Shown piece after piece: positions 1 to 64,000 of a DNA stretch of 64,000 bases; position 1 is the first letter of the stretch; every line of letters begins with the position of its first letter. The notes below the pieces were generated by a model. It had not been told where the DNA came from. It was given only the letters and a program-made list of their open reading frames with translations, and did not search any database. Both the position numbers and the translations under genes were made by a program. Source of the DNA: Pocillopora damicornis (Eukaryota); contig NW_020845387.1 of assembly GCF_003704095.1 (NCBI RefSeq), forward strand, positions 124,001-188,000. Direction: 5' to 3'.

Positions 1-259
1 TTTAAGTTATCACCACATCAATTAAAAGTGATCTCTTTGGCTAAAGTTAACATATTCTATAACAAATTTTTGTCGCCTTTGCAAAAAACAAGTACAAATC
101 AACCTGGTTTATTGGATTTTGTATAAAGGTTTTCTAAGAGCAAATGCTTTTTCATCTCTTCCTCTTAAGCTCAATTGCAATTGATTTGTAAATATATCAT
201 ACTATTTAAAAGTTGACTCTAACTATTTAGCTGCAGCATGTAGAATGAGTGACACATTG

Positions 260-395
260 GAACCTAGTAATAGCCTGGTGGTAGAGTATTGGAGTGGAAA
301 AGCTGTAGGTCTGAGGTTTGATTTCTCATGGGGACTCAGAATTTTGCTTTAGTCCCACACTCATGATACATTGAAAACATTTTCCCACTTACATT
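260..395 (+). mobile_element. Degenerate tRNA-derived SINE-like repeat
   Basis: A-box-like TGGTGGTAGAG and B-box-like GGTTTGATTTC followed by a CATGGGGACTCAGAATTTT tail, recalled as typical of anthozoan SINEs; CpG-decayed. Confidence 0.5.
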
Positions 396-810
396 TTATG
401 ATACTGTAAATCAGTGTTTATTGCAAGCATCACTGCGAGCACTTGCCATAAGTCAAAATTGAAGAAGCATTCTTGTAAGAGTTTCCTTTTAAACTTATAT
501 CTACTCCATCAGGTTGAGGAATACACACTTTTAGAATCAACTTATTAAGCAGAAACATTCTGATCAACAACACAAACAAACTAAAGTTATGAATGGACCA
601 GTCTACCTGAGAAGATTTAATGTAGGATCCCTCATACTTTCCACTCATCATAATCATATTAGAGACATCTAAATGCAACAATTTCTTCTCCTCAATAAAC
701 ATTTAAGAGAATTAGTTAAGTGCATGGGGAATGAGATGGATGACAGGGGGGTAGAGGAGGGGAGATATGACAGAATAATATGATGGGTGGTCACAAAATC
801 TGATGAAGGT

Positions 811-3800
811 CTAAGCAGCTGTGTCCCTGCTGCCCATGTCATTGTTTGTAGCTGCTTTTCTCACCAAAGGTTTACTCAGGATGTCATAAAAATAATCCTC
901 AGAGTTCATTGGATCCCAGATGCCTGGTGAAGTCTCATCTGCTTGGAACCTAACAATGTAAAGAAACAAACAAATCTTTTTCTTTTTCTTGCTAGTTCAC
1001 TCCCCCTCCCAAAAAAAAACATCACATGTCAAAAATTCCTCTTATCTACCCTCTTCTGTCAAAAGAGTCAAGTATAAGAAATTAGAATGACTGTAAGCCT
1101 AATGTGTGCTATTTCTTTGGTTCTTAATTATCAAAATTGTACAGCCATTTAAAACATTTCCACCCATGCAAACTAATCAAACAATGAAATATCCCTGCAG
1201 TAATGTAAGGTGTTGACATGGCTGCAGTGATAAAAGGTTCTCTTTACAATTGTATCAAATGCATATACCAATACAAGGTATACTTCATCACTTAATTTAA
1301 GTTCCTTAATCCAAATGAAAAGAACACTCATTAGAGATAATTTTCTTTTTTTTTTCACATAACTTGGATGAGATTTCTTTCAACCTACTTCATAATCTTG
1401 ATGAAAAAATTTTGAGCTCTCTCATTCTCTAGAATTAAAAAAACAACAAGTCAGTAACTACTGAGTCTTAAATGGTTCTGTGTATTCACTTTGATTATCT
1501 TAAAATGTCCATTAGATACATGTATTGAGTGAATTCTTACACTTTCCATAATTTTTATGCATTTCTCTGAATCTGTCCATGCATAACATAAAGGTTCAAA
1601 CAAATCACATGATTAACAGGTTTCAAAAGCCAGGAAAGAGGGGCAAAAGAGTAAAACAAAATACATAAGTTGAGATATTTATTGCCAAGCTGAGTCTGGG
1701 GGAATTATGAACACTCTTCACAGGAAAATATTAGTATACCTTAATCACTTTGATTAATATTAATGAAAAGAGCCAAATGATTTTCACTACAGATCTTCCA
1801 CAGTACACCAATAATAACTTTATTGTTTCAGTCATAATGGAAATAAGTTTCATGAAATAAGAATTAATATTTCCTGTATACACACCCTTAAACACTGTTA
1901 ACATGATTTTCTTCATCTGGGCTCTAAAATAATAAAATGTTTGGAAAATTAAACCAGGCTATGCACATGTAATATATGATATACCCGCCTAACATCCTTG
2001 ATAGTTAATAAAAATTGTTCATGCCAACAATGGTGCGATGAATTACTTATAATAACAAATTAATACACCTAAAACCAACCTGTGGGCAATCATCTCTAAA
2101 ATCAGCATTAGGAACTTTCCAAGTCCTTTGCCACGGGTCTCAGATTCCACTTGGATCTCATAGCTGAGAAACAAAGAAGAACTAAGTTGTCAGTACTTAC
2201 ATCAACACATACTTCAAATATTTTATAACATAAATACATAAAAAAATTATTTCCATGAAATATTGCAACCCTAATTACCAAATTTATGTTGGCAATTATC
2301 TGGGTGAGCCAGACCTGTTGCCACACAATGTAATCACTTTTGGTGGATCAAAACATTTTGCTTGTATACTGCTAGCCATTTTTAGTCCAATAAGTTTGAC
2401 TAGATATGTGGCCCCTTTTGAGCCATTATGTTCAGCTGTGATTGGCTTGTATTTAAAAACTGTGATCATGCATTTCCAAGATATGTTAATGATCTGGATG
2501 ATGATGATGATGATGATGTATATTTGGTCAAAATTATTGCATCAAGAAGAATGACAGAATGCAGTCAAATATTGTAATCTATAATGCAAGTGACCACATT
2601 ACAAGACAAAGGACAAATGATACTGCATATCCACAAAAATGAATAATCAACTTGTTTTCAAATTCATGTTTTTAAGGGCATTCTTCATCAATTATATCAA
2701 AGTTAAACTTACCAGTAAAGCACTTCGTCTCCCTCCTCCAAGTCAAACCTAAAATGTGAGAATGCCACAGCTTTTCCAGATTCTTCTCTGGCAATCAAAT
2801 ATCTAGAGACCAAAAGAACACTCAGCCAAAATCATGGGTAGCTGTATCTATCAAATACATGGCTAAGGATGAACAACACTCAAGGGCTTTGTCTCTAGTT
2901 ACCGAGCTTTATCTTCCGTCATTTCATCTCTCTTCCTTTTGTCATTCCATCCCCAGCTGCTATTCTCATAACTGTAGTTTTCAGAAGAATCAAAATGATT
3001 ACAAGATCTATGAAAGATAACAATTTTCAAGCAATAGACCCACATTAATGAATAACCTGAGTTTCAAAATTTGTAAAAACACTTACAGTAACTGCATGTT
3101 GTGTTTTGTGAGGTCAAATGCCCAGTTGATATCCTCAGTAGACATGTCTTGTAGTCGCTTGCACTCAAGGCAGAGATCCAACCTAACAAAATGTATAAGA
3201 AAGTTAAAACACTTTTTCAATATTGGTTTTTTCCCCCTCTAAAAGTGTGGGATGTCACCCAAAGCATATTAAACTTGTCAACAATACAAGAACATAGGGT
3301 GGTGTTTGGTGTTGAAGGAGAGAAAACTGTATCAAGGTTCAGCAGGAGACTATGAAAACCACATGAAAGGCATCCAGCCAGCCAGGATTGTTGGACTGCA
3401 AACCAAAAGAAGACTACACCTTCTTATCCCACACTCACCAGAGGGTTGGAAGGTAAGTGGAATAGCAACATACCAGCATGCCCATCAAGAAAAAAACACA
3501 TTGACAAAAAATGACTTGAGGTGTGTAGGGAAGCTATAAAACCCAACAGTCCCTGTCATATTATAAGATTTTCCTAGCTGTGCCTATAACATGACACCTC
3601 ACTGTCTTGATTCTTACCCAGACTTATATTTAGCCATGTCTAATTTTCAATGCAATGCAAATCAATATTTTCTGAGCCTTTGTCTTCCCCTATATTTAAT
3701 GAAGTTTAAATGTTCCATTTTTCCATGTCATATCCACATAGAGCTCACCCATTTCGTTTGAATGTCTTGAAGGCAGTTAGAGATGCCAAAGGATCTTTCA

Positions 3801-4653
3801 CCTGAACAAATAAAAACGTTATATACCTTATATTTAAGGATTTATAAGAATTCAACCCATGATTCAAGTAAATCAGGTGATCACTTCTTTCAAAATGGTA
3901 AGATTCTTATCTAATATTTTTATGATGTTGTTCAGTTAATTTCACTTAATTCCTTACAATTACTTCTTCACAAATATCAGTTTCACTAGATATCACAATT
4001 ACCTCATTAGCAACATCAATAACAGCTTGGGCAGCATTAACTTTGGCCATTTCCTTAAAACAAAATGTAAAATGTCTTTCTTAACAGGATTATCTAATTA
4101 TTTAGTATATTGTGCTTAGTCACAAGATATAATTTAATCTAATTGAGTGGACAACATGCATTTCCTGTAAAACCCAAATCAAAGATACTTAAAGTTGTTC
4201 ATCGCTCCCCGCCACAACGATAAAACCATGTGACAACCTTAATATGAAGTAATGGAGTGTTGATGAAGAAGAAGAAAACCCCAACTGTAAACACTATTAC
4301 CGGTATTAAAACCTTCCCCATGAGCTAAAAAAAAACATTTTGTCTGGATAAAGAAGATGTTGCATTCTATAATAGTACTTAACTATGTCCTTGATGGGTT
4401 TCTCGATCGCAGGTTAAAGAGGGTTTAAAGTGGATCCTGATTATGAGGTTCGACTTGCAAAGAAATATTTCTGAACTTACCTCCTTCCTTTTTAGCTTCT
4501 TCTCTTTACCTTTGCTAGATTTCTTCTGCGGACATGAAACACAGAAAGAAAAAAAAAAGGTTTAAAAATAAAAAAGCCTTCCGATTGCGGAGCACATACT
4601 TCAGCCTTAGAAACTCTGATCTCAGAAATTTCTGAGGCATAACCTACCCCCAT
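811..4653 (-). CDS. NAA40: N-alpha-acetyltransferase 40 (NatD), about 11 coding exons
   Basis: Spliced translation MG|[15 protein letters not shown]|[17 protein letters not shown]|[18 protein letters not shown]...[17 protein letters not shown]...[36 protein letters not shown]...KKIMLTVFK...DETSP...YDILSK. All introns GT-AG; ATG at 4653, TAG at 811-813. Confidence 0.93.
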
Positions 4654-4985
4654 TTTGTCAATAATAATGAAATTAACTGTTGGTTATGCCTGACGCTGAC
4701 TACTATCGCTTTGAAATATAGATATACGCCAAAATATCTCTCTCAAAAAATTATCGTTTCCCGCGCGATTTTATCCGCCATCTTGAATTTTATAAGTTTT
4801 AGGATGCATGCTGGGAAATACTCTCTCTCTCTCCCCAGTGTTTTCCGGACGAAGAATGCTATTGACGTCAACTAGAAAGGCGACGATCACGGGAAGTGGG
4901 AAGTTAGTGAGTTTTTCACAGAGAACTTTGTGAATAGATGTCTTTATCTTACCAACGTACTACTTAAAAAACTCTCAGTGACAGT
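4654..4985. promoter_or_regulatory. Bidirectional CpG-rich promoter and 5' UTRs shared by NAA40 and NAPA
   Basis: Start codons diverge about 330 bp apart; CpG-rich; CRE palindrome TGACGTCA near 4863; CCGCCATCTT (YY1-like) near 4775. Confidence 0.7.
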
Positions 4986-7900
4986 ATGTCTAACGAAGAG
5001 AAAGCAATCGATCTTATTACTCAGGCTGAGAAGAAAGTGAAATCGTCACAGGGTTTTTTGGGTGGATTATTTGGGTAAGTTTTAGTGAGTAACTGCCGAA
5101 TTCAGTTGCATCTAGACACATAATTTGACGATCTCAGGTAGAGATTTGAAGTTACATGTCAGCTGAACGGACGAAATTTTTCTCGGTTTTTCTAGGGGTA
5201 CTTCAAAGCTCGAAGAAGCCACGGAGATGTATATTAGTGCTGGCAACATGTTTAAAATGGCACAAAAATGGAGTGGTATGTACCTTGCCAGTTAATCAAA
5301 TGATTGATACAACTGTTACAGTTAATGAACGTAACTGAATAGAATTGATTGTAGATTTTTGAATGTATACCACGAGTGACAGTATATTTAGTCAACCTAC
5401 ACCATCAAGGGTGTGTAGTTATCCCTCCCCTCCCATGATCTGAATAATAAGGGGGTGGGATGAAGGCATTGCATGCTCTGTACAAAGCCTCAGTCAACAG
5501 TCAATTGCTCGTGAGAGTGGATGGAAAGTCCATTTATGGGGGCTTTTTTTCAACAGACACTTGCATGGTATGGTATGGTTTGTGAATGTTTTGGTGGAGT
5601 TGTCAAGTGGCTGATGGAACATAATAACAGTCACTGTCTAACAGTTAGAGTTAGTTGACCATCATTTCACTTTCTGTCCTCCATTGCCTGCCCATTACCT
5701 TAATAGCTGAATTACAAAAATATGTTAAAAACAGAAATTAACTAATAAAGTAGAAGGGAAAGAGACAGTATTGAATAACAACAAGAAAAACCATTACATT
5801 GACCTAATTTAAAATATTAAAGGTACAGTTACTGTTTATAAAATAGTCAGGAAAGATCAGGAGAAGTATTTTACTTTTTGTATAATTTCAGATGAATCTA
5901 TATAAGAGTCTTGTGAACCTAATATGTTGAATAAAATTTGTTTGAGTTTTCTTTTAAATGCATTTTTGGAAAGATTTCTTAATGCTTGAGGTATTGCATT
6001 CCACACTTTTACTCCTATTCGAGAGAAGGAATTCACTTGAACAGATAGCCTAGAAGGTTTGGTATAGAAGTCATTAGAGGCAGAAGAACGTGTATTGTAA
6101 GAATGAACTTTAGATATATCTTGAAATAGATCTTGAATATTGGATGGGGCTGTTCTGTTTCAAACGTCAAACATCAAATTAGCTATAGATTCATAATAAA
6201 CAAATTTTAGCATTAAGATATGAGTGTCAACAAATAAAGGAATTGCATGCTCATTATGATCAGAAAAGTAGATAAAGCAAAGAGCTCATTTCTGTAACTT
6301 TAGGAGCTTGTCAAGGTAAGATTTACAAGCCTGACCCCGTACTGTCAGACCGTATGTTAAGTAAGGAGCTATAAGAGCTTGGTATATATTTAAGAAGGTA
6401 TGTGCTGGCAGGTAGTGTTGTAATTTTACAATTAATCCTACAGTTCTTCTTGCTTTAATGATTATATGGTCAATATGGTGTTTCCAAAACAAATTTTTAT
6501 CAATTAAAATCCCGAGATATTTGTCATAATCTTTATGCTCCAGAGCCACCTTCTTGTTCTTGTTTGTTATCAAATATCACGATTTAAGGTTGATAAGAAA
6601 GTTTCCTTTGGGCAGGGCAAATTACTTTTTTTAATATTCAAGGTCAATTTGTTTGCAGTTAACCAATCATATACTTTGTTAAGTTCTTGATTTATTTAGA
6701 GTTCCAAAGATTTCAGATTTTTATCAGTAAAAAGGATATTTATATCCTCTAAAAAAAGGTAAAAACTAAGCTTATCTGATGATTCCTGTATGTCATTGAT
6801 ATATAGCAAAAAAAGCTGTGGGCCTAGAACAGAACCCTGAGGCACTCCTCAGGTAGAATCTAACCTTTCAGAAATATGAGGACGAATTTGAGTTGTTTGA
6901 GTTTTCCCTTGCAAGTAGGAAGAAAACCAGATATTTATACTGCCGCAAAAACCATAGTGATCTAACTTGTGCAAAAGAATTTCGTGATCTACAGTATCAA
7001 AAGCCTTTTTCAGGTCAATGAAAATCCCGGATGAGAATAAACAGTTGTTCATATTTGTCTGTATTGCATTCACAATATCTAGGATTGCATGCTGAGTAGA
7101 ATGTGCCTTGCGAAAGCCATATTGGGATGGAGTGAGCAGGTTCTTCTGTTCAATAAAAGACTCCATTCTTTTAAACACTATTTTTTCAAATATCCTGTTG
7201 AAATTAAAGAAGTAGAACAATTGGCCTATAATTGTTAATGTCAGTATTATCATCTTGTTTGAAAATTGGAATAATCTTTGCCATTGCTCAGAGGGATAAA
7301 CTCCAGTTGAAATAGATGTCTTTAGAATATCCGCCAGAATGCCACTTATAAGATTTGAAGAGCACTTTAATATCTGTGTTGGACACAAGTATAAGCCATG
7401 AGATTTATTATTTGGTATGTAAGAAATTTCTAGTCTAAATTCCTCTGGAGTAACTAGGTTAACAGCAAACAACGAATCAGTTGATTTGGTTCTCTTAAGA
7501 AAGAAACAAATTTTTCAATCATATACATGGAACAAGCCTTCTCACAACACTCATGATGTGGCGTAGGGTAATGATCCATTTCTGCTATGGTCAAAGGGTA
7601 TAATATTTCTAGTGAATCATTGACCAGCCAATTTGAAGCAGCCATGATTGATGATCAACCAGGTCTTGGATGATTTTGACATCAGTTTTGTGAGTGGTTT
7701 GCCTCTGTGACCAAAAGAAAAAATACTTTTAACTTAAAGTATGTTGATGTAGGGAAGGATTTGATGTCCTCTATAGCAAGTACTTGACAAAGGTGTGCTC
7801 TGCTTCTGAATTACACAACTTTTCAAAACTATTTAGAATTATTGTTTTTGTTTTTGTTTTTGCTTTTTAAACTAAACAGCTGCTGGGAAAGCATTTATGG

Positions 7901-10900
7901 AGGCAGCCAAACTACAAATCAATTTACAGTCCAAACATGAGGCAGGTCAGCGTTATGTTGATGCTGGGAACTGTTTTAAGAAAACAGATGTAGAAGGTAT
8001 GATCTTTGAACTGTTTGATAAATTTTGTGGTTAACTTGGAATATACACTGGTTTAAATTGCAGGATGGTCATTTGGCATTTTAGATAAGGCAATTATCTG
8101 GCAACTAAGAAGAATTTCTCTAGCTAGAGTTTGATGACCTGAGCTTCCTTCCACCATGGAGAACATAATTCTTATACTCTACACTAATTCCCTGCAAACA
8201 CGTTTCTAAATGAAAATGATGGACACTGTCAGCAAAATTAAGAATATTCACTAAAAGAAGTCTGTGTTTGGAATAATATAAAATTTCATATTCTGTGTAA
8301 CAAGAATTCTAGAAATTTCCTTAAGTAGCTGAGAGATGGGCCAAAAATTGGCTTGCTAATCACCTGGACTAAATTATATTTAAAGAAAAAAATATCTTAC
8401 TTACAAAAGAAGACATAAAATGTGTAGTATTGAGTTTTGGGTGCACACACTTGTACAAAGGTTGTAAGAACACTCCTTTATTGGAGGGATATATGCTGAG
8501 TGGATGGTTCTCAAGGGAGGTTGTCACTGGATATCAAGTAGAGTTTGATCTCTAATCTGATTGTTTTACTTACTGTTTTTTTGCAGAGGCTGTGAGAGCT
8601 TTTGAAATGGCTATCAACATTTATACCGATATGGTAAAATCTTTTCATTCAACTCTTTATTCTATTTAAACCTTTGGTTAACTTGTAAATTGCAGGGAAG
8701 GTACATTCGAAATGCCTCAAACATGTTTGCTGCTGTTCATTACATCTCAAACCCTTAAGAGACAAGTATGATTTATTCATTACGGGACTCAAAGACATGT
8801 TTTCCTTTGATATGAATGACCAACTCTATCCATTTTTTCATTGGTATGACTGAGGGCAGCATGAAAGAAAACCCCAAGTTGGATGTTAAACTTTAGAGTG
8901 TAGATGATTTTGAGGGGCACTGTTTAAGTATAAGGTCAACCTTCACTCACATGTTTCATTCTTTTATTACATTTTGTATTGTTTTTATATGTTTCCTCGA
9001 TAAGGGTCGTTTTACAATGGCTGCAAAACATCACATTACAGTAGCTGAGATGTATGAGAGCAATGCTGTTGACTTGGAAAAGGTAACAAACAGCAAAATA
9101 CTCTTCTTGTAGGTGACATGCTGTCTGATAAGCAAGGATGAAACACCTCTCTCATCAAACTTCCATCAGCCTTCTTTGATTGGATTTGTATATTTCCAGA
9201 AACTAGTGCATTGGCCACCATGGAAATTTGGAACTGAATAGCACACTGACTGAAATCATACAAGGATTTTAAAATTAGTTTATGTCAGTAGAAGTATCAT
9301 AATAGCTTTGTACTTGATGGATCAAAGGCATGTCACTTTTTATATTTTATTTTTTTAGGCTATATTCCACTATGAGCAAGCTGCACAGTATTACAGAGGT
9401 GAAGAATCAACCAGGTGAAACCACTACTCCTTCTTTTAATACGTCGTAAAAGTTAACTTACATGAGGAATTCTTAATTAAAACTAATTTATAACATAAGA
9501 AGAACCAAAGAAACTTCTTTTTCTTGTGACTCGGAGAAGGAATAGTGACCATGTTCAGTGTGCTGTGAGTGATCCATCATAAACTTAGGAACTGGGAATC
9601 ATTTCTTTTAGGTCTTGTGTAGGTTTCTTCCAGAGCACTCTTACCATATTTATTTCATTACACCCAGAAGTGTTTATTAAATTTTTGGTGGTTCGAATGT
9701 GGCATTTATTATTTATTTAAAATCCAAACAATACTATGGTAACTGATCATTTTAATTTAAGAAAATAGAAACATGTTTTAGTGCTTTTCTTAAAAGTCAT
9801 TTTTATATTGTTTTCAATTTTACAATTTGCATGTAAATACTACTGCAATAAATAAAGTGAATAAAGATCTTATGTCAGATATCTTACCTCAACATCAGAA
9901 CTGGTACATTAAAAAGGATTTGTGTCTGGTTCACTCTAAATTTCCAACTGTGATCAAAGCAATGATTGCTGTGTGCTTCTTGAGTCTATTAATTGAATAA
10001 ACACCTCATGATGATGTGCCATTTATTCAAGGGCAGTGTTTATTAATATTTCTGCTCTAAAATGCAGTGTTTATTCTTGGGTGGCATTTAATCAAATAAA
10101 TACGGTATTCAGTGCATGTTTGAGAATAGCATTTTACCAATAAAAACAAACATTTTCTTGTGGATAAAGGAGACTAAAGGGGAACTAACCAAGAACCTAA
10201 AGTTAATAAATGGACTCACAAAATTACAATATCATTTTACAGTCTTTTCATTTTTTCTTTTTCTTCTATCATCTTCAGCTCAGCAAACAAGTGCTTACTA
10301 AAAGTTGCAACATTTTCAGCCCAGATGGAGGAATATGGAAAGGCTATTGAGATTTATGAACAGGTTTGCATTTTGACAAGTACCTGACTGTATACCAGCA
10401 ATTTGGAAATTATGTGCATCAAAAGTTTTCATTAGGCCTTATAAACCAAATTGTACAATTTGAAAATTAATTTACCAGATCTATACTCAAACTCTAAGAT
10501 TTCAGCATAGTTTGTTTATCTCTAGAGTGTTGATGGTACAATTATAAATTTGATAATCAATACCTAATAATTCAATTTTTTAATGGGATAGTTTAAATAC
10601 TTTCTTATTCAACGCTTCATGGAACCTTCTTTGTTTTTTTGAGATTTTACATTTCAGGAATCAATCCCATCTCCTTTCCTGGCATTCTCAGAAACTCTAT
10701 TTATATCCTGGCTAAATATACTCTCTAATAGGAATAATTATTTTCAATTGATAAAGGCTTTCAAAGATATGTTCAGCAATGTATGAATCTTTGAAAAAAT
10801 TGTTGTAAACTTGATTAGTTTTCAAACAAAATTTTGATGGTCTTATAGACTGAAACTATTTGACTTGCAAACTATATTCTAGATGAAAAATACATGAGAA

Positions 10901-11729
10901 CCTTGTTGTCTGTCTTAAAGGCAATCTGATATGATCTTTCAGGTTGCCGCTGATGCCATTGAAAGTTCACTGCTGAAATATAGTGCCAAAGAGTACTTCT
11001 TTAAGGCAGCTCTGTGTCAAATGTGTATTGATGTTGTGGAGGCTCAGAGGGCAGTGGGAAAATACTGCAATATGTACCCAGCATTTGAGGACACAAGAGA
11101 ATGTAAACTGTTGAAGGTAATTATTTATCAACTGATTTTCTGATACATCCTGAATCATTAAATCAAGCTAAATAACATTCTATGTATGTGAAGTTCATTG
11201 GTTTCATTATGGTACTTAAATGTTTTCTTTTAATGTTCAGAATCTCCTTGTTGCCCAAGAAGAGCAAAATGCAGAGTCCTTCACTGAAGCTGTGAGTTGC
11301 TCAGTTTATGTAAATTATGTAAACCAAATACCTGATACATAATCAGAAATTGATTCATTGAGTAGGAGTCTGTAAAGGAAGGGTATTTTTTGCATAGCAT
11401 GCACTTAGGGTATTTTTGTGAAAAATTTGGCTCCCATCTTGAATTTTAAAGCAGGGTAAGTTTGGAGAAGGGAGTGTTTGGTAGTCTAGATAAACTGGAG
11501 TGGGGGAGGGGGGAGGGGGTGAAAAGGTCCTGTCCCTCCTCTCTGTGTCCTCTCTAACCCTAAATCAAACATGGCAGTTATACACCTGTACTAATATCAT
11601 GATTTTTGTCCCTTCCTCTCTCCTGGACAGGTCAAGGAATATGATAGTATATCAAGAATAGATCAGTGGCTGACTACAATGCTTTTACGAATCAAAAAAG
11701 GAATGAATGAGGAGCCAGATCTCACTTAA
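4986..11729 (+). CDS. NAPA: Alpha-soluble NSF attachment protein (alpha-SNAP), 10 coding exons
   Basis: [30 protein letters not shown]...[11 protein letters not shown]...[15 protein letters not shown]...[11 protein letters not shown]...[16 protein letters not shown]...[13 protein letters not shown]...[30 protein letters not shown]. Exons approx. 4986-5074, 5196-5275, 7881-7996, 8587-8633, 9005-9082, 9359-9414, 10279-10363, 10943-11116, 11241-11291, 11631-11729. Confidence 0.96.
5700..7472 (-). mobile_element. 5'-truncated, frameshifted non-LTR retrotransposon (CR1/L2-type reverse transcriptase) in NAPA intron 2
   Basis: ORF fragments with [33 protein letters not shown] and KYLGILID motifs, broken by stops and frameshifts. 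The 3' end is approximate. Confidence 0.9.
7527..7792 (+). ncRNA. Candidate long H/ACA-box RNA in NAPA intron 2
   Basis: Long irregular 5' hairpin (CAAGCC/GGTTTG, CTCACAA/TTGTGAG, TGATGT/ACATCA, ATCCA/TGGAT, TGGTCAA/TTGACCA); H box AAAAGA at 7713-7718; 3' hairpin (AAGTAT/GTACTT, AGGA/TCCT); ACA at 7787-7789, about 90 nt before the 3' splice site. Confidence 0.45.
8820..8954 (+). ncRNA. Candidate H/ACA snoRNA or scaRNA in NAPA intron 4
   Basis: 135 nt with two hairpins (CCAACT/AGTTGG plus TTTTTTCAT/ATGAAAGAA around a 7x7 pocket; GAGTG/CACTC plus TGATTTT/AAGGTCA); TGAG in the apical regions; ACA at 8949-8951. H box is non-canonical (ATGTTA). Confidence 0.45.
9642..10107. mobile_element. Non-autonomous DNA transposon (MITE) in NAPA intron 6
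   Basis: Terminal inverted repeats TACCATATTTATTT / AAATAAATACGGTA with internal repeated GTGGCATTTA / GTGTTTATT subterminal motifs. Confidence 0.65.
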
Positions 11730-12308
11730 AGTAGCATTTCCTTAACTTATTTAGATTTCTTACACAAGGAAACTGTAACAAATAAGGATACATAACATCT
11801 GAAAATCACATGGAAGGGCACAATAATAATTGTTGCCAAAAGAAAGCAAGAATAACTTGAAAGAGCTCTATTTTCTCTATTCAAACTCTCCTCTCCTACA
11901 TCATGAATATTATTATAAAATAACAGCGACACAGTTTGTTGTGCTTCACATAAAATTATTACAAATACAGCCTGCATAGTTGTATACAAACCCAGTTTAC
12001 CAGACTGTTTAGTATTAATGTGCCTTTGTGTGGAGGGTCTTTTTGTTTTGTAGTTGACATAAATTGTGTTCAAAATGTAGTTCCCCCTAAAATTCTTCTT
12101 GGACATAAAAATTACTCATGCTATCCTTACATTTACACTAATTGCAGCAATAACCCTACAAGTTGTTGTGAGTAAATTGCTGGTGGTCTTACTCTCCTTT
12201 TAGAAGGGAGGGGATGGTGGGGCTCAAAGAGTTGCAACCCTGGAGTAAATTGGTCCTTAAAATATTTCTCACCAATCCAAAAAATTATAATTGGTTTTCC
12301 TTTTAAGC

Positions 12309-12450
12309 TTGTCTTCCTCATCCTTCACAATGGTAGAGACTGCTTGAATTGATTTTCATTAACGTTTATCATCATGCAAAACCCGAATTCCAAAAAAGAG
12401 ACAAGATGTGCAGAAAGAGAAAAATGTCTTAGATATAATTTCTGGTGCCA
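12309..12450 (+). repeat. Direct repeat copy 1 (~140 bp)
   Basis: Near-identical to 16499-16639: one substitution (AACGTTTATC vs AACATTTATC) and one 1-bp indel near the right end. Confidence 0.95.
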
Positions 12451-12774
12451 AATTGAAGTTCAGTAGAAAAAAGAAAACTTCAATATTCTCCTTGCCTTCA
12501 GCACCCCAACACTGAGGGAATTTATTATTGTAATGTAAGTTGACATTGGAGGTGAAATGGGGGATGAAAGAGTTTCTCAAGGCAAAACCTGAAGCAGTAA
12601 TAATAAACAGATCGAGCGTTAGCACTGCACATTGACCTACTCTATTGATCAACAGAAGAAAAGTGATTTCCAGATAATTATTACTAGGACAGGATTTGGA
12701 ACGGGAGGGCGGGTGAAACAAAAGCGGAAAGGCACGCAACCAAAGCTGTTTGTGCGGCCAGGTACTTTCAAAAT

Positions 12775-12934
12775 CAGTGGCGGATCTAGGGAAGGGCCCC
12801 CCTTCCCCCTTATTTTGGGCGGAAAGAAGAAAAAGAATCGCCGAAGGGAGAAAAGCCGGCAGAGCAACCGACAAAAAAAGTCAACCCCCCCTCCACTTCC
12901 CCCCCTTTTAGCTCAAGGTCTTGATCCGCCACTG
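12775..12934. mobile_element. Short MITE with CAGTGGCGGATC terminal inverted repeats
   Basis: CAGTGGCGGATC at 12775 and GATCCGCCACTG ending at 12934; AAAAT on both flanks (possible TSD). Confidence 0.75.
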
Positions 12935-14215
12935 AAAATGGTGGCATTCGTTGGCGATTTTCGTAGCTTTTTAAGACAATTTTTCATTAGCCAGGTTACT
13001 CCCTGGAATCTCTAAACGCGGTAAGTAAATAATTACCGAGAAAATTTACAAGCGTGCATGGTTATCGCGGCTAGCGCTGTTGGCAAGAGCTGTTTTCCCT
13101 TTTTCCTGGTCTCTAGATTAGAACCTGCATGTCAGTCTTGAGTTGTTGACAACACTTTATTCCCCTGTTAGACTTCTGAAAGGCCCAGAAGCAGCACGTC
13201 TCTCCTGTTGGCGTGCCAGTTTGGTTTCGTCGAGGTGCGTTTTATAAACGTTACATGTAACCCCTCCCGGCTCCTTTTCGGCCGGTTTAGCACTTCCATC
13301 TTCCTTAGAGAGGTATTTCTTTTGAACTGCTGGGTCACTGGTCAGGGTAAGCCGGAACAACAATGACTATGGTCATATTCCCTTTTGATCTCCGCGAGTA
13401 AAACGATAAAAATGATTTTGGGAAAAAGAGAAATTCTACGTTAATGTGTGCGCCGGAAATAGCGCGATATAGAGATCCACTGCTGCTTAAAGGTTATTGC
13501 GGGCTCTTCGCTCTGAGGAAGAGCGAGGGATCCGTGGTGTGCCCGGCTTTAAATGAGTGGAAGGCTCTCTAAAAGTTACGAAGCGTTTTGCATTCTAAAT
13601 TAAAGTACCTAGGGACTCTTGAGAGTTAATGGAAAGATCGAGGATGGATAATTGGCGGGCAAATGAATAACCATCTTTTCTTCTCGTGAGTATAGAGGCT
13701 TGCTTCGTCGTTGATTTTTGTTGAACCAGGATTCGGCGCCCCCGGCCAATACTTATATCATGATAGGTGAGTGAGATGGTTTTCCTTTAGTGAAGTAACT
13801 TTGGAGGATACTGTTCATGTAATATAAGTGGAGAGTGCATACATAACAGTCTGATTCCAGTGCATGATGTACAGTTCATTTACATACACCATTCTGCGTG
13901 GCTGATGTTATCAGTAATCCAGATATTTAGCTTTGGTAGTTTGTGGTAGACAAGGATGTACAATAAAATTTGAAATTTGGATGATTGATACCGGTATGTG
14001 AATTCAACATCCAATTCGCCAGCATCAAGACATCACTCCAGTGTTATGCCTGTTTAATATGTCCCCTCCCATGGAGGTTTCAGTGGGGTTGGTGTTGGAG
14101 ACTTAGGTTTCTCCACTGAAATAAGGGAAATTACAAGCAGGGAACAATTTAAGTGGCACAGTCTACCACCCTGTTTCAGAAAACAAACCCAACAACACCA
14201 GACATCTCTCAACAT
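12935..14215 (+). ncRNA. Putative 5' region of a non-coding Pol II transcript with structured intronic RNA
   Basis: CpG island; donors G|GTAAGT (13021) and AG|GTGAGT (13767); many hairpins whose G-U pairs form on the + strand; no recognisable ORF. Confidence 0.4.
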
Positions 14216-16213
14216 GTTTATTTTAAGCTCTCATATAATAGTTTTCAGGAACATTAGTAATGTCCGAAAGAGGCTTTAAAAATTCTCTTTTTCCCTAAAC
14301 TACTCCCTATAAAGTAAAAGTCATCATAAAAGGGCCTTTAGTCTTGTTTCTATAATCTTTCTAACAAGACACCATTTACTTAAGTATTTCAGCAAAGGCT
14401 TCTATTAATGTTGCTGTAAAATGTTTGGAAGGGCTTTCACATTAAAATAGGTGTCCTTAGGCCACAACATGACTTAAATGAAATAAATTATATTTTCAAA
14501 TACCTATGATAGAAAATAATAATTGCTGTAAGTTATAATAGTTGCAATTCACTACATAATACACTAGCATTTTTACTAAGCCAAACTGCAGAATGACATA
14601 TATTTATACACCTAATTGCAAATATTTTAGAATTGTGATTGTCCTTCCCTTTTGGTTTTTTTGGCCTGCACCAAAACATGCATTGAATGCTGAACAATTT
14701 TAGACTGTGGATACCTCCTAAATATGAGTACCTGCAAAATTGACAGGTCCTTGGTGTCATAAATTTACCCAAGAAATACTAGCAAATAATAAAGGGAAAG
14801 TAAACTAAATTTTGACCAGTAATTTGGAGGGAGGTTTCCTAAAACATATGCACATATTATTATTTGGAATGGTCAAAGAAACATAGTAACTTTAAAAAGA
14901 GTAATTATGATAATAATATTCATACCTATGGCAAGCCTTACCTTCTCATTCACACTCTTTTGCAACTATTAGATAAGTTGTTTGTAAAATTTGAAATAAA
15001 CTCACATAAGAAATAGCTGTATCTCACTTATTTTCCATCATTAGCTTGCTATGGCCAGTTACTAATAGTCAAGAGGCATCCAAAGGCTCATTGTAAATTC
15101 AAAAGTTATTTAGGAAGGAAACATCTTACTTTATGGTACAAAAATTCCTGCAGCTATTTGGCATAAATATTATCAATTTCAAGAGTTCTTCCTAATAATG
15201 CTTTCCATCATCCCTTGAAAACAGTACATCACGATAAATTGTTGTCCATAGTAACAATCCAGAAACCAATTGAAAATTATAGGATTAATCAAATCTCCCC
15301 AAACTGAATTATCTTGCATCAGGCATGAAGATCTCTAGTGAACCAGCAGTAAGTGCAGTCCTGATAGATTTTCAGGCCTTATCTTCTCTGCATAATTAAC
15401 ATTTTAGTAGGAATCATAAGACTGACTCTTTTAAAGACAAATTCCTTACAGTGCTGAATGCTGCTGTAAAGGAGATGGAAGGAACTGATTATTTCATTTA
15501 TTCTTATCATTTCTGACTGATCTGGTTCATTCTCTGTGTGTTACTTGGACACCTCAAGGGATACACTGTCTATCATTTTGTTTGTGGAAACTATTTGTTC
15601 TTTGGTCATTATAACATAAATACTATTTAGACCTCTGACTACTTCTGTGTAAATACAAAACATTGACAATTAAATCATTTAGGTTTTCTTGTAGAGTTAC
15701 TCATTGTTATGAAATGGTGTTTTATGAATGATAACTTGAGAACTTTTCTGTGCTTGCATCTGCTAAGGTTATTTGGATTATGTAGAAAAACAAACCAAAG
15801 ACAGCAGCTGGATACTGTCATTATTAGGTCAGAACTATTGTGAGCATGTCAAAATTAATAAAGCTTTAAGCCTGCAAAGAAACAGTTGCTGTAATTTATC
15901 ACCAACTTTGATGTATTGATTGACTATTCATTCCACATTATGCTTGATAAGTATTGCAGCTATGCTACCATATAGGTTGACAAAATTTTATATACAACCT
16001 AGGACCTGAGAATTATCATTATTAATTGAGAAGTTTCTTGAATCTGAAATCTCTTAAATTTTATTTCAGGTTTGCTATTCATACTCTATAGGAATGCTTG
16101 GGGCCTGCCCTATTTTACATTGAAAACATTTTTCTTCATTATAAAATACCATGCCTCTGAGCATAAAATACTGATACCTGATAACACCATAAATGCCAAA
16201 CTATGTTGAATGT

Positions 16214-16215
<2 letters not shown>

Positions 16216-16250
<35 letters not shown>

Positions 16251-16266
16251 TAATAGTAATAGTAAT
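16216..16266. repeat. (AAT)n microsatellite
   Basis: Tandem AAT units with a few variants. Confidence 0.9.
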
Positions 16267-16498
16267 GATCATTATTATCATTATAATTTCAATTATTCAT
16301 GACAAATATTATTTCAAGAAGTTGAAAAGGCTAAAATAATAAATAAAAATAAAGTATTTAGGTAGCTGATGTTATAAACTGAAAATTTTGTATAAATTAG
16401 TACCTCACTGCACAGTCACTATCACATCACTGTTTGCCAGGCTGTGAAGGAAGATACATGTAACAGGCATACAATAAGACAAGGTAACATCTCAACAT

Positions 16499-16639
16499 TT
16501 GTCTTCCTCATCCTTCACAATGGTAGAGACTGCTTGAATTGATTTTCATTAACATTTATCATCATGCAAAACCCGAATTCCAAAAAAGAGACAAGATGTG
16601 CAGAAAGAGAAAAATGTCTTAGATATAATTTCTGGGCCA
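16499..16639 (+). repeat. Direct repeat copy 2 (~140 bp)
   Basis: Near-identical to 12309-12450. Confidence 0.95.
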
Positions 16640-17147
16640 AGTAAGAGTTTGACACAGAGACTGGAAAACTAAAATACCCTAGGCCAGATACGAAAAGTTG
16701 CATATTCGTGTTACAGCGTTCAAAAAGGGTGTACAGGAAATTGCTTTTTCTGTCAATATCTGGGTGATTGTTATTATTTATCATGTTCCTTACCCACTAT
16801 ACTTATAATAAATGGCGAGAAGAATGTTATTCTATTGAGGCTAACCAGGATATGTAATAATATGGTGTTCCTTATCTTGAGAGTTATCTCTAAAGTCTTA
16901 GGGCATTGAATATGACATATATTTAGGCGTGGTGCTCATTCTTTGGTTTGCATGATTGATATCATTGTTAGCCATTATGGCTTGTAATAATTCAGAAATA
17001 TATGTAGCTATCTCTAAAATTGCATTTTGAAAATACAAACTGATACTTGTATCAAAGATATTTGAGAACCTTTAATTATTATAAGATCTTCCTTACTGCT
17101 GTTGTTAGTTGACACAGAGAAAGCACTTTTCCTTAATTTGGAAAAAG

Positions 17148-20100
17148 CTAAAAGGATACATTGATATGGCAATATGTTTGTAAAGAAGACATTACAATAT
17201 AAAATATCCAAAGGAAACAAAAGAAAAGTGATGTTGGAAGTTTATAAGATTTGGCACCCCCTAATTCTCCCCCAACTCTTTTACTTCTACGTAGCATCAT
17301 AACAAAAATTGCTGTTACAGCGGTAACACAGAATATAACTACAGAGAAGCCAAGATTACCAGCAGGAACTATAAATTTGACACCTCTTGCCGCTTTGGCT
17401 ATTGCTGCAATAGACCATGCCACCCCCAGGCCAAGGAAAACATTGACAGAATTACTACCAGTCACATTACCAATGGATGAATCTGCATACTCGTCACCAA
17501 CTGCAGCAACTTTGCTGGCAAATGTATCTGTGGAAAATCAACATAACAGTCATTAAAAATTATTGCATCAAGATAAAATACAACTTATGGATGCAGGAGC
17601 TCCCTACTCTCCATTTCCCATCCATCATCTAGCTCTTCATTGCACACACTTTCACTCCTAGAAAGAGGCTCTCACTGTTTCACAATACGACACAATGACC
17701 CTTACAAGGAGTTTTAACAAGACCAAGTTGTTAGTCACTAGGTCACCACATGTCACAATTGTGTTATGAGTTAGATTCAGTGTAAGCACTGCTGCTAGTG
17801 TTTTTTTATGTTTTTACCTGGAAGACTTGTTCCAAGGGCAACAAAGGTAATGGCAACAACACTGTCTGCTAATCCAATGGTACAACCAAAGTGTGAGGCT
17901 ACGTCACCGATGACCATTGTTAACACACCAATCATTACAATAGAAGCAATGAAACAAGCCCATCCACCCCAGATGTCTGTGGGAGGAACAATTGCAAACA
18001 ACAGCTTCCAGAAGACGGTCAGATAGTGCATCATGTAGTCACCATATGTTGGTGTTGTTGGTTCATCACTGTCATCATCATCCCCACTCCCACTAACGGT
18101 CAGAGCATCAGTGAACTGTTCCTTCCAGGAGGATGTACCAACAACAAGAGCTAGATTGGCTTTGACCAGCAATTTGTCCACTGTGTTTTTGAATTCTTTG
18201 CTTTCCAATATGGTGACCTCTGCCTTTGGTACATCACCTGAAATAAATACAGAAGTAAAAAGATTCATTTATAGCATTGACACAAAGTTGTGTGGTTTTT
18301 ATCAAGCAACAAACTGAGCAACCATCTTAAGTAATGAAAGAACTGGGTTTATGATGTGATGTTAATTAATGTGTACAATAATTTAGCTGGCATATATAAA
18401 ACTTTTTGTTCTCTTATAAACATGGCACATTATCTCTTTTCTTTTCCCTATTTTTACATAATATCTTTAGTACCTAATCTTGGCTTTCCCAGTTCTTCAA
18501 GACGCTCCTTTTCTGGATCATATCCCACATCAGTACCAGCTCCACTGTCATCATCTTCATCTTTGACAATCTTTGGTTCCCCAAGGAGAACATAAAAGGT
18601 TTCTTTCTTTTCATATTCTTCGTCGTCTATAATATTGATCTCAATGTTTTTCCTGGTAAAATTAAGACATAAAACTATGATTTTAGGACACTAAGTGTTG
18701 ATTAAGTGATCTCATAGCTTTGGCAACAGCTTGTGAGAGCAAAACTGATCAATGACAAGCAGATCAGAGCAGGGAGTAGTGAAGTACTAGCATAAGTCAC
18801 TGGAAATGAGGAGGCTATACAAAATTGATTTGAGAGTTAAGGTTTTAACATCTCAGTCACACAAATATTAGCCACTATCATATAGATGGGTTTTTATCAT
18901 TTTTATCACCTTTAATTACAAATCACCACAGAATACCAAATAGCAATAGAACTATTTTAGATATAGGATAAAATCTGTACATTCCAAATTATGATATACC
19001 TGTCCAGTATTTTTTTTTAAACTGAGGGCTGATAAAGCTGATGTCTACTGCAGCCAGGAATTTCACTGTAATTAGACATTCATGTGAACACTGTCATTAA
19101 AAAATCCCTTTCCAAATTCTTATTAAATATTTTCTAAGGTGGAAAACTACTGAGGCCAAGATGATAAGGCCACCTAACCTTTCCAAATTTATTTTTCAAC
19201 ATTCTGCATTATTCAAAAAACCTCTTACTGCTGTTCTTTGCAAAATAATGCATTTGTGTGAATCATCAGTGGCAAAGAAGAAATGTAGTCTTTGAAATTA
19301 AAATGAGAATTAGACTTTGTCTTTATAACTTTATCCAAAATTATGCATGCTGTCTTTGAAAATTTTTAAAAAATACTTTACTCAAAGGTTGTAAAAATAA
19401 TCAACACCTGTTATGTATCACATCCCAAACTGACAAAGAAATGCCACCCTTAAGGTAAAGTCCAAAAAGATTCTTTTATAAATGTGATATTTCCAGCAAT
19501 TCATTATGATTTTTTCACGGGTTGTAGCACCACCACAAACATAGGTTTATGTGGGAGTTGCAAAGCAACGTGAGAACTTAAGATCTGAAAAACTGAGAAC
19601 ATATCTACAAACCAAATGAAAGATATGAAGTAAAATCTATAACCAGAATACCTAATTGACTATTTTTTTTATTTTTCTTGTTAAATATTGATGTAACTTG
19701 GCATCCTCTGGGCTAATGTATTTAAGTCACTGATAAACAATTTTGGCAAAAGCAAACAACTTAAATGTAACTTATTCCTGAATTCATTAAATTGTAATAA
19801 ATTAAATTCTGCTCAAAAATTAAAACAAATCAGCCAAGTTTTGATTTCTTTTCCAATGTTTGCAAACATCTTTGTGATTTGTAGTAATAGCTGTATTTAT
19901 TTTTATAGTATACCACACATGCATCCACATTGACACACACATACATACACATATATATATATATAGACACCCATTTTCAAAACCATTACAATTTGAAACT
20001 ATATTTAAAATATATGTACCTTTCTTTCCTCATCAAAAAGGTGATGCATAGTTCATCAATGCAGTTATTGTACTTTCTTTTTGAAAAATTGTCCCTATAA

Positions 20101-23100
20101 TTTATTCTTTTGACACCTTTATAATGGAAAAAGAAAACGTATATATATTTCATATGTATTTTCAAATTGCAATGTTTTGGGAAAGAAATGTAGATGTATA
20201 TAAATACATGTGTATACCTATGGAGGGTAAAATGGCTACCAAATGAACAGCTCTCAGCAAGAGGATTCACAGAAAGCAGATATCTTCTCCGAAATGTGCA
20301 TTAAGTGTTGTTCAGAAACATAGATGATAAACACTTGACTGATCCAGCCTTTTCATGCACAACATTTCGGCCTTTGGCCTTCTTTGAGTGTATTGTATGG
20401 TATTTTAAGTCAAAATTTAAAAATTAAAACAAGCCTTACTTACTCACTCCTACTCTTACTCTATGTGTATGTGTTGAAAAAGAAAATACTGCCATAATCA
20501 AATATTCCATACCCCTCATAATTAAGAACAAATTATTAAAAATGATGTTGAACAAGGATTGGTCTAGAAAGATAAAAACATCCTCATTGGCTTTTTAACA
20601 TGGGTTGTTTATTAGAGAATCATTATTCATTTGTCACCTTGAGCTTGCTATTCTTTAGCTGAAATTAGACCTGTGTTATAAAACCTGCTTTTTAAATCTT
20701 AATTGGCCATAAAATTACCATAGCATTTCTAGTACTGTTCTTTTGTTGGGGATCATATTTACGATATCTGAGGCTTTGTGCTCTAAGAAGAGGAGAAGGA
20801 AAAACCTATATGAGTGGTACAAAACAAACTCTGATCACTTATGTACACGTTTATCTGCTTATAGCCTTTTCACAGCTTTGATAAAAATTTCCATCCATTA
20901 GATCTCATTCCCTGGGATAGCCTCTGTTTATCAGGAGTATTAATATGCAAATTGCTTGTGATGTTGCAGGAAACAAGAGCAATTGTTTTCAATTTGTTGG
21001 GGCTGGTTCAAATATCTTACCGTCAGGCATGGAGAACGATAAGAAGGTTTGGAGTTAAAAAAAAACAACAACAACAACAAAAAACAAAAACAGCACTAAT
21101 TAGAGTTTGCCAACTGGTGCGGCATTGTGACCAAAGTTGAGAAAATGTGTTTTTCGCAAAGTGTGTTTTTGTTTCGCTTACAAAGATCAGGGATTCCACA
21201 AACTTTTACCACACTACCATATGGTGACAGTTTTATTCGATGCTAATTATCCTTCAGAATAAGATATTAATTTCTTTAGTAGAAAACACTCCTCATACAA
21301 AAATAGAGAAAAAAATCCACAGAAGCTGATTTGAAAATTTTACAGGCATGGCACGGAAAGATTGATTCGGTGATATGTTGTTTATTAGTGGAACGATCAA
21401 AACGCTTTTTTTTCGAAATCCTGCCCAGGAAAAGGCGAAGAAAAATATCTTAGGGATCGTTAAATTGTTGTCGGACAAACCATAACATGGACGTGGTGTC
21501 GTCAAAGTTATCTCATTGTTTGCACAAATCAATTCAGTGGCATCTGTCAGCGATATATCAGATAGATGTAAAACGAAGATGGCTTCATCATCGGCATAAG
21601 TCAAATTTGATGAATTTACACGAATTAACAGTAGTCGTTTTAAGAAGATTTGACAAAATGAGGAAGAATGTTGCGATGTAAGGACTACATAAACGTAGTC
21701 GAGCGATTGATCCAAGACCGATTCGTAAAATGCTTCTGACCACTTCAATTGGTTTTTGTAGGCGATAATAACAAAATTTTTGTTTTTGGTCTAAAAAGAG
21801 AGGTGAAACCTCCAAAGTCCTTGCACGAAGCTGGTTGTAAGTAAATAATGTCCAACCTCTCTTTGTAATAATTATTTTTTCGGCTTATTAAATATGTACA
21901 GAAGGACAAAAGCTGATCACATTTACTTGTGTATTAGGTTGTATTAAAGAGTATAAGATTGTAAAGCAGCTTACCAAGTCTCGTCGTTTGAAAACTCAAG
22001 CTCACCCACAGCATCTTCGTAATCATCGCCTCCTCCCTTAGCTGTTCCCTCCATAGTATGGTAAGGGACACGAACAGTGCCGCGCGCACCAGTGTGGCGA
22101 ATAACTTTAATGTTAATGGTTCCATCTGCCTCTGTCACTTGATGCTTCTCTTCCTCAAATGTGAATATCCCTGGGTAGTCATCGTCCAGGATGGTAACTG
22201 TAGCTACTCCGTCTTTACCAACTTTTCCTGCAGGACCTCGATATTTGTTGCGAACCAAATCCCCATCGGCTCCAGCTACTCGAACATTTCCCAGATGGAC
22301 GTAAAAATGCTCGTCTTCTTCAAAGATATCGTCGTCAACGATTACGACTGAGAATGTCTTGGAAGTTTCTCCAGGCCTGAAACAGATTGACCCCTCTGTC
22401 TTCTCATAGTCCTCACCGGCCTTTGCCGTGCCGTCCTCTGTCCTGAAGTCCACGAAAACCGTGTTATTCGGATCACCGCCAGTGCGTGAAATGTTCATAA
22501 ACACACTTCCACAGTTTTCTTTAACAATGTAATGGACGGGGTCAAAATTAACCCTGACAACCTGTGGGTCTTCGTACTCGATATCTTGCATTTCCATCTT
22601 AGTGTCTGCCAAGGAACTGCTGGCCTTCTCAAGTTTTTCGTGCTTCATCTTCAACACATTTCCGCTGCCGACCATCTTGCGTGTGGCTTCGATTCGATAG
22701 AACGCACGACTTTTTGGTTGAAGTTTCAAATTTTCTTGCTCAAGTAATCGCTCAACGGTTTCACGGTCGGCGTCGGGATGTTTCTGTCGTATGTCCTTTA
22801 GGGCTTGAATGGCCTTTTCGCGCCTGTCCTCCGTCAGGTCATGGAGAAGCTCGTCATCATCAAACTGTTGTCCGGCTTCGGCGGCGCCAGGTTGGTAGCG
22901 ACCATCGGCTACGTTTCCGTCGATAAAACCATCCTTTACTTGAACTCCAACAACATCGTAATCGCCTGTTTGAATGACTGTCATACCTCTGCGCTTCTGT
23001 TTTCTTCTACCCTTTCTCAGTGCTCTGTAGAACAACAGCCTTCGGTCTGCAATGTAGGCAGAGATGACCATAATCGGAAAGAAAGCCAGAGTCAGGAGAG

Positions 23101-23755
23101 CTTCCCATATTTCGACTTCATCTTTAGACGACACTGCTAGTATGATGTACAACCAAACATAGGCAAGAACTGACGTGGAGGCTGTGATGGCAAACACTCG
23201 CAAATGTTTGATTCGGCGGCATTCTCCATCAGGAATAACATAAACACAAACTGCAATGATAATCAATAGGTTGAAAGCTGCAGAACCGACTATCGTCGAC
23301 GGACCGAGCTCTCCAGCGTCAAAATTATTTCCACAAATTTCAATGGCAGATAGCAGAATTTCGGGAGCTGACGATCCCAGGGCCATGAGAGTTAAATTTG
23401 ACACAGTCTCGTTCCATATTTTCACAGTAACAATTCGCTCCTTTCCAGTTTGCTTGTCTGTTACCCTGATTTCCTTCTCCTTCGATGTAATTATTTCAAT
23501 AGCCGACATGAAGCGATCGGAGATTATTGAAACGCCCAAAAACAAAAACAGTAAGGCAAGCAAATACACAAACGCTCGCCCAACAATTACTCCTGTAGAA
23601 GGATTGCCTCCCCATACAGGCAAAACAATCCCCGGTTTACACTCTGTTCTTAAACCCTGGCATCCTTCAGTTGCGTTCACGGTCTGTTGTAGAAAAGCGC
23701 ACCATGTAACAAAAATTACGCCCGAATGAAGCGCAAGCCTTTTAGCGTAGGACAT
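17148..23755 (-). CDS. SLC8A: Sodium/calcium exchanger (NCX, SLC8A family), 4 coding exons
   Basis: Signal peptide; alpha-1 repeat LMALGSSAPE; XIP region RRLLFYRALRK; Calx-beta CBD1 (DDDIFEEDE) and CBD2 (IIDDEEYEK); alpha-2 repeat ALGTSLPD...GNVTGSNSVN. Exons 23755-21975, 18652-18474, 18237-17818, 17527-17148. Confidence 0.96.
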
Positions 23756-24080
23756 GTTTAGTGGCACTCTACATCTGTGAATGATATAAGTGTGAATTTA
23801 GAGACAATAGTCAACTTCGATTCCTTCCGACCGTGGGCTGTTGACCGGACACCGCGAAATCGCCAGAGCCCAATGAATATTGTGAGCCGAGTTTTGTTCA
23901 AACAGCGATCTCTGGTGCGTAAAACGCATAGAGATGTCTTTTCACATTCAAATTATCGTCAGCAAGATGCCAGCTGCTTTCATTCTTACTGGTTGGTAAG
24001 AGAAAAGACAACCTACCAAGCAACTCACAGCGCTCACCAATTGAAAACAAGTTGTATTTGGAATGTATATATTGGTGGGC

Positions 24081-24091
24081 TGCGCATGCGC
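24081..24091. promoter_or_regulatory. NRF1-type palindrome in the probable SLC8A promoter
   Basis: TGCGCATGCGC with nearby ATTGG (CCAAT) boxes about 330 bp upstream of the NCX ATG. Confidence 0.45.
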
Positions 24092-27020
24092 TTAGAAGCA
24101 GATGTGTGTGTTGATAATTTTATCAGTTTGAACACCGCTTGATTGGAAATATTTCGTGGAGTCACCATGTGTTTTGTTTTAAAATTGAGAATAAATGAAT
24201 ATTTTCTGCGTCTTTTGACGCAAGAGAAACAAGCGAGTAAATTTGCTCAAATGGATATATTTTTGCAACACTGAATATTTGAATATTGAATGCCAACAAG
24301 TGATAAACTCAAAAAAACAGTGCTTTTGAGAACACAGCTACTGATTTCAAACACTTTGCATACGAAATCACTTTTGCATTTAAAAAGGGAATTTAAAATG
24401 CAGTCTTTTGTTTTGAAAAGTGTTAAACGCATAGTTTACAAGAATCTCTCAACAGATACTGGCGAGTTGACGAGAAGAACATTCTAGATGTTGCAAACAA
24501 TTCAATCTAAACCGACAGGTTGATGCAATCACTTGGCCTGTTTTGCTGTAGCATTATCATTATCAAATAACTCCAGACAGCTACTGACCGAACACTGAAC
24601 AATTTGATTGCGATTAGAGCCCATTTACACCCAGTTATCTGTCACACTTCCTTTAGAATATATATAACGTTGGAGTTGACAACCACTGGATCTAGCCGGC
24701 AGGGCGAGTGTGGTGACCAAAGAACTTGCTTAGGGCATTGCCACCCGATGACCTGAATAAAGCGCTGAGCGACGCCATGAAAAGCAAAATTTCATTCTTG
24801 ACTTACACAGCTCTTTATCAAAGTACAAACTACATTTCCAAAGACCAGTTTGATCCGTAGAAACGCCCTTCGATCATGAAAAACAAAAAAATTGATTGAA
24901 ATTAGCCGACACCTTTTCAAGGGGAAAATTATTCCCTCGAGAATCGACTACCAAGCATACGATTTTGAGCAGAACAATAACTATTCTTTCGTTCATCTTG
25001 TTCGGTTTCACTGGCAGCATCGATGTTTTAATACTCATTAACAAGTAGTTAGCCAGCAAGTACCGTAAATCCGCCCTACACACGGCTAGGACTATTGGAA
25101 CCTCGGATTGTCCTGTAAATCATTTTCGAACATTCGCAACTAATAACTGTTTGCGCGCACCCATTCATATCATTTTCACAGTCACCTGCATGTGTGTTAT
25201 TAAAAGAATTACTAAACAAGAACGTAACGCCCTGCAATAAGTAACATTTTATTGCACTATGAGCTTCTTTTTCCTTTTCTTCAATCGCATGGGGCGTGAC
25301 CGATGTTGACACACCTTCCATATCTGCCATGGCGTTATCACAACACTGTTTTAACAACGCAGATGTATTGAAAACGAATCGGAAAACGCTAATTGCCGCA
25401 CAAATGGATAACTTGAATAAAGTATTTCAATGGATCTCCAATCTGTTCTTCCGCTGTTTAAAAAAATATAACAGTTAAGACAGTCTACAAACTCTCGCTC
25501 CATTATTTATGTCACACAATGTGTCTTAGGAATTGCTCGGGGTTGACTAACAATCGTCTGTATTTATACGATAGAGTTGACATTCGGAGTAGCAAACACT
25601 TTTTCAGTCTTTTTGTTTGGGAGGTGTTTTATTCTAATCAAAGCCTTGGAGGACCGCAAAAATAACAAATTTTATTGTCATCAATTTAAGAAGTGCTTAT
25701 CGAACACCATGGTGTCGCGGATGTTGGAGACTGTGATAATTGAAAGGTTTCACTCCTGCTGCTTTCAGCTCAACGATGTGGTTTTGAGTGAAGGAACTAA
25801 TTAAGCTGTGCCTGTGTTTCAAACCCTTGATGGATATCAAGCATTTTCATCGTGCCTTGTTTTCACATACGATTACAATACGAGGTCTGTTTTGAGCTGC
25901 AACAAGGTGGACGCGAGCAAACTTTCCCAAGAGGAAACACACATCGGTAGGAATATTAAAGGAGTCAACGAGTCGTGACATATCACCGCAAGGAAACACA
26001 ACTCTTAATGAGATAATGAATGACGCAAAACTGCACGAATGGCTCAGATCTGTCTATCAGTTCAACACAACTGATAGACTGCGAGAGGAGGCGGAAAGTT
26101 GGAACTTTTGATCAACGTCAGTGTCGAGCACTGATGCATTCTCAGGCTTGTAATGCTCTGAAATATCACTTAAATTGAAAACAGGGATTGTATTTAATCG
26201 AACGCAATGCTAGGTCAACAGGGGGACAAATTAATACACTATCCGAGCCACGAAAGCTGGGGTCAAACAGTTCACCACGTGCAACTCACGCAATCTGTAT
26301 TCCTCCTCCATGGGAGCGTTCTATCTCTCATCAGCCACTCATTTTGCGGTTAAATCCTTGAGCGAGTTCAAATCAAAGAAGGCTTTGATCCTGCAGCGAA
26401 GCCACAGTTCCAAGCATCAACCAGTTGTGTCGACAAACAGATATTTTAAGTGCATTGTTAGCCCGTTAAGTTTCAGCTGACCTGTTGGGAATTACTTTTC
26501 GAAAAGATTTTAATTATGTTTGTGTTAGAAAAAAAATCCTTATCTGATCGGTATGATTGTTTTTGTAGAACTTATTACATGTAAACTGTCTACCTGTTGG
26601 CGCAACTTGATTTATATAGAGACTCTCTTTCGTGATCAATGTACACGCTGTGAAATTCTGATCACAGCCAACCTTGCAAGCTTCTTTATCTTTCCAATTT
26701 CAATAAAACAAGTTGTCTCTCTTCATTCATCTTCGTACACTGAATTAAAAGAAAGTCAGAATTTATTCCAAGTGTGACCTGACTACCTGCCCGGGTAAGC
26801 TTTAAGTTTTTAAATATAAGTAATCTGTGCTGAATCAACAGTTCTCTACCTTTCTATCTCTTCAGTATCGTGACCCTCATTGTTGTTTCCTCAGAAGGCT
26901 TTTATTCACATTCGTCCAAGGTTTCCTTTGTAATAAGCCGGCCACCGGATTATTACTTGCTAGTTTTTCAGGATTATCATCGAAATAAATAGTGTCCTTT
27001 ATTCGTGTGACGCTTGAGAG

Positions 27021-30000
27021 CTAGTTAAGATTAGGAGGTTGAGGCAGACGAACTGAACTGGTTGTATGAACCTCGGGTTGGTAGGTGAGAAGAACAACCA
27101 GGACCCATACATGAAGCAACACCTATACAACAATAAATAAGGACAGAAAAGTTTCTAAGGTACTGAAGCGTCAGGAGATATATATTTCAATATCAACAGA
27201 AAATAATACAAAAATGTATCACAAAGCCTCGTACATGAAAACAGAAATATAATTGTCGTTAGGTTGCACCCGCCAGAATCGACATGGAGATCAATCAACA
27301 AACAAAAGAAAGAACTAAAAGTGTAATTTGAACAGTTTTGGCGAACAAGCCGCATTTATCCAACCAAATACACCTGCTGCTCTGTCGATTCCGTGACACT
27401 GCCTCCTCAAGTACGTCAAAGAGTGGGAATAATAATTTAAAAATCCATTAACGTTAGAAATACTTAAATAGAAATGAGACCAATTTTCGGAAAAGGTTTC
27501 AGTAAAATCGAGAACGCTGATATACTCTTAACACTCTCCAACAAACTGTGTCAAGTTTGACAATCGTCTTCAGAGACCAATATTTCGCGAAATTAACCCT
27601 CTAGTTCTTTCTCTCAGCAAATGGGCGCAGTTATTTAACTGAAGGCAAGTAGAACGCGAAACTTTAACGTTTCCCATTCAAAAATATGCAAATAGTCCTT
27701 CTTAAATTCATTTTTAGAAACGAAGTTAAGTGCCAGTTGGCCTTTTTTCCCCCGGAAATTGAAATGTGATGTAAGGAATAAATGATCACACTCCGAATTA
27801 TCTATGAAAATAAATTATTTAGGATAAATAATGTTCGCAAAGAGAGCTTTTCCATCGGTTTGACCACCAAATAAAGGTAATTTTACCTTGATCACAATAA
27901 CCTCACAAGAGTAAACAGAAATATACACTTGCACTTTAACTTAAGTGTTTAATTCAATATGGATAAGCATCACTGCGAGTAAATGGATGTGTCATCAAAT
28001 CACTTCTAGACACCACTTTCATAACGAAGATGACGTACAGACAAGACCGCGCCATAAACGACGCACAAAGGATCTAGAGTTACTTGTGTGGCAAGGTCCA
28101 GAGGAGAACGGGCCGAGTGAAACAGATTATGCTATATACAAGAGACAGGAGTACTTTACCATGTAAATGATGACAAAGAGCCGTGCAATGGGATACCTTC
28201 TGAGGAACAGACCAAGTCTTATACTGAAAAAAAGGATAAAATGATGTGACAACGTGTAGGTTCAATCAACATTTCAGAAAATAAAAACGAGTTTGTTTTC
28301 GCTTATCAGTGAGTGGTGCGGCAAAAATGACATTGTAATGGTGAAAAATAAAATAAAATAAAAAGGACGAAGTAAAAACCAAAAAACTTCGGGCAATTAA
28401 TAAGCTTAAAGGAACCGACAAAAGGTGAAAAGATAGAGCTTCTCTGACACAAAAATCCTAACGATCCATTCTCAAGGGAATAACTAACTGTATTGGCCAA
28501 AGTCGGATATTGACGTAGAAGGAAATAGATTTCGTACAAGTTATCTGCAAGCATCACCTCAATGGATCTAACGTCTCTACTACACAGTTGGCATCGGGAA
28601 TTTCAAGCTTAAAAGTTGGCAACCCAGGATTTAGCGGATCAACATTCTTAGCCCGAAAAAGATATAATCACTTATTTCAATTGTGGTTTGGGAGTACCGG
28701 CCATTTCAACCTTAATTTCTTGCCTCGCACAGATCTCATACATCTTAATAGAAATGATAATAATCCCATTTCTGGCCTGACTAAAAATCGACCTTTGATT
28801 TAATTTGCAGTAGCTACACCTAAAGTTTCACGGCTAGACGAATGCGTAACTTTCATTTCCGTCCATCCGTTTAAAATGTTTCAAGGCGGAGAAAAAAAAT
28901 AGATGTCCAATACTTTGGACATTGAAATCATCTATGAGATTTGGTTCTCGGTCATTTTGATGGCTCAAAATTTAGTCCGCCAAACTAATATTAGAGAAAG
29001 CCGAAGGCCAGCGCCCACCAACTTTGGCGCTTCTTTGTTTTGCTCTTATACTTAGTACAAAACAACGCCCGATTACAGGGTATTATTTATTCACTCATTT
29101 CATTTGGCACGAGGAGTTAAGATGGGACACCTATTCTCTAAAAGTAGGACTTGCCTGAACTTGTCGATTTCATTAACAGCTCGTTTAACTTTTCGGGAGT
29201 CGTTAAGTTGTGAGGGCATAATGGACGATATTGATCTCACACGTGACACTAAAAATAGATAAGAACAGAAGATATCAGACAGACCGCGGTAACGTAGGAA
29301 ACCGCCGCTCTCTTTCAAGAATGACCTAATTTAATATCAGCAGGCCACTTCGGCTTAAAGAAACACATGTAAATTAAAGGAGGCCGTCAGCGAATAGCAA
29401 GCCTCATCAAGACCCCGAAGGGGCGGCATAACCTTTTGATAACGTAGTAACCTCTCAGTTCTTGACAATAGAAACATCACTCAAGAGAAATACAAAAAAA
29501 AAAGGAAAAAAAAGAAATTTTTATCAGGCACTTTTCATAACAAAACAAAAAGAGAAAAAGGATTCGATGACGAACCCAGCATTATTTGTAATGTTTTTTC
29601 AACATTTCCTTTCCTGCGAGTGAGGCAGTTCATCACCACGCCCATGTATCTAGCAATCGGAACCAAAACCTCTCGCACAATAAAATAACCGCAAGTCTTT
29701 GCAGTCTACTGAGACTCTCCTGACGGGCACATAAACAAATTATTTATCGACTAATCTCTTGAAAAAGTCTGCCAGCCGTGATACGGAAACTTAGCATGGC
29801 TGTAAACTTACGCGTATTTTCATCGTTGTCATCAAAACCGTCATAAGTTGCTGACGAGCCGGCAATCATTTTAGACGTAGATGCCTGTACATCTCTGTAT
29901 TGCTTCTATAGATTGAAAATAACAAGTGAATAAAAGAGAAAACGAGCCAGAAGGATATCTTAAGTTGTAATTTTATCAGCAATCTTGATAAATGACAAGT

Positions 30001-33000
30001 TTTTCCATGGTAGATGAGGGCCGAACAACCGACCCAGCAGGCGAATTGCAGAGAACGCGCTTTCCTCCTCTTCCCCTCCCCTCCCCTCCCCCTACCTGAC
30101 GAAAAATAATATCAGAAGGTGTAGTAGGTTAATTTTTTTGAAGGGGTGGGGGAGGAGAAGGTGATCTTGGATTAGGTTGTCAAGTCAATAAAACCAAGGT
30201 AACATGCGTATTTTGTCATGTTAGTTACAGAAATAACGTTCTTATTCTACTGAGTACGAGATGACTAGAACACAGGATTAGTCACTATATTAAATAACAT
30301 AATATAGGTTGTTTTGTTATTAAAAATTATCACTTTTCTCAGTGAAGAGACCGGTGAGAGGCACATCAGGAAAACCAACCCCCCTTGGCCACGCCCCTAA
30401 AAAAGGACAATTCACCCTAGGTTTTGTATAGTTTATGAGCAATATTTGTGACAGTTCTACACTTCTTGAGCAGTATTGAAAATAAAGCCTGAAAAAAAAA
30501 TCCAGGCTTGTACGGGAGTTAAACTCCTGACATCTGCTATACCGGTGTACTGCTGTAACAACTGAGCCAACAAGCCAACTGGGAGCTGTTGTATAATCTA
30601 TTCAGTGGGATTTAAGGTTTTCATACCTCCAGCCGCTCTAACTGTAAAACCAAGGAGTTCTTCTCTGTGCTCAGAGCCTCAATCAGTGTTTGTTTCTGAA
30701 TGAGGTTTTCTGTCAGCGCTCGGACTCGGTTTCCCAGTTCTTCTTCACTCGTAGACGTAAGTGCCTTGGTTGCAAGCTGAAAAACATAAATTGATAATCG
30801 AATTTCGGTTACAAGACGCTGCAGCATCGTCAGGAAACAGCGACCTTACCCAGAATCAAGCCTAGCACTGCCGGCATTAAATCTCCAACTTGTTTGGACA
30901 AAATAACGACAAAGAAAAATTACACATTCAAAGCTTGACAGCACAGGTATCAACTGACACTGACGCTCTAGAGAAAAGGTTTGTCTTAGTCTTGACTCGC
31001 TGTGATTAAAATTTGACTAACCTGATTTCTAAGTTTCTGAATTTCATTTTCCCTCTCCTGGAAGAAAACGCCAAATGAGATTGAACGGAGATTAATAAGA
31101 ATTCAGAAGAGAACAAAAAAACAGTTATCGATGATGGAAAGATACCTGTAACTGGCTCATAAAGCTGCTTTTAATTCCTCGTATCTCATCTTGGGCCTGA
31201 TGCAGGTCCTGACAGAAAACAAAGAAAAACATTCGAATTTTGAATGCACAGGATAAAGATACTTTTTTTATAAATAAAGGGATACCAGCTGAACTGCTGA
31301 ATGGCTAAAATTACAGCTATTCATCAACAAAGGTCACGCTGGAACAAAATACTGGAGGATTTGCTGTACGCAACACAATTTTCAACCTTCCCGAGTCGGC
31401 ATTACGACGGATAGGTGTTCACCAAACGTGTTTTGGTATCCGTCGGAAGGGGATTTATTCAGTGGATGGGGCTATCCACCTTTTGAGCAACAGGGATCAT
31501 GTGGTCTCTTATCTAAAGAGATCGGACAGAAATTAATGGGTGGGTTCTTTAAATAGGTTTATACTGGCTAGGAATATTTCTCTTTCACGTACTTGGAGAT
31601 GCTGTTGAATTTGTTGTTCACAGGCGTCTTTTTTTCTTTTTTCGTCATCCAGAGCACTCTCTAACTCTTCCATTTTCTCTCGAGCAAGATCTGCCTCGGA
31701 TTGTTGCTGCTGTTCCAAGTCCTATGAGGCAATATTTTTCAAACGATCAGATACTTAGTGCACAGTCTTATTCAACGTTTCAACTCATTCAAGTATGGTA
31801 TTTGAACAGACTACACTTGTCTACAAGTAGTGCTGATTGAGAGAGCCGTGCGCAGTGTGACTCGCACGAGACGGTGGGATATTAACTGTGAAGGTAGGTT
31901 GAAGACTGAAGCGAGAAGATGGCTAACTCTTCGGACTACTGAGCGTGCGCGAAGCGCCTATGGAGACTTTTTACGTCATTAGTGTGCACAAGGACACCTA
32001 GTCTTTGGTCAGGGTTCTTTGGACTTTTTTCCGCGTTCGCGACATCCTTTAATAAGTTTCTTTGCAAAAATTGTCCATTGCGAAACGTGAAAACTACAAA
32101 ACCAACTGTTGAGGTGTCTGAGACGACTTAAGAGAATTTAACCAGCGCAAAGCTGTGATTGCGGAAAGCAGATTAAAAAAAGGAAAAACACTATTCACCT
32201 GTAAATCAGCCTTGAGTTGCTCCATTTTGTACTTGACCTGATTGACTTCATCTTTAAACATGTCCCTCTCATGACAGACCTCTTCATATTCTGAACTAGT
32301 AACACCGCTGGTAACTTCACCTTTGCTTCCATCACGGAGACTTGCTATCACCTTGTCTTTAGCCTGACGGTAGAACGATTTTTCTTACTAACACTGTAAA
32401 GGGTTCACAACCCATAATTTGTTTTATTTCCATAAGAAGTTAAAACAATTGGATAATAACAAAATGATCCAGTCACCTGAAGAATTCTGGCTGCTTTATC
32501 TTTATAGTCCTTCAGTTCTTGCTTCGCAGTTTCTAGATTTCCTTTTGTTGTTTTGAGTGCTGTAGCATTCTCATTGTTCTTATCTATTCAATGGCTAAGG
32601 AGAAAAAGCTCCAACATGTATCCAAATCATAACTAGTTCGGAAATAAAGAATTGTAAGGAACTATTCTATGCACTACAAGAAGTCATTTCAATCCCTACG
32701 TACAAGTTATTTTTAGTTGAATCGTCGTTTTAAGTTAGGACAGATAAAAATATATTTGCTAGAGTCAACTTGAACAAAAGAAATTTTGTTCATTCAGGAA
32801 AAGGGGCATAAAAACATTCGTGCTCAGTATCTTAACTGTTACGAGTGTGAAAAAAAAAAAACCTTAGTACCCCTCCCCTCCCCTGAGAAGACTCGAACCC
32901 CAACTAGTTCTAATTTTGCTCATCTTCAGACAGTTGATAAGCCAGGCCATAAAATTAGTTCAATTTTTTTTAAAATTATTAAGTAAATTAAATGGAACTG

Positions 33001-36000
33001 ATGGATACTCTTCTCTTCATTGACTCTCTTCTGCAAAGTTTTGAGTGACTCGGCCAAGGCTGCTTGTCCCTCTTCTAGCTTTGTTTGCCTGTCCATGGAC
33101 TCTTTCTTAAAAAAAAAAATGAAAGTAAAGGGAACCTAAGTTTATAAGCCTTTAAAGTTATTATCAGGTTTCCATGCCATTCATTTATCTACTATATTAT
33201 CAATTAATGTAGCTTAACTTCTTCAGATAATAACAGTAAATTATATGACATAACAGTAAATTTAAAGAAATATCAAGATCACTAACAAATTTGACTGCAA
33301 CACAAAGATCCTGACCATTTTTTTACTATTAAAAACTTTCACATAATACTGGCAAGCCCTAAAATAAGCAGGCATTATAGTCTTATAGAAGTATTTATCA
33401 TTACATATACCTCGAGTTTCTTTTGAGATTCCTGTTCAGCTTTAAGTTTGCTCTCAGTTTCTTCCAGTTTAGCTTTCAGAGTGTCCAATGCATGACTGTG
33501 AACACCAGTTGATGCTGAGTGATCCTGAAGTAGCCTGAAGGAGAAGACAAGGGTTTTCTTACATATCTAAGTGCTAGTGCATTAGTATGGAAGTAACCCA
33601 GTTAAGAAAATTAAAACTACAACACTAAGAAGTAAACTCCTTTCTGTCTCACATGAAGGCAGGCAGGTGCTTACACCCTGGTTCCATCTTTTAATGAGAA
33701 CTCTTCAAGACAAGTCTTCAAAATCATCCTGAGGCTTCATAAGCTAAAACTTGTGTTGCACCACAGATGTTGACACAATGAGGTCTTCCATGACAGACCC
33801 CAGGTTTACCAGTTCAGATAACAATTTTATTAGACCAGTAATATATCAGTCAATGGCTTCAGAAGAAAAACAATGCCCAAAAATATAGAGCAGAGAAGAA
33901 CTCCTAAGAATGAAATTTAGCCTGAAATTCAAGCGGTGAATTGGACAAATACTGGCACTTAACAAATGAAATCAGTATTACTGAGTGAAGTTCATCTGCA
34001 GGTGGACCAACCACAAACACAAAAATTCAACCAAGTTAAACTCTGTTCAACTTGCTAGGTTAACATCTACATGACAAAAGTGAAAGTGAAGGGTGTGGTG
34101 TCAAACTTGATTGAACTTTGGGGATAATGAAGCATTCCAATTAATAGTTTAGTTTCTGATTTCGAAAAGCAGTGGATAACATTACTATTATAACTGTCAA
34201 ATGTACTGTATACTAACAGACCTCTCTCTCTCTAACTGGTACTGTTCAATTTGCTGCTGTTTGGTCTTCAGTTCCTGGTCTGACTCCTGTATCCTGACCC
34301 TGAGCACAGCCAGCTGTGAGTCCTTAGCATTAAGTGCCTCTGTATAATCATCCTCCTTCCCTCTCAACTGCCTGGAAATTTCCTCAGAAGCTGCCAACTG
34401 TTGATGACTTCTTTGAAGCTGTCTCTCTGTTTCTTTTACTCCTGTGATACAGTTATCAAGAAACTTTTCAGATAGGAACAATTTATATTCAAAAAAAAAA
34501 AAGCTAGCTTTTTCTTATTTCCATTCTAAGTATAAAATACAGACTTACTTACACTGTAAAAGTTACCCAGTAGTCAGAATTCCTTATAAAGTACTTTAGA
34601 ATTAAGATAATGTGGATAAATGAGCTGTGAACAGTCTTTCACGAGCAAAATTCGATGATTCAAAAACACACATCAAAGCAACTGTATGTAATTTGAGGGA
34701 AGAAATGGCAGGCAAAAAAAGCTAGGAAAAATTTACACTTCAACAAAGTGCATACCAATGACTCTCAATACTAGTTGGGTGCTATTCGTGACCAAGCACT
34801 GGCCACCAATAACGCAACTATGAAGCCACAGGTAAGGAACCAGGAAAATTTAGTAGGTTTACTGGGTTTCATTTGAGTTTCCTTTTTTTCAGTGTCAATA
34901 CTTACTCCTTTCAGCTTCCTTAGCCCTTTGCACCACAGAAACCATTTCTTCATTCAGTGATGATACTTCCTTCTTTAGAAGTGTGTTTTCAAATTCAAGG
35001 TTGGACACACGATCATCAGCAGGAGGTTGGCTGCGGTGATCAGCTTCATGCTGAGGCATGTCTTGTGCCTGAGGTTCTACTAGTCTCAGTCCATCAGATA
35101 TGTTTGTGTCTTTTTCTCCTGTATTTGAATTCTTTCCAATAGCATCTAGTAACAAACACAATAACAATCCCTGATCCATGAGCTCAAGGTTCACTTCCAG
35201 ATTGATTTTTAAAAGTTTCTCTTTTTTATAACAATAAAAGTTTAACTATAAACAGAGGTTTTCATCTGTTCAAAGGAGGTAAGGTATGCTTAGACCCTCA
35301 CAATAATTTGGTCATTGGTAAACCAAATACAATATTAATTCCTAGCTTTTTTTAAACTCTTAATTGTAGTTTTTTATAAAACACTGCACTTTATTGCATC
35401 CCTGAGCAATAGAACTACTAACACAAGAGTAAAGAAGCTTATTTAAAAGCAGACTGATCTCAATTAGTGCTTCAACTAAGACAACAAGAAAAAGGTTGCT
35501 TGAAAGGTGAATAATGCTGTCAACTGGATCACATGTTTTGTTTTGTTGACACTCGTCTAATGAACAGGAATTTATGTACACAATAGAGTCTTTCAGCTTT
35601 TGAACAAAAAAGCTTTGTCTGTTGTCCAATGCACCAATTGCCTTTCATAGCAAGGTCTAACCCACCATGTAGGGTAACAAATACTACTTAACTTTTTAAC
35701 ATGCTCACCATCATTAATTCTTCCATCTGGAGCATCTTGCTGAACCAGCAATGAAGTATCATTAGCTTTAACAACTTCATCAGATGATGTTTCAGTCACC
35801 AATTTTGGTTTTATAGGTTTCCTTTCCTTAGAAGTGGGAACATTGCTATTGAGGAACTCAAATAATTTATCATCATTTTTGTTTTCTGTTCTTGTTACCC
35901 TTGGGGGTGTCCTAGAACCAGAAGAAGGTAGCCGAGACTTGATAGGTACTGTAGGTCCACCTAGAAAACAAAGCAAAGCCTTCAACACATCAATTCAAGT

Positions 36001-36551
36001 GAAATTATTCTGGACAATATTGAAGCCATGACAGAGAAGACAATGTGCCTTGTGGCTCACAATAATGTACTATGTGCTTACAAAAAGCTAGTAGACACTG
36101 GTCCACATGTTCTTTATTATCATTTACACCAAATATTGTTTGTCAAAGTCATCCAAGAGGTTGTGAAATGACAAAAAGTGCTCAACAGCAAGATATCCTG
36201 CTGTCTTTAAATGAACAACTAAAAGGAACTGTAAATTTACATGAAGCTAAATTAACCACAGACAATAGAGCTTCCAAAGAGAATATAGATGTAAGCAGTT
36301 TATTAGTTCTCACCTAATACACTGCTCTCACTGGCTGCCTTTGCAAAATCAACTCCTTGGTTGACAACCGGTGCAGGAATTGGTCTCTGTGTTGAAACAG
36401 AACTTGCAACTGGTTTTGTTGGAAAAACATTTTTACCGAATACACCCCCGTCCTGGTTAATCTGGTCCTTTGTGAGTGCTGAAGCTGCAGCAGTATCAAC
36501 CTTTTCCAGCAGAAACTCTGCCTTGCCAGCAAGATCAGTAAACCATGACAT
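27021..36551 (-). CDS. GOLGA5: Golgin subfamily A member 5 (golgin-84), multi-exon
   Basis: N-terminus MSWFTDLAGKAEFLLEKVD; coiled-coil exons (KDSQLAVLRVR, ELKDYKDKAARILQ, LTENLIQKQTLIEALSTEKNSL); C-terminal TM region SIRLGLFLRRYPIARLFVIIYM|VLLHVWVLVVLLTYQPEVH...*; stop at 27021-27023. Confidence 0.93.
30460..30590 (-). mobile_element. Degenerate tRNA-derived SINE-like repeat in a GOLGA5 intron
   Basis: Reverse complement reads TGGCTCAGTTGTTA...GGAGTTTAACTCCCGTACAAGCCTGGATTTTTTTTTCAGGCTTT: A/B-box remnants plus a hairpin tail. Confidence 0.55.
32584..33008 (-). other. Candidate U12-type (minor spliceosome) GT-AG intron in GOLGA5
   Basis: Donor GTATCCAT; branch-like TTCTCCTTAGC about 12 nt before an AATAG acceptor with no polypyrimidine tract in between. 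Using the upstream CCTTAG as acceptor gives an immediate stop. Confidence 0.6.
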
Positions 36552-38913
36552 ACTGACTTATATCTAGCATATTGATAAAAATAGACCAAAAAAAGGGCAT
36601 CAAGCAACCAGTTATTGAGAAGTATTAAGTATTACTACTCCTCCTCCCAGCTTTACAATAAAAAAAACCTGTCTGTACTTTAGAAATTAGCAAATTCACA
36701 AATACATTTATTTTAGCTAGGAACATTCCATCAAAGTCTGGTGGTAAGGCTTGAAAGGCATTTCAATGACAAATGTGTATAATTGTCAATAAATGTGATG
36801 TAAATTGTGATGTTGTCTTTCTTCATCACTGGTGTTTAAAACTAGTAATTTTAATGGTATCATACGTTTCCTGAAAGTAAACCAAGCTAACAATTCTTTA
36901 ATCTGCTTCAATTTATGGTTATAACTTTCCAATTAGGAAGGCATCGAAGCCGCACAAGCAAGAGAAACTCAGTGGAGAACTCCCTTGATTAGTTTAGGAA
37001 TCGTAGAATATAACTAAAATTACAAAATTTTTCGTGTCTTTCAGCCACGGCTTAGATTTGAAAGTTGTAGAATATTAATTCCTCTGCTGGTCTGAGGTTA
37101 CTCAATACGTAAGCTTACTTCACTTCGAAGAGTACGTAAAAAATTCGTCTTCCTTTGGCGTAATTAGTGCATCAGCATTCCTTATACTTTCCCAATTTAA
37201 TCAAACCAACCGTAACACTTCGTTGTAGGATATCAGGCACGCCACTTGGTTTCAGTTGCAAATTGCAGGGAAGGTAAGTTAAGTTTCAGTATTGCTTGGC
37301 CGCCGTGTTTACATCGTCGTACGTGTCACAGAGGAAGTGCGCACTCCCTTGCAGCGCAGCCGCTGATCAGAAGAGCTTCGAGTGAGCCACAGAGAGATTG
37401 CGTGACACTCATGTTGTTGTGCTTGAAAGAGTGAAGGCGAAGAGGACAGTGACTTAATAGGGCGAATGACGAGAGGAATTTACGAATAAATCTCACCCAA
37501 ATAGTGAGGAAGGTGTAAGGCCGTAGAGTAGGGGAACTAGGGTTAAAATGTTACTTGATGACATATTATTTGAAGAAAAATCATACAGTACAATTTGAAC
37601 TCAGTACAATTCCCAGAGGGAACAAATTCTTTTTATCTCCTCAGTTTACTACTTCTTTCTTTGATCCATTTCAGTTATAATGTATGTATTGTCACCTTTC
37701 TACTGAGATCTGGTACCTCATTATAAAAAAGAATAGCAATCATAGTTGTGATTATTTGTGAGAGGAAGATTAAGTTGACTTAAATCAACTTAAATTGATT
37801 TTGATAATCACTTACTGCCTATGTATCCTTACACATGAGAGTTTGACTAAGTCCCAATCATTTTCATATGATGTGCAGCACTGAAGCACAAAGTGTGATG
37901 CGTATAGACAAAGCAGAAAGAAAAGCTCTCCCATCATTCCTTTCTGCCCAACTGCACTCTTATGCCATGTGCATTATGGAGATAACTGAGGAGTTCTCCA
38001 ATGTATCATGTTGTCCTGAAAAAATTTACATTGACCCCAAAACAAAAGAATTGGGTTTCTATTTGACACTAAGTATAGTCAGACCCGTCAAAACTTTCAA
38101 TTTATGCAAGTCACTGGTGAAGTTGTGATCATATCATCATATGTTGTCAACAACATATGATGATAAACTCCCCATGTATACAATTTTTTGTTAGAGACAA
38201 AGTCATCTCCAGCAAAGACCATATTTTGGAAATTTTACAGAATCAGTTTAATTTGATTTTTTGAATATCAAACTGCATTATTTGCTTCAAAAGTATTTGC
38301 TCTCAAGGAAACTGTTGTGGAGCAACTGGGGTAAGTAAAGCACTCATGCTTTAATCCAAGCGAAGTTAGGAAGGTAAATTATCTAACAAGGGCTAAAGCT
38401 TTAAAAATCAGCTGTACAAATTTAACAAGCCACCACAGTGTGGTTATCCATGTCAAATTCATCCTGAAAAGAACTCATGAGGATTGCAAATCTCTTTTAT
38501 TTAAAATTTCACAAACTCTTTGGAACCCGAATTGCATATTTCCTCGAGTGTGATAAACAAAAGCAGTTTTACTCTCCCTTGAGTAAAAAAAAATAATTCC
38601 ACATTTTGAAAGCTCCCAGAAGTAAGTTGCACTTTATCCAGCAGTTTATTATTGTCCCCATGATAAGCGACCACGCTTGTGCTGTCCTCCTGAGAAAGGT
38701 AACGCTCATGATCTGCCTTTGATCAGCATTTCCAACGGACCTCCATTTGTGTATGTGATACGCAGATTGTCCTTACCGCCAAAGTATCACCATCACGGAA
38801 TAGATAGAATATTTTGAATGTTTCATATCGAAACATCCATCACTCAAGTTAACTCAATTTATTAATGCTTGGGTAAAGTCCAAGATCACATTCACCAATA
38901 GCTAAATTTGAAG

Positions 38914-39123
38914 CTAGGCTGGGTCGCCAGGCGGTAGACCACGTCTTCTTCTTTCTGCCTTCCTTTTGTTCCAAGCTCTTTTACACTCTTTATATGCTAG
39001 AAAATAATTTGCACATCTTGCCTTATCGTAATTATTCTCTTCCAAACATTTTAAGGAAGCCACCGATTCTGCAGCACACGGATTCGTTCCCTTATCTGTC
39101 CACCGCTTTAATCCGTCCGCCAT
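38914..39123 (-). CDS. CHCHD7: Twin CX9C mitochondrial intermembrane-space protein CHCHD7 (Cox23-like), intronless
   Basis: NPCAAESVASLKCLEENNYDKARCANYFLAYKECKRAW matches the CHCHD7/Cox23 CX9C-CX9C pattern; AAAATGG start context. Confidence 0.88.
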   Translation of the reverse strand: MADGLKRWTDKGTNPCAAESVASLKCLEENNYDKARCANYFLAYKECKRAWNKRKAERRRRGLPPGDPA

Positions 39124-39124
39124 T

Positions 39125-39416
39125 TTGATAGAATATCGAGCCCATTCCTTCTCGCTTTTACGAAGTGGAGGGGAGGCTGAAATAGCTCAAGTGGCCTCCC
39201 GGCGCTACCTCAGCTCCCCAGTGGGGTGGAAACACTGGACATGTCAGGTTTATGAAATTAACGAAATTTGCCCACTCGTTCACACAGCAAATCGGCTCGA
39301 CTCTCAAGAGCGACCTTCCGTTCTCAACTTCTTAAGGTCAAACTCTCTCTTAAAATCGTGGTTCAAACTTTTTGCAAAGACCACCAGGGGTTAGGGGTGC
39401 TGCCCTTAAAAGTCGA
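39125..39416 (-). ncRNA. Highly structured RNA element immediately 5' of CHCHD7
   Basis: 15-bp helix with 3 G-U pairs on the minus strand, two GNRA-capped hairpins and several further stems (see findings). Confidence 0.45.
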
Positions 39417-39986
39417 ATGCTGCAAGATGTATTAGATACGAATGAGGATACTACCCTGGTTGGTGAGCTGCAATTAAAGAAATTGCTTCCCGAGTCTAAT
39501 TTTGGGTCCGCCACAGAGCAAGAAGCTAAGTTAAAAACAAATGAAGATGTAATTCTGTCTGTTGTCTTATCTTAGAATTTATGTCATCTTTGGCCCTCCG
39601 CATCGAACGAGGTAGGTGTATTTGAAGCTGAACCAGCCTGGAATAGTTTGGAGTTTAATAGCATTAAAGGGGAACACGCACGTAATCAGTAACCAGGGAT
39701 CCATATTGGCGATGTGGCATTAATATATCGCTTTCTTCATACTAATACTCTCATGAACTTCACAGCACTATGTGGGGGACTTCAGCCTGACTGCTTTGAG
39801 CATTTTACAATTTGTTTGAAAGGAAGTTTTGCAGGTGCCTGCCAGGTTTTGGAAACAATTCCCCACCCAGGCACCAAATCTCTCTTAAATAACTAGGATT
39901 GATGTCTGCTGTTCCAAAACAATTTTTATTGACAGTACCAAGAAAATCTTCATTTAAGCTCTTAAACTAGAGCGTTGGTAAGCAAA

Positions 39987-42900
39987 TCAAGTTCTCTTAT
40001 TTTTTGAAGGGCTCAGGAACTTTTCGACAAAATCTTCGTGGTCCATGGTATTATGCGGCTTCGGCAAAAGTGCTTTTCTTGACAGACGAACTTTTCCAGA
40101 GAAAGGGTCTTTTCCAAGATACATTACATCAACGATTTGTCCTAGTGTAAATTCATTCGTTGTTTGATGACTCTGAAGAAAAAAAAGAAAAGAAAAGAAA
40201 AGAAAAAAAGCTCAGACAACAGCAGAGGAGGTTTTAAGTTAATAAGAAATATCCGTCGGTAAAAAAATCAGCCTATAATGCTTGCGGAAAAAACTGGGAA
40301 AATAAAACCTGAGAAGCAAGTACTTAGTTCAGAGGGTTTCATTTTACTATTTCCAAACAACTTTCCTAGATTATGAAAACCTTTCTTTCAATGAAGCGGT
40401 GAACTTTGAAGAACATATATCAATGATCACTCGATACAAGATTGTGCAAAATAACTGAAATACCACACATGCTGGACTGGACAAACCCAAGGCTTTTATT
40501 GTATCACGATAAGCCTGAGTAACTGGTGGTTTTGAGTGTGCTGTGAGCGTTAGGCGACGGACCTGTGAAAACGGGCGGCTAAAATTCTCCGCTCATAGCT
40601 TTAAAGGGCACGAAGGGCCGCCAGCCATAAAGGCTATGTACAGCAGGCCCATGGCTTTACCATGAAAGCAGTAGACCGCACTTCCTATCTGAATGAAAAT
40701 ATGTGCCACATGTAAGTCCAGTTTATGACCACTCGATGTGATATTGAGACTATCTTGTCACAGTTACTTCGTTACGTCGACTTACTTTATGGTGAGATAT
40801 TTCTGAAGTGTGTAAAAGTACACTGGGGGTGTCCGGTAAAAGTTCTACCATAATCCCGTACTCCCTGGAATGACAAAATAATCATAATAATAATACTATA
40901 TTTAAATAGCACTTTTTCTGTCGCTATCCAATAGCACTTTACAATGATTTTAAAATACCTCACGTAGAAAGTTAAACTTACTAATAACATAACTAAGCTG
41001 TCAAAATCAATAAGAACTGAGAATAAAAAAACCTCATGAGTAAAAACTTACTAACTACCTACCTAAATAACTAATTAACTAACTAACCAATAATGAATCA
41101 TCATGACGAGGCTTTCCTGAAAAGATGTATTTTAAGATTGCGCTTGAATTGCTACAAATTGTCGCTTAAACGGATTTCCAGCGACGGTGCGTTCCAGAGT
41201 TTAGCCGCGGTTACAGAAAATGATCTTGAACCATATCTGGCAAGTTTGTTACCAACGTCAACCAAACGATGGCCAATAACTGATCTTAAATTGTATCTGA
41301 GCAAATATTTTGTTATAAGATCGCAGAGGTTTGGTGGCGCTAAGCATGTCAATAAAAGAATTTTAACTATGCGCCCATCAATAGGTAACCAGTGGTGTTT
41401 TCAGAGTACTGGTGTCATGTGATCACATTTACGCGTATGTATATCAAGTAAGCACCACAAGTTTTGCAGCCTCAGCGTAAAAAAGCAAACTGGGTTACAA
41501 CAGAGCATGAAAAGAGATGGGTTCGAACAGTTGACGAGTTGATGAAAGCAGAAAGACACGGGTCTCAAAGGTTTGTTTTCTCTTACCTAAACTCAGTAAT
41601 AGTTGCTTTGTATGTAGCTCCAACTTCAAGAGATTCTGTCCAGTGCTTAGTGAAGGAAATAAACGCAATAAGAGACAAAAGAAAATTAGGGAAGAAGAAA
41701 TAAAGTTGGAAATCTCTAAGCTGTTGCAGACGTTAAATAATAGAGAATTTACGATATCACGTTAGAACGATTTAGGTTTCATGTAACGGAATGTTAGTCA
41801 AAGTTTCGGTAAGAAAGTGTACTGTGTTGTACTGCGATCCTTGTTTAGCAGGTTTCTTTTTTATTTAATTCCATGGTTTCCTGAACATGAAAAAAAAAAT
41901 CAGCTTTTTAACCCAGAACTTTGATTCCTGTTCGCACATTTTACCGGCGCAACCTCCTGTAGCAAGTATATCGTTAAGTTGTTTTATACGACTCCAGGTA
42001 ACACGGGAGGCAATCAGTCAGTTATTTTACAACCAACAGTAACATATCTGACTGAATGCACGCAGCCTGTTCAAATGATGAATCAGTTTAACCCTGGAGC
42101 AAAGATTGTGATACCTTTTCCGTGTCGGCACCGGCAGTAATTTCTTTCATCTTGTTTAATACTTCCTGGAAAGCTTTCGCGTCATAAGCAAACACGTGAA
42201 ACTCATCATCTTCAACTCGTGTAATGATTGAACCTTTAAACCAGAAACACGTTACATTGGTCATTAGCACTTGAGATAAAGATAAATGAGAATGATTTCA
42301 AATATAATCGACTTGAAGATTTAAATTTATTTTCCATACCCCTAAAAGTGAGCTAAATGTTCGCGTACATGAGACATCTCTCCAGTGAAGAAAGAATTAT
42401 TTGTAAGAATACCTTATTTTTAAGTTAGTCAGTACTCAATGACTTACATGGGAGAATATTTTACAAACCTCAATTACCTAATACAAAAGCTAAGACCTAG
42501 ACAGACAGTACAACGAGCGCTGGCTACATGTTCCCGGTCATTTCGTGCTAAGTAAAGGATACCAGTATATGTGAGTAAATTGTCCCGTTTGTTGAACTGT
42601 GCTACGTGAAAGTCATTAATTATCTTTCCTACTTTTTCACTTAGTAGCTGATACTAACCTGTCTCTTCCTGTAGGTTTTTTATTGTCAGTCCGCCAGCAG
42701 AAAACAGCTTTCTAACTTGTAATCGAGAAAGAACTACATTTCCTACGTGAGCAGAAAGATAAAACTCCATCAACAGCAAGAACATAAGGAAAGGTGATAA
42801 GCTCGACGATCGTTATTTTTCAGGCTGGATCCCAAAACGCAAGTCAGGGGATGACCTAATAATGATGAAAGTGATCGTTTGTTGTATGATAAACGATATC

Positions 42901-45900
42901 TCTGTAAAGTTAAGTTAAAAAAGCTCACCTTGAACTGGCAGATTGTCTTTGGGTATTTTTCTCGGACCGCTTTGGCATTCTTCTATTAAATCCAAAACTT
43001 TCATCCGATCAGCTGGAAAGTGAAGTGACACGTTAACAAGCGTTGCCCTTTAAATTCTACCAGAAAACCTTCCAAGGCGTCTTCAAAACGAGCATTAATT
43101 TTTTAATTGGAGGGAATAGCAATTTGATGGTCGCAAAGAGGAACACTAAGGTAAAAATACTCGTCCTGTCTAGAAAATCAGATTGACATTTGTGCAACTA
43201 CCGAGGACAAAAGAAAAACTTAAGAGGAGAAATTGGCTCTCTGTCAATGTCACAAATCACAAAGAAGTTTGTTCGGTTCCTGATTTCACTTTGCCATCCA
43301 CAAGTATCACAGTTAGGTATTTCCACATCTAAATATTCCTTGTCCGGCTTAAGTTAATTCTATTTCCTCATCTGTTAGCTACTACTTCTTACCAGTTGCC
43401 TTTTTGACTGCCTCTTCTACAATGTGTAGCGGAAGGCCTGGTACCTTGAAATCAGCCTATCACAAACAAAACGCGCAAGTCACCAAAGCTTAATTTGATA
43501 TCTAACACAATAATATTAGATGGGTAGTAAACGGAAGGCAATTTACCTGTAGAGCTGTTATTCCTTCTCTGCTTCCGGCAAGTTTAAAGTCCATATCACC
43601 CATAAAGTCTTCGATGCCCTAATGAAATAAGTGTTGTTATTACAACAAAGTGAGACAACAAACATTTCCAAACTTGTTCTGAGTAAACTTTATCAATTTA
43701 AACCCCTTACTCACACGTATTATGTTTCTTACCAAGATATCTGTCAGAAGACAATAATTTTCTATGTCTGGTTTATCCGGGTCCTCTGCATCACTGCTTG
43801 TTATCAAACCACAGGCAACTCCTGCAACAGGACGAGTGATTGGAATCCCTGTGATATGAAAAATAGTAATTTAAGGGTTAAAAGTGCCACATAATCATAT
43901 GCAAGTATTTAGTTGTTTCTTCAGAGCATGCTAAAACAATTATACTCTACGTAATGGTAACGATGGCGATAACGTTAACTGTAAAGGCAACGATAACGAT
44001 GTTAACGATAATTTTCGAGCCGATCACGATCATAGCAACAGAAGGTTTGCTTATAACAGTGGTATTATCAGTAGCGTAAACTGCAGTGATGAAGATAAAG
44101 ATCAATGAAAAGGAAAACGAAGAAGATCAAAAACTGTGAACTAAATAGCGGTAAATATAACAATGATAATTATTGAAGAAAATACCTACCAGCATCCATC
44201 ATTGCCAAACTTCCAGCACAAACAGATGCTAAAGATGATGAACCTGTTAAAAAAAGAAAAAAAAATAGAGACGTTAAACACAAAACCGCTGCGATGATTT
44301 TTATCGCGGGCCAGAAATAAAAAAGAAAACTGCATCTGATACATGATACATGATACCCGTTGAACCTCATCTGAGGATGGACTATCTTGCCTACCATTGG
44401 ATTCTAACACTTGAGATGTAAGTCGGATGGTGAATGGAAAATCCTTGGGAACAACTGGTTCTAAAGCCATTTCTGCTAAATTACCTAAAATAAACGAACA
44501 AAACTGTTTGATTTCTCACAAATTAAAAATGTTATCTGAAAATATTATTGGAATTTGTCCTTGAACTCAGTTTTCCTAGCGGATTTTCGCGCCAAATGGA
44601 GCCAGTTATCGTTTATCTAAAGGGAACACCCACAGTGTTAAATTAAAGCGATTAAATACTTAAGGCAAATATCGTCTCCTTCTACAAATCAGTGATGCAA
44701 AATGTTTATCTTACCATGACCAATTTCTCGTCGACTCGAACCGCCGATCAACCCTATTCCATTCACACAAAATGGTGGAAACTATTTGTAATCAACCAAA
44801 AGAAATGTTAGCTGTGAATTAGTAATTAGTGAGTAAAAATGTCATAACACTGAAATAAACAACAATTAAGAAATAAGTTCACAGCTTTCTTTGTATTGAT
44901 GTGTTAGTAGTAAGATCTAGACCCCAGTCCAGGTGACACCAGCGCTTTCAGCAATTACAGAATTCGATACACAACCTACCTCATAGTGAAGCATGAATGG
45001 TCTTTCTTTGACGTCGCTGCACAACAAAAGGAAACGAAATATTATTAAGGAAACCTGTCATCACACTTGAAAATTTTACCGAATTTTGAAAGGAAGAACA
45101 AGTCCATTCAATAGAACAGAAAGCATGCAATACTGTAAACTTTCTCCAGGTAGCTTTTATGTTACCTAAAAAAGCTGACGGTAGCTTTGTTTCTTCTCGT
45201 GAAACCATCAAGAAAAATCGAGAGCAAATTTATCATCGGCAAACTTAACACAAAATGCTCCAACAAATCCTTACTAACCCGACCCCTACTACGGCGGCGT
45301 CAGGTTGTTTTGCAGAACGAAGGGATCCAAGTGTTGCTGTACAAAACACCTTTCGAGAAAAATAAGGAGTGGGTTAATTTGTTTACTGCAGTAGCTGTGT
45401 AGATAAAATATTACAGTACTACCTTTTATAATGGTTGTGAGTCACGAAGTCGAAATGAATCATTAGGGAGTTTTAGATTCAAGTTGGTTTCAGAATACGT
45501 GTGACCGCCCACGACTGGGAGGCACGTGACCAGACTCCAGTGGTTACGTTCGCCATTCGCCGTCCACGTTTGAACTTCGGGCAAAGCAGTTTCAGGTAAT
45601 TGAACTCCCTAGACGCTTTTTTTCTCCTCCTTCGAAAATTCTCACGTACGTCCCATAAACATATGTGAGGTGAAGTCATTTCTTTATAAGCAATCCGTTT
45701 GGGAAGCGAGAAAACCAACGTTTTAGCCACATTTTGTGTTTGTGCCCTCCATACTTTGTGTAATTCAAGATAGCGGCGCGCATGATAATTTTTTTATTTT
45801 CAGGCGAAAGCCGACGTCGATCTAAAAAGCTGAAAGTCTCGAAAGTTCTAACTTCTAACTACAGACTGCTGACCGCGGTTTGACGTTTGCGGTGAATATA

Positions 45901-47947
45901 CCAAACATGGATCTTAAATTCTCTTTAGAGAGAGGCAAACCTGGGTTTCCCCTCTTTGAAATAAAGCAGATCCATGAAGACTCTTGAACAAATCAACTTC
46001 ACATCTTATGGGTCGAAGAGCATCAAACGCACGTCCATCACATCTGAACAAAATAAGTATAAATCGTTGTAAATTTTCAAAACTTAATCAGTAGTCTTCG
46101 TCATGATATAACGAATCGATTACCTCAGCGCTTTGGGAGTACTTTAGTACGCCACTCTACACCTTAAAGGTAAAGTCTGAGATAAAATCAGCTCCCCTAA
46201 CATGTTTATCCTACAGATCAAGTTTTCCTTGGTTTATCTTGAGTGGTGTGGACGGAAACATCCCCTTTACAGTTAACTTCGTTTCTAAAACCATTCTACG
46301 TTGTGAGTTAAATGTATCAAGAAATAATCCTTGTAAGGAATTAAATTGTAAAATGATTATTGTACCTTTGGGACGAATAAAGAACGTTGTTCCTAAACAC
46401 TGATTTGGTTTCTTCAAATATTGCATTTTCTATCTCATGAGCGGCAACATTTGGAAATCTCTCTGTTAAAGTCAAAAATGAAAAAAAATTATTTTTATTT
46501 GGATCTACCACCTTTTAAAACAATAAGCCGAATAAACTGAAACCAAACAACTTGGTTACATTAAAAATTCTTGTGCTAGACGTCAGTTGTGGGGTGCAGA
46601 TTAGAGTTCTCAGACGCCCATTAAAAATTTATCTTTGTTAAGATAGCGGTTGTATTTGTCTGGCATGTTTTATTTGTAGTAGTTCATTCAATCACTGAGT
46701 CCCACCAATAGAGCACTTTGCGAGTGAGAGTCACAAACCACACTTCTCAAAACAGCCAATCAGAGCACAGAATAATATCTCAAGGAGCCAAAGAGAAACC
46801 AGGGAGAAATCAATGAAACCACCCTGAGAGCAGAAAAACGCGAGGAACACTGGTCCCCACTGGTTTTTGTTTTTGCTCTTGGTTGGTTGAGAGAGTGGCG
46901 CAGAGCAAAACGGAGCCAACCCAATATTAACCTGGATTACTTTCTAGGTAAAATTGTTGATCCAAACCAAATCTAACCAATGATCTGTTATGTTGATAAA
47001 ATCTGTGTTTCTAACACACCTTGAAAGTGTAAGAGATGGTCATCCCTAACTTTAAACATTTCCTTGTCGCGTTCCATCTGAAGTGAAATAATACTTAACA
47101 TTAAAATCATTATTGCAATACAAACTCTTTGATTTGGCTATTTCCCTCTTAAAGTTTGTTCCTCCGTAAGTTTTGTTTGTTCATCAAAAGAGCATCATAA
47201 AGCGAAAATAGTTTGATACTATTTCGTGTCATAAATATTAGACCAGTGCTCCAAAATGCGACTGAAATTTACAGAAATTGTGATAACATCGACAGAACTA
47301 CTATTTCCTACTATTTCTGATATAACTGTTTCAAACAGTTATAACAGATTTTGGAAAGTTCCGTCTGACAGCCCAGTATTCGGTCCGACTTCGGACCCAT
47401 CCGTCAAATTTCTGACAAATTCATTCGATGTCTAACGCTATCCAACGGTTTCGGTCATTTCCGTCTTATGTCCGACACTATTGTCTGATGTCGTTCACTT
47501 CTGTCCAATTTCGCGCACTATCTCCTGATTTCAGACACCTCTGCCGATTATTTTCTTTACAATAAAAAAAAAACACTCCCGGGATAGATAAGGGTAAATG
47601 TCATACCTTTGAGTAGGCAAAGTTTGAAAATATTTTGTCGAATTCTTTGTTTAAATTAAACCTAGGAGAAAATAAAAAAACAGAACGTAAATATGTTCAG
47701 TGATCTTTACTAACTAAAACTGGCAAAACGTGATAGATTGTCAGGCTCAGATCTTAGTGTCAATCTCTTAAACAGCAATGTTCTTGTTTTAACGATTCAA
47801 AATTTGCTATGTCAAGAGTTATCAATTAACGAATTTGCCAAGATGATGCCACAGATTGACCTTGTTCAAGTAATGTATGAGTCCTGTGTATCTTGATTAA
47901 GGTCTGTATTATGTGTGCTTAATTTCAGTTAGGCATGATTTCCTTTT

Positions 47948-47982
<35 letters not shown>

Positions 47983-50900
47983 GGGAGGAGGTCTGCTCTT
48001 AGTTTCAGTCCATAAAGAGGTGGATATTAAACCTTTTTCGATCCAATCAGTTTTTTTTATAAGACTTCTTTACCTCACAATAGCACCCTTTATCTCTTCA
48101 GGAGGTGTGTCACGCCCAACTCGTGACATGTCCTTCTTCTTTCCCGCTTGTCTTTGCAACTCAAGTAGAGCTTCAATAATGGTTTGACACTGTTGATGAA
48201 ATATAACCCTCAGTTAAATGCAGTAATAATTTCACTAGTATCATCTCAACGATTAAGTAAGATTAATATCTTTTTTCATGGCATACCTTCTTAAAGCCAA
48301 ATCTTACAGCTTCACAAAATCTCTCAGAGCTCACTTCTTGAGCAAATGCCTCTATCATCACTGAAAGTCACAAGAACAGTTTTTAATACCATCAGTTTGA
48401 AAGTTATTTATCATAGATTCTTATTCTGTTGTTTGACTTAATCAAAGCTAAGTGGAAAACACAAGTTGTACAGTGCTACTTTATTTGCTATGAATTAAGT
48501 TTTTCCCACAGCTCAGCACTTCAAACATTCAACAAGAACTGAGTTGTAAATCAAAAGTTTCATTACTCTTGGGTACCAAAGAAACTCCTATTATTCTCTT
48601 ATGCTCCTAAAATTAATCATCCAATTCCCTTCAATAATGATGAATACCAAGTACAGTTTCCTTTAACCCTTTAACTCCCAAGATCTGATTGCTAATTCTC
48701 CCCTCTAGCTGCTGTAAATTAGTTACAAGAATTTGGTGTTGGATCAAGATAACAACTTGTACCTGATAAGTTTGAGTATTCTCATCACCCGTTTGCTGAA
48801 TATTGTATGGATATTATTGGGAGAAGTTGCATATTGATCACTGCTGGGAGTTAAAAGGTTAATCTTTGTCTCATTCTTAATAAAACAATTATTGTTTTAT
48901 TTTTCTCATAAAAACATCATTCTGGTAAGCAAATTAAGTTTCATTCTTTAATTTAATTGTCAACCCTAGTGGAAAAGCACATGCTCATTGATAATGTTGG
49001 GGAAATGTGACCTTATGAATTTACAACTAAACAGTTGCTTATATTCTCATCTTACCAACTTTTGTTTTACTGCAAGCAACAACAAGATTCAACTTGCTGA
49101 TACTAAGTTCTGACCATGTGGGATTAATAACAAACTTTCCATCAACCTCTCCAACTCTAACTGCACCTAAAATATAAAACCACAAACAAAATAATTTCAT
49201 TCAACTGATTGAAAGCTTTTTCTATTATTTCAATCAATAATTTTTGACCCTGTGTCTCTCAGTTTTTTAACATAACATACAGTTAGAAAGACAAATTTAG
49301 TTGACAACCCACTGAGGGTTCAGTTTCCCACTGGTGAAACACAAAAGCTTCCTCTTCTTCTCATCCTTTTTTATCAAATTAACTAAAAGCATAAAGCAAG
49401 TCCAAAGCTGACATATACTTCATGAAATGCAAAATGGCCAAGAAACCTGAAATGTGTTACAAGGTGGAACTGATTTTAGAAGCATGCTCTTGAGTGGATT
49501 ATCATTTAAGGGGTATAATGAAACCAGCACTGAAATACATTAAGCTTTTATCCAACATCTTACCAATTGGACCACTCCAAGGGATATCAGACACTGAAAC
49601 AGCTGCAGAAGCTGCAACAAAATACAGATAAAATAGTACTCAAATGTTAGTACCAAAATTAGTGAGTACTTAATTTCTCACTTTGTCTCTTGATGTTTTT
49701 TGTTTGTGATTTGCTTCCTGTCTTTGTGCTCTAATATCACCAGACCAGTAGCACAAAGACTTCAGTGACTCCCAAGCTANNNNNNNNNNNNNNNNNNNNN
49801 NNNNNNNNNNNNNNNNNNNNNNNNNNNNNNNNNNNNNNNNNNNNNNNNNNNNNNNCCCCCCCCCCCCCCCACCCCATGGCATGAATGGGATTTCAGAAAA
49901 AAATGTTATTATTAAGTTATTATTAAAACTGACCTCCATTCATAGCAGCAATATCAGGATCATGAAGCCCAGTTGCTGCCCATAAAATTCCTGTTATCTG
50001 TTACACATTCAAACAAAAGGAATAACACACAATTCTAAGTGAAAATACATGTAATATTAGATAGATACAAATATTTCTAACAGTTATTCTTCATATAAAC
50101 AGCACACCAGTAAATATCAAAATAATGCTCCACAAATATAGTCTTGGATATAAAAGATGTTTTAGTGCAAGTAGAGAGAGAGATATTTCTCTAGAAATAG
50201 TCTACCTCACCAATGCATTATTTAAACATTTCAACCCTTTTGAGGGTTGAAATGGTGTGTTAAAACACCCTACCCTCAGTATGCATAATCCCTATTCTAT
50301 TCTCTTTACATTTCCTGTGGCTGACAGCGAGAGTTAATTTAACCATCAAAAAATGAGTCACTGATCATCTCCTTACTTCTTGTGATCTTAATGTTTGATT
50401 CTAGGATGACACAATGACTGCAAGGAAAAATGAGATCCTGGTCACTCTAAGGGCTTTAAGGGTTAAATAGAACACCATCAGTCTCCCTTCACTAACTAAA
50501 TTAGTTTGAAAGAATAGGAAAATGCCAATCTTACCTGAGTAGAATCATGGTAACCATTGGGGAATAATGACCTGAGTGATCTGTCTATTAAAGAAGAAAG
50601 TGGAAAATGAGTTTCTGATTTATCATAAAGTAAAATGCAGTAAATGGTTTGAACCTGGGGGTAACATGTAATGTTATGTGTAATGATGGTCTGGGTGAGT
50701 GTAGTCCTGAGAAGGACTGTTGTCGCTAGTAGTGACTGATGTTTTGACAACCTGAGCAGAAGTTATCATCAGAGTCAAGTGAATATTTGTTGTCAGTCGA
50801 ATGTTCTTAGTCCGGTTTGTATAAACTGATTGTTTGGTTTTGCTGTGATGTTATTGGCTGTAAGACTCAAGTGGTGTATGTCAGTTGTGATTGGTCGGTC

Positions 50901-63704: not shown

Positions 63705-64000
63705 AGTACAGGAAGCCAAAATACTTCGTACATTTCATTAAGAATCGAAGTTTACCGCGAATATTCTGTAACCCGTGGAGATTGCTGGGATTCATTGTTA
63801 GGGTTGAGACCGCTGAGCTATAGCAATGCAGACGTCTTTTTCAAGAAATCGGCTTCAGTCTTACGCGGTCAGATAACATATAACTTGGAGCCCCAAAGAA
63901 TTTCATCGAAGTCGCAAAAATATAGGAAACAAAAACTAATTTTACTTTTGGAAACCAAAGCTTTTTTCCGAGCCCTGATTTAGTCTCTATTTGTCAAACC

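What the first reader, a model, noticed from the sequence alone, without database searches (positions are those of the whole stretch)
12935..14215. Orphan CpG-island transcription unit with extensive plus-strand RNA structure between NAPA and SLC8A
Seen: a CpG-rich island (about 12600-13760) not explained by any coding gene; AAAATGGTGG start-like motif; strong donors at 13021 and 13767; then CpG depletion downstream, as in the neighbouring gene bodies. Hairpins with G-U pairs on the + strand: CTTCTG/CAGAAG; GCACGTC/GGCGTGC; CCGGCT/GGCCGG; a ~100-nt rod at 13471-13570 (TCCACT/AGTGGA, TTAAAG/CTTTAA, ATTGCGGG/TCCGTGGT, TCTTCGCTCT/AGAGCGAGGG, apical TGAG); long-range TTTTGATCT/AGATCGAGG; ACTGTT-ATGTA/TACAT-AACAGT; and TTTCAGTGG/CCACTGAAA whose loop TGGTGTTG can pair with downstream CAACACCA (possible pseudoknot). 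Inference: an unannotated lncRNA or sno/scaRNA host gene convergent with the NCX 3' end. It matches no ncRNA family I recognise.
Basis: partly seen in the sequence, partly recalled or inferred. Interest (0 to 1): 0.7.

Follow-up and report, generated by a model that had tools for sequence, protein, structure and literature searches.

The report
Likely snoRNA-host-type promoter between convergent genes
In the 1.6-kb gap between the tail ends of two coral genes sits a small transposon and a likely ribosome-gene-type start signal that would drive a short non-coding RNA of the snoRNA-host kind, while the hairpins that first drew attention are no more than chance gives.

Summary
The quoted motifs are all present, but most mean something else. 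The 'island' is the gap between the NAPA 3' end (about 12625) and the NCX poly(A) site (14205). Its CpG level is the genome default: 69% of 1.66 Mb sampled is equally CpG-rich. 12775-12934 is a MITE, and the 'start motif' begins with its 5-bp target-site copy. Stem counts do not exceed shuffles, the rod's best stem is broken without compensation in related samples, and the 'pseudoknot' partner is the antisense of NCX's downstream poly(A) element.

No other of 1851 background TCT cores has all three features. Two motifs are shared with the promoter of a real snoRNA cluster in this genome. No ORF or Pfam match exists.

Against it: six RNA runs show only low, unspliced cover and no junction, no snoRNA passes box or guide tests, an RP-trained matrix is not significant, and no homologue was found in four other animal lineages. 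Verdict: likely a small TOP-type non-coding unit with unproven cargo (0.55); otherwise an ordinary termination gap.

The parts
12602..12627 (+). Distal poly(A) signal and 3' end of NAPA (left wall of the gap)
   Evidence: AATAAA at 12602; RNA contigs of X1 and X9 end at 12627 and 12623; PF14938 in a NAPA exon
12775..12934 (.). 160-bp MITE with 12-bp terminal inverted repeats and a 5-bp target-site duplication (12770-12774, 12935-12939)
   Evidence: 39 other genomic hits among 40 matches scored, a lower bound; 4 full copies by pattern; perfect 5-bp duplication in 3 of those 4, ours included. An hAT-type label is recalled, not confirmed
13021..13026 (+). Strong donor-like site upstream of the likely start; no use seen
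   Evidence: Score 6.1; bridged unspliced by X6 record 17 and X9 record 24
13243..13248 (+). TATA box at -31 from the inferred start
   Evidence: Sequence; TATA plus TCT spacing found 4 times in 3.33 M strand-bases, ours included
13272..13285 (+). TCT/5'TOP-type initiator, inferred +1 at C13274
   Evidence: +1..+7 fits the gas5 initiator in Table 3 of PMC554972; 11-nt identity with the RPL29 start of this genome; no cap data
13274..13346 (+). Predicted pyrimidine-rich first exon (73 nt) with a YY1-like CCATCTT at 13296, ending at donor 13347
   Evidence: 10-mer 13295-13304 and upstream 9-mer 13256-13264 shared with the promoter of the snoRNA cluster L209; donor score 5.4; junction not observed
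13471..13570 (+). Rod hairpin in predicted intron 1; the only locally stable fold, probably not under selection
   Evidence: z -2.8; G13510C in X5, X6 and X9, partner C13524 unchanged in X5 and X6; energy -41.0 to -35.1 kcal/mol with the two variants; no ACA between 13360 and the 13840s
13696..13766 (+). Predicted exon 2 (acceptor 13695, donor 13767)
   Evidence: Donor score 6.55; the acceptor fails the scan; 13767 is bridged unspliced in X5, X6 and X9
13790..13905 (+). Degenerate C/D-like layout (C 13790 with 2 mismatches, D' 13851, C' 13864, D 13902)
   Evidence: snR75 21.2 bits against a cut-off of 40; the layout occurs in 93 of 2418 background strands; guides at null level; 3-nt indel, 47-nt duplication and G13898T in relatives
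13962..13967 (+). AATAAA, predicted 3' end signal of the + strand unit (cleavage near 13985)
   Evidence: Sequence; the X5 contig 13359-13968 stops just behind it; no poly(A) tail seen
14081..14188 (+). Weak H/ACA-like candidate (H 14119, ACA 14183), reachable only through donor 13994
   Evidence: One pocket pairs 4+4 with a conserved SSU uridine (position 320 of the own SSU copy); 12 of 400 random pockets do as well; fold z +0.29; such layouts occur 0-5 times per 4-kb strand
14176..14222 (-). NCX (SLC8A) poly(A) signal (14222-14217), cleavage at 14203-14215 and GU-rich downstream element (right wall of the gap)
   Evidence: 25-nt poly(A) tail at 14205 in X8; X1 and X7 contigs end at 14203 and 14215; unspliced 3-kb 3' UTR from 17530; PF01699

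Best explanation
The CpG-rich gap between the NAPA and NCX poly(A) sites holds a MITE and a TATA-TCT-donor motif set that is likely a real 5'TOP promoter, predicted to drive a short non-coding RNA of the snoRNA-host (GAS5/U17HG) kind. Polymerase II would start at C13274, splice a 73-nt pyrimidine-rich exon at 13347 and a second exon at 13767, and end at the AATAAA at 13962. That would give a spliced RNA of about 190-215 nt that ordinary RNA-seq would under-sample, so that mainly unspliced precursor is seen. Its purpose would be to release intron RNAs. The best cargo candidates are the C/D-like stretch 13790-13905 and, by read-on through donor 13994, the H/ACA-like stretch 14081-14188; neither passes its tests, so the cargo is an orphan or decaying. 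Shown: the flanking 3' ends, the MITE, the motifs and their rarity, the lack of coding potential, low unspliced RNA. Inferred: start site, strand of the RNA, splicing, cargo.
For: TATA at -31 plus TCT core: 3 other sites in 3.33 M strand-bases. TATA, YY1-like site and donor together: 0 of 1851 background TCT cores have all three and 1 has two; 0 of 398 GC-matched cores have two; the gap holds only 5 TCT cores. 2 of 4 reference TOP starts of this genome have two of the three features. The best local alignment of the whole island to the RPL29 5' region falls on this start (score 36, maximum of 60 shuffles 35). A 9-mer upstream and a 10-mer downstream are shared with the promoter of a real nine-snoRNA cluster; 0 of 1851 background cores match L209 as well. 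8 of 9 mammalian non-rp TOP genes, gas5 and U17HG among them, have a strong TATA box (PMC554972 section 10). CpG loss begins about 500 nt after 13274, within the 400-1000 nt seen for the four references, and 440 nt outside the NCX mRNA. Base skew points to + (10 of 769 deep intergenic windows as strong). X5 and X9 cover the island at 3-11x with no cover of the flanking introns (arithmetic); the X5 contig spans 13359-13968.
Against: No junction in the gap in 6 RNA runs (X1, X5, X6, X9; X1, X7, X8) of 18 RNA or RNA? rows listed. X7 and X8 have no island cover at NCX depths of 203 and 26, and X1 has 153 nt at 3.9x beside 259x. 13767 is read through in 3 of 6 runs. X9 and X6 cover the part upstream of 13274 as deeply as the part downstream, which fits read-through. 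A matrix trained only on three RP starts is not significant (0.31 expected hits per gap), and a 4-mer promoter classifier (AUC 0.8) scores the island below 72-92% of true 5' edges. The motif features were chosen after looking, and the reference starts are inferred without cap data. The one other genome-wide match to the tight pattern looks like chance. Island divergence is not lower than the NCX UTR: 12/650 against 41/3445, 17/759 against 37/3365, 14/721 against 41/3215. Real C/D RNAs here have C boxes with 0-1 mismatches (9 of 9); the candidate has 2.
Confidence: 0.55

Rival explanations
1. An ordinary unmethylated termination gap: both polymerases run on past their poly(A) sites, giving low unspliced RNA, and the promoter-like motifs are a chance cluster in GC-rich DNA.
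For: CpG-rich is the default state (69%; passages of 10.1101/2021.03.29.437539 and PMC8857917). Two other CpG-rich convergent gaps occur among 31 short islands. NCX contigs run past 14205 to 13905 and 13975 in X5 and X6. Termination lies hundreds to thousands of bases past the mRNA end (abstract of PMC11754735). No junction, no conservation and no homologue. The unbiased matrix and classifier are negative.
Against: It needs TATA, TCT, a YY1-like site, a donor and two motifs shared with a real host promoter to coincide (0 of 1851). The island has the highest GC of 31 short islands, MITE included. NAPA's CpG loss stops at its last poly(A) site, whereas NCX's would have to run 440 nt further.
Confidence: 0.27
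2. A relic: the promoter and first exons of a snoRNA host gene that has lost its guides and is no longer transcribed on its own; the RNA seen is read-through.
For: Promoter grammar is intact while the cargo is degenerate. The weak snR75 match has both guides in register but mismatched. Indels and a duplication fall inside the C/D-like stretch. The working U15-type RNA lies elsewhere (L209).
Against: No detectable likeness to the L209 U15 or its host beyond short promoter motifs. Nothing similar lies at the same place in other lineages. The X5 contig fits a unit from about 13300 to 13985.
Confidence: 0.12
3. One reading: a unit that starts at about 12935, splices at 13021 and is extensively structured, with a pseudoknot near 14090-14200.
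For: Donors at 13021 and 13235 are followed by strong acceptors at 13116, 13171 and 13308; X9 and X6 have low cover upstream of 13274.
Against: The start motif is a target-site copy and not the enriched form; both donors are read through; structure is at chance level; the pseudoknot partner is the antisense of NCX's 3' signal.
Confidence: 0.04

Closest known systems
Non-coding 5'TOP snoRNA host genes (gas5, U17HG/SNHG3, UHG/SNHG1)
   Same: TATA plus polypyrimidine initiator (gas5 initiator fits at +1..+7; PMC554972), short first exon, several donors, no ORF. Such hosts use YC initiation and some are degraded by NMD (passages of PMC6954239).
   Different: No intact snoRNA shown, no spliced RNA seen, very low abundance, squeezed into 1.6 kb between two 3' ends.
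The polycistronic snoRNA cluster of this genome (L209-L211: U15-, U52-, snoR1-, snoR38-, SNORD12- and U14-like RNAs)
   Same: TCT-like core flanked by the same 9-mer and 10-mer; CpG-rich 5' end followed by CpG loss.
   Different: Its snoRNAs score 33-53 bits, have near-perfect C boxes, and the U15 and U52 guides hit conserved rRNA sites; the window candidates do not.
Ribosomal-protein promoters of this genome (RPL37, RPL29, RPS26)
   Same: Pyrimidine initiator, often followed by GGCC, TATA-like box at about -26 to -31 in two of three, donor within 100 nt.
   Different: They lead into coding exons; the window unit has no ORF over 42 codons in any splice form tried.
Non-autonomous DNA transposon (MITE) with a 5-bp target-site duplication
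   Same: Short, terminal inverted repeats, multicopy, 5-bp duplication.
   Different: Covers only 12775-12934; the rest of the island is single-copy by the searches run. Superfamily not determined.

Membership tests
5'TOP non-coding snoRNA host gene | Pyrimidine (TCT) initiator with C at +1, usually with TATA | tested here: inconclusive
   Motifs present and rare, but the start was not mapped and the RP-trained matrix is not significant
5'TOP non-coding snoRNA host gene | No protein-coding ORF | tested here: met
   No Pfam match; longest ORF over splice forms 42 codons
5'TOP non-coding snoRNA host gene | Spliced transcript | tested here: inconclusive
   No joint in 6 RNA runs; 13767 read through in 3. 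Contigs cannot show absence, and a 200-nt product could be missed; no contig bridges 13347 by 31 nt on both sides
5'TOP non-coding snoRNA host gene | Intact snoRNA in an intron | tested here: inconclusive
   No Rfam match at cut-off; C/D candidate fails, H/ACA candidate weak (rows below)
Box C/D snoRNA (13790-13905) | C box RUGAUGA and D box CUGA with terminal stem | tested here: not met
   C box has 2 mismatches against 0-1 in 9 of 9 real ones; no terminal stem by inspection
Box C/D snoRNA (13790-13905) | Guide of 10 nt or more to a conserved rRNA site | tested here: not met
   Best duplexes 9-10 nt at non-homologous sites, null 8-10; targets were partial own rDNA plus rDNA of unrelated eukaryotes
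Box C/D scaRNA or snRNA-guiding snoRNA | Guide to a spliceosomal snRNA | not testable with these tools
   The U2 search of the own genome found nothing and its control did not ring; no snRNA was in hand
Box H/ACA snoRNA (14081-14188) | Hairpin-H-hairpin-ACA with pockets 14-16 nt from the boxes | tested here: inconclusive
   Layout present but as common in control DNA; the pocketed fold of hairpin 1 (-5.7) is less stable than its MFE (-10.8)
Box H/ACA snoRNA (14081-14188) | Bipartite guide to a conserved uridine | tested here: inconclusive
   4+4 bp to a conserved SSU site; 12 of 400 random pockets reach 8 or more; 9 configurations scored for the three H/ACA boxes tried
H/ACA scaRNA (rod with UGAG) | CAB hairpin within an H...ACA frame | tested here: not met
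   UGAG is at the rod tip, but no ACA follows until the 13840s and the scan found no H/ACA frame around the rod
Animal telomerase RNA | Template covering more than one TTAGGG repeat, with pseudoknot, CR4/5 and H/ACA domains (passages of PMC8480181) | tested here: not met
   Longest template match 6 nt on +, under 6 on -
snR75/SNORD15 (U15) clan | Rfam score at cut-off and intact guides | tested here: not met
   21.2 bits against 40; a better U15 with intact guides lies at L209
MITE | Terminal inverted repeats, target-site duplication, multiple copies, no ORF | tested here: met

The most novel reading that the evidence does not exclude
A TOP promoter drives a host whose first intron (13347-13695) releases a roughly 300-nt RNA without C/D or H/ACA boxes, built around the UGAG-tipped rod (or a pre-miRNA-like 53-nt hairpin at 13492-13544): a new intron-encoded RNA type under ribosome-biogenesis control, lying antisense to the 3' end of the sodium/calcium exchanger.
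Probability: 0.05. Interest if true: 0.65.

Novelty: new member of a known kind. Interest (0 to 1): 0.3.

Why it matters
If real, it is one more non-coding TOP/snoRNA-host gene. It would show that the TATA-TCT-YY1 grammar of vertebrate TOP genes marks non-coding hosts in a coral, and it gives a cheap way to find such genes. The general lesson is negative and useful for this scan: in coral genomes a CpG-rich patch between methylated genes is the default state, and lists of short G-U stems carry no weight without a shuffle control.

Tried and rejected
Rfam at cut-off over the window and at E<=10 over the region: only sub-threshold hits. Paralogue searches without the MITE: self only; sensitive blastn against 0.86 and 1.66 Mb of the genome: nothing of substance.

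Homologue search: 24 NAPA loci from metagenomes. Five had 1.6-3.1 kb behind the stop, from four lineages (L023 and L024 are 99.9% alike). None resembles the island and none holds the TATA/TCT pattern. Only L028 keeps NCX opposite, with 2.05 kb between the stops. L020 may be too short to reach the matching place.

Parts without RNA cover (most of the island in X1, X7, X8) are not proof of silence. X6's island cover (2.4-3.6x) is below its intron cover (5.9x) and was not counted as evidence. The X9 contig starting exactly at 14227, the G of a + strand acceptor, may be a hidden splice branch or chance; it could not be followed.

U17/snR30, U3, U4atac, U7, SL RNA, 7SK and RNase P/MRP were considered from recalled motifs and dropped: flanking stems, boxes or ACA are missing, and Rfam gives no hit. 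A recalled link between the SSU uridine and a known yeast pseudouridine could not be checked. Three rod- and island-derived motifs were not found in the one supplement of PMC13343488 that is held, nor one motif in the paper library. A viral-contig scan for rDNA found nothing. Own-genome U2 and snR75 searches were too lossy to use. Earlier findings of the scan: none in four look-ups. No structure or complex prediction was run, as there is no protein.

Full report
Setting. The window is G000:C2022:124001-188000. NAPA lies on + and a sodium/calcium exchanger (NCX, SLC8A) on -. RNA contigs place NAPA's farthest 3' end at 12623-12627, behind AATAAA 12602, and show NCX's last exon running unspliced from 17530 to 14203-14227. 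A 25-nt poly(A) tail sits at 14205. The finding therefore covers most of the 1.58-kb gap between two convergent 3' ends. Run X21 spans 12940-14330 in one piece with 4 substitutions and one 3-nt insertion, so the assembly is sound there.

CpG island. The segment 12613-13746 is CpG-rich against its flanks. In 1.66 Mb taken from eight stretches of seven contigs, 69% is equally CpG-rich. This fits passages stating that invertebrate genomes are mostly unmethylated with methylated gene bodies (10.1101/2021.03.29.437539; PMC8857917). What is unusual is GC 0.448 (80 of 2217 CpG-rich windows) and four strong + donors (4 of 2217; none has both).

MITE. 12775-12934 has terminal inverted repeats and 39 other hits among the 40 matches scored. 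A perfect 5-bp duplication flanks 3 of 4 full copies. The right copy is the first half of the 'start-like' AAAATGGTGG. At inferred gene 5' edges the CG form of this motif is enriched (14 of 60) and the TG form is not (0 of 60). The rest of the island returned only itself.

Structure. Every quoted stem exists, but stems of 6-10 bp are no more frequent than in 40 shuffles, and 13021-13766 and 13347-13695 fold no better than shuffles (z +1.58 and +0.75). The rod is the best fold (z -2.8 at hand-picked ends), but control DNA has stronger windows (10 of 286 at z <= -3). G13510C appears in three studies. In X5 and X6 all differences on the covering contigs are listed and the partner C13524 is unchanged; X9 has one unlisted difference. 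The proposed pseudoknot partner is the antisense of the GU-rich element below NCX's cleavage site (recalled consensus; position).

Conservation. Against related samples the island is as divergent as the NCX UTR or more so: 1.8, 2.2 and 1.9% against 1.2, 1.1 and 1.3% (p 0.18, 0.02, 0.16). Low-depth contigs may add errors. Behind NAPA in four other lineages nothing aligns above shuffles except one marginal score (L028, 38 against a maximum of 35.5 in 20 shuffles).

RNA. Of 23 runs listed, 18 are RNA or guessed RNA; I laid six of these and one unlabelled run. No joint falls in the gap. 13021 is read through in X6 and X9, 13767 in X5, X6 and X9. Cover is 0 in X7 and X8, 153 nt in X1, 3-4.7x over 12794-13867 in X9 (flanks 162-214x) and 11x over 13359-13968 in X5. 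X5 and X9 have no cover of the flanking introns, so their signal is likely RNA (arithmetic). Contigs give no strand. Three studies have contigs starting at 13340-13359, a weak hint of a boundary that fits either a + start or a - end. One search hid 18 pieces, 8 loose ends and 61 differences.

The promoter. TATAAA at 13243 lies 31 nt before a TCT-type core at C13274. This pair occurs 3 other times in 3.33 M strand-bases (15 with a looser pattern). To calibrate I fetched three ribosomal-protein genes and a true snoRNA cluster found through a U15 guide pattern. The window start shares 11 nt with the RPL29 start, a downstream 9-mer with RPL37, and a 9-mer plus a 10-mer with the cluster's promoter. 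Among 1851 background TCT cores none has TATA, YY1-like site and donor together, and none matches the cluster as well; one scores higher on the best-of-four measure. Section 10 of PMC554972 gives TATA in 8 of 9 non-rp TOP genes and a gas5 initiator that fits ours at +1..+7. Passages of PMC6954239 tie such initiators to snoRNA hosts and NMD, and passages of PMC6389100 give TCT as the usual RP initiator, lost in one chordate. These features were picked after looking. The unbiased tests are weak or negative: the RP-trained matrix expects 0.31 equal hits per gap, the 4-mer classifier does not rank the island as a promoter, and the only other genome-wide match to the tight pattern looks like chance.

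Cargo. The C/D-like stretch has a D'-C'-D layout found in 93 of 2418 background strands, a C box worse than 9 of 9 real ones, and guides at null level, while the real U15 and U52 guides hit conserved sites. It carries a 3-nt indel, a 47-nt duplication and a guide change in relatives. The H/ACA-like stretch has one 4+4 pocket to a conserved SSU uridine (12 of 400 random pockets do as well) and lies beyond the AATAAA at 13962. Intron 1 has no H/ACA or C/D frame. Telomerase RNA is excluded by the lack of a template (passages of PMC8480181). The rRNA targets were partial own copies, one visibly degenerate, and rDNA of unrelated eukaryotes; snRNAs were not available.

Verdict. The structure claim fails. 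It works like a GAS5/U17HG-type host, but membership is not shown. Thousands of poorly shared coral lncRNAs are already catalogued (passages of PMC13343488), so one more is of modest interest. I make no claim that the locus is unpublished: searches were seen as listings only and were not aimed at proving absence. PMC11754735 was seen as abstract and outline.

Noticed in passing
G000:C3167, about 286000-291400 (L209-L211): A polycistronic snoRNA cluster on +: U15-, U52-, snoR1-, snoR38-, two SNORD12- and three U14-like RNAs (33-53 bits) behind a TCT-like start. No Pfam match in the first 2.2 kb, so possibly a non-coding UHG-type host.
   Followed up: partly
window 12309-12445 and 16499-16635: A 137-nt stretch is duplicated at 99% identity. 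RNA contigs of X1, X6 and X9 lack the copy at 12311-12442, so it is likely an assembly artefact or a private insertion in the NAPA 3' UTR.
   Followed up: partly
window 11731-12627: NAPA appears to use several 3' ends: X1 depth falls from 606 to 73 to 36 at about 11940 and 12290.
   Followed up: no
window 14205-17147: NCX has an unspliced 3' UTR of about 2.9 kb, which explains the CpG-poor DNA right of the finding.
   Followed up: yes
L028:1-2839: A distant relative keeps NAPA and NCX tail to tail in one contig with NAPA exons joined and 2.05 kb between the stops, so the arrangement is old and the 3' UTRs may overlap there.
   Followed up: partly
window 13812-13851: Run X5 carries a 47-nt tandem duplication here, and X5, X9 and X21 have 3 extra bases at 13850.
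   Followed up: partly
L251, first intron of RPS26 (about 2350-2270 on -): C- and D-box-like motifs in the RPS26 intron; no Rfam hit at E<=0.5.
   Followed up: no
window 5857-7514: Broken reverse-transcriptase-like frames on - inside a NAPA intron, a LINE-like remnant judged from the translation.
   Followed up: no
L012 (G000:C3123:14998-15959): The best LSU rRNA match in the assembly is a degenerate partial copy; no intact rDNA unit was returned.
   Followed up: no
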